Shown here: one piece after another, positions 1 through 64,000 of the stretch | Position numbering within the stretch: position 1 is the stretch's first letter | Layout of the letters: every line of letters starts with the position of its first letter | DNA from: Promethearchaeota archaeon | GTDB lineage: Archaea > Asgardarchaeota > Lokiarchaeia > Sigyniarchaeales > SOKP01 | Length of the DNA: 64,000 nucleotides | Assembly (NCBI GenBank): GCA_016926735.1 | Contig: JAFGOA010000187.1 | Coordinates: 7,334 to 71,333 of the forward strand | Direction: 5' to 3' | Made by a program: the position numbers and the translations under genes | Notes under the pieces: generated by a model | Told to the model about the DNA's origin: nothing | What the model saw: the letters and a program-made list of their open reading frames with translations, nothing else | The model's database searches: none

Positions 1-1
1 G

Positions 2-652
2 GGATCCGTTTTAAGATGGTTTAGAAATGAGTTTGGAGCCTATAATATATATGAAATTAAAGATAATTATGAGGAGCAAGAAGATCCTTATGATAAAATG
101 ACAGCATTAGCTGAAGAATCAACTATTGGAGCTGATGGGTTGTTATTAATACCCCATTTTGAAGGATCAATCGGTCCCTATAGAAATCCTCATTCAAAGG
201 GTGTGATATTTGGTTTTAATCTAAATCATACAATTAAGGATGTTTATAGGGCTATCCTTGAAGGTGTTGCTTTTGAAATTAGAAAAAATATTGAAATTTT
301 TAAAAAAATTGGAATAATTCCAAAAGGACTTAAATTATCTGGGGGTGCTTCTAGATCTAATCTATGGAATCAAATAACTGCTGATATAATAAATATTACA
401 TGTTCACGAAATATAATTGAAGAAGCTTCACCGTTGGGTGCAGCAATTTTAGGGTTTTCAGGAGCAGGTGTTTTTAAAGATATTACTGAATCTGCTCAGT
501 CTTTAAATAAAATTGATAAAAAGTATATCCCTGATGAAAAAAAAAATAACTTCTATAATCAACTTTATGAATTTTCATTAGATCTTTATAATTCTATTAA
601 TGAAAATAATCTATATCAAAAATTTGATGAAATAAAAACCATTAATGAATAA
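2..652 (+). CDS. FGGY-family carbohydrate kinase (xylulokinase-like), C-terminal part; 5' end outside window
   Basis: Frame is open from base 2 (GSVLRWFRNEFG). Contains FGGY_C motifs RAILEGVAF, SGGASRSNLWNQI and EASPLGAA. Confidence 0.85.
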   Translation, partial: GSVLRWFRNEFGAYNIYEIKDNYEEQEDPYDKMTALAEESTIGADGLLLIPHFEGSIGPYRNPHSKGVIFGFNLNHTIKDVYRAILEGVAFEIRKNIEIFKKIGIIPKGLKLSGGASRSNLWNQITADIINITCSRNIIEEASPLGAAILGFSGAGVFKDITESAQSLNKIDKKYIPDEKKNNFYNQLYEFSLDLYNSINENNLYQKFDEIKTINE

Positions 653-747
653 AATATAGAGTTATTAAATTATTATTTGATAAGATTAAGATTAAATATT
701 TAAAAATTATATTAATATTAAAATTTAAATTATATTGTGAAGAAAGA

Positions 748-1335
748 ATGAATGAACAATATTCTAATTATTCAAAAACACAAGTAAATGCTGCTAAGGG
801 TTTTTATATTGCAATAGTGATTTCATTGATTATTATTATTGCAGGAACTGTATGGTGGGTTGCTGATTTAATAAATCCTTCGGGAAAACTTTCAACGTTC
901 ATAGACTTAAATATATTCTACCAAATTGTAATCGTAGCTGGTTTTTTAGCAGGGTTTTTCTTTTTACTTGTTATTTTTATAGGGATATCGAAAAGAGGTA
1001 CAAAATCCTTATTACATGTCTTTTTCAATAAAATTGAAATAGAAGAACAATTAAAAAATAAGATCCACATAAAATTAGCTGCTGGAGGATTCTTAATCTG
1101 CGTTATCGCTATTTTTGTAAGTATTATTTTGGCAGTGATATACGATATTGTTGATGGAGCTGGAGCAACTTCAACATCTATAATTGAATACTTAAGCAAC
1201 ATTTCTGTTGGACTTTTAATTTTAAGTAGCGGTATTGGATTATTGATATGTATCGCAATTTGCCTTTTTATCATATACTTTTTAAAAAACGGATATTATC
1301 TTATTCTCAAGATTTTTGGAGGATTAAATAAATAA
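748..1335 (+). CDS. Hypothetical membrane protein, about 4 TM, with two-fold internal repeat
   Basis: Four hydrophobic segments. AAKGFYI...KRGTKSLLHVF resembles AAGGFLI...KNGYYLILKIF. Confidence 0.7.
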   Translation: MNEQYSNYSKTQVNAAKGFYIAIVISLIIIIAGTVWWVADLINPSGKLSTFIDLNIFYQIVIVAGFLAGFFFLLVIFIGISKRGTKSLLHVFFNKIEIEEQLKNKIHIKLAAGGFLICVIAIFVSIILAVIYDIVDGAGATSTSIIEYLSNISVGLLILSSGIGLLICIAICLFIIYFLKNGYYLILKIFGGLNK

Positions 1336-1471
1336 CTAATCTAATTTCTTCTTTTCTTTTATTAAAATTTCTTTAAATTAGAAAATCATAACAGTTCCTT
1401 TATTTTTATTAAAGATCATTTTCATATAATATTAAGTTAAAAAGCTCATCATCTTTAATAAGAAGAAGGAT

Positions 1472-2989
1472 ATGGATATTCAAATTGGCACAATTTTTAA
1501 TTATAATCAATTACCAGATGTGTCTTATTTTCCCTTTATTATTAATAAAAATAAAAAGACTATTGGTGTAAAAAAAGGTTTATTCGTTTGTACTGAATCT
1601 AAAGAAGGATTTTTAATAGGTATAATTGAAAAAATAATTCTTTTAAATGAATATTATTCAGATGCATTAACCATTAAGACTTATAATGATGATAAAAATA
1701 CAGATGTCCTAAAAGGATTATTTCCCAGTGAAGATTTTGAATTTGCATTAGCAATTGTTAAATGTTTAGGGATAATTGAATTTAATGATTCCACAAACAA
1801 AATAAGAAAAATTCATAGAATGACATATCCTGCTAATCCTGGAGGAAGTGTCTATTTTGTTGATGACAATATTATAAATGAATTTATTGGTATTGATATT
1901 AAAAATGGATTAAATTTAGGTGTTATTAAAGGATCTCATCTAAAAGCAATGGTTAATATTGATCGATTATTAAATAAACATTTCGCAATTCTTTCAATAT
2001 CTGGAGGTGGAAAAAGTTATCTTACTTCTATTTTAATAGAAGAATTATTATCAAAAAAGGATATGGTTCCATGTACAATATTAATTGATGTTCATGGAGA
2101 ATATTCTTATTTAAAAAAAATTAAAGATTTTACAAATTATATTGATATTCAAAATATAAGTTACTTTCAAATTGCTACTTCAAAAATATCTTCTTGGGCT
2201 TTTAAAAAATATCAACAACAAATTTCTCATGCTCAAGTAAGAGAATTATCAAAATATATCCAAAAATTAAATAAAAATGAGGATAAAAAAGGTAAATTTT
2301 CTTTATCAGATATTATTGAGCTTATTGAATCAGATACAGAAGGAAGTAAAAATACAAAACAAGCTCTAATTGGATGGCTCTCTGAGTTAGAACACTTACA
2401 TCTTTTTGGTCATATAGAAAATCCTAATTTAAAGAATTTAATAAAAAAAGGGAAATTGATTATATTTTCACTAGAGAATGAGACAAGTTTAAGAAAGAAG
2501 CAAATAATCATCGATTATTTATTTAATCGTTTATTTTCTCTTCGTAGAACAAATAAAATCCCTCCAATATTGTTAATTGTTGAAGAAGCTCATCAATTAT
2601 GCCCTGAAGCTTCTCAATCATCTGCAATTTCAAAAAGAATTATTGAAACAATAGCAAGAGAGGGGAGAAAATTTATGACCTGTCTTTGTTTAATAAGTCA
2701 ACGACCAAAAAAATTAAGTACAACAGCCCTATCACAAATGAATTCAAAAATGGTTTTAAATATTAAAAATCCTTATGATTTAAAACATTTAATGGATAGT
2801 TCAGAAGCAATTACAAAAGAAAATGCTAATATGATTTCCAGTTTAGGAGTAGGTGAAATGGTTTTAATGGGTAATGCTGTAAATTATCCAATCTTTATTG
2901 ATGTTAGAGAAAGAAACTTCAAATCAAATAATGAAAATTTATCACTTACAAATATATGTTTAAATTGGCAAGATAAAGATTTAAGTTGA
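1472..2989 (+). CDS. HerA/FtsK-like (DUF87) ATPase with N-terminal HAS-barrel-like region
   Basis: HFAILSISGGGKS Walker A, IDVHGEY, IVEEAH Walker B, IAREGRKF and ISQRP. Confidence 0.88.
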   Translation: MDIQIGTIFNYNQLPDVSYFPFIINKNKKTIGVKKGLFVCTESKEGFLIGIIEKIILLNEYYSDALTIKTYNDDKNTDVLKGLFPSEDFEFALAIVKCLGIIEFNDSTNKIRKIHRMTYPANPGGSVYFVDDNIINEFIGIDIKNGLNLGVIKGSHLKAMVNIDRLLNKHFAILSISGGGKSYLTSILIEELLSKKDMVPCTILIDVHGEYSYLKKIKDFTNYIDIQNISYFQIATSKISSWAFKKYQQQISHAQVRELSKYIQKLNKNEDKKGKFSLSDIIELIESDTEGSKNTKQALIGWLSELEHLHLFGHIENPNLKNLIKKGKLIIFSLENETSLRKKQIIIDYLFNRLFSLRRTNKIPPILLIVEEAHQLCPEASQSSAISKRIIETIAREGRKFMTCLCLISQRPKKLSTTALSQMNSKMVLNIKNPYDLKHLMDSSEAITKENANMISSLGVGEMVLMGNAVNYPIFIDVRERNFKSNNENLSLTNICLNWQDKDLS

Positions 2990-3247
2990 ATCAGAACCTT
3001 CTTTTTGATTAATAATTGAATTATCTTTATTAAATACAATCATATTTTTGCTTTTTGATACTCGAAAAACAGTTATAATATTATTGCTTTCCATCTTCAT
3101 AAAAATTTCTTCTAGATTATATGAATTAATGTATGGATATTCTTTTCTTAATAATTCTTCTATTCTTTTATCAAGGGCTTCTCCTTTATTATCAATTAGT
3201 ATATCTATAATTGAATTGATAATTGGTCTTTTATTCCATCTATCCAA
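2981..3247 (-). CDS. Small hypothetical protein, possibly winged helix
   Basis: 88-aa ORF with TTG start after GAGGT, downstream of cdc48. Helix-helix-beta-hairpin pattern. Confidence 0.55.
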   Translation of the reverse strand: MDRWNKRPIINSIIDILIDNKGEALDKRIEELLRKEYPYINSYNLEEIFMKMESNNIITVFRVSKSKNMIVFNKDNSIINQKEGSDST

Positions 3248-3344
3248 GTTTTTTACCTCGATTATAATAAATAAATTTTTTTTTTATATTTGAAAAATAA
3301 GGGATATTTTAATTCATGTTTGAAAATTAATTAATTTTTTGTAA

Positions 3345-5582
3345 CTAAACAAATAATCCTTCTTGTTTTTCATCTTTAATTTTTCTACGTTTTAGTTTAG
3401 TAGCAAATTCTTCATACCATTTCAAAATTTCTGGTGTTATTGCAGGATGTACTTCTTCTTTTGATTCTTTAAAATGTTCAATAGAGACTTTACGAGCTCT
3501 TACATTCTCCCTAAGTGCTGTCATAGCGGCTTCTCGACACCAAGTTTCTAAATCTGCTCCAGAAAACCCTTCTGTCATCTCTACTAATTCTCTTAACTCT
3601 ACATTCGTAGCTAATGGCATATCTTTACTAAAAATCCTTAAAATTTCTAATCTTTCATCCTTATTTGGAGGTGGAACAAATAAAATACGATCGATTCTTC
3701 CAGGTCTAATTAAGGCAGGATCCAGAATATCTGGTCTATTTGTAGCAGCTATTACTACTATATCTTTCATAACCTCAAGCCCATCTAATTCTGTTAAAAA
3801 TTGCGATAATACTTTTTCAGTTACTCCTGAATCAGATGTATATCGTCCTCTGGTTGGAGCAATGGAATCAAATTCATCAAAAAATATAATACATGGAGCC
3901 GCCATTTTTGCTTTTCTAAATACTTCTCGAATTGCTTTTTCACTTTCTCCAACCCATTTCGATAATAATTCTGGTCCTTTTATTGAAATAAAATTTGCTT
4001 TACTTTCAGTAGCAATTGCTCTAGCTAATAAGGTTTTACCGCAGCCTGGAGGACCATATAATAGAACTCCCTTAGGAGGATCAATTCCCATACGTTTAAA
4101 GATATTAGGGTGAGATAATGGCCAATCTACAGCTTCTAATAATTTTTGTTTTAGGTCTTCTAATCCTCCAACACGAGACCAGTTTACATTTGGTATTTCA
4201 ACAAACACCTCTCTAATCCCTGAAGGAAGTACTTCTTTAAGAGCTTGTTCGAAATCCTCTCTTGTTACTTGAATTTGTTCTAAGAGTTCTGGATCGATAA
4301 TTTCAGATTCTAAATCTATACTTGGTAAATATCTTCTTAAAGCGGACATCGCAGCTTCCCTGCACACAGCAGAAATATCTGCTCCTACAAATCCATGTGT
4401 GATTTGTGAAAAGTCTTTTATTAATAATATTTTATTGTCAAGTGGCATATTTCTGGTGTGAATTTGAAAGATCTCTCTTCTTCCTTTTTCATTTGGAACT
4501 TTAATTTCAATTTCTCTATCAAATCTTCCTGGTCTTCTTAAAGCAGAATCTAAGCTATTAGGCCTATTTGTAGCTCCAATAACTATAACTCTTCCACGAC
4601 TATGTAATCCATCCATTAATGCTAATAATTGAGCAACAACTCTTCTTTCTACTTCTCCTGTAACTGTCTCTCTTTTAGGTGCTATAGCATCGATTTCATC
4701 AATAAATATTATAGATGGGCTTTTTTCTTCTGCTTCTATAAATATTTTTCTTAATTTCTTTTCTGATTCCCCATAAAATTTGCTCATTATTTCTGGACCA
4801 TTTATAGAAATAAAATTAGCTTCACTTTCATTTGCAACAACTCTTGCGAGTAGTGTTTTACCGCATCCTGGTGGACCACGTAGCAAGACACCCTTTGGTG
4901 GATCAATTCCTAAGCGCTTAAATAATGATGGATGTCTGAGTGGTAACTCTACCATTTCTCGAACTCTTTGTATTTCACGATCTAATCCTCCTACATCTTC
5001 ATAAGTGATATAACTTGCACTTTTTTCTTCCTCCTCAGTTATATGTTCACTAATACTAAGGGTTGTCTCTTGTTTTATAATACATACTCCTTTAGGTCTA
5101 AGATTAATAACCTTGAATGTTATTTCTCTACTAATTCCAATAGAAATTAAAATAATATCATCTAAAGTTACTGGGTAATTGCTGAGTTTTCTTTTAACAA
5201 ATGTTTCAAATCGAGGATTACTTCTTATTCTTACACTTGCAGGGGCTAATACCACATTCTGGGCAATTATTGCTTCTACTTTCTGTATTTCTACAGTATC
5301 ATCTATACTTGTTCCAGTATTTTTTCTTAAACGAGAATCTACTCGAACAATTCCTAAACCATTATCTTGTGGATAACTAGGCCAAGCAATACCTGCACTT
5401 TCTTTTTTACCTCTAAGGGCGATAACATCACCTGTCTGAATATTTAATTCTTCCATTGTTTTTGGATCTATTCTTATGATATTCCGTCCTATATCTCTTT
5501 TCTTCGCTTTTTGAATTCGAAGAGTTACTTTTGGAAGCTCCTCGTTATCTTTCTTATTATCTTTACTATCAGAACTAGTCAT
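3345..5582 (-). CDS. cdc48: CDC48/p97/VAT double AAA+ ATPase
   Basis: N-domain plus two AAA modules (GPPGCGKT twice; IDEID and FDEFD; RPGRFDR and RPGRIDR). Hydrophobic C-terminal tail GLFV. Confidence 0.97.
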
Positions 5583-5667
5583 AAAAATTCTATTTATAGA
5601 AATATTTCTTTATAATTATTTAAAAACAATATTTTTGTAAAAATTTTTGTATTTTAATATAAAAATC

Positions 5668-5692
5668 AACCATCATTAAAATTATGATGGTT
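5668..5692. promoter_or_regulatory. Perfect 9-bp inverted repeat between fen1 end and cdc48 start
   Basis: AACCATCAT-TAAAATT-ATGATGGTT, about 90 bp upstream of cdc48. Operator or hairpin function is inferred. Confidence 0.4.
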
Positions 5693-5822
5693 CTATAAAT
5701 TGAAAGATAAAACCTATTTTAAAATCTATTTTTATCTTTATTTAATTTAATTCTATTAATTATTGACAATTAATAATTTTTAACTTATTTTTTATAAAAT
5801 TAAATCACTAAAATTATTTAAT

Positions 5823-6872
5823 TTAATGAAAAAATGAATCTAAAGATACTTGTTTTGATTTATCATCAAATTTCTTCAATCTTTCTAATGCATTTTCTAT
5901 TCTATTTTTAGAAAAATTATGTTGTTCAATCAGTAATTCTTCTATTTTATCATATAAAATTTTTTCCCATTTTAAAGCTGGATAATCTTTATTGATTTTT
6001 GGATATAGAAATATCTTTTTTACTTGGTCTATTAATTCAAGGTTTAAATTCTCTTTATTTTTAAGGATTACGTCCTTATTATTAAGGATATTCTCCAATG
6101 AATTATATTTTTTGATTAATTCTAGAGCTTTGTGTTGTCCAATTCCTTTTATACCTGGAAAAAAGTCATTCCCTATTAAAATTCCCATTTCAATCATTTG
6201 CTCTTTTGAAATACCAAAATGTTCTAAAACTTTTATAAGTGAGATATATTCGATATCTAAGGAAATTGTAGTATTTTTTATTTTCTTACTTCGACTAACT
6301 GCGAAATTTCGTAATAATCTTTTTCCACCAAATAAAAGAGTATCATAATCTTGGGAAGCACACGCCCAAGCATCACCATTTTGCACCATATATGCAGATT
6401 GAGCTTCTCCTTCTGATAATGCATCTATAATTGGAATTCCCATATATTTTATTAATTTTTTACTTTCTTCAATCATATTAGTATCTAATTTCGAGGTCAT
6501 CTGAGCAAATTTTTTTGCTTCTCTCATATCCCCTTTTTCCTGTGCTTCGACCATTTTGATTTGAGCTTCTTTCTTTATTTTTCTCCGTTCTTCTATAGTT
6601 TCCATTTTTAATATTGATGGCTTTCCGTCAAATACATAAATAGGTTTGATATTATGTTCTAAGAAATTGATAGATCTATAGAACAAGCCTGATAAATGAG
6701 AAGTTACATTTCCTTCAAAATCTTTTAGAGGAGTTCCATCTCTTTGTCTAATAATTGCTAAAAATTGATATATTGTATTAAATGCGTCAATTGCTATTTT
6801 TTTATTCAAAAGATTTTCAAAAGTAATTTTTCTTTTTACATCCTTAACTAAATCATTTATTTTTACTCCCAT
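5823..6872 (-). CDS. fen1: Flap endonuclease 1
   Basis: MGV start, AIDAFNTIYQFL, TSHLSGLFYR, EGEAQ, SQDYD, and C-terminal PIP box QVSLDSFF. Confidence 0.97.
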   Translation of the reverse strand: MGVKINDLVKDVKRKITFENLLNKKIAIDAFNTIYQFLAIIRQRDGTPLKDFEGNVTSHLSGLFYRSINFLEHNIKPIYVFDGKPSILKMETIEERRKIKKEAQIKMVEAQEKGDMREAKKFAQMTSKLDTNMIEESKKLIKYMGIPIIDALSEGEAQSAYMVQNGDAWACASQDYDTLLFGGKRLLRNFAVSRSKKIKNTTISLDIEYISLIKVLEHFGISKEQMIEMGILIGNDFFPGIKGIGQHKALELIKKYNSLENILNNKDVILKNKENLNLELIDQVKKIFLYPKINKDYPALKWEKILYDKIEELLIEQHNFSKNRIENALERLKKFDDKSKQVSLDSFFH

Positions 6873-6939
6873 TTAGAACACTTCAGATTAATATAATAAT
6901 AATAATAAATTCCTTTCTATTTATTTTAATGGATATCAA

Positions 6940-7497
6940 TTAATTTTTCTTTTCTCTTCTTTCTAATTTAGAACCACAAATCTCACAAATAAATTCTTTT
7001 GAGTTCACGACATTTCTGCATAGAGGACAAAAAATCTCAAAAATCTTTTTTTTCTTTATACCCTCTTTTATCAATGAAGAGAACGACAATCCTAATTCCA
7101 TGCATAAATTCTCCATTGTATAATCGTTAGTATATATGATAACTTTTGAATCAATGGTTTCCTTAATTTCTAAGGTTAAAGCTATTAATTTTAGATCTAC
7201 ATCAGATAATGATCTTAAAATATTTGTCTTTAAAGCAAGGTTTTTGATCTGATTAATATATTTTTCATTAGGTGTTTTTAATATCAGCTGATTTGAAGCT
7301 ATTGCACATTTAATTCTCTCAATAATATTTCTATTTTTGATAATATATCTATCCACTTCAATTTCATCTAATACTTCTTGAATTGTGTAAATATGACTTT
7401 TTATTACACTAAAATCAAACCCAGTTAAGAAAATATTTGTATCAAAAACCATTGAATTTTTTTTATCCTTCTCTGGGACTTTTATTGATTTATTCAT
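6940..7497 (-). CDS. nob1: Nob1-like PIN endoribonuclease with C-terminal zinc ribbon
   Basis: VFDTN, LSDVDLKLIAL, TNDYTMEN and CPLC...CEICGS. Confidence 0.9.
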   Translation of the reverse strand: MNKSIKVPEKDKKNSMVFDTNIFLTGFDFSVIKSHIYTIQEVLDEIEVDRYIIKNRNIIERIKCAIASNQLILKTPNEKYINQIKNLALKTNILRSLSDVDLKLIALTLEIKETIDSKVIIYTNDYTMENLCMELGLSFSSLIKEGIKKKKIFEIFCPLCRNVVNSKEFICEICGSKLERREKKN

Positions 7498-7544
7498 ATT
7501 AATTTGGATTAATAACGTTTTATCTATAAGTTTTGATACAAATG

Positions 7545-8459
7545 TTATTCTTCAGGTGAATCATCTAAAGGGAATCTTAGATTACCAATAATTTTCTTTC
7601 TTAATCGCTTATAATAATTCAAAGAAAGTGATGTCGAAAGACGTATAAATTTTGTGTAACATTTTGCTTCTCTTATTCTAATTTTTGAATTTGGTTGGAT
7701 TTCCCTAATTGTTGTTTGACCATCAATTACTATTTTTCCATTTAATCTTGGTCTTAATAACCTTATTTCTACTTCACTATTAATAGGTATAATTATAGGT
7801 TTTAATCCCGTACGAGCATATGGATTTAATTCTGTTATTTGCATAATATCTAATTTAGGAGACACAATTGATCCCCCAGCACTGAGATTATATGCCGTTG
7901 ATCCTGTAGACGTTGAAATGATCACTCCATCAAGATAACTTCTACTTATAAAAACACCATCAATTTTAATTGAAATTTGTAAAACTTTCGAAAATTTGGA
8001 CGAAATTATTAGGATCTCATTTAAAGCATTACCTAATCTTAATTCCTCCGAATTATTTTTAATTAAATAAGCTGTCAACTTAGAAACATTTTCTATTAGA
8101 TAATCACCTTTTAGTACTTTTTCTAAATCATTATATATCCTTTTTTCGAAAGTTTCATCAAGAAATCCTATAGATCCTATATTTACTCCTAAAATAGGAG
8201 GGGGATTTTTTTGAGATAATCCATTTACAACTCTGAGAACACTACCATCTCCTCCAATAATAATTATGAATTCTGAGTTATCTGCTGTTATATCTTCCAA
8301 ATCAATACTACTATGCGGCATTATTTTGGGAGCAATCCTTGTCTCCAGAAGAACTTCTTTACTTTTCTTTTTAGTTAAAAAATTAAAGATATTTCTTGCT
8401 AAATTCAAGGCACGCTCGGAATCCATCCTACATGCTATTGTGATAGGTTTTTTTTCCAT
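7545..8459 (-). CDS. nadK: NAD(+) kinase
   Basis: GGDG, GVNIGSIGFL, ALNE and DGVIISTSTGSTAYNLSAGG. Confidence 0.95.
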   Translation of the reverse strand: MEKKPITIACRMDSERALNLARNIFNFLTKKKSKEVLLETRIAPKIMPHSSIDLEDITADNSEFIIIIGGDGSVLRVVNGLSQKNPPPILGVNIGSIGFLDETFEKRIYNDLEKVLKGDYLIENVSKLTAYLIKNNSEELRLGNALNEILIISSKFSKVLQISIKIDGVFISRSYLDGVIISTSTGSTAYNLSAGGSIVSPKLDIMQITELNPYARTGLKPIIIPINSEVEIRLLRPRLNGKIVIDGQTTIREIQPNSKIRIREAKCYTKFIRLSTSLSLNYYKRLRKKIIGNLRFPLDDSPEE

Positions 8460-8556
8460 TCATCTCAAATATTTATTTTTAATCTTCCTTAAAAAATAGT
8501 AATTTAAAATAAAAATAAAATTTATGTTTTCGAAAAAACAGAAAAAGAAAATAACT

Positions 8557-8988
8557 CTATTTAGCTGCAAAAATTCTATTGATTAATGTTTTACCCGCTA
8601 GATTCCAATATTCTACTTGAGTTTGTGCCATTTCTGAAGGATTTTGCTGTAAATCTGATAATTTATTTTTCATTTCTTCATCTTTTGGCCAAGCTACATC
8701 AAAAGATTCATATGTTTCTAAATCCATAATATTAATAGTTACATCTTCAATAAAATTAATTTGAGCATTTCCTTTTATAATTTCTGGAACTTCTACCATA
8801 TGACCACTTGGAATGGTTAAAGAACGCTTATTATCATCAAAAACACCGACACATACAACACGAACTTTAGCATGTCCATGTTTTCCGGATTTACTCCGTT
8901 CTGTGCTCTTAATTATGCAAGCCTCATCTTCAACCATAATATAATTTCCAGTTTTTAACTTTTGTATTTCTTCTCTTCTGATTGAAAT
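8557..8988 (-). CDS. eif5a: Translation factor aIF5A, probable ATT start
   Basis: Hypusine motif SKSGKHGHAK. Frame extends upstream of ATG 8937 as (M)SIRREEIQKLKTGNYIMV, and ATT at 8988 lies 6 nt after AGGTGA. Confidence 0.93.
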   Translation of the reverse strand: MSIRREEIQKLKTGNYIMVEDEACIIKSTERSKSGKHGHAKVRVVCVGVFDDNKRSLTIPSGHMVEVPEIIKGNAQINFIEDVTINIMDLETYESFDVAWPKDEEMKNKLSDLQQNPSEMAQTQVEYWNLAGKTLINRIFAAK

Positions 8989-9247
8989 AATAATTCACCT
9001 ATCTTAAAATAAAAAAATTCCTTGATTTTATTTGAAAAATCCAATATTTTTTCTTTTTATTATAATCAAAATTAATAGTTATTCATATATTTTTTTAAAA
9101 AACATTTGAATTTTTCTCTCTGAAAAAAAATAATCCTTGCTTTTTTTGATTTGAATTTTTTAAAAATAATTTAAATAAATCTCCAAAAAAAGATTTATTT
9201 TAAAGAATTAATTAAATTAATTTAAAAATTAAATAACGCTGAATTTT

Positions 9248-10612
9248 ATGGTTTTAGAAAATCTTGGTAAATCATTAGACAATGCTATTCGTAAAATACG
9301 TAGATTACCTAAAATAGATAAGGATGCTATTAACGCACTCATTCAAGACTTACAGAGATCACTTCTACAAAGTGATGTAAAAGTTGAACTAGTGCTTGAA
9401 ATGACAGAAAATATAAAAAAAGAAGCAATGAATACAACACTTCAGAAAGCAAGCAGAAAAGAATTCATAATAAAGCTTGTTCATGATGAATTAATAAAAG
9501 TATTAGGAGGAAAGCCCGCTCCAATTAGAATTAATCCTAAAAAAAAAAATGTGATTTTATTAGTTGGAATTCAAGGTTCTGGAAAAACTACATCAATTGG
9601 TAAATTAGCACAATATTATAAAAGCAAAGGATTTAAAGTAGCAACATTAACGACAGATACGTGGAGACCTGGAGCTTATGAACAATTAATGCAATTAACC
9701 AAACAAATAGATGTAAAATGTTTTGGAGATCCAAATGAAAAAAATCCTCTAAAAATTGCAGTAAAAGAAACAAAAAAAGCATTGAATGAAGGTTTTGATG
9801 TTTTAATTGTTGATACCGCAGGTAGACATAAACAAGAAACGGAATTAATGGAAGAAATGATAAAAATTGAGAAAGTTCTTAAACCAAATGAAGTAATTTT
9901 GGTAATTGATGGGACATTAGGACAACAAGCATATTCACAAGCAAAAGAATTTTCAAAAGCAACAAATCTTGGAAGTATAATTGTAACTAAACTTGATGGT
10001 ACTGCAAAAGGAGGAGGAGCGCTTTCTGCATGTGCTGCAACCAACGTACCTATAAGATTTATCGGTGTTGGAGAAAAGATTGACGAATTAGAACAATTCA
10101 ATCCAACAACCTTTGTTGGAAGTTTATTAGGAGTTCCAGATATGGAAGGTCTTTTAGAAAGAGTTCAAGAGGCAGAAATTATGCCCGATTCTGAAGCAGT
10201 TAAACGCATGTTGAAAGGAAAATTTACCTTAGATGATCTTTGCACACAACTAAAATCTTTTAAAAAAATTGGAAAATTCAAACAAGTTATTGCTATGATG
10301 GGTGGGGGCAATATTCCAGATATAATGAAAGAGGATGCTGAGAAAAATATAGAAAAATGGGAAATTGTTTTAAATTCCATCACTCCTGAAGAAAAATTAC
10401 AGCCGGAAATTATCAAAAGATCAAGAAAGAAAAGAATTGCTATAGGTTCAGGTCAACCTTATTCTGTAATAAATAAAATGCTTGATCAATATCGTCAAAT
10501 GAAAAAAGTAATGAAAAATATGGCTCAAATGAGAAAAAAAGCAGGTAAAGGTAATTTACCTCCTGGATTTGATAAAATAATGAAGTCATTTGGTGGATTT
10601 GGTGGATTTTAA
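9248..10612 (+). CDS. srp54: Signal recognition particle protein SRP54
   Basis: GIQGSGKTT, DTWRPGA, DTAGRH, TKLDGTAKGGG and M-domain. Confidence 0.98.
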   Translation: MVLENLGKSLDNAIRKIRRLPKIDKDAINALIQDLQRSLLQSDVKVELVLEMTENIKKEAMNTTLQKASRKEFIIKLVHDELIKVLGGKPAPIRINPKKKNVILLVGIQGSGKTTSIGKLAQYYKSKGFKVATLTTDTWRPGAYEQLMQLTKQIDVKCFGDPNEKNPLKIAVKETKKALNEGFDVLIVDTAGRHKQETELMEEMIKIEKVLKPNEVILVIDGTLGQQAYSQAKEFSKATNLGSIIVTKLDGTAKGGGALSACAATNVPIRFIGVGEKIDELEQFNPTTFVGSLLGVPDMEGLLERVQEAEIMPDSEAVKRMLKGKFTLDDLCTQLKSFKKIGKFKQVIAMMGGGNIPDIMKEDAEKNIEKWEIVLNSITPEEKLQPEIIKRSRKKRIAIGSGQPYSVINKMLDQYRQMKKVMKNMAQMRKKAGKGNLPPGFDKIMKSFGGFGGF

Positions 10613-10687
10613 ATTAAATAGAATTTATGTATAGTAAATTAAAAAAAGAAGATATTTAGAACTATTTATTTCATTATATTTTTAAAA

Positions 10688-11023
10688 TTATCTTGGACCG
10701 CCACCCATAGAAGTAAAGTATTCAGAAGATTGAAATACATCTGCTGTTATTACATTATCACAATTTTTGCATGATAATAATGTTACTGGAAAAGCTCCAA
10801 TTTTATCAAAATACCTATTTGCAAATTTCAAAACCATTTTTGATCCCATTTTTGCAAAACTTTTTCCAAAAGGCATACATTCTGCTTGAATTTCTAAAAA
10901 AGTTCCAATTGCTTGTAATACTTTTTCTTTAAACTCTTGATCAAACTCTACTGGTTTTAAACTCAATTTTACATCAAGTTCATTATTACAATAAGGACAT
11001 AAGGGCATTATTTCTTCATTCAT
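10688..11023 (-). CDS. Small split zinc-ribbon hypothetical protein
   Basis: CPYC near the N-terminus and CKNC near the C-terminus, separated by a helical insert. Confidence 0.6.
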   Translation of the reverse strand: MNEEIMPLCPYCNNELDVKLSLKPVEFDQEFKEKVLQAIGTFLEIQAECMPFGKSFAKMGSKMVLKFANRYFDKIGAFPVTLLSCKNCDNVITADVFQSSEYFTSMGGGPR

Positions 11024-11130
11024 TTTATTATTTATTTTAAATATAAATATATCTAATTATACAGAATTGAATAAAATACTTATGCAATTATATCTTATTT
11101 TTTTAAAACTACTCTTTTTTTTGATGAAAA

Positions 11131-11814
11131 TTGACTGAGTTCTTATTAATAATTAATAAAATCATAAATTATACAAAAAAAGATATAGACAATGGAAATA
11201 CCCCTTCAAAAATCTATAAAATATGTTCTTGTATCCGAGAATCTTTTTGCCTTTCATACGCTATAAGAAAAAATAACAGATTATGGATATATTTTCATAA
11301 AGAAAATTATTTAATTGAATTAAATGGAGAAAAATTAAGATTTCTTGGTTCTGATGAAAGAAGTCAAGCATTATTGTTAATAAAAGCAATAAATATGAGT
11401 AATATTATAGTTTTAGATAAATGGAAACAGTCTACACCGGGTATATTCGTTAGAAAATTTGAAAATGAAATACAATACTATTCATATCTATGTAATAACA
11501 TGAATAAAGAGGTAACAATAATTCCTTTTAAAAAATCATTAGATCCTTTTTACTTTGAAGAAAAGAAAAATAAAATAGAAATTAAATCAAATAATATAAT
11601 AGACCTAGAGAAATTTGAAGATAAATTGCATATTTTATCTTTTAACAAAAAATCTGATGATATATTGATATCATTTATCTCCTATCTCTATTATTTAAAT
11701 AAAGAACTATTGAATAATATTATTATTCTAAAAACCAATAAAATAGTTGGAATAGTAGATAAAATATTATATATAAATTATTTAACTGATACACACAAAA
11801 AAAAAAAAGATTAA
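11131..11814 (+). CDS. TrmY-like tRNA pseudouridine-54 N1-methyltransferase (SPOUT), divergent
   Basis: CSCIRESFCLSYAIR, GEKLRFLGSDERS and STPGIFV match the TrmY pattern. C-terminal part is degenerate. Confidence 0.65.
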   Translation: MTEFLLIINKIINYTKKDIDNGNTPSKIYKICSCIRESFCLSYAIRKNNRLWIYFHKENYLIELNGEKLRFLGSDERSQALLLIKAINMSNIIVLDKWKQSTPGIFVRKFENEIQYYSYLCNNMNKEVTIIPFKKSLDPFYFEEKKNKIEIKSNNIIDLEKFEDKLHILSFNKKSDDILISFISYLYYLNKELLNNIIILKTNKIVGIVDKILYINYLTDTHKKKKD

Positions 11815-11815
11815 T

Positions 11816-13195
11816 TTGATATTACAGAATTTAAAAATTTTTTCTGAAGGAATTCTTAGAAAAGGAGCCCTTGTTATACATAATGGGAAAATCAAATCAA
11901 TCTATTACAATGAGAGTTCTGATGATCAAAAAGAAAATCATGATAAAATAATTGATTGTAAAGAAAAACTTGTAATTCCTGGTATTATTGATATCCATTC
12001 TCACTTACGGGATCTTGGTCAAAGTGAGAAAGAAACATTTTTAACAGCAACAAAAGCAGCAGCAGTTTCTGGTATAACAACTGTTTTTAATATGCCAAAT
12101 ACCATTCCTCCAGCTATTACCGCAGAACAAGTTAAATCGTGGATGTATAAAGCAGAGAAAAAAATCTTTGTTAATGTTGGATTTATCTCTGGTATTCCAA
12201 AAAACATTGATTTAGAGGAAATTTCAAAAATTATTAATTTAGGTGTAATTGGATTTAAAATCTATCCCCTAGGATCAATAAATGAAATAGATTGGACAAA
12301 TCCTCTTAATATTCAAAAAATACTCAGAATATCTTCAGATTATCAAATTCCTATCTTTATTCATCCAGACTTCTCTTTAACTAAGAATGAAAAAGATCTT
12401 ATTTTAAAAAAGCATCAAAATAAAGAAATAAATATTTTGAAATTGCATAATGAACTTTATCCTCCCAAAAAAGAAGTAGAATATGTAGAATTCATTTTGA
12501 ATAATTATTATAATTTTATAAATGATAACAATACTCTTTTAGAAAATTATCCAACAATACATTTCTGTCATATCAGCTGCAAAGATAGTTACTTAGCTAT
12601 TAAAAATGCTTTGAAAAAAAATGAGAGATTAAAAATATCTTTTGAAATAACTCCCCATCATTTGTTTTTAACCAATGATATAAAATTGAAAAATCCTAAT
12701 TATGGAAAGGTATTACCACCATTAAGAGATAAACATGATTCACAATTCCTTTTTAATGAATTAAAAAAAGGAAATATCCAATTAATTGGTACGGACCATG
12801 CACCTCATACAATAAAGGAAAAAAATCAAAATTATATAAAAGCTCCTTCTGGATTTCCTGGTTTTGAAACGTATCCATTGATTTTGTTAGACAAGGTGTG
12901 TAATTTTGAATTATCACTCGATCTTTTTATCAGTATTACCTCTCAAAACCCTGCAAAAACTTTTAATATTAAAAATAAAGGATTTATAAAAGAAGGTTAT
13001 GATGCTGATTTGGTGATCATCGATAAAATTCAAGAATATCCTATCAATTCTGAAAAATTTGAATCAAAAGCTAAATTTTCACCTTTTGAAAATATTTTTT
13101 CAAGGATACAAATTTGGAAGGTATTCTTAAAGGGAATTGAAATTAATAAAAATGATTCTCATCCCAAAGGACAAATCATAAAAAGAAATGAATAA
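11816..13195 (+). CDS. pyrC: Dihydroorotase (amidohydrolase family)
   Basis: PGIIDIHSHLRD, MPNTIP, EITPHHL, KVLPPLR and GTDHAPH. Confidence 0.9.
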   Translation: MILQNLKIFSEGILRKGALVIHNGKIKSIYYNESSDDQKENHDKIIDCKEKLVIPGIIDIHSHLRDLGQSEKETFLTATKAAAVSGITTVFNMPNTIPPAITAEQVKSWMYKAEKKIFVNVGFISGIPKNIDLEEISKIINLGVIGFKIYPLGSINEIDWTNPLNIQKILRISSDYQIPIFIHPDFSLTKNEKDLILKKHQNKEINILKLHNELYPPKKEVEYVEFILNNYYNFINDNNTLLENYPTIHFCHISCKDSYLAIKNALKKNERLKISFEITPHHLFLTNDIKLKNPNYGKVLPPLRDKHDSQFLFNELKKGNIQLIGTDHAPHTIKEKNQNYIKAPSGFPGFETYPLILLDKVCNFELSLDLFISITSQNPAKTFNIKNKGFIKEGYDADLVIIDKIQEYPINSEKFESKAKFSPFENIFSRIQIWKVFLKGIEINKNDSHPKGQIIKRNE

Positions 13196-13252
13196 TATTT
13201 ATATCTATTAGTATAATGTCTAAATATATAATTAAAAATCATTCATATAAAC

Positions 13253-13882
13253 ATGTCAGAAGAAGAACAATTTTCTTTGGAAGATGGGAAGTTGCTTGTG
13301 AAATTTGCTAGAGAGAATATTGAATATTATCTTAAAAATGATAGAAAAATCATAATTCCAGATATTGTAAAAGAAAAATTCAAAGATAAGTATGGATGTT
13401 TTGTAACTTTAAATAAAACAACTAACAATGGAAATCCTCTAAGAGGTTGTATTGGGTATATTGAACCTAAATATTCTCTATATGAAGTAATACATAGAGT
13501 ATCTATAAGTTCAGCAGTGGAAGATCCAAGATTTCCTTCAGTATCTATTGAAGAAATGGATGAGATTACGATTGAAATCTCGATATTAACTCCACCAGTT
13601 TTACTGGATGTTAATGATCCTAAAGAATATTTAGATAAAATAGTTATTGGGAGAGATGGACTGATTGCTGAAAAAGGTTTTCGACGTGGATTGCTTTTAC
13701 CTCAAGTACCTGTTGATCATGAAAGAAACTGGGATGTTCCTACTTTTCTATCCCATACATGCCAAAAAGCATGGCTTTCCGCTGATGAGTGGAAAGATAA
13801 AACAACAAAAATATTTACATTTCAAGCTATATTATTTGAAGAAAAAATCCCAAGAGGAGATATAGTAAGAAAATATCTTTAG
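13253..13882 (+). CDS. AMMECR1-domain protein
   Basis: LRGCIG, DPRF, EISILT, G.DGL and GLLLPQV. Confidence 0.93.
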   Translation: MSEEEQFSLEDGKLLVKFARENIEYYLKNDRKIIIPDIVKEKFKDKYGCFVTLNKTTNNGNPLRGCIGYIEPKYSLYEVIHRVSISSAVEDPRFPSVSIEEMDEITIEISILTPPVLLDVNDPKEYLDKIVIGRDGLIAEKGFRRGLLLPQVPVDHERNWDVPTFLSHTCQKAWLSADEWKDKTTKIFTFQAILFEEKIPRGDIVRKYL

Positions 13883-13958
13883 GTTTTGGTATTAGAACTA
13901 AAAAAAATATTAATAATATTTTATAACATATAAAAAAAAAAATAAAAAAAAAACTATT

Positions 13959-15146
13959 TTACAATTTCTTTCTCTTATAAATTCCTATCCCAAATATACT
14001 AATGCCAATAACCAAAATCATCATGAAGAGATCATATCCTGGAACACTATTTGGACCTTCTGGAGGAGCAGTTACTTCAACAGTAACCGTATCAGAAACA
14101 ATATTTCCGGCCTTATCTCTAACTTCAATAACAATAGTATACGTTCCAACTAATAAATGATCTACATTGTATGTTATTGGGCCTCCAGATGTCCATTCAC
14201 CACTATCTACGTTAGAATTTCCTATTTTAACAGTATAAGTATTAGGAAATGAATCAGTAGCCGTCCATGTTATTGTATTTCCAGTTTCTCCAAGTTCAAA
14301 TTTAATGTTAGGGGCATCAGATAGTACTGGATCAATTGATGGTAATACATTAACAGAAACTACGTCAGAATTACTATTCCCTACATCATCATCTACTTCT
14401 AACGAATAAGAATAAGTATTAGTTGATAATCCATCGATATTTATGGATATTGGAGCAGTAGATGTATAGAATCCACTATCAACAGGAGTGCCGTCTCTCT
14501 TAATTGTATAATTCTTAGGACTAGCATCTATGACGTTCCAAGAGATGCTATTACCGCTCGAACCGAATTCATAACTAATAGTACTGGGAGAAGTTATTTC
14601 TGGAGCGGCAGATTCAGCAACTATAAATTCACTATCAACACCTTCTGGTGTTCCTATAGTAGTAAGATCAGCATTAATTAGAGTCTCCGCTGTAATATCA
14701 ATAGGACAGTCACCCTCACCAATGCAAATCCAAGATATTATTACTAAATGTAATTCTGGACTAGGACCTTTTCCTGTAGCATCAAATCCAGAAATCATTA
14801 GATCTCCAATTATGTTATCTACATTTCCAGCAGCAAAGAAACCATCTGGACTCGCTATTACATCAACAGAATCATCTTCTTTTAATTTCACTTGCACTAT
14901 AGTCGGATCAAATAATATATTGATTCCATATGCTGCACATTTCTCATATCCTGTGTTGGTATATACATTAGTCGTAAATTCTTCACCGATTTCTAAATCC
15001 CCGGGATCATTCATCCAAACATCACCGGGACCATCAGCCGTCATAATCATATTTGAAGAATTAGTGATATTTATATTTGGAATTAAAAAAAATATAAAGA
15101 AAACTATAAGAGTATTTATAGCTAATAATATATGTTTATTTTTCAT
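13959..15146 (-). CDS. Secreted surface protein: cohesin-like domain, two Ig-like repeats, C-terminal PGY-TM-basic sorting signal
   Basis: Signal peptide from MKNKHILL (ATG 15146). Cohesin-like AAYGINILFDPTIVQV. Two G.SISW...DD.GN repeats. Ends SVPGYD + TM + KRKKL. Confidence 0.78.
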   Translation of the reverse strand: MKNKHILLAINTLIVFFIFFLIPNINITNSSNMIMTADGPGDVWMNDPGDLEIGEEFTTNVYTNTGYEKCAAYGINILFDPTIVQVKLKEDDSVDVIASPDGFFAAGNVDNIIGDLMISGFDATGKGPSPELHLVIISWICIGEGDCPIDITAETLINADLTTIGTPEGVDSEFIVAESAAPEITSPSTISYEFGSSGNSISWNVIDASPKNYTIKRDGTPVDSGFYTSTAPISINIDGLSTNTYSYSLEVDDDVGNSNSDVVSVNVLPSIDPVLSDAPNIKFELGETGNTITWTATDSFPNTYTVKIGNSNVDSGEWTSGGPITYNVDHLLVGTYTIVIEVRDKAGNIVSDTVTVEVTAPPEGPNSVPGYDLFMMILVIGISIFGIGIYKRKKL

Positions 15147-15601
15147 TATAATGCGCTCAATGCTATTTTTTTGAGTTAATATCTTTGAAAAACTCAATAA
15201 AGGGGTTTTATTAAGATAAAAAAGGTATTTTAACCTATATTAAAAAAAAAGAAGGTATTATTTAAAATAATATGGAGAAATATAGAATCATCTTTTTGTG
15301 AAAAACCTGAAAAATTAAAATTTCTTCATAAAATAAAAAAATTGAGATATAATCTCTACAGATATCAGAAAATTATTCAAGAATTTAATAGAATCTGCAT
15401 TATACTCGATTTTAATTTAAATGTAATTTTAAACGAAGTGATGGAGGATAAAAAAAACTTGATATTGTAAAAGTTGTAGTAGTTCACTCAGATATAGGAA
15501 TTCATATATTAGAAGGGATTATTTAAAAAAAATTCCACAAAAATCTGTTTTTAACAAAATAATCTGTTTAATTAGGGAAAATATATTTATAAAATTTAAC
15601 C

Positions 15602-16000
15602 TCAGGATTTGAGATTGTTTTTTTTTAACGAATCTTGAATATCCACTTTAAAATCAGAAAAGGTTGAGACATCCCCATACCAACAATCTAAAATATCATT
15701 GTATTTATCGAAGAATTTTCTGGATATTTTATAAAGTTCATCGAAAATCTTCTTTTCACTTGTCTTTATAGAAGTATTAGCTACAAATAAGAAGTTTTTT
15801 CGTTTAATTATTCCACATCTTTTTTTTGATAATTCAAAACTTGAAAGACCTTCGTTTGCTAATATTTCTGCAAATGTGTTAAGAGCACTCATCAATCCTC
15901 CAAAAAGTTGAGAATCAAATTCTTTTTGAAAAGTCCTATTAAATAAGACAATACCAGAAGTTGATTCTAATATCCAAAGATCTTGAAGAATTTTAGCCAA
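15602..16000 (-). CDS. Longin/profilin-fold-like small protein
   Basis: LWIL..SGIVLF, DSQLFGGLMSALNTFA, FLFVAN and F..F..DI, a pattern typical of Asgard longin-like proteins. Confidence 0.7.
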   Translation of the reverse strand: MAKILQDLWILESTSGIVLFNRTFQKEFDSQLFGGLMSALNTFAEILANEGLSSFELSKKRCGIIKRKNFLFVANTSIKTSEKKIFDELYKISRKFFDKYNDILDCWYGDVSTFSDFKVDIQDSLKKNNLKS

Positions 16001-16360
16001 CTTGATTTCCTTTAACCGATTTCTTTTTTTAGATCTAATAAATTAGAAATTTAAAAAATTATACAATTTATTTATTTTTAATTCTTAAAAAAATTTTAAG
16101 GAAAAATAAGCATACATAATTAGATATTTAGGTTATGATAAAAATAAGAATAAATAATTCATTTTAAAGAAAAATCTTAGAATTAGAAATATCTCTTAAT
16201 TATTTTAAAAATTTATAAATATTTTCTAAAATTAGTTAAATTCAGATATATTATATATTCTTGCGATTCTAAAATTCAATTAATTTTTTAGAAAAACTTT
16301 ATATATTGTCCTTAATTTTTACCTAAATAATTTACATCAATAATAAGGTATCCTCTCAAA

Positions 16361-16831
16361 ATGAAGGATATAATAATCATAAAACAACCTTGTTGTAAAG
16401 AAGAATTTGATGAGATGTATAATTTAAGATGGAGTCTTCTTTATCATCCTTGGAATCAGCCAAAAGGTTCTGAGAAAGAGTGTGATAAATTTTTTTTCAA
16501 TGAACGAGTTTTCCAATTCATTACTATTCTTAAAGAGAAAATTATTGGCACCGCACAATTCCATATCAATAATGAATATGAAGGACAAATTGAATACTTA
16601 GCTGTTCATGATGATTATCAATGTCAAGGAATAGGAAAAAAACTAATTGAACATATAGAGTGGTTTGCTAAAGGATTGGGAATTCCTTATATATCTTTAA
16701 ATGTTATAAAGAAATCAAAACATCTCTTTGAGAAATTGGATTATCATATTATTGGGGAAGGTCCATTATTATTTAATGAAAAAAAACAATATAAAATGGG
16801 TAAAAATATCATACCAATCCTTATTTGTTAA
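16361..16831 (+). CDS. GNAT N-acetyltransferase
   Basis: LAVHDDYQCQGIGKKL acetyl-CoA motif. Confidence 0.85.
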   Translation: MKDIIIIKQPCCKEEFDEMYNLRWSLLYHPWNQPKGSEKECDKFFFNERVFQFITILKEKIIGTAQFHINNEYEGQIEYLAVHDDYQCQGIGKKLIEHIEWFAKGLGIPYISLNVIKKSKHLFEKLDYHIIGEGPLLFNEKKQYKMGKNIIPILIC

Positions 16832-16914
16832 AATTAATAGATAGATTATAACCTTTTGAATACCTTATTAAAATAAGAATAATCTATTTTGAAAAATTAT
16901 AAATTATATAAAAA

Positions 16915-17562
16915 ATGAAAAGGGAAACAGATCTCCGTTTTGAAGTGATTAGCGTTGCAAAAACCATCTTCAAGAAAGGATTAGTTGATAATTGGGAAGG
17001 AAATGTGAGTATTAGAAGTGATTTAAAACAAGAATTCTATATAACACCAACTTTAAATAATTATCTCGATTTAACCGAAGAAAAAGTTGTACATATGGAT
17101 TTTAATGGAAAAATTCTTAGTAATGGAACAAAACCTTCTACAGAAGCAAAAATGCATTCATTACTATATAGCAATAGAAAAAAGGTCCGCTGTATTATTC
17201 ATACTCATTCTTTATATGCTACAATTCTATCAATTAATCATACAAATATACCAATTATTATGGAAGAGCAAGTTATTTTGTTAGGGGGGTCTATTGAAAT
17301 TTCTGAATATAAAGTAGCTCATACGGAAGAAATTGGGAGGGCTGCTCTAATTGCCTTAAATAATAAAAATGCTGCTTTATTAGCTAATCATGGTGCAATT
17401 ATTTGCGGAAAAACAGTTGAACATGCTATTAAATTTGCAGAATTTCTAGAAAAACTATCAAAAATATATTGGGGAGCATTACAAATTGGAAATCCACAAA
17501 TTCTTTCAGATAAAGATTATGGGGGCTTTCTTGGAGATTTCGAAAATATGTTTTCATGTTGA
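16915..17562 (+). CDS. Class II aldolase/adducin family (FucA-like)
   Basis: EGNVSIR, PSTE..MH, HTHS and LANHG. Confidence 0.9.
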   Translation: MKRETDLRFEVISVAKTIFKKGLVDNWEGNVSIRSDLKQEFYITPTLNNYLDLTEEKVVHMDFNGKILSNGTKPSTEAKMHSLLYSNRKKVRCIIHTHSLYATILSINHTNIPIIMEEQVILLGGSIEISEYKVAHTEEIGRAALIALNNKNAALLANHGAIICGKTVEHAIKFAEFLEKLSKIYWGALQIGNPQILSDKDYGGFLGDFENMFSC

Positions 17563-17662
17563 GATAAAATTAAGATATATAATATATAATTATTCTCTCC
17601 AGAGCTTTTATTTATTATTTTGAAAATATAATAAAAATTTAGTTAATAAAAAGTTGATATGA

Positions 17663-18493
17663 TTGAAATTAGGTATAAGTTCACTTGGTTATATTATTAA
17701 TTGTGGAAATAACAATTCTTATCCTTCATTAATAGAATTAGTTTTAGATTCAACTCAAAAATGTTTGATTGATGCTGAGAAGTATGATTTAGATGTATGT
17801 GAAATTGTGTTTGAGCCCTCAATAATGTTATCAGGAGAAAATAAGCTTTCTCTTGTTGATTTATGCAATTCTTTCTCGATTGAAAAACAGATTCATGCTC
17901 CTTTTATAGATGTATCCTTATGTTCTTTAAACTCGGAAATAAATAATGCTTCTTTAAAACTTTATATAGAATCGGGAAGAATAGCTAAAGAGATTAGATC
18001 AAAAATAATTACAATTCATCCAGGATTTGGAAATATCCTAATTAAATCCCTTCGTAAAAATAATATTGAAATTTTGGATAAAAATATAAAATTTCTTTTA
18101 GAATCAACAGAAAAAATGGATTTAACATATTGCTTGGAGAATATGCCTAAAATGTTACATATTTTTTTAGATGTAGATGAAATAGAAAGGTTCTTCTTTA
18201 TTAATAACAATAATAATCTCTATATGACTTATGATACCTCTCACTTCTGGACTTGTCATGGCGATATCTCCAAATTATGGAAAAAACTCTCTAAAAAAAT
18301 AAAAAATATTCATCTAGTTGATAATTTTGAAAGAGATAGTGATCCTCACCCAGGATTAGGAAATGGTAAAATCAACTTTAATGAAATTTTTCAATTAATT
18401 AAAGAATATCAATATAACGATTCTTTAATAATAGAATTATCCAATTCGGACGATATTCCAAAAAGTATTGAATATATCAGACAATATTTTTAG
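17663..18493 (+). CDS. Sugar-phosphate isomerase/AP-endonuclease-2 TIM-barrel protein
   Basis: HAPFIDV, HPG, LENMP, DTSH, HLVDN...DPH..G.G.I and IIE. Confidence 0.85.
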   Translation: MKLGISSLGYIINCGNNNSYPSLIELVLDSTQKCLIDAEKYDLDVCEIVFEPSIMLSGENKLSLVDLCNSFSIEKQIHAPFIDVSLCSLNSEINNASLKLYIESGRIAKEIRSKIITIHPGFGNILIKSLRKNNIEILDKNIKFLLESTEKMDLTYCLENMPKMLHIFLDVDEIERFFFINNNNNLYMTYDTSHFWTCHGDISKLWKKLSKKIKNIHLVDNFERDSDPHPGLGNGKINFNEIFQLIKEYQYNDSLIIELSNSDDIPKSIEYIRQYF

Positions 18494-18556
18494 ATTTTTT
18501 GTTCAAATCTTTAAAAAAAAAAAGTTTTATATTTATTTCGGTTTTATTATAACATA

Positions 18557-18952
18557 ATGTCACCTATTATATCGCTTCAAATTTCTAATGAATTACTCGA
18601 GAAATTTGAAAATATCCGAAAAATAAGTGGGTTTGATTCAAAAAGTCAAGCTTTAAGAGAATCTATAGTTAATTTTATAGAGAATTATGAAAAATATGAA
18701 AATTTAGAAGATTATAAAATAATAACTATAACATTAACTTATCCTTTTCGAGAGATAATAATAAATGAAATAACAGAAATCTTTTCTCAATTTAGTAATA
18801 TTATTAAAACCGCTACAGATTGGAGAATTGCTGATAAAAAAATAGAAATCATTGTTGTTGTTAGTAAACTAAGTTTGATAAAGGAATTGAAAAATAAATT
18901 ATCAAATATCAAAGATGTTCTTTGTTCAATGCATAAAGTTATAATTGATTAG
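18557..18952 (+). CDS. CopG/NikR-like ribbon-helix-helix regulator with ACT-like C-terminal domain
   Basis: IISLQISNELLEKFE...GFDSKSQALRESI. NikR nickel-binding histidines are not evident. Confidence 0.75.
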   Translation: MSPIISLQISNELLEKFENIRKISGFDSKSQALRESIVNFIENYEKYENLEDYKIITITLTYPFREIIINEITEIFSQFSNIIKTATDWRIADKKIEIIVVVSKLSLIKELKNKLSNIKDVLCSMHKVIID

Positions 18953-18964
18953 TTAATCATTTTT

Positions 18965-19825
18965 TCATTCAAAACGAAGAGAAAGATCTACTTTCATTGC
19001 AGGAAATGATGTTAAGTCTCCTATACTAATTATATCTGGTTCTGAATCCAAATAATCTGAAATATTATCAAGAGTTATACCGCCAGATACTTCTACCAGA
19101 ATATTTTTATTTTTCCTTAGATTTGATTGGTTTAGCAAATAAATTGCTTTTTTAACATTTTCAGGGCTCATGTTGTCACACATAATTATATCTGCTCCAT
19201 TTTTAGCAGCCACAAGAATATCCTCAACCTTTTCTATTTCTATTTCAATTTTTTTTGAATAACTTACTTTATTTCTAATTTTTTTCAGTAGATTTTCAAT
19301 ATTACCCATATAATATCTCAAATGTGTGTCTTTTAGAAGAACCATATCATCTAAAGAAAATCTATGAGTATCTCCTCCTCCTAAATAAACTGCTTTTTTT
19401 TGGAAAATTCTGAGTCCTGGAAGAGTTTTTCTTGTACAAGAGAGTATTATCTTTTTTCCTGAGTTACGAATAATATTTATAAATTCTTTTGTTGTTGTGG
19501 TAATAGAACTCATATTTATAAGTAGATTAAGTGCAATTCTTTCACATAATAAAATATTTCGCGTATTCCCTTTTAATTTTAAAATATTATCCCCCGATTT
19601 AATTGCTTCTCCATCTTTTTTAGAAAGAAATACCTGTATATCCAATAAACCAAATAAAATTTTAATTTCTTCTAATCCAGCAATGTAACCATTACTTTTA
19701 GAAATAATATTTGCAGATGTTACAGAATCTTCTGGAATGATTTCAGAACTTACATCATTAAAATAACAATCTTCTTTTAGAAATGCTTTAAATAATTCTT
19801 CTACTCGAATTTTATTTAAATTCAT
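18965..19825 (-). CDS. nadC: Quinolinate phosphoribosyltransferase
   Basis: ERIALN, TRKTLPG, HRFSLDD.VLLKD.H, MCDN and SGGIT. ATG at 19825 preferred over TTG at 19849. Confidence 0.95.
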   Translation of the reverse strand: MNLNKIRVEELFKAFLKEDCYFNDVSSEIIPEDSVTSANIISKSNGYIAGLEEIKILFGLLDIQVFLSKKDGEAIKSGDNILKLKGNTRNILLCERIALNLLINMSSITTTTKEFINIIRNSGKKIILSCTRKTLPGLRIFQKKAVYLGGGDTHRFSLDDMVLLKDTHLRYYMGNIENLLKKIRNKVSYSKKIEIEIEKVEDILVAAKNGADIIMCDNMSPENVKKAIYLLNQSNLRKNKNILVEVSGGITLDNISDYLDSEPDIISIGDLTSFPAMKVDLSLRFE

Positions 19826-19946
19826 AATTCTGTAAAGTGATTTTTTCAAATTAATTCTTTGCTATAAGAATTTAAAAATTCAGAATTTAGAATGATTAAT
19901 TTCTAACTTTATTTATTTATTATTAAAATTAAGAAAAGGAATGAAA

Positions 19947-20345
19947 TTAAATAGAAATAATTTTGATAAGATCTTCTTTACAATTCTTAATCGCCCAATC
20001 AAGTAATTGATCATAATAATGTTCAACATCATCAGAATCAGGAACTTTTGTTAAAATTGCTAAACAAAAGCTTGTGTCTCCTTCTGGAATAATTATATTT
20101 CTCATTATTATGAGATCCTCTCGAAATTTTATTTTGACTGTATCTAGTGTAGATAAATTCAACTCTTCCCTTGCTTTATCAGCAGCATCGCTTAATAAAG
20201 AACTCATAGCAGCAATAGCTTTTTCATCTGTGTCATCAACTTTCTGTGATGCTAACACTAATCCTGTAGCAGTTGAAAATAAAGAAGCTTTAAAATTTCC
20301 ATTTTCATTTAGTTCTTTAAGAACTAATTCTAATCTTGATACCAT
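19947..20345 (-). CDS. Roadblock/LC7 (LAMTOR-like) protein
   Basis: STATGLVLAS and EKAIAAMSSLL..A....EL. AGGTGA lies 6 nt before the ATG. Confidence 0.8.
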   Translation of the reverse strand: MVSRLELVLKELNENGNFKASLFSTATGLVLASQKVDDTDEKAIAAMSSLLSDAADKAREELNLSTLDTVKIKFREDLIIMRNIIIPEGDTSFCLAILTKVPDSDDVEHYYDQLLDWAIKNCKEDLIKIISI

Positions 20346-20439
20346 AAATATTCACCTATTTTGAAAAATATTATAGATAGTTATCTCGCATATTTTCTTA
20401 GTATTTATAATATATTTTAGATATTTAATTTTAACTTAT

Positions 20440-20970
20440 TTATTTTGAATGGAATTTAAGATTTATAATAAAACTTGAAACAATACCCCTTTCGATATTT
20501 AGGATCATTACACTCGGTCTTGCAATAGGATTATCAAAACCTTTAATTTGATCTGGAGCTTTAGGTTTTGTAGGTGAACCTGGATTTAATAATAATGTAT
20601 TAAAAACTGTTCCTTTGATTAATGGTTTATGTGTATGGCCAAAGACTAGTATTCCACCAATCAAATTCTTTTTTTTACAAAAAGCCTCTAGATTTTCTGG
20701 TAACTTATGAGTAATTCCAATAGTATATTGATCTACTTTTATTTCATTATAATCTTTTTTTTTTTCTAATTTATCATCATCTCCTGATACATAAATGGTT
20801 GGTGCTATCTTAATTAATTCTTTTAATAAATATTCATTATTAATATCTCCAGCATGTATTATTGTATCAACATCTTTAAAGATTTGTTGTAATTCATTTA
20901 ATAATTCGTTAATTTCTTTTTTTTCGAGACTATCAATATGAGTATCAGAAATTAATCCTATTTTTACGAT
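20440..20970 (-). CDS. YfcE/MJ0936 (Vps29-like) metallophosphoesterase, probable ATC start
   Basis: One open frame: IVKIGLISDTH...IIHAGD...VSGDDD...GITH...FGHTH...NPGS. The ORF track shows only the last 74 aa because no ATG/GTG/TTG precedes the motifs. Confidence 0.88.
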   Translation of the reverse strand: MVKIGLISDTHIDSLEKKEINELLNELQQIFKDVDTIIHAGDINNEYLLKELIKIAPTIYVSGDDDKLEKKKDYNEIKVDQYTIGITHKLPENLEAFCKKKNLIGGILVFGHTHKPLIKGTVFNTLLLNPGSPTKPKAPDQIKGFDNPIARPSVMILNIERGIVSSFIINLKFHSK

Positions 20971-20983
20971 GATGATACACCCT

Positions 20984-22015
20984 TCAAATAGCGATAATTC
21001 CTATAATAAATATCATTATAGCTAAAATGAAATCCAAGAATATTCTTAACCACTTATCTTTATTAGATTCTTTTATTTTCTTATCGTTTCTAAAATACGT
21101 CCCAAAAAATTTTATTCCTGTTTTAATACTTGCTTTAATTCGAGGATATTGCCAAAAGAATAATATAGTACTAATTATTAATAAAGGACAATAGATATAA
21201 AGAGCTATATTTATAAAATCATTTGGATAGTTCCATATTGTATGTGAAGATATAATATTATTAAGAGCATGAGCAAATATTAAAGGGAATAACCATTTTT
21301 TCCTTAATAAAAAGATTCCAAATATAATTCCTACAATAAAAGTTTGCAAAAACCAGAGAATAGGGATCCAAGATATAATTCTGAACATATAAGTAAAATG
21401 ACCGAAACCAAAATATAATGAAGAAATCATGACCGCAGACATTTTATGAAAGTAATCATTACCTCTTTTTACCAGTAAACCTCTTGCAATCGTTTCTTCA
21501 TATAAAGCAACAGATATATGTATTATTATCGTTGAAATTAAAAATATTAAATAATCCGAATTGATTAAATAAGCACTTAATTCCGAATTAGATTGCAGAA
21601 CATTAGCACTATATTCAATTGTCTCTGGAAATAATCCATAGAATAAAAAATCAAAGGGAATAAAAACAAGAAATAGTATCAATATTCCATATAATAATTG
21701 ATATTTTGCATTTTTTTTTCCTATAGAATATAGTTTTAACTGACTTATTGCTGGATTTTTTTCTTCTTGGGATCTCCAATTAAAGATTTGATCTGTCAAT
21801 AGAAGAAATAGAGGGATTATTATTATACTACCTAGGGCTCTTAATAAAAAGAAAAGTGGTGCATAATACTCAGATGTTGTTTCAATTAAATTTGGTAATA
21901 ATAATTGTGGTATAAAATTGAAAATTAACAATCCTATAAAGATAATTATTATTTCTACGAGGAACCTTCCTCTTTGGGTCATAATAGTTTCTGAAGCAGT
22001 AGGTTGAGAAAACAA
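20984..22015 (-). CDS. CPBP/CAAX (Abi) intramembrane protease
   Basis: EETIARG, FGFGH and AHALNN in a multi-TM protein. Confidence 0.9.
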   Translation of the reverse strand: MFSQPTASETIMTQRGRFLVEIIIIFIGLLIFNFIPQLLLPNLIETTSEYYAPLFFLLRALGSIIIIPLFLLLTDQIFNWRSQEEKNPAISQLKLYSIGKKNAKYQLLYGILILFLVFIPFDFLFYGLFPETIEYSANVLQSNSELSAYLINSDYLIFLISTIIIHISVALYEETIARGLLVKRGNDYFHKMSAVMISSLYFGFGHFTYMFRIISWIPILWFLQTFIVGIIFGIFLLRKKWLFPLIFAHALNNIISSHTIWNYPNDFINIALYIYCPLLIISTILFFWQYPRIKASIKTGIKFFGTYFRNDKKIKESNKDKWLRIFLDFILAIMIFIIGIIAI

Positions 22016-22069
22016 ATTATTTTTCCTTTAAATTTATAATAATTTAAAGTTTATTACAATTTAAAGATT

Positions 22070-23041
22070 TTAAACTTTTTTATTTTTATTTCTTAAATAA
22101 TGGGCAATATCTTCTTTTATAGGAATTCCCTTTCTGGCTCCTAATTCTTGAATACATTTTCCAGCAATATAATTTCCTAATCTAACATTATTTACAAGAT
22201 TATCAAATTCGAAGCTTAAATTTTGAAAAAAGCCATAAATAAAACCAGCAGAAAAAGCATCTCCTGCACCAGTTGTATCTTTAACATTTTCGATTATGTT
22301 CGATTCTACTAAAGAGGATTTATTTTTTGACACTAATAAAGCACCCTTCTTACCTAAAGTGATAATAATAGTTTTAAGACCAAGTTCCCAGAATTTTTCA
22401 TTTTTTTCAATCAAATAATTTGTATTGTTAGGGATATTTTTAATATGTATTAATTTACAATATTCTTTTTCTGATAAAATTAAAATATCAATTTTTTCAA
22501 GTAAGAGTTCGATATTATCGAATCCTTGATCTATTATCAACATACCGGGGTTTAAAATTACAGGAATCTTATTTTTCTTTCCTATTTTCCCTGCTTTAAT
22601 AAAAGGTTTTAAATTTTTAAGACTACTTAAAAAAAGAACCTTTGATTTAATTAACTCATTTTCAATAATATCTTCTTCTGATAAATAATTAGCAGCACCA
22701 CTATAAGCATAAATTCTTCTGTCTGCATTCTTATCTAGAGCAATATATGTTGAACCTGTTTGATAATCATTTGAATATTTAATTAAGTCTGTATTTACAC
22801 TATTATTTTTAAAATCACTGAGAATCTTATTTCTATATTCATCATCAAATCCTAGTTTTCCAATAAAAGAGGTATTTAAACCTAATTTACTACATGCTAC
22901 AGCAGTATTTGCAGCAGCTCCTCCAAATAACATTAGTAATTTGGAAACAAATACTTCATCATCTTCTAAAGGATGTCTATCTACTTGTGCTACTATATCA
23001 ATTAATGCGGCACCAATACATATAACATCAAAATTATTCAT
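22070..23041 (-). CDS. PfkB-family carbohydrate/nucleoside kinase
   Basis: GGAAANTA, TLGKKG and DTTGAGDAF. Confidence 0.93.
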   Translation of the reverse strand: MNNFDVICIGAALIDIVAQVDRHPLEDDEVFVSKLLMLFGGAAANTAVACSKLGLNTSFIGKLGFDDEYRNKILSDFKNNSVNTDLIKYSNDYQTGSTYIALDKNADRRIYAYSGAANYLSEEDIIENELIKSKVLFLSSLKNLKPFIKAGKIGKKNKIPVILNPGMLIIDQGFDNIELLLEKIDILILSEKEYCKLIHIKNIPNNTNYLIEKNEKFWELGLKTIIITLGKKGALLVSKNKSSLVESNIIENVKDTTGAGDAFSAGFIYGFFQNLSFEFDNLVNNVRLGNYIAGKCIQELGARKGIPIKEDIAHYLRNKNKKV

Positions 23042-23054
23042 ATTCTAAAAACCA

Positions 23055-24239
23055 TTAAATATATGTGAATTTTCCAAATTCTGACTGAATTTCTAAAGTA
23101 TTTTTATTTTTCAATGGAGATTTCTCACAAAAACCAATAATTTTAGCTTCAATATCAAATTTACTTGCAATATTTATTATATCTTTAGAAATTGATCGAT
23201 CGCAATATAATTCCATTCGATTTCCCATATTAAAAACCCTATACATTTCCTCCCAAACAGCTTTAGAAGATTCTTGAATAATTTTAAAGATTTTTGGAAT
23301 TGGAAACAAATCATTTTTTATAAATTTTATATTTTTTCCAAAATTCAAGCATTTTGTCTGACCTCCTCCTGTATTATGTATGATGGCATTTATTTTTGAT
23401 CTATATTTTTTTAGGATTTTTAGTAAAACAGGAGCATAAGTTCTTGTGGGAGATAGTAACGCTTTTCCTATGGTTGTATTTTTTTCATCAATAATATCTG
23501 ATAATTTATAATTTCCATAGAAAACAAAACTTTCCTGCAACTTGTTATCATAACATTCTGGATATTTATCGAAATATTGATGAGAGAGTACACCATGTCT
23601 TGCTAAAGTAAGACCATTGCTCCCAATTCCACTATTATATTCTTTTTCATAACTGGCTTTTCCAGTACTAGATAACCCGATAATAACATCTTTTTCAGAT
23701 ATATTATCAGCATTTATAACCTCATCTCTTCTCATTGTAGTGAATACAGAGGCGAATACTGAAAGTGTTTTTATTATATCTCCCATATCTTCTGTTTCAC
23801 CTCCACTGGTTTTGATATTTAATCCGTATTTTGTTAGAAACTCACAATAAGATTCATATTCATCAATAATTTCATTTATTATAAATCCATCTATATAATA
23901 AGCATTTCTTGCGATTGTATTTGAAAGAAAAATATTTTCTGTGCAACCCACACACATTATATCATCAATATTCATTACAATTGCATCTCTAACTATACCT
24001 CTAAAGAGAGATAAATCTCCGGATTCTTTATAATACATATAGGCTAAGGTGGCTTTAGTACCTGCACCATCTTCATGAAATATTGAGCAATAGTCTTTTC
24101 TTCCTGCAACATCTTCAACAATTTTGCAAAATGCACCTGGAAAGAGACCTCTATCTCTATTCTCAATTGCTTTATGTACATCTTCTTTTGTTGAAGAAAC
24201 ACCTAATTTTGAATATATATCATTTTTATTTTCTCTCAT
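23055..24239 (-). CDS. purM: AIR synthase (phosphoribosylformylglycinamidine cyclo-ligase)
   Basis: DGAGTK, MNIDD, GGETED, GSNGLT, HNTGGG and VFNMG; adjacent to purB. Confidence 0.9.
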   Translation of the reverse strand: MRENKNDIYSKLGVSSTKEDVHKAIENRDRGLFPGAFCKIVEDVAGRKDYCSIFHEDGAGTKATLAYMYYKESGDLSLFRGIVRDAIVMNIDDIMCVGCTENIFLSNTIARNAYYIDGFIINEIIDEYESYCEFLTKYGLNIKTSGGETEDMGDIIKTLSVFASVFTTMRRDEVINADNISEKDVIIGLSSTGKASYEKEYNSGIGSNGLTLARHGVLSHQYFDKYPECYDNKLQESFVFYGNYKLSDIIDEKNTTIGKALLSPTRTYAPVLLKILKKYRSKINAIIHNTGGGQTKCLNFGKNIKFIKNDLFPIPKIFKIIQESSKAVWEEMYRVFNMGNRMELYCDRSISKDIINIASKFDIEAKIIGFCEKSPLKNKNTLEIQSEFGKFTYI

Positions 24240-24248
24240 AGTAAGACA

Positions 24249-25610
24249 TTATTTTAGGTTATATTTTGATTTAAAATAAGTTACTAGGTTTTCTATTTGT
24301 TCAACTGCTTTACCTATATAATTATATGGATTAAATAACTCATTGATTTCTTCCTTTGTAAATTTGTGATTAATCTCATCGTTTTTTATGATTATATCTT
24401 TCATATAAAGGTTATCATCTCGAGCTTTAATTGCTGTTTGTCGTAATAATTCATGAGCTTCTTGTCGACCAATTCCTTTTTCAACTAGCTTAACCATAAC
24501 TTTTTCCGCTAAACAAGCTCCTTTTGTTAAATTAAGATTTTTTTCAATATTTTCTTTATTAAACTCTAATCCTGTTAGATTTTGAATAAGTTGCTGAATC
24601 ATGAAATCTAAAAAAACAAAATTTTCAGAAAAAATAACCCTCTCCGAAGCAGAGTTGGTTAAATCTCTCTCATCTTCAAGAACAATATTATCCATTGCCA
24701 CTATCACATTTGATTTGAGAATTCTTGATAAACTACAGATTCTTTCTGATTTATGAGGATTTCTTTTATGTGGCATAGTTGAGCTTCCTACTTGGTTCTT
24801 TTTAAAAGGTTCAAACATCTCAGCGATTTCATTTCGTTGTAGTATCCTATTTTCTTGAGCTATTTTAGCTAATGTTTGTCCTATAAGAGATGTGAGAAAG
24901 ATAACTTCAGCATGACGATCTCTCTGAACAATTTGATTAGCTATAAGAACAGGATTAAGATCTAAATCTTTCATGACTTCATTTTGGATAATAATACCTT
25001 GATCTCCAAAACTTGCCATTGTACCGACTGCTCCAGACATTTTTCCATAAGATATTCTTTCTTTTATTTGATGCAGTCTCTCTATATGACGATCAACTTC
25101 ATATGCCCATACTCCAAATCGCATACCGAATGTTGTAGGAACTGCTTGTTGTCCATGAGTACGACCAATACAAACTAATTCTTTATTTTTTTCCGATAAA
25201 ACAACTAATTCTTTTAATAGATTTATTAGTGATTTTTCTATAAGCATTAAACCTTCTTTTAACTGTAAAGCTATAGCAGTATCCTCAATATCATAACTAG
25301 TTGCCCCTAAATGGATATATTTTCCAGCATCTCCTTCACATTGTTCTGCTAATCCTTTCACCATTGCCATTAAATCATGATGAATCTCTCTATCTATTTC
25401 ATTTACTCTGTCAATTGATACGAATTTTAAATTAGCTTTTTTATTAATTTCTTCAGCAGCTTCTTTTGGGATATTACCTAATTTAGCGTGAATTTTAGCT
25501 AAGACTGCTTCTATTTTTAACCAATTCTCCAATTTTTTTTCTTCGGTAAAAATTTTAGACATTAAAGTGCGATATCTAGTTTCAATTGGATGTATAAATT
25601 TATGACTCAT
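24249..25610 (-). CDS. purB: Adenylosuccinate lyase
   Basis: HLGATSYD, GRTHGQ and GSSTMPHKRNP. Confidence 0.97.
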   Translation of the reverse strand: MSHKFIHPIETRYRTLMSKIFTEEKKLENWLKIEAVLAKIHAKLGNIPKEAAEEINKKANLKFVSIDRVNEIDREIHHDLMAMVKGLAEQCEGDAGKYIHLGATSYDIEDTAIALQLKEGLMLIEKSLINLLKELVVLSEKNKELVCIGRTHGQQAVPTTFGMRFGVWAYEVDRHIERLHQIKERISYGKMSGAVGTMASFGDQGIIIQNEVMKDLDLNPVLIANQIVQRDRHAEVIFLTSLIGQTLAKIAQENRILQRNEIAEMFEPFKKNQVGSSTMPHKRNPHKSERICSLSRILKSNVIVAMDNIVLEDERDLTNSASERVIFSENFVFLDFMIQQLIQNLTGLEFNKENIEKNLNLTKGACLAEKVMVKLVEKGIGRQEAHELLRQTAIKARDDNLYMKDIIIKNDEINHKFTKEEINELFNPYNYIGKAVEQIENLVTYFKSKYNLK

Positions 25611-25827
25611 TTGTTTTCATTCTCTAATAATTAATCCAGAAAATATGAAAATTAAGAAATAAATAAATGATACCTATGCTCTTAATCTCTAAGAAATTAT
25701 AATGAATTGTTTTAAAATATATTTAATTATTATTATATAAACATTTTAAAAAATCAAATTATTTTTAAAAATTAGAAATCTATTGACCTATACTTTTTTT
25801 TGAATAATAGTTAGTATTATTTATAGT

Positions 25828-26046
25828 ATGACTATTATCTTTTTTTATCGATGCATTCATTGTGGGGAATGGTATTATTGTACCAAACAAATAAAAAGAA
25901 AAAAATGTTGGAAATGTAATCATTCTTTTGATTTTGCTCATTCATCTAAATTTAAAAAAAAGTGTTCCTTAAATGAGGCAATTATGATCATTAAAGAACT
26001 TAAGAAGAGAAAGAAAAATGAGGGAATAATACACTTTTTAGAATAA
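25828..26046 (+). CDS. Small zinc-ribbon protein (DUF1922-like)
   Basis: RCIHCG...KKCWKC followed by a C-terminal helix. Confidence 0.65.
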   Translation: MTIIFFYRCIHCGEWYYCTKQIKRKKCWKCNHSFDFAHSSKFKKKCSLNEAIMIIKELKKRKKNEGIIHFLE

Positions 26047-26174
26047 TTTTGATAATGTAAGAAAGCTAATTTTATTTTATAAAAAACAAAGTTATTTAAA
26101 CTAAGGTTCTAAAAAATCTTTAAAGAGTAGATTAATTCCTCTTCATTTTTAAAAACATTATCTGAATATATAAT

Positions 26175-27620
26175 ATGAAAATTAATGAAGATCTCAAAAT
26201 ATTTGATGATAAACTGATAAATAAATTCAATAATTTATCTAATCATAATATAGATTATTGGGATATTAGAGCAGGGTATAGTACAGGAAATTCAATCGAA
26301 TTTACTGATAATAAAAGTAAAGAGATCTCTTCTTATGAGGTTATAAAATGTGGAATAAGAACTTTTACACAAGGCGGATGGGGTTTTGTAGTTGTTGAAG
26401 ATCTTTCCAGAGAATCTCTGATAAATAATTTTAAAAAAGCAATCAAATTAGCTCAATTATCTGGATCCTTGAATAAATTCAAATTTAATATTAAAGAATC
26501 TGATATATTGATAAAAAATTTTGAAATTAAAAATAAAATTCCATTAGAAAACATTGATATAACTGAGAAAATTAATTTAGTAAGAGATCATGAAAAAATT
26601 GCAAAAGAATTTAGTCCAAATATAAAAAATACTCTAACATTATATTTTGATGGAATTGGGAATGATATTTTTTTAAATTCATTTGGTTCTAATATTATTC
26701 AAAAATTATCACTTCTGAGAATATTTAGTTCTGTTTATGCTAAAAAAAATGGCATAATTCAAAGAGGAGTAAACTCTGTTGGGGGTATTGGGGGATTTGA
26801 AATAGCAAAAACTAAAAAAGCAAAGGAAATAAGTTTACTTTCTGCAAAAGAAGCAGTTGATTTATTAGATGCCCAGTCTCCAATAGGAGGGACTTTTCCT
26901 ATAATAATGGACCCTAAACTTACAGGAACATTTATTCATGAAGCATTTGGACATGCATGTGAAGCCGATCTTGTACTAAACAAAGAAAGTATATTAGAAG
27001 GAAAAATTGGGGAAAAATTAGCTCATGAAAATGTGACTATTATGGATGATCCAAGATTTGGGAGGGGAGAAGCTTTAGATTTACCTTATGAACTTTATGG
27101 AAGTTATTTTATTGACGATGAAGGAATACCTGCACAAAAAACCATCATTATTGAAAATGGCATCTTCAAAAATTATCTTCATAATAGAGAAACTGCTTCT
27201 AGAATGAATTTTAAACCAAATGGTCATGGAAGAGCATCTTCAAATATTAATAATCCACAGGTGAGAATGGGAATTACTATCCTTGAACCTAATGATTGGA
27301 CCTTAGAAGAAATGATTGAAGATACAAAAGATGGAATTTTATGTGAAGATTTTCAATATGGATATACAGATCCAACAACAGGAAATTTTCAATTTAAAGC
27401 AAGATTATCATATAGGATTGAGAATGGGGAAAAAAAAGAATTAATGAGAGATGTATCTCTTTCTGGGATGACATTAGATGTATTAAATAATATTGATGCA
27501 ATCGGAAATGAAATAGATTTCTCTGATGGAATGTGTGGAAAAGGAGGTCAAAGCGTTAGGGTTTGTGATGGAGGACCTCATATTCGTGTTAAAAAAATTA
27601 CAGTTGGAGGATTAAGGTAA
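26175..27620 (+). CDS. tldD: TldD metalloprotease subunit
   Basis: HEAFGHACE, DDEG, GHGR and CGKGGQ...GGP. Confidence 0.95.
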   Translation: MKINEDLKIFDDKLINKFNNLSNHNIDYWDIRAGYSTGNSIEFTDNKSKEISSYEVIKCGIRTFTQGGWGFVVVEDLSRESLINNFKKAIKLAQLSGSLNKFKFNIKESDILIKNFEIKNKIPLENIDITEKINLVRDHEKIAKEFSPNIKNTLTLYFDGIGNDIFLNSFGSNIIQKLSLLRIFSSVYAKKNGIIQRGVNSVGGIGGFEIAKTKKAKEISLLSAKEAVDLLDAQSPIGGTFPIIMDPKLTGTFIHEAFGHACEADLVLNKESILEGKIGEKLAHENVTIMDDPRFGRGEALDLPYELYGSYFIDDEGIPAQKTIIIENGIFKNYLHNRETASRMNFKPNGHGRASSNINNPQVRMGITILEPNDWTLEEMIEDTKDGILCEDFQYGYTDPTTGNFQFKARLSYRIENGEKKELMRDVSLSGMTLDVLNNIDAIGNEIDFSDGMCGKGGQSVRVCDGGPHIRVKKITVGGLR

Positions 27621-27623
27621 AAA

Positions 27624-28997
27624 ATGTTGCAGGATCATGATATTTATAGTATATCTAATAAAATTCTCAATTCTCTTAATCAAAATAATGAAATTAAATG
27701 TTCTGAAGTTTTTTTTGATAAAACAAGCTATATAAATATTGAAATTGAAGAAAATTCAATTAAATATAGTAAATTAGCTTCAGAAAGGGGGCTTTCCATT
27801 AGAATAATAGATAAAAGAGGGTCTTTAGGATTTTCATTTACTAATAAACTTGAAAATAAACCTATTGAATCAATTGTTAAAACGGCCATTTCTATGATGA
27901 ATTGTGGTACTCCAGATCCGGATTTTAAGAATTTACCCCTTCTTTGCAATTCATATCCTGAAGTAAAGGGAATATATGATGAAAAAATTAAAGATTTAGA
28001 TATAGAAGATTCTTCAAAATATATAGATAATTTGATACGAATTTGTGATGAAGATGAAAAAGCAATTTCACAATCAGCAAAATTTAAATCAAGTTATAAT
28101 GAAACTTATATTTTTAATTCAAATGGTATTGAACTTTATGGAAAAGATACAATTTGTTCGATTTCTTCAAATATGATAGTTAAAGATAAGATTTCTAAAC
28201 AGACCTCATTTGGATTTGATTGGCAATCTGTAAGGAATATTAGGGACTTGGATTCTGAAAGAATAGCATCAAATGCATTAGAAAAAGCAAAACAACATTT
28301 AAATAGAAAAAATATTAAAAATATGAAAGCTCCAATTATTCTTACTCCAACTGGTACGATTAACTTAATTATTAGTCCAATAATTTCTGCTATAAATGCT
28401 GAGAATTTTCAATATAAACGAAGTTTTCTTATAGGGAAAAGAGGGGAGAAAATCGGAACAGATATTTTAAATATTGAAGATAATGCTCTTATAAATGGTG
28501 CAACCGGGTCTTCTTGTTTTGATGATGAAGGTGTTCCATGCAAAAACAAAAAAATAATTGAAAAAGGCATATTTCTTAAACAGGGATTACTTCATAATAG
28601 TTATACAGCTGCTAAAGAAGGAATTGATCCTACAGGAAATTCCATACGTACTTCATATAGCTCTCTACCTTCAATTGATTGTACTAATTTTATATTAAAA
28701 TCAGGAAATGAGAACAAAGAGGATATCATAAGTGATATTAATCTGGGCATTCTTTTTGAATATTCAGGAGACTCTGCAAATTTATCAACAGGAGATTTTT
28801 CTGGATTGATCTTACAAGGAAATCTTATAGAAAATGGAGAAATTAAACATTCCTTAAATAATACAATGTTTGGAATTAATCTCTTGGATTTATTTCAAAA
28901 TATATCTCAAATTTCAAAAGAATATCAAATATATGGTCCTTATAGTGCTCCTTATGTATGTGTTGATAATGTTCAAATAATAGGAAATAAGAATTAA
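27624..28997 (+). CDS. pmbA: PmbA/TldE subunit
   Basis: FDDEGVP, TGN and TGDFSG; no HExxxH; directly follows tldD. Confidence 0.92.
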   Translation: MLQDHDIYSISNKILNSLNQNNEIKCSEVFFDKTSYINIEIEENSIKYSKLASERGLSIRIIDKRGSLGFSFTNKLENKPIESIVKTAISMMNCGTPDPDFKNLPLLCNSYPEVKGIYDEKIKDLDIEDSSKYIDNLIRICDEDEKAISQSAKFKSSYNETYIFNSNGIELYGKDTICSISSNMIVKDKISKQTSFGFDWQSVRNIRDLDSERIASNALEKAKQHLNRKNIKNMKAPIILTPTGTINLIISPIISAINAENFQYKRSFLIGKRGEKIGTDILNIEDNALINGATGSSCFDDEGVPCKNKKIIEKGIFLKQGLLHNSYTAAKEGIDPTGNSIRTSYSSLPSIDCTNFILKSGNENKEDIISDINLGILFEYSGDSANLSTGDFSGLILQGNLIENGEIKHSLNNTMFGINLLDLFQNISQISKEYQIYGPYSAPYVCVDNVQIIGNKN

Positions 28998-29500
28998 GAT
29001 GTGATATTTAGATGAAGTGTTAGAACATCGTAAAAATTTTCAATACCAAATTGAGGGACTATATATAATTCTAATATTATTATCCTTAAACCAATTGAAT
29101 AAAAGGTAATTTTTAATTGCTCTGATATCCAAAATTGTTTATGATTAAGAGTATAGTTTCCAATTGTACTGTTTAATAATGCATCATAACTTCCAGTCTC
29201 ATTTATAATTGTGTTATTATCCCCTTTTAGAATTTTTACATTAAAAGTAAGATCTTTTCCTAAATGATTATCAACAGCAGCATAAAAAGAAATATTTTCT
29301 CCTATTGTAGCATTTGTTGGGTAATTTTGCATTTTCTGTTCTTCATTTAATACACTAAAAGTTATAAATCCCGGTTCTGGATTTATAATTAGGAATATAA
29401 GAAAAGATGAAATTACAATAATTCCTGCTAAAAGAGAGATTGTGACTATTTTATTGAATTGTTTATATCTTTTTTTTAAATTATGTTTAGATTCATTCAT
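28994..29500 (-). CDS. Membrane-anchored DUF1616-like protein
   Basis: N-terminal TM, then F.VL...NYP...GE...V.NH and a C-terminal ELY...L.L pattern. Confidence 0.6.
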   Translation of the reverse strand: MNESKHNLKKRYKQFNKIVTISLLAGIIVISSFLIFLIINPEPGFITFSVLNEEQKMQNYPTNATIGENISFYAAVDNHLGKDLTFNVKILKGDNNTIINETGSYDALLNSTIGNYTLNHKQFWISEQLKITFYSIGLRIIILELYIVPQFGIENFYDVLTLHLNITS

Positions 29501-29502
29501 TT

Positions 29503-30573
29503 CTAATTTCCCTTATGTTGTTCTCTGAACCATTGAATCGTCTTTTTCAACCCCTCTTTTAACGGAGTTTTAGGTTCCCAATTGAGTATATTTCTTGCTT
29601 TTTTAATATCAGCACTCCTTCTTTTGGGATCATCAATAGGAAGACCTTTAAATATTACTTTGGAATTTGAATTAGTTAATTCGATTATAACATTAGCCAA
29701 CTCTAAAATAGTATATTCTTTATCATTACCTATGTTGATTACTTCGCCAATTGCATTATCATTATATACCATTTTTAGAATTCCTTCTATTTGATCTGAT
29801 ACATATAAAAATGAACGAGTTTGAGAGCCATCTCCAAAAACAGTTATATCTAAATCATTTATTGCTTGATAAATAAAATTAGGAACAACTCTTCCAAACT
29901 CAGGACCATATCTAATTCTTGGCCCTGAAGTATTGAAAATTCTCACAATTTTTGTTTCTAAATTGTGTTGTAATTCATAAGCTTTAATAAAAGCTTCTCC
30001 TGCTCTCTTTGATTCATCATAACAGCTTCTAGGTCCTACAGGATTAACATGCCCAAAATATGATTCTGGAGTTGGAATTGCATCATCTGGAGGGTCACCA
30101 TAAACCTCAGAAGTACTTGTATAGAAAAATAATGCATTATGTGTTTTTGCTATACCTAATGCATTCATTGTCCCTAAGGTGTTACTTTTTAATATCGAAA
30201 TTGGAAAATCTTTAAATTCAAAAGGAGAAGCTCTACTTGCCATATGCATTACAATATCAATCTTTTTGATATTACTCAAGCATATTCCATTTGGATGACT
30301 ACTGATTCCAAAATATATTGGTTTGGAAATGTCATGGTAAATAAAGCGAAAATTATTTTTATTAATCAAGTGAATAATATTATCTTTTGATCCAGAGGCA
30401 TAATTATCTAAACAAATACAGTTTGCTTTTTGTTTAACTAAAACATCACAAACCCATGAACCCAAAAATCCTGTACCACCAGTAACAAGAATTGTCTTGT
30501 TTTCAAATGATACACCCTCATCTAATAATCTTTTATTAATATCATTGATGTCATTACTGATACTATAATCCAT
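29503..30573 (-). CDS. UDP-glucuronate decarboxylase-like extended SDR
   Basis: GGTGFLG, STSEVYG, RSCYDESKR and GDGSQTRSF. Confidence 0.92.
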   Translation of the reverse strand: MDYSISNDINDINKRLLDEGVSFENKTILVTGGTGFLGSWVCDVLVKQKANCICLDNYASGSKDNIIHLINKNNFRFIYHDISKPIYFGISSHPNGICLSNIKKIDIVMHMASRASPFEFKDFPISILKSNTLGTMNALGIAKTHNALFFYTSTSEVYGDPPDDAIPTPESYFGHVNPVGPRSCYDESKRAGEAFIKAYELQHNLETKIVRIFNTSGPRIRYGPEFGRVVPNFIYQAINDLDITVFGDGSQTRSFLYVSDQIEGILKMVYNDNAIGEVINIGNDKEYTILELANVIIELTNSNSKVIFKGLPIDDPKRRSADIKKARNILNWEPKTPLKEGLKKTIQWFREQHKGN

Positions 30574-30834
30574 TTAATATCTTTTTTTTTTTAAATTCTC
30601 TTGTTCTTCTTAAATTTTCTTGATTTTATTAAATTTATGAATTTTCATTGCGAAGGAATATTGAAATACTATAACATTGTTATTAAGTTCCATATATATC
30701 TTAATACTATCTTTTCTCTATTCCATTAATAAAGATTTCTCTCTATATTTATGGATTTTCTAATAATTAAACTTTTTTTTGAACTTCCTTTTGGAGATAA
30801 CACATAAAATATTTAAAAATAAGATAATATCTGT

Positions 30835-31446
30835 TTATTGTGTTTTTCTTCCACAATATTGACAAAATTTTTGTTCAACAGGATATAAATTGCCACAATT
30901 TGGACAATTATTTAAACTATTTTTTAAAATTTCTTTACTTAACATTTCAAAAGCATATTCTACATTTTCTCCGGTCTTAGCGGAAGTCCTAATTAATTCT
31001 CCTTGAAAATTAGCTTTCTTAAAGAATTCTTCACCCTCTTCTTTGCTTACTTCTCTTAAATCATCTAAATCATATTTTGTTTCTATTATCAATTTGGTTT
31101 TTGGACTATTTGGAACAGAAGATATAATCTTTACCCATTCCTCCAAGTCTTCAAGTGAATCTTTATTTGTACAATCATATAACATCAATGCACCTGATGC
31201 TCCAGAGACATATGAAGGTAACAAAATTCTGAATTTTTTTTCACCGGCAAAATCCCATATATTTAATAAAATGTCGGTCTCCTCTGTAGATACTTTTTTA
31301 GTCTCAAAATCCACTCCTATGGTTGAAAGTAAATCTGCATGGAATTTGCCTGTTGCATAACGACGGATTAAACTTGTTTTTCCCGCATCCTTAGCCCCTG
31401 CAACAACAACTTTGAATTTTAAAAGTCTTCTTGTATAATTTGACAT
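30835..31446 (-). CDS. Rab-like small GTPase with C-terminal zinc ribbon
   Basis: GAKDAGKT, STIGVDF, WDFAGE, TKYD and TSAKTG. C-terminal CPNC...CQYCG. Confidence 0.9.
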   Translation of the reverse strand: MSNYTRRLLKFKVVVAGAKDAGKTSLIRRYATGKFHADLLSTIGVDFETKKVSTEETDILLNIWDFAGEKKFRILLPSYVSGASGALMLYDCTNKDSLEDLEEWVKIISSVPNSPKTKLIIETKYDLDDLREVSKEEGEEFFKKANFQGELIRTSAKTGENVEYAFEMLSKEILKNSLNNCPNCGNLYPVEQKFCQYCGRKTQ

Positions 31447-31585
31447 GATATATTTTTATATGTTATTTTTCGAAAATTAAAGTATATATACATAATTAAG
31501 TTTATTGGTTAAAAATCTTTTTTTTACAACATTTTTTACAAACAAAAAATTTTTACAAATATTGATTTTTTCTTCTTTCTGAAAA

Positions 31586-33943
31586 TTATTCATTATTGTA
31601 TTTAAATCGACTTATTTTATAGATCTCTTGAGCCAATTTTTTCCCAATATTCTCAGTTTTCATAAGTTCGCCAATATCTGCATTGAAAATATTCTGTATT
31701 GTTCGTATTTCTTTTAATAGGCTTTTAGCTCTTAATATATTAATTCCCGGAATACTAGAAACAACATATTCTAATAAATAAGCCATATCAGATGGAGCTT
31801 TTTCAAATCTCAATTTGATATTACCTTTTGATGTTGATTGTTCTTTTTTTACCAAATGATATAAGAAAGTTGTAGTTTCATTGACATCTTTGGTTTTATA
31901 AATTGTAACACCTATTTTAAGAATTATGGACGAAATTGCTCCAAATATTGCATTTTCATTTATTGTAGTGTTCTCTAAAGGATCTCCTTCTAAGACAAGA
32001 ATTGCATTTTTGAAATTTTTTTTTAATTCAAAAAGCTCTTTAAATAATCTGCCATCTTTTATAGAATCCGTAAAGTCTTGAGCACTTTTTCTTTCTATTC
32101 CTGTATTTTCAGAAATAATATAATCTGCTATTTCAAGTTGTTCCAACTTTATATTTAAATTCATAAGAGATAGATTTCTAACAACCGGAGATGCTGTCTC
32201 TCTAGTATCACAAATAATTGTATACATTTCTTTATTTTCAGTATCTTCAGAAATAAATTCTGTCTTATTATGATTTATATTTCTGTTTTTAGGAATATTT
32301 TCTTTTTTTTTCTCTGATAAAAAACTCAAAAGGTCTTTTTGTTCCTTTTTCTGATTATTATTAATATCTAGTTCTTTGATTTTTTTTAAATTATTATACA
32401 TGTTTCTCTCTTTTTTTTTTTCTGCCCAATAATATCCTTCATCTCGAGTATTTTTCCCCATTAAAATATAAACTTTTCCTTCTTTCTTCCTTCCTGTCCG
32501 TCCTCTTCTTTGTATTGAGCGAATAGCACTAGGAACAACGTCGTAAAAAATGACCAAATCACATTCAGCTATATCTAAACCCTCTTCAGCTACACTTGTT
32601 CCTATGAGCGTGTTGTAAAAACCGTCTTTAAAATCTTTTAAGATATTTATTTGTTGCTTTTGTGTTAATCCTTTATCAGTTCCTTTATTTGCTTGACCAA
32701 TAAATTTATGAACTTTAATTACAGGATCATTTTTAAAAATTTTAACAATGTTATTTACAGAATCTCTATAATGACAGAAAACTAATATTCGAGATTCTGG
32801 AATCTGTTTTATTTGTTTATGAATAAGGTCTTTTAGTTTATCAATTTTAGGGTGGACTAAACCTTCTGATTGAATTTTATTTGTTAAATTTATTGCATTT
32901 TGTATGCTTCTATCTAAGAATAATTCTTTGAGAGATTTATTAGCAGTATTTTTTTTCAACTTTTCATTATTTTTTCCAAAATAATCTTTTAAAGCATTTA
33001 TTCCTTGAGTTTCCAATAATTCGATCATATGTGATAATCTTATAGCATTAGCCTGCAATTTTTTTGCTTTAAATAATTGAAATTTTTCTCCCTCATCATA
33101 AGTAGAATTAATTTGACGGCTAATTTGATTATTCAGATCCAATAAATCTTTACGAGTTATTTTATTTATATCCACGGAATTTATTAAATCAATATTTTTG
33201 AGGAATTTATATATAGATCTTAATTTATCAGTTAAAATCTTTAATATCTCCAAAAATTCTTCTGGAAGATCAACCTTAATCCACTCTTGTTCAATATTAT
33301 GAATATATGGCTTAACATCCGCATCCTTTTCTGTTCGAATTTCAATATTTTCAATAAATAAGTTTTCTTTTATTTCATTAATTTTTTCCTCAGTTGTCCC
33401 TGGACTTGCTGTAATACCAAGGATCTGGGAATTTTTTGATATATCTATATATTTTTTTGCAATGAAGCAATAAGCATAATCTCCTACTGCTCGATGGCAT
33501 TCATCAAATATAATTAAAGAAACATCTTTCAGAGAGTAGTTATTCGAAATTATATCATTTTGGAGTACTTGCGGGGTCATAAAAGATATTTTAATATCCT
33601 TCCAAATTTCTCTACGTTCTTCTGGAGAAATAGATCCTGTTATTGATTTTAAAGAATTTAAGTCAAGGGTAGTCAATTTCTGAAATGATTCATAATGTTG
33701 ATTTACAAGAGGTTTAGTAGGGGCGAGAAAAATAACTTTTGAATCCGGAAATTCTGCTAATCTATGAACTGCAAGCATAAGTGCTATTATTGTTTTACCT
33801 AAACCTGTTGGAATTATAACTAAAGAGTTATGATTTAAGCAATTGATAAAAATGTTTTCTTGATATAATCTTCTTATAACAAGATCTTTTTGTATTAATG
33901 GATGTGAAACATATGGATATTTATTTAAAGTCATACTATTCAA
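31586..33943 (-). CDS. hef: Hef helicase-nuclease (FANCM/XPF-like)
   Basis: PTGLGKT, DECH, TAS, QRRGRTGR, ERCC4 motif IERKS..D and C-terminal HhH. Confidence 0.95.
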   Translation of the reverse strand: MNSMTLNKYPYVSHPLIQKDLVIRRLYQENIFINCLNHNSLVIIPTGLGKTIIALMLAVHRLAEFPDSKVIFLAPTKPLVNQHYESFQKLTTLDLNSLKSITGSISPEERREIWKDIKISFMTPQVLQNDIISNNYSLKDVSLIIFDECHRAVGDYAYCFIAKKYIDISKNSQILGITASPGTTEEKINEIKENLFIENIEIRTEKDADVKPYIHNIEQEWIKVDLPEEFLEILKILTDKLRSIYKFLKNIDLINSVDINKITRKDLLDLNNQISRQINSTYDEGEKFQLFKAKKLQANAIRLSHMIELLETQGINALKDYFGKNNEKLKKNTANKSLKELFLDRSIQNAINLTNKIQSEGLVHPKIDKLKDLIHKQIKQIPESRILVFCHYRDSVNNIVKIFKNDPVIKVHKFIGQANKGTDKGLTQKQQINILKDFKDGFYNTLIGTSVAEEGLDIAECDLVIFYDVVPSAIRSIQRRGRTGRKKEGKVYILMGKNTRDEGYYWAEKKKERNMYNNLKKIKELDINNNQKKEQKDLLSFLSEKKKENIPKNRNINHNKTEFISEDTENKEMYTIICDTRETASPVVRNLSLMNLNIKLEQLEIADYIISENTGIERKSAQDFTDSIKDGRLFKELFELKKNFKNAILVLEGDPLENTTINENAIFGAISSIILKIGVTIYKTKDVNETTTFLYHLVKKEQSTSKGNIKLRFEKAPSDMAYLLEYVVSSIPGINILRAKSLLKEIRTIQNIFNADIGELMKTENIGKKLAQEIYKISRFKYNNE

Positions 33944-34149
33944 GATAAGAAATTATTATTAAATGGAATATAGTTATTATACAGGATTAAAAACTATATA
34001 AAATATTAGAGTCCTATGGAACACTTAAATCAAATTAATATCTTTTTAATAAATTATTTTTATAATTTCAAAAAATATTATTTTTCTATCGAGGAAACCT
34101 TAAGGTAAAAGTTTATTTCAAATAGGCGATTCTAAATTAATAATATTAA

Positions 34150-34316
34150 GCGCGGATAGTTTAGCCCGGTTATAACGACTTATTACTTTGGAGGACCATA
34201 GTAAAACGTTAAACGCTCACACCGTGTAAATAATTATTCTTTATTAATTATCACGACGGTCGAGGGTTCAACTTAGAAGTTCATCTCGAATTTCATTGGA
34301 AATCCCTCTCCGCGCA
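34150..34316 (+). tRNA. tRNA-Val(CAC) with three BHB introns (positions 28/29, 44/45, 59/60)
   Basis: Exons 34150-34179, 34213-34228, 34258-34272 and 34303-34316 join to a 75-nt cloverleaf: GCGCGGA TA GTTT AGCCCGGTTA TAAC G ACACG CTCACAC CGTGT AGGTC GAGGG TTCAACT CCCTC TCCGCGC A. No encoded CCA. Confidence 0.93.
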
Positions 34317-34443
34317 TTATTTAATAACATATCAATCTAGAATGAACTTAACTTTAACTGATATATTCATTATTTTTAATAATAAAAATTAAATGAAATG
34401 TTATATTTCATAATATAACTACTCTTTCTAGGTATTATTAAAA

Positions 34444-34746
34444 GTGTCAAGTTTCTTAGAATCTCGAGAATTAAGAAAGAAATATAAAGAAGTAAGAGAA
34501 TATGTAAAGATTGGTCCTATCTTCTTAACACGTTATGAAAAAGCCAGAATTGTTGGTGCAAGAGCACTTCAAATTAGTTTTGGTGCACCAATTCTTGTTG
34601 AAAAACCAAATGATATGATTGATCCAATAAGAATCGCTCAATTAGAACTTAAGTCAGGAATTCTTCCTCTAACAATCAGAAGAGAAATGCCAAGTGAAGA
34701 ATTTCAAGATGTTCCAATTAATAAATTAATACTAAAAAAGGATTAA
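34444..34746 (+). CDS. rpo6: RNA polymerase subunit Rpo6/K
   Basis: LTRYEKARIVGARALQIS.GAP and LPLTIRR. Confidence 0.97.
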   Translation: MSSFLESRELRKKYKEVREYVKIGPIFLTRYEKARIVGARALQISFGAPILVEKPNDMIDPIRIAQLELKSGILPLTIRREMPSEEFQDVPINKLILKKD

Positions 34747-34924
34747 TTGGATTTTTTCCTTAATTTAATATTTTAATATATTCATCATTAATTCTTATGA
34801 AATTCTCAATATTTTTTTATTTTAAAAATCACATGGAAATTTATGTAATTATCAGAACTTTAAAAAATTACAGAGACCAATAATAAAAATAAAGATATAA
34901 AATTACTTTGTTTCTCATATCTTT

Positions 34925-35356
34925 CTATTGAATTCTATATTTTCCTCTTTCAGTAAGATAATAAACCCTATTCTCACCAACAATCTCAGATGTAACATAT
35001 CCTTTAGAGATTAAGGTTCCTAATATTTCTTCTAATTCTGCTTTTTTATATGGTTCATTTCCCATTGGAATTCTACTTTGGTTTGCGATAATTGCAATTC
35101 TATTTAGGAACATTCGTTTATTTTGTATTGATTCTATTATTGTCATTTCATCATTACTAAGTTTTTGAAAACTATCATGAGTAATAATTTGATCTTTTAA
35201 TGTTTTAGCTAAGTTTAGCGTTTCAGGGCTTGCTTCTTGTTTTTGAGTTTCAACATGAGTTAACTCAACCATATCTTTAGCTACTTTTTGTTCTTTCTTT
35301 TTAGCGGCTTCTTCAAAATGAGATAATAACTCATTCTTTTTTTCTTCATCATTCAT
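34925..35356 (-). CDS. Winged-helix hypothetical protein
   Basis: C-terminal LISKGYV....YYLTERG wing. Confidence 0.65.
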   Translation of the reverse strand: MNDEEKKNELLSHFEEAAKKKEQKVAKDMVELTHVETQKQEASPETLNLAKTLKDQIITHDSFQKLSNDEMTIIESIQNKRMFLNRIAIIANQSRIPMGNEPYKKAELEEILGTLISKGYVTSEIVGENRVYYLTERGKYRIQ

Positions 35357-35401
35357 AGTAATACAATAAACAAATTAATTATAAAAATTTATTATTCAAT
35401 A

Positions 35402-35974
35402 ATGAAAGAATATTTCAAATTGAGTAATGGAGAAGAAATTCTAATTAGACATGTCAAAAGAGCAGATATTAATGGAATTTGGAAAAACTTTAATGAAGTA
35501 GTGAAAGAAGGTATATTTCTTCCTGTTCTTTTTACAATTGATTCTCAATTTGAAAAACAATCATGGTTTGACAATATTAAAAAATCAAATGAATTATGTA
35601 TTGTGGCTGAAAACCTTAATTTACAACCCCCATCCAACAATATTATTGGACAATGTGAAATAACCAATATAGAATGGGATGCTGCAATGCATGTTGGAAA
35701 TCTAGGGATAATCGTAAATAAAAATTATAGAAATATGGGTATTGGAAAAAAATTAATCTTATCTGCAATTGAAGAATCTAAAAAAATAAATAAAAAGAAA
35801 CTAGTTTTAAGCTGTTTTTCAAATAATAGACGAGCTTTAAATTTATATGAAAATCTAGGATTTAAAAAAATTGGAATCAGAAGAAGACAATTTTTAATTG
35901 ATTCTACTTATTATGATGAATTACTTATGGAATTGTTTATTAATGAAGATTTTGATGATATAAAAAAACTATAA
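35402..35974 (+). CDS. GNAT N-acetyltransferase
   Basis: V..NYRNMGIGKKL and N.RALNLYENLGF. Confidence 0.88.
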   Translation: MKEYFKLSNGEEILIRHVKRADINGIWKNFNEVVKEGIFLPVLFTIDSQFEKQSWFDNIKKSNELCIVAENLNLQPPSNNIIGQCEITNIEWDAAMHVGNLGIIVNKNYRNMGIGKKLILSAIEESKKINKKKLVLSCFSNNRRALNLYENLGFKKIGIRRRQFLIDSTYYDELLMELFINEDFDDIKKL

Positions 35975-35991
35975 CCTCCTCTGTAAAAGCA

Positions 35992-36434
35992 AGTAAATCT
36001 GATACTATAGGGAACTACTAAAACTAAAGGTTGAAGCTTCTTAGGAATGTACAATCATCTCTACTATGGATTGGTCTGTATATTTTAAAAACCTATTCTA
36101 TTGTGTTAGATATAATTCCTCATTCATAGAGGATTGATACGATAGGAAATCATATGTAATTTACATATGCTTTTCTATTGGAAAATTATAATTTTCTTTC
36201 CAATTCTTCATTCGCTTAGCTAACGCAAAATTAAAAATAAGACAACATTTTTCAGAGAAAAACCATAGAAGATATTCTTATTCCTCTGATGAATATAATA
36301 GTCTTTTCGGGTTAGCAACATTATTATAAAAAGAATAGGAGAACCACTAAATACAGGAAGACTCCAAAGATTTACTATTATGAAAAGATACACTCAAATC
36401 ATTTCCTCTTGAAAAAGAGGTGTCTTCTTGAGTG
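35992..36434. ncRNA. Putative structured non-coding element, identity unknown
   Basis: ORF-free gap with nested complementary segments and several hairpins (see findings). No RNA family signature recognised. Confidence 0.35.
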
Positions 36435-36459
36435 ATAAAATAAAGGATAAAATTTTAGT

Positions 36460-37575
36460 TTAGGTGTAAATATAATCTTTTACACTATGTTCTTTATCAA
36501 TAATTTCCGCTAATGCATCATTAAAATCTTTTTGATCTATAAAAGATTTTAGTTGTCTTAATGCTTTTATACCTGCTTCAGTTACTAAAGCTTTAATATG
36601 AGCTCCACTAAATCCATCAGTTTTTTTTGCGATCTCTTCAAAGTTTACATTTTTTAAATTCATTTTTCTAGAGTGGATTTTTAAAATCATTAATCTTGCT
36701 TCTTCATTTGGTAAATTGAATTTAATAATACGATCAAATCGACCAGGACGTAATATTGCAGGATCCAAAACATCTACTCGATTTGTAGCAGCTAGGAACA
36801 TAATATTATCCGTATTCGCAAAACCATCTAACTCTGATAATAATTGCATAAAAGTTCTCTGTACTTCTCTATCTCCTTTATATACTTCACTTGTACGCTT
36901 AATAGCAATTGCATCTATCTCATCAATAAAAATAATTGCTGGAGTGTTTTCTTTTGCTAAACTAAATACTTCTCTTACCATACGAGAACCTTCTCCAATG
37001 AATTTTTGAACTAAATCTGAACCAACCAAATGAATAAACCTTGCTTTGGTTGAATTAGCAATAGCTTTTGCTAATAAGGTTTTTCCTGTCCCAGGAGGTC
37101 CTGATAACAAAGCTCCAGAGGGAGGATCGATACCAATTTGTTCAAATAATTCTGGATGTAATAATGGTAATTCTATAACTTCTCTTATTGCTTGTATTTG
37201 CGCATCTAATCCTCCAATATCTTGAAATGTAGCATCTGGAATTTCTACTAACTCCATACCTGCTACATGACCTCTAATTTTCCTTGATAATATCTCTAAA
37301 ATTTGATAACTTTGTGGGTGAAGTGAAACTTGATCTCCTGCTTGAGGGTCAATTATTTCATTTGGAGGCAATATTATACGATTTCCAGGTGCATGAGATA
37401 TGATGACTCTCTTGTCTTCTAGAACACGTTCAACAGAACCAATTATTAAAGGTCTTTTTTTTAAATTAGTTAGTAGATCTTTAAAACTCGAAACTTGATT
37501 TTTTAACTGTTCATTCTCTTTTTCTAAATAACTAAGTCTTTTCTGATACTTCTTAATATCTATTTCTGTCATCAT
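36460..37575 (-). CDS. pan: Proteasome-activating nucleotidase
   Basis: Coiled coil, OB domain, GPPGTGKT, FIDEID, EVQRT, RPGRFDR and HbYX tail IYT. Confidence 0.94.
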   Translation of the reverse strand: MMTEIDIKKYQKRLSYLEKENEQLKNQVSSFKDLLTNLKKRPLIIGSVERVLEDKRVIISHAPGNRIILPPNEIIDPQAGDQVSLHPQSYQILEILSRKIRGHVAGMELVEIPDATFQDIGGLDAQIQAIREVIELPLLHPELFEQIGIDPPSGALLSGPPGTGKTLLAKAIANSTKARFIHLVGSDLVQKFIGEGSRMVREVFSLAKENTPAIIFIDEIDAIAIKRTSEVYKGDREVQRTFMQLLSELDGFANTDNIMFLAATNRVDVLDPAILRPGRFDRIIKFNLPNEEARLMILKIHSRKMNLKNVNFEEIAKKTDGFSGAHIKALVTEAGIKALRQLKSFIDQKDFNDALAEIIDKEHSVKDYIYT

Positions 37576-37995
37576 TTACAATATATATAAATTAAAAGTC
37601 CCAAAAATAATTATTTATTTTATTTCTATTTTTATTTACAATAATTATAATTAATTTTGTAATTATTCGGTTAAATTTTCCAAAATAGAAATAAATCTTT
37701 AGACATAATGAATTTAAGGTATTTATGGGAATTTGCTAATAGATAATTCTTAAATATCTTAAAATGATTATTTTATCTCATGTATTTATAAAGGTTTAAG
37801 TTTTGTATTAAAAAAATTTATAAAGATCAAATATTATTATACATTTAATTTTAATTTATAACGATTTCAAAAATGAGTTATAAAGATAAAAATATATAAA
37901 TGATATAAACTATATTATAAGGAGTAATACCAATTATTCCTAATTAAAACATAAATTAAATTAAAAAAAATCTTAAAAAACAAGGCTGAAAAAAA

Positions 37996-39141
37996 ATGGC
38001 AGAAGAAGAAAGTTTTTTAAACGCAAAGGCCTTAGTTGTTGATAATGGTACTGGTATTTCTAAGAATGGATTTGCAGGTGAAGATCAACCTAGATCTGTA
38101 TTTCCTACTCTAATTGGGTATCCTAAATATGAATCCATCATGACTGATGTTGAACACTATACCCGTGAGTATTATATTGGGGAAGAGGCTATGCAACTAA
38201 AAGGTGTTCTTAAATTAATGTTCCCAGTCGAACATGGTATTATTGAGGATTGGACCGCTATGGAAAAGATATGGCATTATACATTCTATACAGATCTAAG
38301 AATTGATCCTTCCGAACATCCTGTACTCTTAACTGAAGCACCATTAAATCCAAGACCAAATAGAGAGAAAATGGCAGAAATAATGTTTGAAACATTTAAC
38401 ACTCCTGCTCTCTATGTAGCAATGCAAGCTGTATTATCTTTGTATGCTTCTGGTCGTACAACTGGGTGTGTTATTGATATTGGTGATGGTGTATCACACG
38501 TTGTCCCTATATTTGAAGGATTTGCTTTAAGTCATGCAATTCAAAGAATAGATTTAGCTGGAAGAGATATTACAACCTATCTACAAAGATTACTTAGACA
38601 AAAAGGGTATTCTTTTACGACATCCGCAGAAAAGGAAATTGTACGCGATATTAAAGAGAAATTATGTTATGTAGCTATTGATCCTGAGAAAGAAATGATG
38701 CTTTCCAAGAAAGTTGCAGGAATGGAAAAGAGCTATATGTTACCTGATGGGGAAACGATTAATGTTGGTGTTGAACGATTCTTAGCACCAGAATGCTTCT
38801 TTAATCCATCTGTTATTGGAAAAGAATTAGAGCCTTTGGATGATGTAATTGTAAATGCTATATCCGAATGTGATGTTGATCTTAGACGTGATTTATACAG
38901 CAACATAGTCTTATCTGGTGGATCTACAATGTTCCCAGGTATAAAAGAACGATTAACTAAAGAAATTAAAGAGCAAATTCCTGAATCAGTCGATGTTAAA
39001 ATCATTGCTCCACCAGAAAGAATGTATTCTGTCTGGATTGGTGGATCAATTCTAAGTTCTCTTAAAACATTCCATAGAATGTGGGTAACTAGGCGCGAAT
39101 ATAAAGAGATGGGGCCTCAAGTAATTCATAGATGCTTCTAA
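37996..39141 (+). CDS. Eukaryote-like actin (Lokiactin type)
   Basis: [70 protein letters not shown] and IHRCF end. Confidence 0.97.
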
Positions 39142-39200
39142 TTTCGCTTTAAGCGAAAAATTAAAATTTTTGAATTTTTTTATTTTCTCTTTTTTTTATT
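39142..39200 (+). terminator. Hairpin plus T-tracts right after actin
   Basis: TTTCGCTT-T-AAGCGAAA (39142-39158), followed by long T runs. Confidence 0.5.
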
Positions 39201-39288
39201 ATTTTTAAAAATTTGTAATATTTTTTACGATTATCAGATAAATTCTTGATATATCTATTAATTTCAAGAAATTTTGATTATTTATGAA

Positions 39289-39819
39289 TTAGTCCAATTC
39301 TAATGTATGTTCTTGAATTAATATTTTTATAACATTATTAAATATTTCTTCAATATTGTCTCCAGTCAAAGAGGATATTTCATAAAATCCATTCAGATTA
39401 TAGGATTCTTGAATATCATTTCCCCTGTTGGAAGGAACTTCTCTATATTTCTCAAGATCCTTTTTTGTGCCAATTAATAGAATAGGTATATTATTTGTGT
39501 TCTCTTTTACAATATTGATCCATATAGGAAGATGATCATAAGAGTTATTATTTTTAATATCATATAGTATAAGTGCAACATCTGCTCCTGTACAATATTT
39601 TGGAAGAATTGATCTAAAACGCTCTTCCCCTCCAAAATCCCAAATTTGGAATTTAAATAATTTATCACCGTATTCTATAAATTTTGAAAATATATCTATA
39701 CCTATCGTCTGTTTTAGATTATCTCTAAATAACCCAGTAACATAACGATATGTTAAAGTAGTTTTTCCTACTCCCTTATCTCCTAAAATTATTAATTTAA
39801 AAACAAACTCTTGATTCAT
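39289..39819 (-). CDS. Rab-like small GTPase
   Basis: GDKGVGKT, TIGIDI, WDFGGE, TKKD and EISS.TG. Confidence 0.9.
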   Translation of the reverse strand: MNQEFVFKLIILGDKGVGKTTLTYRYVTGLFRDNLKQTIGIDIFSKFIEYGDKLFKFQIWDFGGEERFRSILPKYCTGADVALILYDIKNNNSYDHLPIWINIVKENTNNIPILLIGTKKDLEKYREVPSNRGNDIQESYNLNGFYEISSLTGDNIEEIFNNVIKILIQEHTLELD

Positions 39820-40234
39820 TTTTTTTTTTTAATTTTTAATCTCTAATATCATATATTTTTTATGTATTAGTATTTAATATTTACGTCTATTTAAATTATA
39901 AAAATTATATATTGTAAATATATCACGTATATATTATACCGCAAAATTAATGTTAAGATAACTATAAATTTAACCTATCAACCAGTTTTATCATCCTATT
40001 CAATATATAGAAATTATTTTGTCGAAACCATATGGAGATGATTATTTTAGATTTTATCTTCTGAAAGAGTACTTTTTAGGTCTATTGAATAAAGATTTTT
40101 TTAAATACTCCCTTTCAATTAACCTATCTACATCATATTATATTAAATTACAAATTATAAAAGAAAATAAAAAAATTTTTTTGTTATTTGAATTTAGAAA
40201 TATCAACAATAAAAATATTATCAGATGATTTAAT

Positions 40235-42175
40235 TTGCCTACTATGGATAGACGATTCATTGATGAGGAAGGTAAAGTATTAATGTTAGGAAATGAAGCA
40301 ATTATAAGGGGATGTTTAGAAGTAGGTGTAAGCTTTGTTTCCCAATATCCTGGAACACCAACAAGTGATATAGGTGAGACCTTTCAGAAATTACTGAGAG
40401 AACAACCGGAATTACAAAATTATTTAGTACATCATTGGGGTATCAATGAAGCTGTAGCCTCCTCTGAATGTGCGGGAGCCGCCTGGACAGGTTGTAAATC
40501 ATTAAATCCAATGAAACATGTAGGATTAAATGTTGCAAGTGATCCTTTAAGTGTTATTGCTCTTAATGGACCCAACCCTGGGGCAATGGTAATATTAGTT
40601 GGTTCTGATCCTGGGAGTTTGGGATCTCATCAAGAACAAAATGAACGATTTTATACTTGGATGTTTCATTTTCCTTGCTTTGAGCCTCATACACCTCAAG
40701 ATTGTAAAGATTATATCAAACTAGCTTTCAAATTATCTGAACAATATGATACTGTTTTTGAAATAAGAACTTCAACAAGAAGTGCCCACTCTAGAGGTTT
40801 TGTTAATTTAGAGCCTATAATAAAAGGAAAGAAAAAAGGAGAATTTATAAGAAATATTCCAAAATATAATTCTCTCCCTCCTCATGCAATTAATAATCAC
40901 ATAAGACTTTACGAAAGAATTGAAAAGCTAAGAGAAATTATACCAAAATTAGGAGTAAATAAAGTAATAGAAGGAAATAATAAAATAGGGATTATAACTA
41001 GTGGAATGCCTTATGGATATACTTTGGAAGCATTAGATCAATTAGGATTAAATGATGTACCTATATTAAAATTAGGACTAATCTATCCATTAAATTATAA
41101 TGAAATTTCAGATTTTCTTAAAGATTTAGATAAAGTTATAATAATAGAAGAATTAGAACCCTTTTTAGAAGTAAAAATATCAGAAATTGCACATAAAAAG
41201 GCAATTAATGTTGAAATAATCGGTGAAAAATATTTTCCTAAATCAAATGAATTTTCTACGGGATTAGTTGCATCATGTTTAGCAAAAATATTTAAAAAAG
41301 AACCAAGTAATCAAATGATAAAAGCTATTGATTATTTTAATTCATATAAAAACATAATTCCAAGTAGGTTTCCCTCTTTTTGTGCTGGATGTCCAGAAAG
41401 AGCAACGCTCTATACAATTCTTAAAGCAACTAATCAGTTAGAAAATACAGTAGTATGTGGTGATATTGGATGTTTTGTAATGAGTTTTTTTCCTCCTCAA
41501 CAATGCAGTGATTTAGTAATTTGTATGTCAGGTGGACTAAGTGCGGCAATCGGTATGTCTACAAAAACAGATCAAAAAGTTATTGCCTATATGGGAGACT
41601 CAACTTTTTTACACACTGGAATGAGTCCATTAGCTGAAGCGGCAAGTTATGATTCAAATATACTATTATTTATCTTTGAAAATAGTTGGACAGCTATGAC
41701 TGGCCATCAACCAGTACTAGGATTGATTGAAAAAAGAATATCTATTGAAAAAATCTGTAAAGCAATTGGAGTACAATGGCTCAGAGTTGAAGATTCTTAT
41801 AACCCAAAAAAATTAATCTCAAGTATAGAGAAAGCATTTGAGACTAAGGGGCTTAAAGTAATTATAGTAAAAAGAGAATGTGCTCTACAGGCTCATAGAT
41901 GGAGAATGAAACAAAGAAGAGAATTAAATAATCAAGGCAAAAGAACACAAGAGGTTATGTATCATATTACGGGGTGTCAGATGTGTTATGAATGCGCTCG
42001 TATATTGAGTTGTCCTGCAATAAGAAAAATTGAAAAAGATGGATATGAAACCATGCAAATTGACGATGATAGATGTGTAAAATGTGGTGTCTGTTATGAA
42101 GTTTGTCCTAATGGAGCCATTCATAAATCTATTATTAATGCTTTAGATGAAGAAGTTCCCTTTCGAGAACTCTGA
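40235..42175 (+). CDS. iorA: Indolepyruvate:ferredoxin oxidoreductase alpha subunit
   Basis: MLGNEA, YPGTP, MKHVGLNVA.D, FCAGCP, GDIGC, GDSTFLH.G, TAMTG.Q and C-terminal 2x[4Fe-4S] cysteines. Confidence 0.93.
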   Translation: MPTMDRRFIDEEGKVLMLGNEAIIRGCLEVGVSFVSQYPGTPTSDIGETFQKLLREQPELQNYLVHHWGINEAVASSECAGAAWTGCKSLNPMKHVGLNVASDPLSVIALNGPNPGAMVILVGSDPGSLGSHQEQNERFYTWMFHFPCFEPHTPQDCKDYIKLAFKLSEQYDTVFEIRTSTRSAHSRGFVNLEPIIKGKKKGEFIRNIPKYNSLPPHAINNHIRLYERIEKLREIIPKLGVNKVIEGNNKIGIITSGMPYGYTLEALDQLGLNDVPILKLGLIYPLNYNEISDFLKDLDKVIIIEELEPFLEVKISEIAHKKAINVEIIGEKYFPKSNEFSTGLVASCLAKIFKKEPSNQMIKAIDYFNSYKNIIPSRFPSFCAGCPERATLYTILKATNQLENTVVCGDIGCFVMSFFPPQQCSDLVICMSGGLSAAIGMSTKTDQKVIAYMGDSTFLHTGMSPLAEAASYDSNILLFIFENSWTAMTGHQPVLGLIEKRISIEKICKAIGVQWLRVEDSYNPKKLISSIEKAFETKGLKVIIVKRECALQAHRWRMKQRRELNNQGKRTQEVMYHITGCQMCYECARILSCPAIRKIEKDGYETMQIDDDRCVKCGVCYEVCPNGAIHKSIINALDEEVPFREL

Positions 42176-42364
42176 ATTCATTTTAGAGGTAATATTATTT
42201 TTAATATCTATTTCATTTTTTGATAAGAACTACAAGTCTAAAATATTATTTGATATAATAAATCAATGATTTCTAAATATCTAAAATTTGAAATCAAATA
42301 TCCTAAAATTTTTATGAAATATCATATATAATTAATTTAAAAATTGATTAATTAGGATGTAATA

Positions 42365-43279
42365 ATGGATATACCGAATAAAAAACCTTCAAAAAAAATA
42401 TGCTATTTCCTTGATACTGATGAAACTGCTTCTCCTTTTGACATCAATATGGCTTATGATGCGGGATTTGATGTGGTTGTCCCGTTTAATAATATGACAG
42501 CCGATAAAGTCCCAAGACTGATACAAGACGCTATTTTTTCCAGAAAACCAAATGCTTCTACTGCCTTTTTTATTGGGGGAGAGGATACAAAAGAAGCAGA
42601 TAAAATTGTTAATAAAGTCTTGGAATCATTTGTTCCTCCTTTTGAATGCCCTGTGATTGTTGATCCACGAGGATCACATACTACTGCTTCAGCAATAATT
42701 GCTAAAATTATAAAGATAGCTAAAGAACACGGAATTGAAAATTTATCTGGGAAAAAAATGGTAATTTTAGGAGCAACTGGTCCAGTAGGAAAGATTGGAG
42801 CTCTTCTTTCGGCTAATCTTAATTGCAATACAGTCATTACCTCTAGAAGAGAACAATATATAATGACATTAGCGAAAGAACTTAATGAGAACACAAATAA
42901 TGGTGCGTCTGAAATAATTGGAGCTGTTGGAGCTACAGATGATGATAAATATAATGTTTTAAAAGATGCAGATTTAATTTGCTCAGTTGCGAAAGCTGGT
43001 ATTGAAATGATCTCAAAAGAACTACTAGAAAAATTACCTCCTAAAAAAATAGTCGTAGATATTAATTTAGTCCCTCCCTATGGTATCTATGGTCTAAAAC
43101 CTAATTATGATAATGAGGAACTAATATCAGGAATTTTTGGGATAGGTGCTCTAGCAATTGGGAATCTCAAATCTAAAATTGAAAAGGCTATGTTAATAGA
43201 AGCATCTAATACAACAGGGAGAAAAATATTTGATTATAAAAATGCATTTAATTCAGCTAAATTGTTACTTAATATTTGA
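42365..43279 (+). CDS. NAD(P)-dependent methylene-H4MPT/H4F dehydrogenase (MtdA/B-like), copy 1
   Basis: SPFDINMAYDAG, AIFSR, DPRGSHTTA, GATGPVG, DINLVPPYG and GALAIG. Confidence 0.88.
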   Translation: MDIPNKKPSKKICYFLDTDETASPFDINMAYDAGFDVVVPFNNMTADKVPRLIQDAIFSRKPNASTAFFIGGEDTKEADKIVNKVLESFVPPFECPVIVDPRGSHTTASAIIAKIIKIAKEHGIENLSGKKMVILGATGPVGKIGALLSANLNCNTVITSRREQYIMTLAKELNENTNNGASEIIGAVGATDDDKYNVLKDADLICSVAKAGIEMISKELLEKLPPKKIVVDINLVPPYGIYGLKPNYDNEELISGIFGIGALAIGNLKSKIEKAMLIEASNTTGRKIFDYKNAFNSAKLLLNI

Positions 43280-43667
43280 TTAATTTCATTTTCTTATATA
43301 TTTCTTTGCCAGCAATTTTTACTTTGTTGTCTATATATTACTTTTAAGATTAGTTTTTCCGTATGGTATTAAATTTAGATACTTCTGTTTTAGGTGGAGA
43401 TAATTTTTTTAATTGGTGTTTATTTTATAGAATATTTACTTTTTTAAAAAGTATATATTATATTTCATAATCACTAAGAATTGTTACATTATACAAATAT
43501 AATGCTAGATTTTAATATTAATAAGATTGATTTCCAAATAGTATAAGACTAAAAGAGAATATTAGATGATCTATTATGATCAAAAGATTAATATACCCAA
43601 ACATTATATTATAACTTGTGATAGTTACTTTTTTCTTTTTTTTCTCAAAATGAGGTAGATCATTAGG

Positions 43668-44618
43668 ATGGAACTATTAAAATTAAAATCAAATGAAAAG
43701 ACTATTAATATGATTAAAAAAGATAAAACAGCTAATATATGCTATTTTTTTGATACTGATGAATATGCTTCTCCTTTTGATATCAATATGGCTTATGATT
43801 CAGGTTATGATATTGTCATTCCTTTCAATCATATGAGTAGTAAAAAAGTTCCTAAGCTGGTTCAAGATGCTATTTTTTCCAGACGGAAATATAATTCTTC
43901 AATTTTCTTTATCGGGGGAAGTGATACGCAGGAAGCAGATTTAATCGCTAAAAATATTTTTAATTCTCTGGTACCACCATTTGAATATCCTATTGTCTTA
44001 GATCCCCGAGGATCTCATTCTACAGCCTCGGCCATAGCTGCTAAAACTCTTAGTATTTTAGGAAATATTAATAACAAAAAGATTGTAATTTTAGGAACGG
44101 GTCCAGTTGCTAGAATGGCTGCTTTATTAGGTGCTAAACTTAATGCTAAAATTAATATCGTGGAAACATGGAATAAAGTGGATTTAAAACAATTTAATGA
44201 AATTATAAAAAATCTAAAAAAGGAGTGTAAACAAGAAGAGAATAACCGAATTAATGGAAATTGTGCTTTTTCTGAAGAAGATCGTTTGGTAATAATAAAA
44301 GATGCAGATATTATTTGGTCACTGGCGGCACCTGGAATACAGATCCTTTCAGAGGAAATTATGAGTAATTTAAACAACAGTCAATTAGTAATTGATGCAA
44401 ATTTAGTACCTCCCTATGGAATTTATGGATTAAAACCTAAAGATGATAATAAAGAAATATATCCTGGAATTTTTGGAGTTGGAGCATTAGTAATTGGAAA
44501 ATTAAAATATAAGATTGAGTCTTTGATATTAAAAAAAGCAATGAATTCTGCAACAAAAACACTTTATGATTATAATTATGGATTTGAAATAGCATTGAAA
44601 TTATTAAATTTAAATTAA
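43668..44618 (+). CDS. MtdA/B-like dehydrogenase, copy 2
   Basis: SPFDINMAYDSG, DPRGSHSTA, GTGPVA and DANLVPPYG. Confidence 0.85.
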   Translation: MELLKLKSNEKTINMIKKDKTANICYFFDTDEYASPFDINMAYDSGYDIVIPFNHMSSKKVPKLVQDAIFSRRKYNSSIFFIGGSDTQEADLIAKNIFNSLVPPFEYPIVLDPRGSHSTASAIAAKTLSILGNINNKKIVILGTGPVARMAALLGAKLNAKINIVETWNKVDLKQFNEIIKNLKKECKQEENNRINGNCAFSEEDRLVIIKDADIIWSLAAPGIQILSEEIMSNLNNSQLVIDANLVPPYGIYGLKPKDDNKEIYPGIFGVGALVIGKLKYKIESLILKKAMNSATKTLYDYNYGFEIALKLLNLN

Positions 44619-44908
44619 TTTTTTTTTAACCTTTTTAGTATATTATTTTTTATTATCTAATTATATACAAATAATTGTATAATAATCAAAAATGAATTTT
44701 GAAATTAACAAATTATTACCTATTATAAATATATCCATGTTTGTTTATCAGCTTGATATGATTGATAATAATAATAAAAAGCACATATCAGATCATAAAA
44801 TATATGATAATGATCAAAACATTTATATATTAAAATCATTTCTACATCTTTTGGGGAATATATTTTAAAGAATTTAGCCTGTATTTTAAAAAGAGGTGAG
44901 CTTATAAA

Positions 44909-45862
44909 ATGGAATTATTGGAAATAAAACCTGATAAAAGATTAATTAAAGTTATAGAAAAAGAAAAACAAACTGATATTATATGCTATTTTTTTGATAC
45001 AGATGAATATGCCTCTCCATTTGACATAAATATGGCTTATGATGCTGGAATAGATAATGTTTTACCTTATAGTAATGTGAAAGCTAATTATGTTCCAAAA
45101 TTAATAAATCAACTTATTTTTTCTAGAAAAATATGTTCTAGAACAATCTTTTTTGTTGGAGGAAGCAAAACAAATGAAGCTGATTTGATTGCTAAAAATA
45201 TTTATCATTCATTAGTAGCTCCTTTCAATTTTCCTATCATAATTGATCCTAGAGGGTCTCATACAACTGCCTCAGCGATTATAGCAACAATGATTAAAGC
45301 TATAAAAAATTTAAAGAATAAAAATATTGTAATATTAGGAACCGGTCCTACAGCAAGAATATTAGCAATATTAGCAGCCAGATTAAAAGCAAAAATAGTT
45401 ATGTTCGAAACATTGAAAAACGTTAATCAAAATTATATAAACGATCTCAATTTTGAATTAAGTGAAAAATTAGCTCAAGATTTTAAAAATCTAACTATTT
45501 ATTGCAATTCTAACGATATTATTGACCGATTTGACCTAATCAAAAATGCAGATATAATTTGTTCTCTTGTGGCACCTGGAGTAGAGATTTTACCTGTTCA
45601 TATAATTAAAAAATTAAAGAGCCCAAAATTAATTATTGATGGAAATATGGTACCTCCTTATGGTGTGTGGGGATTAAATCCAAATGATAATAATAAAGAA
45701 ATTTATCCAGGGATTTTTGGTATTGGCGCATTAATCATAGGTAATTTAAAGTATAAAATAGAATCTCTTATTTTGAAAGAAGCCATGAAATCTAGTATAA
45801 AAAGAATTTTTAATTATAATTACGCATTTAATATCGCTTTAAAATTACTTAATTTAAAATAA
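44909..45862 (+). CDS. MtdA/B-like dehydrogenase, copy 3
   Basis: SPFDINMAYDAG, DPRGSHTTA, GTGPTA and DGNMVPPYG. SD GAGGTGA upstream. Confidence 0.85.
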   Translation: MELLEIKPDKRLIKVIEKEKQTDIICYFFDTDEYASPFDINMAYDAGIDNVLPYSNVKANYVPKLINQLIFSRKICSRTIFFVGGSKTNEADLIAKNIYHSLVAPFNFPIIIDPRGSHTTASAIIATMIKAIKNLKNKNIVILGTGPTARILAILAARLKAKIVMFETLKNVNQNYINDLNFELSEKLAQDFKNLTIYCNSNDIIDRFDLIKNADIICSLVAPGVEILPVHIIKKLKSPKLIIDGNMVPPYGVWGLNPNDNNKEIYPGIFGIGALIIGNLKYKIESLILKEAMKSSIKRIFNYNYAFNIALKLLNLK

Positions 45863-45979
45863 TTTTTTTTTCTTTTTTTTTTTTAAATAATTATCAATAA
45901 TAATTATTATTAGTAGGAACAATAGTTATTTTCATCTGAAATAAATTATTCTTCTTTTTCTGTAAAAAAAAATAAAATA

Positions 45980-46768
45980 TTATATAAATAATTTTATAAT
46001 TAAAAAGATTCCAATTCCTATACCATAAATAGGAATAACATATTTCCAGAATTTATTTGGTATAACTCTTACAAGATATGGAGATATTAAGGCAGCAAAA
46101 AACCCTCCTGTGAAAAGTGAAGGTAAAAGAATGAGATCAACAATTATTCCAAAATTTTGAATCAAATAGAAACAAAAAATACCAACTATTGAAACAATAC
46201 TTTCTGAAAAAGAAACAATAGCTGTAGCGCTTTTTTCATAAATACCTGAATGAATTTGTCCTAATGTAATTATTGGACCATAACCTCCTCCTCCAATTCC
46301 TTTATTAAAACCTGCTATTGCTGAAAAACCGATTAATAATTTACGATTTAATTTATTTTGTTGATCTTTTTTAATTATTAATTTTAGAATTGCAACTCCT
46401 CCCATAATAACTACTAAAATAGCTACATATGCTTTAATAAAAATGGTTGGCAAATGAAATGCAAGATATGTAATTATAATTGAAGCAAATATTGCAATAC
46501 ATCCACAAAATGCAAAAATTAATCCGAATTTTGTAGCCTCATTTAATGGTTTGAATGAATAACGAACATTTCCTAATTCATGATCAAAAAATGTATCAAT
46601 TATTCCTGTTATTGTTTCAGAAATAAGTATTGTTGGTACTACTTGAAGAGGAGAAAATCCATATAATAACAATAATGGGGATAATGCAGTTCCAAAACCC
46701 ATACCTGCCATTGAGTCCATAGATTCAAAAATAAAAGCTAAAATTATAATATCCCAAAATAAATCCAT
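45980..46768 (-). CDS. TauE/SafE-family (sulfite exporter-like) membrane protein
   Basis: DSMAGMGFG...P.LLL.G, second repeat GIGGGGYGP, about 8 TM. Confidence 0.88.
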   Translation of the reverse strand: MDLFWDIIILAFIFESMDSMAGMGFGTALSPLLLLYGFSPLQVVPTILISETITGIIDTFFDHELGNVRYSFKPLNEATKFGLIFAFCGCIAIFASIIITYLAFHLPTIFIKAYVAILVVIMGGVAILKLIIKKDQQNKLNRKLLIGFSAIAGFNKGIGGGGYGPIITLGQIHSGIYEKSATAIVSFSESIVSIVGIFCFYLIQNFGIIVDLILLPSLFTGGFFAALISPYLVRVIPNKFWKYVIPIYGIGIGIFLIIKLFI

Positions 46769-46781
46769 TCTTATATTACCT

Positions 46782-46922
46782 CTAAATGGTAAAATGAAAT
46801 ATAAGCATTATTAGAATATAGAATAAAATAGCAAAAAGAATTTTCTTAATCGTATTTCTTTCTAATTTCATTCTTTCTCTAATATGGCGTTCATCCAATC
46901 TTTTAGCTTCTGATCCAATCAT
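46782..46922 (-). CDS. Unannotated 46-aa single-TM small protein upstream of TauE
   Basis: MIGSEAKRLDERHIRERMKLERNTIKKILFAILFYILIMLIFHFTI*. The stop TAG overlaps the GAGGT SD of the TauE gene. Confidence 0.55.
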   Translation of the reverse strand: MIGSEAKRLDERHIRERMKLERNTIKKILFAILFYILIMLIFHFTI

Positions 46923-47025
46923 AACTTTAAATATTTTATTAATTAGTAATCTAAATTTAATTTGAAAATTATTATTTTAGATATAGTATTTAGGAGATTA
47001 TCACTATTTAAGGTTTTTTACTTAA

Positions 47026-47045
47026 TTGATCATCGAGATGATCAA
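47026..47045. promoter_or_regulatory. Palindrome between the divergent TauE unit and iorB
   Basis: TTGATCATC-GA-GATGATCAA. ATGATCAAAA also occurs at 43576 and 44810 just upstream of TATA-like boxes. Confidence 0.45.
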
Positions 47046-47360
47046 AACCAATAAATTTAAATATAATTCCATTGAAATAAAGAAAAATTACATAATTTTT
47101 ACAGATTAAAAAAAATTAAAATTTGAATTGATTTTAAACATATTTATTTGTATTTTCTTTAACTTGCTTGGAACTTTTATTTCATAATTCTAAATCTTTT
47201 TAGATTAATTTTGTATAAACAAAAATAATGATATTAAAATATCCATTTCTTTCTTTTAGGGGGACAAAAAATAGAAGAATTTTTATATTTAAAATGATAA
47301 AATCTTTAATCATTTCTAAATTTTTTAATATAATCAAAGTATTTGTTGATATATTCAAAG

Positions 47361-48065
47361 ATGAGCTTTAAAGAAACTGATATTATTAATATTGTTGTAG
47401 CAGGAACTGCCGGACAGGGAGTTATTTCAGTTAAACGATTAATTGAATTTGCAGCTCAAAAAGCAGGCGCAGAGCGAATTCTTGGAAGTGAAATCTTTAT
47501 TTAGTTAGAATAAAGACATTTAATGCATGGACTCGCTCAGAGAGAAGGTGCTATAACAAGTCATACACGATATCAAAAGAAATTGTTCAATAATCCTCGT
47601 AAAGATTTGCAATCTTCATTAATCTGCTATGGAGATGCGGATATTTATATTTGTCTCGAACCAGTTGAAGCTTTGAGAAGAGGTATTTTTGCTTCGGAAA
47701 AGACAACTTTTGTAATAAATTCAAGAACAATTCCTGGTGTAATGATAACTGCTGGTCTGGAAAAATACCCATCATTAGATAAAATTAAAGAAACTTTGAT
47801 AGGTAATGCTAAAGATGTTTATTTTATAAATGCTACTGAAATATCTTTAGAATATTTCAAACAAAATCAGCAAGTAAATATAATAATGTTAGGTTTTGCT
47901 ATATCAACTAATAAATTACCTTTTATCGAAATAGATCATTATGAAGATGTAATTAAAGAATGGCTAAAAGATCCTGAAATAAATATTAAAGCATTGCATT
48001 TAGGTATCGAAAAAGGTAAAGAAATAATCGAAAAAATGAATTTAAATCCAGACAAGATAGAATAA
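47361..48065 (+). CDS. iorB: Indolepyruvate:ferredoxin oxidoreductase beta subunit, two exons (47361-47492 + 47523-48065), 224 aa if spliced
   Basis: Exon 1 IVVAGTAGQGVI...ILGSE and exon 2 MHGLAQREG...LEPVEALR...NIIMLG are in the same frame, separated by a 30-nt stop-containing insert. Confidence 0.88.
47493..47522 (+). other. Candidate BHB-type intron in iorB mRNA
   Basis: Central helix AGTG/CATT, bulges AA|A and TA|A, inner stem TCTTTATT/AATAAAGA. In-frame TAG and TAA lie inside. Confidence 0.8.
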
Positions 48066-48107
48066 ATGATTGATAAAGAGAATGTCTAATAAAATTTAAA
48101 AAAATAA

Positions 48108-49028
48108 TTAGCTTATAGACACTATAATTGTTCCAATAATTATTATAATAATTCCTAGTATTTGATACTTATTCAGATTTTCTTTTAGGATAATAATCCC
48201 TAAAATAACAGTAATTAAAGGATTTATGGCAGTAATTGGGCTTGCTCGAGAGATACCAATCAGACGAATTGCTTCAAAATAAGCAACGCTTCCTATACCC
48301 CAAGCCATTATTCCTGCATATACTAAGAATATGAAATTTCGTTTTGAAATTGATTTTCTTTCTCTCTTTATTTTATTATTATTAGTATTTCCAATTGAAA
48401 ATATCAACCATACTATTGTTGTGAATATAGTAGATACAAAAAATCTAAAAGCTGTTACTGAATATGTGTTAATATTAGGAAATTCAAAAACGAAATTTAA
48501 CATAACCAAGGATATTGACCATGATAAAGCACCCAAAATAGCTAATAATATACTTGTATAATATAATTTAGTATTAATCTCTTCTTTACTATCATTATAT
48601 CCATTTTTCTGGGATACAAATCCTACTCCAATAACCGTTGTAATAGTTCCTATAATAGTCAAAATAGATATGTTCTCAATATCACCTATAATTAATATAG
48701 TTGCTATAAAGATTGGTGTAATTGAAGACGCAACTTGAACAATTGATGCTTTTCCCATTTTGAGTGCTTTAAAATAAAGAATTTCACCCAAAGAGTTTAA
48801 TAGACCTCCAATTATTAAAAGAAAAGATATATTCATTTGAAATAAAGATCTAAAAGAATATATTAGACCAGAAGCTAATATAAATATGAGAAGAAAACAA
48901 ACAGCTGAAAACCCACGAATAATTACTGAGACCAATGGAGATTGTTCTTTTAAAACTACTTTAACAACAATAACTGTTGATCCCCAGCAGAATGCTGCCA
49001 ATATTGATAGTATTATTCCTAAGAACAA
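48108..49028 (-). CDS. EamA/DMT transporter
   Basis: Two repeats (AAFCWG...YFKALK; GALSW...YFEAI...L.E), about 10 TM. Confidence 0.9.
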   Translation of the reverse strand: MFLGIILSILAAFCWGSTVIVVKVVLKEQSPLVSVIIRGFSAVCFLLIFILASGLIYSFRSLFQMNISFLLIIGGLLNSLGEILYFKALKMGKASIVQVASSITPIFIATILIIGDIENISILTIIGTITTVIGVGFVSQKNGYNDSKEEINTKLYYTSILLAILGALSWSISLVMLNFVFEFPNINTYSVTAFRFFVSTIFTTIVWLIFSIGNTNNNKIKRERKSISKRNFIFLVYAGIMAWGIGSVAYFEAIRLIGISRASPITAINPLITVILGIIILKENLNKYQILGIIIIIIGTIIVSIS

Positions 49029-49494
49029 TGCCTTTCACTAAATTCTTTTTTTTAATTTTTACAATTTATTTGATTTTCCTTATTTTTTATTATATGCTCA
49101 AATAGAAAGATCTTGAGAAGATATAAAAAGAAGGATAATATATTTTTAGTTTTAAAACAACAAAATTAAGTAGTCTTAATACTATAAAAGATGGAATGTT
49201 AAAAATTATATAAACTTTGCGCTAATCTAATGGGAAAGATTTCCCTTATATTATTTTGGAGGATAATTTAAAGGATATTCAATCTAGATACAATATAATT
49301 TAAGAAAACCTTTTTATCTTCGATTTTAGGAACTTAACTAAAATATAAATACCTCAAAATCTAAAAATTAGAACACCATATAAAGATATTATTGCTTATG
49401 TTGCAATGATATTACCATCAAAAAAAATATTCTATTGCTTTGGGAATGATTTTTTTTTCAATTTAAGGTGATTCTTAGGATTATTAAAGATGAT

Positions 49495-49965
49495 TTATTT
49501 TAATTCTTTTTTTAACATTATCATATGCTTTAAAAGTATTCCATTCTCATAGATAGGTTCAGGGTAATTATCACTGATAAAATTCTTTTTAATATCATAA
49601 ATTTCAAAGCCTACTTTTTGATATAAATATAATTGTTTAATTCCTCCATTCGCGGTACCGATAATAATTGTTTTAAAATTTTTTTCTCGTGCTCTTCTTA
49701 TAGCGTCTAATAACAATGTTCTTCCTATTCCATGTCCTTGATATTCTTCATCCACAGCAATATTTTTAATTTCAACAATATTATTCCTTAAATCTTGAAG
49801 AACATAGACTGCTATAATTTTTTCATTATTTACTAAAATATAAATTTCTGAATCATTTATATATTTATTAATCGCTTCTGTCGTCTCATCTGCTAAAAGT
49901 AATAAATCATAAGGTATATCCTCATTTCTCTGCAATTGTCTGATTTTACTATTTTCAAAATTCAT
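49495..49965 (-). CDS. GNAT N-acetyltransferase
   Basis: LLLLAD, EIKNIAV.E.YQG.GIG and YQKVGF. Confidence 0.9.
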   Translation of the reverse strand: MNFENSKIRQLQRNEDIPYDLLLLADETTEAINKYINDSEIYILVNNEKIIAVYVLQDLRNNIVEIKNIAVDEEYQGHGIGRTLLLDAIRRAREKNFKTIIIGTANGGIKQLYLYQKVGFEIYDIKKNFISDNYPEPIYENGILLKHMIMLKKELK

Positions 49966-50346
49966 ATTTCAATCTATGTTATCAAATTATTTGTTATTTT
50001 TTATATTTTCTAACAATTTCTAGCTAAAAAATAAATTGTAAATCATATTATTAATTTGTAAAAATAATTGGATAAAAAATATAATAAATAAAATTAAAGA
50101 TTCTATTTAATCCAATGGTTATAGAGATAATATTAAACGTAAATAATTTAAAGAAAATCTAAAATTTCATTGGTTCTTGTTATTTATTTTGCTTTTTTTT
50201 TCTAAAAAATCAATAATTCTCAAGTATGCATCTTTTCTGAGAATATACAATTAGAAGTAGATAATAAAAAAATATAATAGATGATTTTTTCAATTGACCG
50301 ATGAATTACTGTAAAAATTACCAATTTTTTATAGATAGTTGTAAAG

Positions 50347-51366
50347 CTATTGCTTATCAGTATATAAAAAATTTCTCTCCCCAAGTATTTCATCTATTTC
50401 ATCCATTTGATATTTATTTAATGGCCCAAATTCCAATGTTTTCACATTTTCCTCAACTTGATTTTTGGTTTTAAAACCAGGAATTGGAATTGTGTTATTA
50501 CTGCGAGCTAAGATCCAAGAAAGAGCTCCTTGTACCATCGAACGCCCATCACTCATTAATATATCTTTTATGGAATCTAGTTTTCCTAACCACTCTGGAT
50601 CAGGTCTTCCCCCTTTAAAATATTTTAACCATTCGGGGGCATTTTTTCCTCGAACATCATTTTCAGGAAGTAGTGATTTTGATGAATATTTACCCGTAAG
50701 TAACCCCATAGCTAGTACAGTTCTATTGATACTTGCTAAATTATTTTTTTCACATAACCCGATAATTTCTTTCATATCATGCAAAACATTAAGTTCATGC
50801 TGGATAGAAACACAATTTGAATTTTTTACAAAATATTCACTCAAATCAAATAAATCTGTACTCCATCCATATGCATTTATTTGTCCACTTGATTTTAAAT
50901 CATCTAATGTATGTATTATTGGAATTAGATCATCTTTTGAGACATACCATAAATGTATCTGATATAAATCGATATAATCTGTGCCTAATCTATTTAATGA
51001 AGCTTTACAAGCTTCTTTAATATATTCAGGAGTGATGTTTGTTCCTGTTCTTATTTTATTCTTTGAATCAAAAGTATTGCCAAACTTGGTTGCAATTATA
51101 ATATCATCTCTATAACCTTTAATTGCTTTACCTAAAATTTCTTCGCTATGACCTGCTCCATACACATCTGCTGTATCAAAAAAATTAATTCCTAAATCAA
51201 TAGCACATTGTATTGCTTTAATTGATTCCGCATCATCTATATTACCATAACCCGATGGAATTCCATTTTCATCCATAGTTACTCCTCCTATAGCCCAACA
51301 ACCCATTCCCAAGGGACTCACTTTTATTTTTGATTTACCTAACGTTCTTTTTTCCAGTTTTACCAT
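50347..51366 (-). CDS. Aldo/keto reductase
   Basis: GMGCWAIGG, FFDTADVYG, IATKFG, SL.RLGTDYIDLYQIH and PIPG. Confidence 0.95.
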   Translation of the reverse strand: MVKLEKRTLGKSKIKVSPLGMGCWAIGGVTMDENGIPSGYGNIDDAESIKAIQCAIDLGINFFDTADVYGAGHSEEILGKAIKGYRDDIIIATKFGNTFDSKNKIRTGTNITPEYIKEACKASLNRLGTDYIDLYQIHLWYVSKDDLIPIIHTLDDLKSSGQINAYGWSTDLFDLSEYFVKNSNCVSIQHELNVLHDMKEIIGLCEKNNLASINRTVLAMGLLTGKYSSKSLLPENDVRGKNAPEWLKYFKGGRPDPEWLGKLDSIKDILMSDGRSMVQGALSWILARSNNTIPIPGFKTKNQVEENVKTLEFGPLNKYQMDEIDEILGERNFLYTDKQ

Positions 51367-51682
51367 GAGAATACACTAATATTTTTTAAACAACGATATA
51401 AGATTAATTAGAAAGAATAAATCTTAAATCTGTCTATTTTAAGTTACAAAATATTTTTCTAATTGTTAACTAAAACTCTATAAAAATCATTAACTTCTTT
51501 TCTAATTATATTCTTTTTAAAATAAAAAGCTAGTCCCTAAAAATATTAGGATATTTGCTTACTATGGGGACTAAAACATAACTCATTGATAAAAATTTAA
51601 GAGTAAGCAAAAGATTTTTTGAGTTTATTAAAGTATTTTATTAAATTGTGATCTTTTGTAAAAATAAAAATGAGAATTTTGA

Positions 51683-52207
51683 CTAAGTTCTTTTAATTAT
51701 TCTAATTAATCCTTTTTTACGTAATTTCTCCATGATTATTTCAACGTTTTCTAAAGATATACTTGCGATTTGAGCAACCTTTTCTACTGTATTCATTCCA
51801 TCACAAATTTTCATTACTTTATATTCTTCAGCGGTTACCATACCAAGAGAGACACTCATTTTTGGTACTTCTTTTACAATTATAGGAATGCGAACATCTC
51901 CTGTTTGTGTTCCCATTCTTAATTCAGGGAGACTTGGACTTGCACCAAAAAATGATTTTACTTCAGTAACACTATATTGATCATTAATATAAACGTAAAT
52001 TGTATGTTCATTTATAGATGGATCATCCAGATCATCTGGGTCAGGACTGGGATTGGTATGCTTATATTCTTTTGTATAGGGTCCCATAGATAAACCTTTC
52101 GCAATTTCATCCTTATCTACTTTAAGATCAATCATCTCTTTACAGATATCACACCATGCCCATATCTCGATAAAGGTAAAATATTTCTTGACTTTATTTT
52201 GAGCCAT
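51683..52207 (-). CDS. Hypothetical protein: putative Cys/His metal-binding N-domain plus C-terminal winged helix
   Basis: WCDIC...H...EHTIYVY and CDG.NTVEKVA....LRKKGLI. Confidence 0.65.
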   Translation of the reverse strand: MAQNKVKKYFTFIEIWAWCDICKEMIDLKVDKDEIAKGLSMGPYTKEYKHTNPSPDPDDLDDPSINEHTIYVYINDQYSVTEVKSFFGASPSLPELRMGTQTGDVRIPIIVKEVPKMSVSLGMVTAEEYKVMKICDGMNTVEKVAQIASISLENVEIIMEKLRKKGLIRIIKRT

Positions 52208-52396
52208 TATTCTTCACAATTATAGTTTGATATAATTACTAATATAAGTTAGAATAAATAAAAGAATTTAGCTTTAAATATATATAGATCAAAAAAAAAG
52301 TCACTATTTTCACAAGGATGAATAATAAAATAAAAAAAAATTAAAGTTATAGTTAATTTTCATTCCTAAGACTAATTATAATAAATATTCGAAACT

Positions 52397-52570
52397 ATGT
52401 CTATAAAACGTAATATATGTTCTTGTTGCGGACGTCCTATTACCCCTTATGAACCAGCAATCCATTTTCCATGTCCAAACTGTGGAGATGTAACCATCTG
52501 GAGATGTGAAGCGTGTCGAGATAGAGGAAAATCATATCGATGCTTAAAATGTGATTTTGTTGGACCATAA
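52397..52570 (+). CDS. Small double zinc-ribbon protein (DUF1610/HVO_2753-like), missed by the ORF track
   Basis: MSIKRNICSCCGRPITPYEPAIHFPCPNCGDVTIWRCEACRDRGKSYRCLKCDFVGP*. Sits in the usual archaeal position upstream of aEF1B. Confidence 0.9.
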   Translation: MSIKRNICSCCGRPITPYEPAIHFPCPNCGDVTIWRCEACRDRGKSYRCLKCDFVGP

Positions 52571-52642
52571 TTTTTATGTATATATTAGGATTAAAGAACC
52601 AACTTAAAAATAAGATTATTCGAAATTATGAGTGATTAAAAA

Positions 52643-52909
52643 ATGGGAGAATTTATTGCTTTAATAGATATCATACCAGAAGATACAAATACAAATTTTG
52701 ATGAACTCCTAGGAAAATTAGGTAGTGTTCTTCCTGAAACATGTACAATTGAACGACATGATATCATGCCCGTAGCTTTTGGATTAAAAAAAGCTAGATT
52801 AAGAGTTAGATATCCAGAAGAATGGGGTGGTACTGATAAACTTGAGGAATTATTCGCTCAAGTTGAAGGAGTTCAAGGTATTGAAGGAATAGCATTTTCT
52901 AAAGCCTAA
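52643..52909 (+). CDS. ef1b: Elongation factor 1-beta
   Basis: PVAFGLKK...GGTDKLEE in an 88-aa protein. Confidence 0.93.
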   Translation: MGEFIALIDIIPEDTNTNFDELLGKLGSVLPETCTIERHDIMPVAFGLKKARLRVRYPEEWGGTDKLEELFAQVEGVQGIEGIAFSKA

Positions 52910-53024
52910 TTCTGAAAATATAGATTTTTTGAATTCTGTTACTTTTTATTATTTTATTAAAACCAGAATTAAATAATCTCAAATTTTTTTTATAACATAT
53001 TAAATACTTAATTTCTTGGATATT

Positions 53025-55028
53025 TCATGCTGTTCTCCTAAAAAATTTATCCATCTCTTTAAATGATATAAATTTTAGAGTAGGACGTCCATGAGCACAA
53101 TGAAAGGGATTTTCACAAGCCGCTAAATCTTCAATTAATTTTCTTATATCTTTTAAAGATAAATTATCACCACCTCTAATACTTCTATGACATGATAGAT
53201 AATTTATAATTTCCTCTTTAGCGTCTGAAAAACTTTTATCCCTTCCTATCTCCGCAATATCAGAGATAATATCTCTTATTATTTCAGAGCTAATTGTTTT
53301 ATGAAAAATTATAGGGATTTCTCGTAATAAATAAGTATTACCACCAAAATTTTCAAATTTGAATCCTAATTTTTCTATTTTTTTCAGGTTATTTTCTAAA
53401 AAGATTTTTTCAGTTGGAGATATTTCAATTTTTAATGGAGATATAAGTTTTTGAACCATTTTTTTTGTTCTATTATACATATTGTAGTAAAATTCTTTTG
53501 TAATTCGTTCAGAAGCAGCATGTTGATCTAAAATGAATAATCCCTCCTCATTATCCTTGCTTTTACCTTCTAAAACAATATAAATCTTGTTATTTAATTG
53601 TCCAGTATAAGACATTAAACGTATTTTTGGGAAATTCTTTTTGATGATATATTTATTTCTGATGATAGAATCTGAGGAATATGAATCTTCTTTTTTTAAA
53701 TAATTATCATCTAAATCTAATTGAATTATTCTTAAGTCTTCATCTTTTCTGTCTTGTAAAGTATCATAATTTAAGTTTTGATCTTCTAATTTCTTTATAT
53801 TTGATTTTATCTCACAAGGATTACCGATTATCGGGATATCTTTAATTTTTTCACCAATATTTTTAGATGTTATTTTTAATTCTTCTTTCTCTTTTTTATT
53901 ATTCTGAATTGTTTTTTCCTTTATTTTTAGTTCTTTTTGAAAAGAATATCCATTGATTTTTTCATCAATCTTAGAATATTTTTCAGTATATTTATTCAAA
54001 TCTGTTAAAATATGTTCTTCTTCTGATTTTAAAAAATAGGAATTTATGAACCCTCTTAATATATTATATACTTTATTATAGATGAATATATCATCCTCAA
54101 ATCTTATCTCAAGTTTTTTAGGATGGATATTAAAGTCAATAATCGAAGGATTTACCTCTAAATTTAAAATAAAAAAAGGATTTTTATTAATCATTAAGAT
54201 TCCTTCATAAGCTTCTTTAATAGCTCTAAATAGCAAATCACTTTTAATATATCGCTGGTTTATAAAAATACTTGATTGATCTCTACTTTTTCTAGATATT
54301 CGGGGATGACCAATAAGACCCGTTATTTTAAAAAGATATCCTTTTTCTTCATATTCTATTTCTTTCATTTGGTTTATAATATTCTTCCCATAAATATGAA
54401 ATACAGTTGTTTTAAGATCATTTTCTGAGGGACAATTCAGAATTTGTAATTCATTATGAGTATAAATAAAATGTATATTTGGATAAGCTAAAGAATATCT
54501 TTGTATAATATCTGTAATATGGCCTAATTCTGTTGGATCAGATTTAAGGAATTTTTGACGAGCAGGAATATTGTAGAATAGATCTTTAACCTGAATATTA
54601 ACACCAACCGGAACAGATATTTTATTTTTTTTTTTTATTATTCCTCCTTCTATTATAAGTTGAAGTCCAATTTCCTCATCAGAAGTTCTTGATATAATCT
54701 CAACTTTACTAACAGCTATTATACTTGCTAGGGCTTCTCCTCGGAACCCAAGTGTAGAAAGCTTTTGTAGATCTTCAATACGTCTTATTTTACTACTTGT
54801 ATGTCTTTTTAATGCAATTTCTAGTTCTTCTGAAGGAATACCAAATCCATTATCGATTACTTGAATTAATCTTTTACCAGCTTTTCTAATATTTACTTTA
54901 ATCTCTGTTGAACCTGCATCAATACTATTTTCAATAAGTTCTTTTATAACATTTGCAGGTCGTTCAACAACTTCTCCCGCAGCAATTTGTTCTGCATTCT
55001 GAATTTTTTGTATTTTCTTTCTAATCAT
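53025..55028 (-). CDS. mutL: DNA mismatch repair protein MutL
   Basis: IAAGEVVERP, ENSIDA and GFRGEAL; endonuclease motifs DQHAASE, SCHRSI and CAHGRP. Confidence 0.97.
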   Translation of the reverse strand: MIRKKIQKIQNAEQIAAGEVVERPANVIKELIENSIDAGSTEIKVNIRKAGKRLIQVIDNGFGIPSEELEIALKRHTSSKIRRIEDLQKLSTLGFRGEALASIIAVSKVEIISRTSDEEIGLQLIIEGGIIKKKNKISVPVGVNIQVKDLFYNIPARQKFLKSDPTELGHITDIIQRYSLAYPNIHFIYTHNELQILNCPSENDLKTTVFHIYGKNIINQMKEIEYEEKGYLFKITGLIGHPRISRKSRDQSSIFINQRYIKSDLLFRAIKEAYEGILMINKNPFFILNLEVNPSIIDFNIHPKKLEIRFEDDIFIYNKVYNILRGFINSYFLKSEEEHILTDLNKYTEKYSKIDEKINGYSFQKELKIKEKTIQNNKKEKEELKITSKNIGEKIKDIPIIGNPCEIKSNIKKLEDQNLNYDTLQDRKDEDLRIIQLDLDDNYLKKEDSYSSDSIIRNKYIIKKNFPKIRLMSYTGQLNNKIYIVLEGKSKDNEEGLFILDQHAASERITKEFYYNMYNRTKKMVQKLISPLKIEISPTEKIFLENNLKKIEKLGFKFENFGGNTYLLREIPIIFHKTISSEIIRDIISDIAEIGRDKSFSDAKEEIINYLSCHRSIRGGDNLSLKDIRKLIEDLAACENPFHCAHGRPTLKFISFKEMDKFFRRTA

Positions 55029-55057
55029 AAAATTTAGTAGTTTCTATTTAATTAAAA

Positions 55058-57952
55058 TCAATACTCTTTATATTTCTCTAATTTCTCTTTTAATTCAATC
55101 AATTTTTTCATAGCATCTAAAGGTGTTAGATTCTCGATATTAAGTTGATTGATATCGTTTATTATTATATTAAGATTTTTATCATAGCTCAATTCTTTTT
55201 TGACTATTGGTTTAAAAAAAGATGTCTGAACTGTTTTCTTTTTATTCGATTCTGAAATAGTTTTTTTTTTTCCTAAAATTTTTGGAAGTTCTTTATTAGT
55301 TTTTAAGTTAATATCTGTTAATTTAGAAATAAGATTTTGAAGATCCTTTCTTTTAATTTCTATTTCATTATTAAGATTTTCAAGTTGCTTATTTTTATTA
55401 TGAATTAATTTATCATGATATTTTGTGGTTCCATTACCCAGTTCATTATTATTTTTAATTGTTGTTTTTAAAGGATCATCTTTCTCGAGTTGCTCTAATA
55501 TTTTAAATGCCTCTATTATAACATCATCAGGAATTCCTGCTAATTTGGCTATATGTATACCATAGGATTTATCAGTACTCCCCTTTTTCAGTTTTCTTAT
55601 AAAATTTATTGACCCATCATCATTTTCAATAATATCAAGATGATAATTCTTTACTCTTGGTAAATTAATTTCAGTTAATTGATGATAGTGAGTACTAAAT
55701 AAAGTTTTAACACTCATATCATGCAATTTTTCCAAAGTAGCAATTGCAATACTTTGACCATCACTTGTGCTTGTTCCTCTCCCAAGCTCATCTATAATAA
55801 CCAAACTGTTTTTTGTAGCATAATTTAAGATTTTTGCAGTTTCTGTCATCTCGATCATAAAAGTTGATAATTTTCTTGCTAAATCATCAGAAGCCCCAAT
55901 TCGTGTAAATATTTGGTCAATTATTCCTATTTTAGCTGAACTTGCTGGAACGAAACAACCCATTTGACCAATTAAACATATTAAAGCAACTTGACGTAAA
56001 AAAGTGGATTTTCCTGCCATGTTTGGACCAGTTATAATCAGGATTTGTTCATTATCTGTATCAATATAACAATCATTAGGTATAAAGCTTTCACTAGTAT
56101 TCATCTGTTCTATTACAGGATGTCGACCATCTTTAATTTCTATTTTTTTTTTCTTAGTTAATATTGGTCTACAATAATTATTTTTTTCAGCTAAATCAGC
56201 AAAACTACTATAAACATCAATATATGCTAAATTTTTCGAAGTTTCTAATATATCTAATGTATCGTTAACGATTTTATCTCTAATCTTACAAAAGAGATTA
56301 TATTCTAATTCATTTATCTTTTCTTGAGCCGATAATATTTTTTCTTCTAAAATTTTCAAATCTTTTGTTGTATATCTTTTTGCATTTTTAAGAGTTTGAC
56401 GTTCTACATAATTTTCGGGAATATTTTTAATCAGTTCAAGGGTTCTATTTGTTATTTGTATGTAATATCCTAAAATATTGTTATAACCGACTTTTAATCC
56501 TGAATTTAGATTGAAAATCTTTTTTTCTTTTTCCTCATATTCAAGAAGATATTTTTTTCCGTTATTGAGAATATCTCTAAGATTATCAACTTCCGAATTA
56601 TATCCCTGTTTAATTATATTTCCATCCTTTATAGTTATTGGAGGATCATCCTTTATTGTATTTTCAATAAGCTCTCGAATATTCTTAAATTCATTAATTT
56701 TAATTAGATATTTTGATATTTCCTGTATTTTAGATTTCTCTAAAATTTCCTTAATTTTAGGTATTTTCTTCAATGAATTTTTTATATTAATTAAATCTCT
56801 AGCATTTACTCGATTAATATATGTAATACGGTTTATATATCTCTCTAAATCTCCTAATAAACTTAATTTTTCCCTAAGTTCCGTTCTTAAGAAAATATCC
56901 TCTTTAAATCTTTGAACTATATTTAATCTATGATTAATTTCATCTATATCCGTTAGTGGTTGTAATATTACTCTTTTAATTAGTCTTGAACCCATGGGTG
57001 TGAGAGTTCGATCAAAAATAGAAAGTAAAGAAGTCTCTCTTCCTTTTTCCCACAATGAGTTAATTAATTCCAAATTTCTTTGAGTTGTATAATCTAAATG
57101 CAATATTCCTTCTTCTTCAAATAACATTATTTTAAAAATATTGGGAATTAATTCTTGTTGTGTTTCTCTTAAAAAGGCTAGAAGCCCCCCTGCTGCTTCT
57201 ATTGCAATAAATGAATCCTCAAGACCAAAACTTTTTAAATTCGATATTTTAAAATGAGTTTTAATGAGATTATATGCTTCATTGTATTCAAAATAATAAT
57301 TATCATATTTTCTAATAACCGCTTCGGTAATATCTGTTATAAAAACAAATAAATTATCATCTTTTTGAAGCTCAGAGGGAATAATTAATTCTGCGGGATT
57401 AAAACGAGCGAAAAGACTAAGTAATTTCTCTAATGGATCGATATTTTTTATAGAATATTCTGCAACAATAAATTCACCTGTAGAAATATCTGCAAAAGCA
57501 CATCCATATCCCTTTGTTCTTTTAACTAACGTTGCTACATAATTATTATCATTTGATTTTAACATATAATCTTCTGTTAAGGTGCCCGGAGAGAGAATTC
57601 TTGTTACACCTCTTTTTACAATTCTACCTTTTACTGTTGAAGGATCTTCGAGTTGATCAACAATTACTACTGTTTCTTTTTTTTTTATTAAATTTGTTAA
57701 ATAATTTTTGCAAGCATGATGGGGAATTCCTGCTAATGGATACTTATCATCCCCTACTTTGCGATTTGTTAAGGTTATTCCTAATAATTTTGATACTCTA
57801 ACAGCATCATCATAAAAAAATTCATAAAAATCTCCCATTCTATATGCAATGAGATGTTCTGGGTATTTTTTTTTAATAGAATACCAATGTTTGATCATAG
57901 GTGTAAGATTTCTTTCGTTTAATTGCTCACTAAAAGCTGAAGTCATAATCAT
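55058..57952 (-). CDS. mutS: DNA mismatch repair protein MutS (MutS1 type)
   Basis: LTPM, GDFYEFF, TGPNMAGKST, STFM.E, DELGRGTS, THYH and SYGIH.A. Confidence 0.97.
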   Translation of the reverse strand: MIMTSAFSEQLNERNLTPMIKHWYSIKKKYPEHLIAYRMGDFYEFFYDDAVRVSKLLGITLTNRKVGDDKYPLAGIPHHACKNYLTNLIKKKETVVIVDQLEDPSTVKGRIVKRGVTRILSPGTLTEDYMLKSNDNNYVATLVKRTKGYGCAFADISTGEFIVAEYSIKNIDPLEKLLSLFARFNPAELIIPSELQKDDNLFVFITDITEAVIRKYDNYYFEYNEAYNLIKTHFKISNLKSFGLEDSFIAIEAAGGLLAFLRETQQELIPNIFKIMLFEEEGILHLDYTTQRNLELINSLWEKGRETSLLSIFDRTLTPMGSRLIKRVILQPLTDIDEINHRLNIVQRFKEDIFLRTELREKLSLLGDLERYINRITYINRVNARDLINIKNSLKKIPKIKEILEKSKIQEISKYLIKINEFKNIRELIENTIKDDPPITIKDGNIIKQGYNSEVDNLRDILNNGKKYLLEYEEKEKKIFNLNSGLKVGYNNILGYYIQITNRTLELIKNIPENYVERQTLKNAKRYTTKDLKILEEKILSAQEKINELEYNLFCKIRDKIVNDTLDILETSKNLAYIDVYSSFADLAEKNNYCRPILTKKKKIEIKDGRHPVIEQMNTSESFIPNDCYIDTDNEQILIITGPNMAGKSTFLRQVALICLIGQMGCFVPASSAKIGIIDQIFTRIGASDDLARKLSTFMIEMTETAKILNYATKNSLVIIDELGRGTSTSDGQSIAIATLEKLHDMSVKTLFSTHYHQLTEINLPRVKNYHLDIIENDDGSINFIRKLKKGSTDKSYGIHIAKLAGIPDDVIIEAFKILEQLEKDDPLKTTIKNNNELGNGTTKYHDKLIHNKNKQLENLNNEIEIKRKDLQNLISKLTDINLKTNKELPKILGKKKTISESNKKKTVQTSFFKPIVKKELSYDKNLNIIINDINQLNIENLTPLDAMKKLIELKEKLEKYKEY

Positions 57953-58131
57953 TCCATATTAAATATTTTAAAACCATAATATTAACTTTAATATTAGTTC
58001 TTGATGTAAATTAATTCTAATTATTTAGTTTTTAATAATTGTAGAAAATTATCTCTATTATTAATTAATAAAGTTCTTTAAAAAAATAAAGAGTGTCTTG
58101 ATTGAGTATTTAATTATATTATAATTTAAAT

Positions 58132-58959
58132 TTAAAGATGTTTTCCTAACCAAATAAACATGTCTCTATATACTTCAGCTCTTCCTTTATCATGCCAAAG
58201 TTCATGAAGAAATCCTTCATATTCTTTGTATGTTTTATCATTACTTCTAATATTTTTAAAAAATTTATTTGTCTTGCTAATGTCAGCAAATTTATCGTCT
58301 TTCCCTTGATTTATAAGGACAGGACAAATTAATCTTGATGCATTTTTTAATGCTATTTTCATAGCATCTTCCATTTCAGAATAACTCTTAACTGTTATTT
58401 GTGTCAATTTATTCTTATCTGCAATATGTTCTCTAAGTATTTTTACATCATTTGTCAATTTATTCTGCTCAATTTTAAGATCTATAGTTTTCATCTGTCC
58501 AGATACAATCTTGTCTACTTTTTTGGCACTGGTGATAGTCATTTTTAATCCAAATAATGGTGAGGATGCAATAACTCCTGCTATTGCTGGATGTTCAATT
58601 GCATATATTAAAGCAATTAATCCCCCAAAAGATTGTCCAATTACAAATATTTTCTTATCTTTATTTTTTTCTTTTATAATATCCATGAATAGCACAATAT
58701 CTTTCTGAATATCTTCCATTGAATCTATATGTCCGGGTATATCTATAATATTTCTCCAATGACCTCTTAGATCAAAAGCATAAATCCCATATCCTTTCTC
58801 AGCAAAATATTCTGCTATAGGTTTTAATCGATCTGAATGTGTTCCTAAACCATGAAAAGCAATAATTACTGCTTTGATTTTTTCAGAATCAGGTCCCCAG
58901 TATTGGTAAAAAAGCTTTTGGGCACCTCTCCCTTCAAATGTATCCGTTAAATTTTGCAT
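58132..58959 (-). CDS. Alpha/beta hydrolase (lysophospholipase/monoglyceride lipase-like)
   Basis: HGLG, DLRGH, GQSFGG nucleophile elbow, Asp in G.DD and His in GFLHE. Confidence 0.9.
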   Translation of the reverse strand: MQNLTDTFEGRGAQKLFYQYWGPDSEKIKAVIIAFHGLGTHSDRLKPIAEYFAEKGYGIYAFDLRGHWRNIIDIPGHIDSMEDIQKDIVLFMDIIKEKNKDKKIFVIGQSFGGLIALIYAIEHPAIAGVIASSPLFGLKMTITSAKKVDKIVSGQMKTIDLKIEQNKLTNDVKILREHIADKNKLTQITVKSYSEMEDAMKIALKNASRLICPVLINQGKDDKFADISKTNKFFKNIRSNDKTYKEYEGFLHELWHDKGRAEVYRDMFIWLGKHL

Positions 58960-59226
58960 TTTATAATCACTTGATTAGGTTATGAATAATTAAATAAAAA
59001 TCTCGAGTATTAAATAATCTCTTCTTTTTTTGCAGAATTCTAATATTTTAATCTGGAAAATGTTTTGTTAAATTTTGGTCTAAATGCTATTTTTAAATAT
59101 ATATGTTATATTAAAATTAGATTATCATAATTTTAATTAAAATTCTAAAATATATGATTATTAGTATAATAATCAGATCTAATATTTATAACAATAAAAG
59201 TCACTAAAATCAAAGGTAAAAATATA

Positions 59227-59703
59227 ATGAAAAAAAACGCATCATTTTTTGGAATGATTATTTCTCTTTTGATGATAATTTTTACATTTATCATGATTCC
59301 TATTAATCTTAATCTTATCGAGGATATGCTTAATAGTCATGGATATTCTTTAGATTCTACATATGTTAATATGGAGCCGTTAATAAAATCTACGATTATG
59401 TCCTTACTGATTTTTACATTTCTTTTTATTGGAGGATATTTAGGTTCATATAAAGAATCTAATATCGGAAGAACAATGGTTTTTCTTATGGGGATATTTT
59501 CATTTTTTGGAATGTTTATATATTTAGAACCAATAGAGCTCCCAGGATATGCTTTTATTCTTCCTATGTGCTACCATCTTTATTATATAAGCAATATTAT
59601 CTTATTATTTATTGGAATTTCTGCTTTTCCACTTCAACAAATTAAATCGGATTTTAATTTATACCAAAAAATCAAAAATGAAATTGAAGAGGAATTAAAT
59701 TAA
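59227..59703 (+). CDS. Hypothetical membrane protein, about 4 TM
   Basis: Hydrophobic segments; AAAGGT upstream of the ATG. Confidence 0.65.
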   Translation: MKKNASFFGMIISLLMIIFTFIMIPINLNLIEDMLNSHGYSLDSTYVNMEPLIKSTIMSLLIFTFLFIGGYLGSYKESNIGRTMVFLMGIFSFFGMFIYLEPIELPGYAFILPMCYHLYYISNIILLFIGISAFPLQQIKSDFNLYQKIKNEIEEELN

Positions 59704-59838
59704 TAAATTTTAATGATAGTTATTGTTGAAGTAACTATTATTTTTTTCTAAATATTTAATTTTAAAATTCAACTTAAATTTTTAAAGTATTAATCTTCAA
59801 CTATTTTTATAGGGAAATAATATTTCTAAGTATTTTGA

Positions 59839-60717
59839 ATGAGTCAGGCAGGAAAATTATTAACACGTTTAGAAAAGGAAGATCTAAGAATTTTAATGGC
59901 AATTGAAATTGGGATGAAGAAATCTGAATATGTTACGATTAAAGATATAAAATTTTATTCAAGATATCCACTGCCAGAAACCTTATATAGATTGAAAAAC
60001 GTCCATAAATTAGGATTAACAATAAGAAATTCCGAAGAACGTGAAGTTGCATATCAAATAAATTCAATTGGTTATGATGTGTTAGCTCTTCACACACTTG
60101 TAGAAAAAAAGATAATCAGTCAACTAGGACCATTACTTGGAAAAGGAAAAGAATCTGATGTTTATAGTTGTATTGATGATGATGATGTTATTTATGCTCT
60201 AAAAATATATAGAATGGGAAGAAGAAGTTTTAAAAATGTGAGGAAATTAAGAAATATTACAGGGGAAAGAACTCATTTATCTTGGCTTTATATTAATAGA
60301 CTTGCTGCTAAAAAAGAATATAATGCTCTTAAAGAGATTTATAAATTGGGTTTAAAAACTCCTAAACCTATCGGTTATAATAGACATATAATTGTAATGG
60401 AATACCTAAGAGGTAAAGAGATAGTCTATTATAAGGACATAGAAAAACCAGAAGAGTTATTTAATGAAATTCTTTTTCAAATGAGAGAAATATATAAAAA
60501 GTCTAATCTTGTGCATGGAGATTTGGGTGAATTCAATATAATTTCTGATGAGGATGGAAATATATTGATTATTGATTGGTTGCAATCAATCCCAAGTGAT
60601 CATCCTAATGCTTTAAAGATTCTTGAACGAGATATTCAAAATATTTGTAATTATTTCCATAAAAAATACAGAATAGAATATAATTTAAAGGATATTTTAG
60701 ATTCTTTTACAGAATAA
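59839..60717 (+). CDS. rio2: RIO2 atypical kinase
   Basis: N-terminal wHTH (AIE.GM, GYD.LAL), G.GKESDVY, HGDL.EFNI and IDW.Q. Confidence 0.94.
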   Translation: MSQAGKLLTRLEKEDLRILMAIEIGMKKSEYVTIKDIKFYSRYPLPETLYRLKNVHKLGLTIRNSEEREVAYQINSIGYDVLALHTLVEKKIISQLGPLLGKGKESDVYSCIDDDDVIYALKIYRMGRRSFKNVRKLRNITGERTHLSWLYINRLAAKKEYNALKEIYKLGLKTPKPIGYNRHIIVMEYLRGKEIVYYKDIEKPEELFNEILFQMREIYKKSNLVHGDLGEFNIISDEDGNILIIDWLQSIPSDHPNALKILERDIQNICNYFHKKYRIEYNLKDILDSFTE

Positions 60718-60723
60718 ACTTAA

Positions 60724-61350
60724 TTAAAATAATGGTTTTTTTTTACCAAGAATTATAAAATCTTCAATAGAATCAATATCAATAAATTCTAAATCATCAA
60801 CATAATTTTCGATAAAAGATTTAAATTCCTTGATTTTTATTTTTTTTTTTAAAATAGAGATATGCAATATAGCGTTAGTTTTTAATGTTTTTATTGATTC
60901 AATCACTGCATTATTAATCATTGGTAGATTTTGAAAAGACGTAATTGAAAAAAATGAATTAAAACTTTGAATCCTGAATGGTAGGAAATCAAGGTCTGCT
61001 AGAATTATATCAATATTGTCCTTAAATAACTTGTGATTATCATTAATTTTATTCTTGAATTTATTTAACATTTTTATAGAGATATCTATCCCTATATAAT
61101 GATAGTTACCAAATTTTGATCTCTTTTCCATATATTTTTCAACTATATATGAAAAAAGAAGTCCAGTACCGCACCCTGCATCTAAAATAATTTTATTTAA
61201 TGGAGTAAAATGTTTTAATATTAAATCATATTTCATTTTTTGAATATCTCTGTATCTTTCATCATAAAAATGTGAAGTAGAATTATATTTATTTATAATT
61301 TCCTTTTTTTTAGAATTGTAGGATCTTTTATCTTCCAAACAAATGACCAA
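60724..61350 (-). CDS. Class I SAM-dependent methyltransferase
   Basis: YDERY, ILDAGCGTG, GIDIS..ML and AD...LPF. Confidence 0.88.
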   Translation of the reverse strand: MVICLEDKRSYNSKKKEIINKYNSTSHFYDERYRDIQKMKYDLILKHFTPLNKIILDAGCGTGLLFSYIVEKYMEKRSKFGNYHYIGIDISIKMLNKFKNKINDNHKLFKDNIDIILADLDFLPFRIQSFNSFFSITSFQNLPMINNAVIESIKTLKTNAILHISILKKKIKIKEFKSFIENYVDDLEFIDIDSIEDFIILGKKKPLF

Positions 61351-61462
61351 TAAGTTTTAATTTTATCAAATTTTAACTATGATTAAATTAAAATTACTCT
61401 TTAAATTATCTTATCTATAGTTATTTTAAAAATTAATTTGTTTTATTAAAGGTAAAAAAACA

Positions 61463-61717
61463 ATGTCAAATGATCAAAGAAAATTAAAAAATCCTTTACA
61501 TATATTACAAGAAGCTCAGGAATCTGAGATATTACTTAGATTAAAAGATGGTACCGAATATAAAGGAACCTTGAAAGAAATTGATGCCTATATGAATATG
61601 ATCCTTTCGGATTGTACAGAAATCCTCGATGGAAGTCCTGTAGCAAAATATAGCGAAATTTTTATTCGAGGAAATAACCTCCTTTTCATAAAACCAGATG
61701 CCTCGGAAATACTTTAA
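61463..61717 (+). CDS. Sm-like (Lsm/SmAP) protein
   Basis: Sm1 LKDG.EYKG.L..ID.YMN..L and Sm2 IFIRGNN. Confidence 0.94.
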   Translation: MSNDQRKLKNPLHILQEAQESEILLRLKDGTEYKGTLKEIDAYMNMILSDCTEILDGSPVAKYSEIFIRGNNLLFIKPDASEIL

Positions 61718-61785
61718 ATAAGAAACTTTATTATTTTATCCAGATATTTTTGTGTAAAAAATATATAGTTTTTTAATATTAGACT

Positions 61786-62217
61786 GTGTTTATGAATAAG
61801 AATTTTTCAATCATAGGATATGGAACATTTATCACTAAAGGATACTGGAAAGATAAAGAAAATATAGAAGTTTGTAAAGTTCCAGGATATAGAAGAATTT
61901 ATCCGGAAGGTAATTGGTTTCCCTATGTTCTTAAAGATAAGGAATCATCTTTTTGGGCATTAAAATTTGATGTCTCTGGAGATGATTTATATCAATTGGA
62001 TGTTTATGAAGGTGTTTTTTTAGGATTTTATAAAAGAATTTTAATTGAGATTAATACAAAGAATTATGTTTTAAAGAAAGCATATATGTATATCCCAACA
62101 GAAGAGACTGTTAAAAAGGAAAAATTATCTCTTGAGATGGATATTATTGATAAATGGAAGAATGAAATTAAAAAAAATACTGAGATAATTAAATTATTCC
62201 CTGAATTACTCTATTAA
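61786..62217 (+). CDS. Gamma-glutamylcyclotransferase-family protein
   Basis: GYGTF, LDVYEG...YKR and AYMY. Start may be ATG at 61792. Confidence 0.8.
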   Translation: MFMNKNFSIIGYGTFITKGYWKDKENIEVCKVPGYRRIYPEGNWFPYVLKDKESSFWALKFDVSGDDLYQLDVYEGVFLGFYKRILIEINTKNYVLKKAYMYIPTEETVKKEKLSLEMDIIDKWKNEIKKNTEIIKLFPELLY

Positions 62218-62235
62218 GGTAATTACTTCTTATTA

Positions 62236-63144
62236 TTATATTATTTTGGCCAGAACTCTTATCCCTCTTATAATTGCATAAGAGGCAAGATTTGGAAATT
62301 GCTTACCTCTATAATTAGATGAAGAAAAAATAGATAATAAACGATCTTTAAAAAAAAATCGATAACCTTCTTGAAAAACTTCATGAGATCTTATTAAAAA
62401 ATCCAAATTATTTTTATTCATAAATTCATCAAAAACATCTTTCCCAAAATATTTAATACCAATTCCTCTGATACTGTCCTGAAACCCTTTAATTGATGGT
62501 TTTGGATCATTCCACATCATTTGAAATACATTCTTAAGTAGCATCATCGATTTTTCTTTAGTATAAGTTATTATATTTAGATTTTTTAGATCATTTAAAA
62601 TATCTATATCTTCTGGAATTCCTCCATGGACACATAATATTTTTTCATTCACAATAGCACAAACTGGAATCGAATCATATAATTCTTCAATTTCGTTATA
62701 TCTATCATAATCACAGAATTTTCTAATGAATTCTTCATAAAATCCATAAGCCTTATTCATTTCATAAGATTCATGATTTCCTCGTAAGAGATAAAATCTT
62801 TCTGGATTTTTAATTTTTAAAGATAAAATAATTATTAAACATTCTAATTGTTTTGGACCTCTATCAACAATATCTCCGAGAAAAATAATATATTTTGGAT
62901 TATTATTTCTGATTATTCTAAGTAAGTTTAGTAATGAATCCAGATTTCCATGGATATCTCCAATTACAAAGATTTCATCATCATTATTGTCTACTTTGAG
63001 TTCTATTAATTTATTTTCATTTCTGAAATGCTTTATTGCTTGTTTCATTATCTTAGAAAATATACTGATATCTAGGTTTGAAATTAAATTCGGATTAATT
63101 ATCAGATTCTCTAAATTAATATTATTTATCAAAAAATGTTTCAC
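62236..63144 (-). CDS. PPP-family Ser/Thr protein phosphatase
   Basis: GDIHG, GDIVDRG, LLRGNHE, HGG, WNDP, RSHE and SIFSSSNY. Confidence 0.92.
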   Translation of the reverse strand: MKHFLINNINLENLIINPNLISNLDISIFSKIMKQAIKHFRNENKLIELKVDNNDDEIFVIGDIHGNLDSLLNLLRIIRNNNPKYIIFLGDIVDRGPKQLECLIIILSLKIKNPERFYLLRGNHESYEMNKAYGFYEEFIRKFCDYDRYNEIEELYDSIPVCAIVNEKILCVHGGIPEDIDILNDLKNLNIITYTKEKSMMLLKNVFQMMWNDPKPSIKGFQDSIRGIGIKYFGKDVFDEFMNKNNLDFLIRSHEVFQEGYRFFFKDRLLSIFSSSNYRGKQFPNLASYAIIRGIRVLAKII

Positions 63145-63280
63145 TATCCTTTAAATTATTAGTGATAATATTCATGTTTAATTCTACTGATTTTGTTATG
63201 AAACCACATTTTTATTAATATGGAACATATAATTATTCTTAATAATTCTACATGAAAACGTTTTTTAAATAGGGATTAAA

Positions 63281-64000
63281 ATTATAAGAGAGAATAATAG
63301 AAAAAAGGAATTTATAGAAAAAATTAGATTTTATATTAAAATCTTTGAAGATAAGAGAAATAAAAATTCCCTTTTAAGTCAAAAAAAGGGTATTGCTTAC
63401 ACTCCTCTTAAAATTATTGATATAATGGTAAAAAAATGTTTTATTTTATATTTTAATCATATGACAAAACCAAAAATATTTACCAAAACAAAAGAACAAA
63501 ATATCAACAATGTAAAAGAAATTATTGTAAAACATCCACAATTTAAATCTCTCTTCAAAGTCGGATTAGATAAATTAAAAATATTAGATCCTGCTTGTGG
63601 TTCGGGCAGATTTTTATTGCAAATAGCAAAATATATTTTTACTCTTTATCAATCAATAGAACCTTCTCCTAATATTTTTATTTTAAAAAAAAAAATAATT
63701 ATGAATAACATTTTTGGGATTGATTCTGATCAAGAAGCATGTTATATATCTAAATTAAGATTATTTCAATGGATCCTCCCAGATAATAACAATTTTCAAT
63801 TAAATAATTGTAATAAGTTTTCAAAAAATAATGATTCCCTTAGAAATATGGAACGAATTTTAAAAGTAATTGATTTTAAAATAAATGTTGAAAATAAGGA
63901 TTTTTTAGTAGATGATCAAAAAAAAGATCATTTTCATATTATAATAGGTAACCCTCCTTATATAGAAAATAAAAAAATAAAAAATGATACATATAAAAAG
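63281..64000 (+). CDS. N6-adenine DNA methyltransferase (Eco57I/type IIG-like), 3' end outside window; start uncertain
   Basis: Open frame with GIAYTP, KILDPACGSGRFL, IFGID and IIGNPPY. The first ATG (63425) lies downstream of GIAYTP. Confidence 0.85.
   Translation, partial: MIRENNRKKEFIEKIRFYIKIFEDKRNKNSLLSQKKGIAYTPLKIIDIMVKKCFILYFNHMTKPKIFTKTKEQNINNVKEIIVKHPQFKSLFKVGLDKLKILDPACGSGRFLLQIAKYIFTLYQSIEPSPNIFILKKKIIMNNIFGIDSDQEACYISKLRLFQWILPDNNNFQLNNCNKFSKNNDSLRNMERILKVIDFKINVENKDFLVDDQKKDHFHIIIGNPPYIENKKIKNDTYKK

Follow-up and report, generated by a model that had tools for sequence, protein, structure and literature searches.

Can a 167-nt interval in which standard programs find no tRNA encode a working one, and how would it be interrupted and matured? 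The interval lies within the stretch of DNA analysed here (64,000 nt in length; hereafter the window), at 34150-34316 on the forward strand. The first-pass annotation had read it as a tRNA-Val(CAC) gene with three introns, none of them at position 37/38, and had warned that standard finders may overlook it. That warning was borne out by the programs we used. ARAGORN reported no tRNA in the entire 64-kb window, where the gene is unspliced, and its intron option returned nothing for the gene either. Rfam models gave nothing over the window at gathering scores, and nothing in a permissive scan at E values up to 1. With E values up to 10, the region 34050-34420 had no tRNA match and three weak non-tRNA matches only (mir-90, SpF36 and snoZ161_228; E 0.19-6.7), which we rejected as chance, being far under their gathering scores.

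Once three segments are cut out, a tRNA is found. Scripted slicing of the interval yielded the four exons and three introns listed in Table 1, and the 75 nt that remain were called tRNA-Val(CAC) by ARAGORN, in agreement with the identity first proposed and with the coordinates, sizes and positions (28/29, 44/45 and 59/60) given for the introns. The standard numbering of these positions is correct because two additional D-loop bases offset the raw positions by two. In the spliced 75-mer the acceptor stem (7/7), the anticodon stem (5/5) and the T stem (5/5) are fully paired, which is what cutting at all six sites had been expected to give; the D stem has three pairs and a T13:T22 mismatch. Conserved tRNA bases seen in the sequence are U8, A14, G18-G19, U33, TTCAA at T54-A58 and the discriminator A73, and CCA is not encoded at the 3′ end. 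The spliced product has a GC content of 58.7%, against 26.6% for the whole window; by part, the exons have 53-71%, the introns 17-30% and the flanks 15-17%. A split or permuted tRNA gene is ruled out, as the four exons follow one another in order on a single strand within 167 nt. We also dropped C/D-box guide RNAs within the introns on grounds of size, 29-33 nt being too short to hold one.

Table 1. Parts of the tRNA-Val(CAC) gene and its candidate promoter in the window. L001, L002 and L003 are the orthologous loci of the three relatives described in the text.
Feature	Coordinates	Strand	Length (nt)	Observation
Candidate archaeal promoter: A-rich stretch and TATA-like TTTATTT, -38 to -32 relative to the mature 5′ end	34107..34124	+		Putative; read from the sequence
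Exon 1: acceptor 5′ strand, D arm, positions 26-28	34150..34179	+	30	Identical in L001
Intron 1: position 28/29, HBh′-type relaxed BHB without outer helix	34180..34212	+	33	Same-position intron in 4/4 orthologs
Exon 2: positions 29-44, includes anticodon CAC	34213..34228	+	16	16-mer identical in L001, L002 and L003
Intron 2: position 44/45, strict hBHBh′	34229..34257	+	29	H 4/4; missing from L002 and L003 (flanking exons contiguous there)
Exon 3: positions 45-59, variable loop, T stem 5′ strand, most of T loop	34258..34272	+	15	Sliced, then ARAGORN
Intron 3: T loop, 59/60, hBH-like, T stem as outer helix	34273..34302	+	30	Missing from L002
Exon 4: position 60, T stem 3′ strand, acceptor 3′ strand, discriminator A73	34303..34316	+	14	Read from the sequence

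The gene lies in a 500-nt gap between genes for a Hef-type helicase/ERCC4 protein (31586-33943, reverse strand) and RpoK/Rpb6 (34444-34746, forward strand). Searching a genome collection with the Hef protein, we found three relatives: L001 (Hef 93% identical; labelled uncultured archaeon), L002 (67%; labelled Promethearchaeota) and L003 (66%; labelled Candidatus Hermodarchaeota). A tRNA-Val(CAC) gene adjoins Hef in all three. The order RpoK-tRNA-Hef-GTPase is kept in L001 and L002, and tRNA-Hef-GTPase in L003, where the tRNA gene (2043-2175, forward strand) is inverted relative to Hef and still lies between the contig start and Hef-GTPase. L001 shares all three introns (28/29, 44/45 and 59/60) with the window and differs from it at 3 of 167 positions. 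The L002 gene has the intron at 28/29 alone (32 nt) and reaches 42.4 bits for the Rfam tRNA model, against a gathering score of 29, and the L003 gene has introns at 28/29 (31 nt) and 58/59 (30 nt). In the unspliced loci of the three relatives ARAGORN finds no tRNA, and all four orthologs, when spliced by script, are called tRNA-Val(cac). In L003, exon 2 runs straight into exon 3; natural intron-less orthologs set the boundaries of introns 2 and 3, with no need of a splice motif. The promoter candidate has the same letters in L001, and L002 has a similar AAAATTTAATTCATATT at a comparable distance.

The window also encodes actin (Pfam E 3e-133), two Ras-family GTPases and a Roadblock/LC7 protein, together with Cdc48, FEN1, SRP54, MutS, MutL, Hef and RpoK. 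Because the phyla of both named relatives, Promethearchaeota and Hermodarchaeota, belong to the kingdom Promethearchaeati, that is, the Asgard archaea, the host is, on the evidence of its genes, an AT-rich Asgard archaeon and not a member of the Thermoproteales. Three other features of the window stood out. The actin protein (37996-39141, forward strand; 1828-2970 in L002) is 99.7% identical to that of L002 and 100% identical to that of L001, a striking contrast in constraint with the neighbouring Hef, which is just 67% identical to that of L002. The aIF5A gene (8557-8994, reverse strand), read from its first ATG, begins at position 18 of the Pfam profile; its frame is open for 19 codons further upstream, contains no ATG, GTG or TTG there, and begins right after GGTGA. 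A search for a detached exon of aIF5A found none, and the arrangement suggests a non-canonical start codon such as ATT rather than a missing exon. Finally, a gene with an Eco57I/MmeI-type N6-adenine methyltransferase domain (63425-64000, forward strand) continues past the window end.

We then compared the intron boundaries with the BHB rule, which we took to require, on both sides, a 4-nt helix strand and then a 3-nt bulge with the cut behind its second base. The helices and bulges first described for the three introns, the relaxed inner side of intron 3 included, were reproduced in each detail. Intron 1 has the central helix (H) AACG/CGTT and bulges AC^T and AA^A (^, cut site); it has no outer helix, and its inner side consists of one pair, a mismatch and five pairs. 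Intron 2 has H CGTG/CACG, bulges TA^A and AC^G, two outer pairs and seven inner pairs. Intron 3 has H TTCA/TGGA, with one T.G wobble, and bulges AC^T and AA^T; the 5-bp T stem serves as its outer helix, and a 2x2 internal loop precedes its six inner pairs. Each of the three introns thus has a flanking helix (h or h′) on one side or both: intron 1 the inner one, intron 2 both, and intron 3 the outer one plus an interrupted inner one. Intron 1, without an outer helix, and intron 3, with a 2x2 loop by the bulge, are non-canonical substrates.

How much weight can such motifs bear? A complete helix H was found at 5,355 of 200,000 random window boundaries (2.68%), against three of three introns, and a complete H with a flanking helix of at least two pairs at 1,588 of 200,000 (0.79%). 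When both boundaries of an intron were slid jointly from -8 to +8, all four H pairs formed at shift 0 only, and this was true of each intron. At intron 3, where the product sequence permits either 59/60 or 60/61, the four pairs form at 59/60 only; other splice registers in the T loop gave 1-2 of the four pairs and were rejected. Over the four orthologous genes, H is complete (4/4) at nine of nine intron boundaries. Taken by itself the motif says little, a strict BHB-only scan giving 313 matches in the real window versus 288-362 in ten simulated windows. A lenient acceptor-plus-T-arm scan found this gene alone in the window and one ortholog per relative locus; we did not count it as evidence, because it also gave one match in 7 of 40 simulated random windows. 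Since both scans are unspecific, the signal lies in the motif coinciding with independently fixed boundaries, not in the motif alone.

The substitutions among the orthologs bear on the same point. The differences between L001 and the window fall in one intron hairpin loop, in one bulge (position 59) and in the inner helix of intron 3, the last being a G.U to A-U change. Among the four mature tRNAs, 7 of the 21 cloverleaf pairs vary, five of them by compensatory change on both sides, and none is broken by substitution; the only non-standard pair, T13:T22, is invariant in all four. The helix H of intron 1 reads AACG/CGTT in the window and L001, GACG/CGTT in L002 and GACG/CGTC in L003, so that its first pair is A-U, G.U and G-C, respectively. 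As read from four sequences, the pattern is one of selection on both the gene and its splice helices; the covariation rests on few sequences because only three relatives were found.

The unspliced precursor has a minimum free energy (MFE) of -48.9 kcal/mol (z = -4.04), and none of 200 shuffled sequences, whose mean was -32.4, folded equally well. The centroid fold contains the acceptor stem, the T stem, the H helix of intron 1 and three intron hairpins. Forcing all three BHBs gave -43.1 kcal/mol, compared with -48.9 for the MFE structure, in which RNAfold favoured a 4x4 internal loop over the two bulges at intron 2.

We propose the following order of events in maturation. A single precursor of about 170 nt would be made, with the TATA-like element some 35 nt upstream as its probable promoter. 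As folding shows, the cloverleaf is barred in this precursor, which instead forms the acceptor and T stems together with three intron hairpins, because the central helices of the introns occupy tRNA bases of the D stem, the anticodon stem and the T loop. That of intron 1 takes up positions 23-26 (three D-stem bases and G26), that of intron 2 the 3′ strand of the anticodon stem, and that of intron 3 T-loop bases 54-57. An EndA of the (αβ)2 type carrying the L1 loop would then cut after the second base of each 3-nt bulge and, by analogy with archaeal BHB splicing, an RtcB-type ligase would join the four exons, with CCA added later. The D and anticodon arms would form only after excision.

The splicing enzyme is assumed in this scheme, because the window holds no EndA or RtcB gene: of the 69 ORFs of 90 aa or longer, 60 were scanned, and neither an EndA (tRNA_int_endo) nor an RtcB domain turned up in them. 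Asgard archaea carry an (αβ)2 EndA with the L1 loop (Kaneta 2018, PMC5829648), and two EndA paralogues are present in 44 of 60 Asgard genomes (bioRxiv 10.64898/2026.10.13.758758). Only enzymes that bear the loop cleave HBh′ and hBH motifs, and one such substrate is an hBH intron at position 59/60 (PMC5829648). By the literature, removal by a broad-specificity (αβ)2 EndA is thus most likely, and it is reasonable to suppose, on the basis of PMC5829648, that this organism has such an endonuclease.

Taken together, we put at roughly 0.9 the probability that an AT-rich Asgard archaeon has, at 34150-34316 (+), a functional tRNA-Val(CAC) gene with BHB introns at 28/29, 44/45 and 59/60 that are predicted to be excised by EndA. 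A decaying pseudogene, which has gathered three insertions and no longer makes a working tRNA, is favoured by the unspliced gene going unseen by ARAGORN and Rfam and by the relaxed motifs at two of the three introns, and another Val(CAC) gene may exist elsewhere in the genome. Decay, however, does not sit with helices that are all intact once the introns are excised, with three insertions at the precise sites where two 3-nt bulges flank a 4-bp helix, or with the five compensatory pair changes over the orthologs. Moreover, L001, with its Hef 93% identical, retains all three introns and has changes at neutral or pair-improving sites only. We consider decay highly unlikely. Chance resemblance, in which AT-rich intergenic DNA yields a cloverleaf when three segments may be freely chosen, draws some substance from the 7 of 40 random windows that satisfied the lenient acceptor-plus-T-arm criterion alone. 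It is refuted by the same gene standing at the syntenic site in all three relatives found, one of which (L002) exceeds the Rfam gathering score; the exons, at 53-71% GC, also stand out from a window of 26.6% GC, and the cloverleaf is complete with its conserved bases. This explanation is close to negligible.

A different doubt concerns the route of excision in a gene that does function: intron 1, intron 3 or both might be removed by another RNase, or at different boundaries followed by trimming, and not by EndA at the predicted sites. The missing outer helix of intron 1 and the interrupted inner helix of intron 3 point in this direction. So do reports that canonical motifs are missing from a sizeable minority of the intervening sequences in Asgard archaea, and that no newly identified one has been demonstrated to be spliced in an Asgard cell (bioRxiv 10.64898/2026.10.13.758758). 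Yet both introns have four of four H pairs and the correct 3-nt bulges, other T-loop registers reach 1-2 of the four pairs, and the H helix of intron 1 covaries. In addition, loop-bearing (αβ)2 EndA cuts HBh′ and hBH motifs in vitro, one of them at 59/60 (PMC5829648). We regard this route, too, as highly unlikely, and EndA excision of all three introns as the preferred reading.

The distribution of the introns bears on their history. Intron 1 is old, being common to relatives whose Hef is about 66% identical, and introns 2 and 3 are limited to the window's own close lineage. The T-loop intron of L003 has H GTTC/GAAC, with four of four pairs in register 58/59 only. Aligned by MAFFT with intron 3 of the window, it gave scattered matches and offset ends, and the two sequences are unrelated. 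Their positions, 58/59 and 59/60, would fit separate insertions at neighbouring sites as well as the sliding of an intron; the finding of adjacent, unrelated introns suggests repeated independent insertion at a hot spot. When the introns were compared by blastn-short with the window and the three relatives' loci (about 101 kb, with no other tRNA gene there), the only hits below E 1e-10 among the matches listed were the introns themselves and their L001 ortholog.

The first-pass annotation had also thought an intron of similar size plausible in iorB, and this proposal gained support. The iorB-type gene (POR gamma domain; 47361-48065, forward strand) contains a 30-nt in-frame insert, 47493-47522, with two stop codons. 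By the BHB rule the insert is of the HBh′ type: its central helix is AGTG/CATT, in which one pair is G.U, its bulges are AA^A and TA^A, and eight or more pairs make up its inner helix. It is also among the matches of the strict BHB-only scan, which is unspecific (313 versus 288-362 simulated). When the stops were read through as X, the match to Pfam POR, which otherwise covers profile positions 29-173, grew to 2-173. The gene has 465 homologs at E up to 1e-10, of which the best listed are from Asgard archaea, lack any interruption and measure about 216 aa, with 69-76% identity. We aligned seven named homologs, taken from 120 listed of the 465. The ten residues encoded by the insert are a gap in all seven of these Asgard proteins, and GSE^MHGLAQREG (^, junction), which is contiguous and invariant in the seven, is restored by the predicted iorB junction. 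A PDB sequence search with the read-through protein gave no matches. The insert is probably an mRNA intron spliced by EndA, to judge from these sequence features. The known precedent for BHB introns in mRNA is crenarchaeal cbf5 (PMC2738675), and BHB introns in protein-coding genes of Asgard archaea were not mentioned in the titles and abstract openings listed by a literature search.

The surroundings of iorB are unusual as well. The genes iorA and iorB are normally adjacent. Here iorA (40235-42175) and iorB are set apart by three tandem paralogs (42365-45862) with a methylene-tetrahydromethanopterin dehydrogenase N-terminal domain and by a TauE-family exporter on the opposite strand.

With a tRNA-Val series of one, two and three introns, a possible T-loop hot spot and a probable iorB mRNA intron 13 kb away, we lean slightly towards the view that this Loki/Hermod-type Asgard archaeon uses BHB splicing far past the anticodon-loop intron. 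If true, the iorB case would extend EndA-type mRNA splicing, as in crenarchaeal cbf5, to the archaeal relatives of eukaryotes. The main value of the locus lies in the intron series at one orthologous site and in the three motif classes within one precursor. The four orthologs make a clean natural experiment, in which the same gene, with the same neighbours, has one, two or three introns, and one 167-nt precursor offers strict BHB, HBh′ and hBH substrates for testing the range of Asgard EndA. The gene also represents a type that is essential for translation and unseen by ARAGORN and Infernal/Rfam here, so that what look like gaps in the tRNA sets of Asgard archaea can be artefacts, a point made earlier by Kaneta 2018 (PMC5829648) and in bioRxiv 10.64898/2026.10.13.758758.

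How does this gene compare with known multi-intron systems? The first-pass annotation had described tRNAs with three introns as rare and as known chiefly from Thermoproteales. This is out of date: Asgard cases have been published, and such genes can no longer be called rare beyond that order (PMC11291895; bioRxiv 10.64898/2026.10.13.758758). In three complete Asgard genomes, introns occur in 92-95% of tRNA genes, and a majority of the tRNA genes have several (Valentin-Alvarado 2024, PMC11291895). A survey of 90 Asgard genomes found up to five intervening sequences per gene, with an average of 0.91 in Asgard archaea outside its focal families (Goswami 2026, bioRxiv 10.64898/2026.10.13.758758). 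Heavily interrupted Asgard tRNA genes are thus already documented, and this gene is a further example and no longer a surprise. The Goswami 2026 census covers genes detected by tRNAscan-SE only, and neither a Loki or Hermod taxon nor tRNA-Val is mentioned in its main text. Its tRNAs share with ours the superphylum, several short non-canonical BHB introns per gene, T-arm and anticodon-stem positions, and lineage-specific presence and absence between orthologous loci. Similar intron copies elsewhere are lacking there; here none of note turned up among the matches listed for about 101 kb, which had no other tRNA gene. They differ in intron length, with a median of 22-23 nt compared with 29-33 nt here, and in host, since the nearest labelled relatives here are Promethearchaeota and Hermodarchaeota MAGs and not the three focal families. 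That survey also describes many lineage-specific gains and hardly any intron families common to tRNA types; the one-to-three series at our locus fits such repeated recent gains.

In Thermoproteales, multiple-intron tRNAs are prominent, with three introns at most (PMC4033280, PMC4090602). As in that order, there are up to three non-canonical BHB introns per gene (Sugahara 2008, cited in PMC4033280 and PMC4090602) and a reliance, here presumed, on an (αβ)2 EndA with a crenarchaeal-type loop (PMC4033280, PMC4090602). Unlike those hosts, ours belongs to another phylum and has a very different genome composition. Thermoproteales introns also form sequence families across tRNA types, by transposition, whereas we saw none of note in about 101 kb, among the matches listed. 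For intron 3, the known hBH intron at 59/60 has the same position and motif class and is likewise cut only by loop-bearing, broad-specificity EndA; in contrast, it comes from a DPANN archaeon whose EndA is of the ε2 type, and its gene is not a triple-intron one (PMC5829648). A further known case is the tRNA-Sec of Lokiarchaeota, with its 31-nt T-loop intron (Mariotti 2016, PMC4989117): it is likewise a Loki-type Asgard tRNA with a T-loop intron of about 30 nt, of a different isotype and with one intron described, where the tRNA-Val gene has three.

Follow-up and report, generated by a model that had tools for sequence, protein, structure and literature searches.

An iorB orthologue in a 64,000-nucleotide stretch of DNA from a Promethearchaeota archaeon (hereafter the window) is broken between the codons for GSE and MHG by a 30-nt insert (positions 47493-47522) that carries two in-frame stops. 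Comparison with relatives makes it highly probable that this insert is an archaeal bulge-helix-bulge (BHB) intron, dependent on the tRNA-splicing endonuclease EndA and situated within the coding part of iorB; mRNA splicing very probably takes place in these archaea. The evidence for the intron reading consists of an insertion site shared among relatives, covariation in all three helices of the fold, intact open reading frames under selection, a junction colinear with intronless orthologues, and two EndA genes in the genome. A tRNA-type intron in an Asgard iorB mRNA had been proposed in an earlier note made from this DNA; the proposal came through every comparative test described below, with splicing itself a predicted step.

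An iorB gene in two in-phase pieces

The gene and its neighbour iorA are arranged as follows.

40235-42175, plus strand: iorA (indolepyruvate:ferredoxin oxidoreductase alpha subunit), about 5 kb 5' of iorB; intact, 646 codons
47361-47492, plus strand: iorB exon 1, 44 codons, ending ...ILGSE; aligned to residues 1-44 of 216-aa orthologues
47493-47522, plus strand: predicted intron, 30 nt, with in-frame TAG (47502-47504) and TAA (47511-47513); same site in 21 genomes
47523-48065, plus strand: iorB exon 2, 180 codons plus stop (48063-48065), beginning MHGLAQREG; PF01558 match

Exon 1 opens with the ATG at 47361 and reads MSFKETDIINIVVAGTAGQG...ILGSE to 47492, its last codon being GAA (47490-47492). 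The ATG at 47523 is in phase with it (47523-47361 = 162), and a mechanical list of open reading frames gives two pieces, of 53 aa and 180 aa. Every coordinate in the earlier note proved correct, from the ATG at 47361 and the IorB N-terminus through the insert with its TAG and TAA to the resumption of the frame.

The C-terminal piece matches the Pfam POR family (PF01558; E = 8.9e-14, profile positions 29-173 of 173). NCBIfam IorB equivalogs place the exon 1 piece at profile positions ~1-36 and the exon 2 piece from ~36-42 onward; scored separately, the pieces reach at best 89.9 bits against full-length equivalog cut-offs of 206-348. The identification of the gene as IorB, made earlier by eye, is borne out by these PF01558 and equivalog matches of the pieces, the latter below the full-length cut-offs. 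An AGTAGQG loop, which is GxGGQG-like, lies in exon 1, and SEMHGLAQRE, with the motif E-x-HG-x-AQR, straddles the junction. The upstream iorA gene matches TIGR03336 (E = 3.9e-161; G000:C4:47607-49454, equivalent to window positions 40274-42121, where G000 is the window's genome). Of 46 related loci, 40 have an iorA homologue immediately 5' of iorB; the two genes stand apart in the four loci of the window's genus. ARAGORN found no tRNA in the window.

The insert occupies one site in 21 genomes

We compared the 120 nearest database proteins across the junction. All come from Lokiarchaeota or Promethearchaeota metagenome-assembled genomes (MAGs), in agreement with the 'Asgard-like' host that had been guessed from sequence. 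The junction is read straight through in 89 as ...GSEMHG... or a variant (mostly ...GSEMHGLAQREG...). Another 28, the window's own protein included, begin exactly at MHGLAQREG, so that the mis-annotation predicted for such genes is already present in the database, and three have a short N-terminal extension ending ...HL ahead of MHG, translated out of a different insert.

A full-length orthologue was searched against 400 genomes of the phylum, with orthologues defined by E below about 1e-79; at that threshold iorB occurs only in the window's own family. The junction is covered in 61 family genomes and is interrupted in 21 of them, the remainder reading through. Nine of the interrupted matches contain in-frame stops and are 27-30 nt too long, and the other 12 begin at residue 43-45. 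At the DNA level we compared the 21 interrupted loci with 25 intronless ones and measured insert length between two invariant peptide motifs. (The exon 2 protein as query gave one locus, L001, identical to L015 over the region and left out as a duplicate.) By this measure the 25 intronless loci have 0 nt, nine genomes have 30 nt and twelve have 31 nt; the insert always falls between a GA[AG] Glu codon and the ATG of Met. As a 31-nt insert shifts the frame, rescue by read-through is impossible. The interrupted genomes span nine genera and include all four of the window's genus. An assembly artefact, which the earlier note had considered, is excluded because 21 independent, diverged assemblies carry the insert. 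The same note had proposed aligning related iorB genes, and the alignment turned up both intronless alleles and compensatory changes that keep the BHB.

Some of these observations would also fit a split gene, in which the insert is retained and a 47-aa peptide, ending at the TAG, assembles into IorB with a second polypeptide started at ATG 47523. As such a two-polypeptide iorB would need, an ATG opens exon 2 in 21/21 interrupted alleles, compared with 15/25 intronless ones, and gene callers already annotate the 172-180-aa exon 2 piece as a protein. Purifying selection on both pieces, described below, fits a split gene equally. We nevertheless give this arrangement only a slim chance on account of the RNA fold and of the other interrupted genes in the same genome.

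The junction folds as a bulge-helix-bulge motif

In the mechanism that we propose, the two exons would pair with each other in the transcript as an outer helix, a 4-bp central helix would arise between the final bases of exon 1 and the intron's 3' end, and the rest of the intron would form a hairpin. The fold would thereby present two 3-nt bulges on opposite strands. A heteromeric EndA, built from two paralogues, would cut after the second base of each bulge, and an RtcB-type ligase would join the exons into an mRNA reading ...ILGSE-MHGLAQREG... and encoding a full-length 224-aa IorB. Both the cleavage by EndA and the ligation are steps that we infer, as would be any regulatory use, such as the on/off control raised in the earlier note. 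The elements of the fold are, in order:

47472-47486, plus strand: outer helix h, 5' strand (exon 1); pairs with 47524-47538
47487-47490, plus strand: central helix H, 5' strand, 4 bp (exon 1); pairs with 47517-47520
47491-47493, plus strand: 5' bulge, 3 nt; predicted cut 47492/47493, matching the junction of intronless orthologues
47494-47516, plus strand: inner hairpin h'; stem 47494-47502 with 47508-47516, loop 47503-47507; in both the minimum free energy (MFE) and centroid structures
47517-47520, plus strand: central helix H, 3' strand (intron); pairs with 47487-47490
47521-47523, plus strand: 3' bulge, 3 nt; predicted cut 47522/47523
47524-47538, plus strand: outer helix h, 3' strand (exon 2); pairs with 47472-47486

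The central helix, the bulges and the inner-stem pairs that had been described by eye are all present, the central helix being made up of A47487-U47520, G47488-U47519, U47489-A47518 and G47490-C47517. The 8 bp ascribed to the inner stem also form (47494-47501 with 47509-47516), but the stem is longer than had been stated, as folding adds a U-G pair for a total of 9 bp. The outer helix had been called weak, which folding contradicts: 12 of its 15 positions are paired, with a perfect 6-bp block (47472-47477 with 47533-47538). Beside the 3' bulge, a G-G mismatch comes after just one A-U pair, which makes the motif slightly relaxed. The MFE fold of 47470-47545 (-20 kcal/mol, z = -2.9; 4/200 shuffles were as good) holds the outer helix and the 9-bp inner stem. 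Cutting after the second base of each bulge, as had been proposed, would yield GSE-MHG, colinear with the 25 sequenced intronless loci.

All three helices covary among relatives

For each of the 21 genomes, the insert was aligned together with 24 nt of exon 1 and 20 nt of exon 2, and we counted pairs for the BHB of the earlier note with its outer helix extended (18 distinct sequences, 26 pairs, 467 cells). Paired cells made up 92.1% of the total, compared with 83.5 +/- 0.8% in shuffled alignments (0/500 reached the observed value) and 19.9-46.0% in six slid registers. Eleven pairs had changed on both sides, a number reached by 1/500 shuffles, and the covariation score was 0.377 versus 0.212 in shuffles (0/500 reached it).

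Across the 18 distinct sequences the central helix was kept in 91.7% of cells. At its pair 21-51, 12 sequences have U-A and the other 6 C-G, and none is mispaired; the exon side of this pair is the third base of a Ser codon (U or C) and is always matched by the opposing intron base. In two genomes, G206 and G198, just 2/4 central pairs form. The inner stem has changes on both sides in 8/9 of its pairs across relatives. In the outer helix 93% of cells are paired, and the exon-exon pair 11-64 covaries (U-A in 11, C-G in 5, U-G in 1, unpaired in 1), column 11 being a second codon position and column 64 a third. Both bulges are 3 nt long in every aligned sequence, and a cut after the second base would reproduce the intronless junction. 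RNAalifold, given the alignment alone, recovers the outer and inner helices; the 4-bp central helix between the bulges was not among its predictions.

The outer helix can also be scored where there is no insert. Of 13 pairs, 10-13 (median 12) are kept in the 21 intron-bearing alleles and 5-12 (median 8) in the 25 intronless ones, a difference that a rank test overstates since kin are not independent. That the pairs are kept in interrupted alleles and less so in intronless ones indicates that the RNA fold shapes the exons only in alleles with the insert. A split gene leaves this unexplained, as it does the pairing between exon and intron with its U-A to C-G compensation and the fixed 3-nt bulges.

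The same pairings bear on translational bypassing, in which a ribosome would hop over the 30 nt. In T4 gene 60 and the mitochondrial 'byps', bypassing requires matched take-off and landing codons, and the RNA stays intact. The iorB insert resembles the gaps of T4 gene 60 and the yeast mitochondrial 'byps' in being a short untranslated interval of similar size within a coding sequence, with a hairpin at its start and stops inside. It differs from them in the absence of matching take-off and landing codons (GAA ATC before and into the gap, TTA ATG at its end), and the stop lies three codons past the take-off site instead of adjacent to it. Furthermore, covariation between exon and intron and between the two exons plays no part in hopping. 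We therefore assign bypassing very little probability, and retain the BHB intron as the reading that accounts for the fold.

The exons are intact and under purifying selection

Removal of the insert in silico restores an uninterrupted frame of 201-224 codons in 21/21 loci; in three of these no start was assigned, owing to a contig end or to a start motif set too strictly. Intron-bearing alleles had a median dN/dS of 0.089 (210 pairs, of which 145 gave a finite dS), and so did intronless ones (300 pairs, of which 139 did so); between the two sets the median was 0.086 (525 pairs, 234 finite). Synonymous differences were near saturation in these comparisons (pS about 0.72-0.75). Exon 1 alone is likewise conserved.

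These values leave almost no probability for a decaying pseudogene or a neutral small-repeat insertion with full-length IorB unexpressed. The two in-frame stops would fit decay, as would the movement of iorB to a position ~5 kb from iorA in the window's genus. Against it, all 21 alleles are intact save for the insert, with a dN/dS of 0.089 at near-saturated synonymous divergence; iorA is intact; and like inserts occur in rpoB, which has a single copy, and in the one aIF2-gamma gene above the family cut-off, neither of which can be dead. The pseudogene-like exon decay that the earlier note had singled out as evidence against splicing is thus absent.

When presence or absence of the insert is mapped on a gene tree of 46 iorB sequences, no fewer than 7 changes are required, compared with a mean of ~15.5 when labels are shuffled (0/500 shuffles were as low). 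The tree is weakly resolved and cannot separate gains from losses; its well-supported branches, taken alone, are compatible with a single origin. Because the inserts have loop and 3'-end motifs in common, the simplest reading of these sequences would be one old insertion into iorB followed by repeated precise losses.

Similar inserts interrupt other genes

As the earlier note had suggested, we searched the window's 3.88-Mb genome for split genes by looking for BHB motifs that, once excised, leave two open frames joined, and found further cases in which a conserved motif spans the predicted junction. In a strict scan the iorB site ranked first of 13 candidates. A relaxed scan of contigs C1-C130 gave 374 ORF-joining matches in the true register versus 328-358 in five slid registers; the count shows no clear excess, which argues against any great number of further cases lying hidden at this stringency. 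Loosening the rules again gave 8304 matches and was uninformative. By eye, N-terminal motifs marked most of the strict or ranked candidates as pairs of neighbouring genes. Two more were rejected: an mvhD-like gene, which has just a single in-frame TGA at a Cys position, and an ABC ATPase gene with just a single in-frame TAG. The cases that follow were recognised by eye through conserved motifs, and the list is therefore biased towards such motifs.

nadE: 30-nt insert; ...YGD then GGVD...; the pieces match Pfam NAD_synthase at 2-143 and 144-242, with no gap or overlap
AMP-phosphorylase-like gene: 30-nt insert within the Thr codon of KHS-T-GGV
ThiF/E1-like gene: 30-nt insert within GxGxxG; present in three same-genus relatives, absent in G150 and G165
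rpoB: 32-nt insert; spliced frame ...VVPDIPGFKIKFGK...; CCUG/CAGG central helix
aIF2-gamma: 29-nt insert between GHVDHG and KTTLV of the P-loop
DhnA-type aldolase gene (candidate): 32-nt insert, similar in appearance

BHB-like inserts of 29-32 nt are thus found in the nadE, rpoB, aIF2-gamma, ThiF/E1-like and AMP-phosphorylase-like genes of the same genome, and each has colinear intronless orthologues. For nadE these are in G158, G160 and G165. A second, truncated copy resembling nadE exon 1 and sharing the 3' site was set aside, as its end lacks the bases required for the central helix. The AMP-phosphorylase-like insert recurs in four relatives, where the stems differ yet pair and the central helix has swapped a U-A for a C-G pair; it is absent in G150. 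For rpoB, a single-copy gene in this genome, we set the insert boundaries by comparison with intronless relatives, and the spliced frame is colinear with the intronless genes of G150 and G165. MFE folding supports neither the ThiF-like insert (z +0.8) nor, overall, the rpoB insert (z +0.4); both are backed by colinear intronless alleles and covarying stems.

We ran an archaeal eIF2-gamma model over 135 family genomes. The gene is contiguous in ~90 of them, 5 carry an in-frame insert of ~30 nt with stops, and in ~25, including the window's genome and genus, the match begins at profile position 15-19. The window's genome has one match over the family cut-off. The rtcB gene itself is split in five relatives from three genera (G164, G171, G173, G242 and G267) by a 29-nt insert between GVGY and DINCG; its MFE fold has a 4-bp helix, a 3-nt bulge and a 9-bp hairpin, and rtcB, too, has intronless colinear orthologues.

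The predicted mini-introns would sit at conserved sites of core genes, namely the P-loop of aIF2-gamma, RNA polymerase B, NAD synthetase, the E1-like enzyme, IorB and the catalytic GYDINCG of RtcB.

The second exons of these sister cases begin with AAG, GGT, GGA, ATA or in mid-codon, most of them without a start codon. Since two of the genes are also indispensable, the inserts would have to be removed from the RNA. A split-gene account has no place for second exons that lack a start codon, nor for breaks that fall inside a P-loop or a GxGxxG motif.

EndA, RtcB and the RNA record

The window's genome encodes two EndA paralogues (PF01974 matches at G000:C33 and C100), a pair that would fit an alpha-beta EndA. 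In a published survey, Asgard EndA is described as the (alpha-beta)2 type, of broad specificity and accepting relaxed motifs (PMC5829648), and a 2026 preprint reports likewise (10.64898/2026.10.13.758758).

The RtcB ligase was not found in the G000 assembly, rated 99% complete, in searches with PF01139 and with a same-genus RtcB protein. RtcB was found in 23/26 sampled family genomes and in 3/3 same-genus genomes; its presence in the latter makes an assembly gap the simplest explanation of the failure to find it here, which still weakens the argument. The missing RtcB and the imperfect central helix of some copies could also be taken to mean that the insert is removed from RNA by something other than EndA and RtcB, for example another structure-specific nuclease and ligase for which the BHB-like shape is merely a hairpin signal. 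For such a system we see a slimmer chance than for a split gene, as the geometry is exactly that of an EndA substrate (a 4-bp helix with two opposite 3-nt bulges), cuts after the second bulge base would give the right frame in 21/21 loci, EndA is present, and RtcB occurs in all three same-genus genomes. We accordingly keep EndA and RtcB as the predicted enzymes.

Among the sequencing runs listed, none contains the locus as RNA. Contigs of three metatranscriptomes from the same study, searched at 80% likeness, gave no match on 47300-48100; with ~0 shared words, this result has no bearing either way.

Relation to known splicing systems

Short introns are also removed from mRNA without a spliceosome in HAC1/XBP1 splicing, where a very short intron is excised after recognition of stem-loops and a tRNA ligase (RtcB in animals) seals the exons. 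The nuclease in that system is IRE1, which acts on twin stem-loops, and the system is a stress switch. The Asgard inserts share with HAC1/XBP1 their very short length, their location in mRNA and the change or restoration of reading frame that removal would bring. They differ in the predicted use of the tRNA-splicing endonuclease and a BHB in place of IRE1 and twin stem-loops; a stress switch is a feature of HAC1/XBP1.

The closest precedent is the pre-mRNA intron of crenarchaeal cbf5, on which there are reportedly earlier papers by Watanabe in 2002 and Yoshinari in 2006. In one account, which concerns Desulfurococcales and Sulfolobales, the cbf5 intron has a BHB-like motif, with each cut placed between bulge bases 2 and 3. 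It requires a hetero-oligomeric EndA of relaxed specificity and lies at the codon of the catalytic Asp; spliced cDNAs and in vitro cleavage are on record (PMC2738675). The inserts described here resemble it in the predicted cuts between second and third bulge bases, the predicted dependence on a hetero-oligomeric EndA, the position at catalytic codons, and a patchy distribution with gains or losses among relatives. They differ from cbf5 in affecting iorB and at least six other genes, in belonging to an Asgard (Lokiarchaeia-like) family, and in occurring several to a genome instead of once; and whereas cbf5 has its cDNA and cleavage evidence, the Asgard inserts are known here from DNA alone. 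The mechanism is thus already known from cbf5, and what appears to be new is which genes carry such inserts, how many do so, and their occurrence in Asgard archaea. A search of the full-text literature, whose coverage stops short of subscription journals and supplements, turned up no description of BHB introns in protein-coding genes of Asgard archaea.

With slightly better than even confidence, we propose that protein-only mRNA splicing by EndA and RtcB may be a routine expression step across this whole Asgard (Lokiarchaeia-type) family, with 29-32-nt mini-introns inside the most conserved motifs of core genes being gained or lost among close relatives. If so, the expression of translation, transcription and cofactor genes would hinge on the tRNA-splicing machinery, and RtcB would need ligase activity for the maturation of its own mRNA. 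The closest prokaryotic relatives of eukaryotes would then have interrupted protein genes independently of any spliceosome. The documented archaeal pre-mRNA intron has so far been essentially cbf5, in one crenarchaeal group; Asgard iorB leads to at least six more interrupted genes, essential single-copy ones among them.

Confirmation from RNA would mean that many Asgard MAG genes called 'truncated' or 'pseudogene' have been wrongly annotated, and that mRNA secondary structure demonstrably limits codon choice near such sites. It would also mean that the lineage nearest to eukaryotes tolerates, gains and loses protein-gene introns, by means of enzymes that still serve eukaryotes in tRNA and HAC1/XBP1 splicing. 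Early intron tolerance and splicing-coupled regulation would become directly testable questions.

The hBHBh' motif of archaeal tRNA and rRNA introns goes back to Marck and Grosjean 2003, as quoted in two later sources (PMC5829648; 10.64898/2026.10.13.758758). Of the 42 tRNA genes that ARAGORN calls in the window's genome, 11 have an intron in the anticodon loop; these introns are 12-61 nt long, and there is a further call of 736 nt. The iorB insert shares with tRNA and rRNA introns the motif, the predicted enzymes and a similar length, and differs in that its host would be an mRNA. Here half of the motif is exon sequence that has to encode protein as well, so that the structure constrains the choice of codons.

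Inserts in other protein-coding genes of the genome

Inserts interrupt several further genes in the genome to which the window belongs. Their positions are listed by contig (C) of that assembly and, where a DNA stretch around the gene was fetched, by its L number.

C18, about 42939-42967 (L069:1515-1543), - strand: 29-nt hairpin insert in aIF2-gamma
C69:28503-28534 (L068:1525-1556), - strand: 32-nt insert in rpoB
C143:3050-3079 (L065:1501-1530), - strand: 30-nt BHB-like insert in nadE
C50:76347-76376 (L066:1501-1530), + strand: 30-nt insert in an AMP/thymidine-phosphorylase-like gene
C108:9843-9872 (L067:1501-1530), - strand: 30-nt insert in a ThiF/E1-like gene
C50:42170-42201, - strand: 32-nt candidate insert in a DhnA-type aldolase gene, identified by eye only

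The aIF2-gamma insert breaks the P-loop (GHVDHG / KTTLV) and is flanked by a long exon-exon helix; above the family cut-off, the gene is single-copy in this genome. Across the window's archaeal family the same P-loop site is interrupted in about 30 of 135 genomes and contiguous in about 90. By tblastn, rpoB is single-copy. Its insert, with a CCUG/CAGG central helix, is shared by the related genomes G158 and G160, and without it the gene reads ...VVPDIPGFKIKFGK... and is colinear with the intronless genes of G150 and G165.

In nadE, the break (...YGD / GGVD...) lies between positions 143 and 144 of the Pfam NAD_synthase model, and the gene has no insert in G158, G160 or G165. Immediately upstream, on the same strand (C143, about 3588-4040), we observed a second, truncated copy resembling nadE exon 1, with 55% identity across 151 amino acids, which stops at the same ...GYFTKY position, with a small hairpin after it. 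The genome contains a single nadE exon 2; the truncated copy may have been left by a duplication or have some other origin.

The phosphorylase-like insert falls within the Thr codon of KHS-T-GGV. Its stems covary, and it occurs in G158, G159, G160 and G165 but not in G150. In the ThiF/E1-like gene the GxGxxG loop is interrupted (...GVGAL / GCE...); the three other genomes of the genus carry this insert and G150 and G165 do not, and MFE folding alone did not support a BHB here. The aldolase gene (...GAVGV-D-MGRNIFQ...) appears, as judged by eye, to be split by its insert, with a GCGU/GCGC central helix.

RtcB in the family

In five relatives, among about 125 family genomes that have the gene, RtcB is itself encoded by a split gene; it is the RNA ligase that would be expected to join exons after BHB cleavage. 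A 29-nt BHB-like insert interrupts its catalytic GVGY/DINCG motif (L057:359-387 in G173; also L058, L060, L061 and L062, from G164, G171, G242 and G267). RtcB was not found in the assembly of the window's own genome, which is 99% complete, and is present in all three other genomes of the genus.

The iorA-iorB interval and single in-frame stops

Most relatives have iorA adjoining iorB. In the window the following genes lie between the two.

43668-44618 and 44909-45862, + strand: a pair of paralogues in tandem, of 316 and 317 amino acids, with clear mutual similarity
45980-46768, - strand: membrane-protein gene

Two other genes of this genome each contain one in-frame stop. In an mvhD/vhuD-like gene (C50, + strand, about 73880-73930), a TGA stands where a Cys would be expected from homologues (...IIVAG*YPGECDF...) and may be a selenocysteine codon. 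In an ABC-transporter ATPase gene (C153, + strand, about 30340-30350), a TAG directly precedes the ...KKIGFIFQNPE motif; this codon may have arisen by nonsense mutation or been recoded, or it may reflect a sequencing error.
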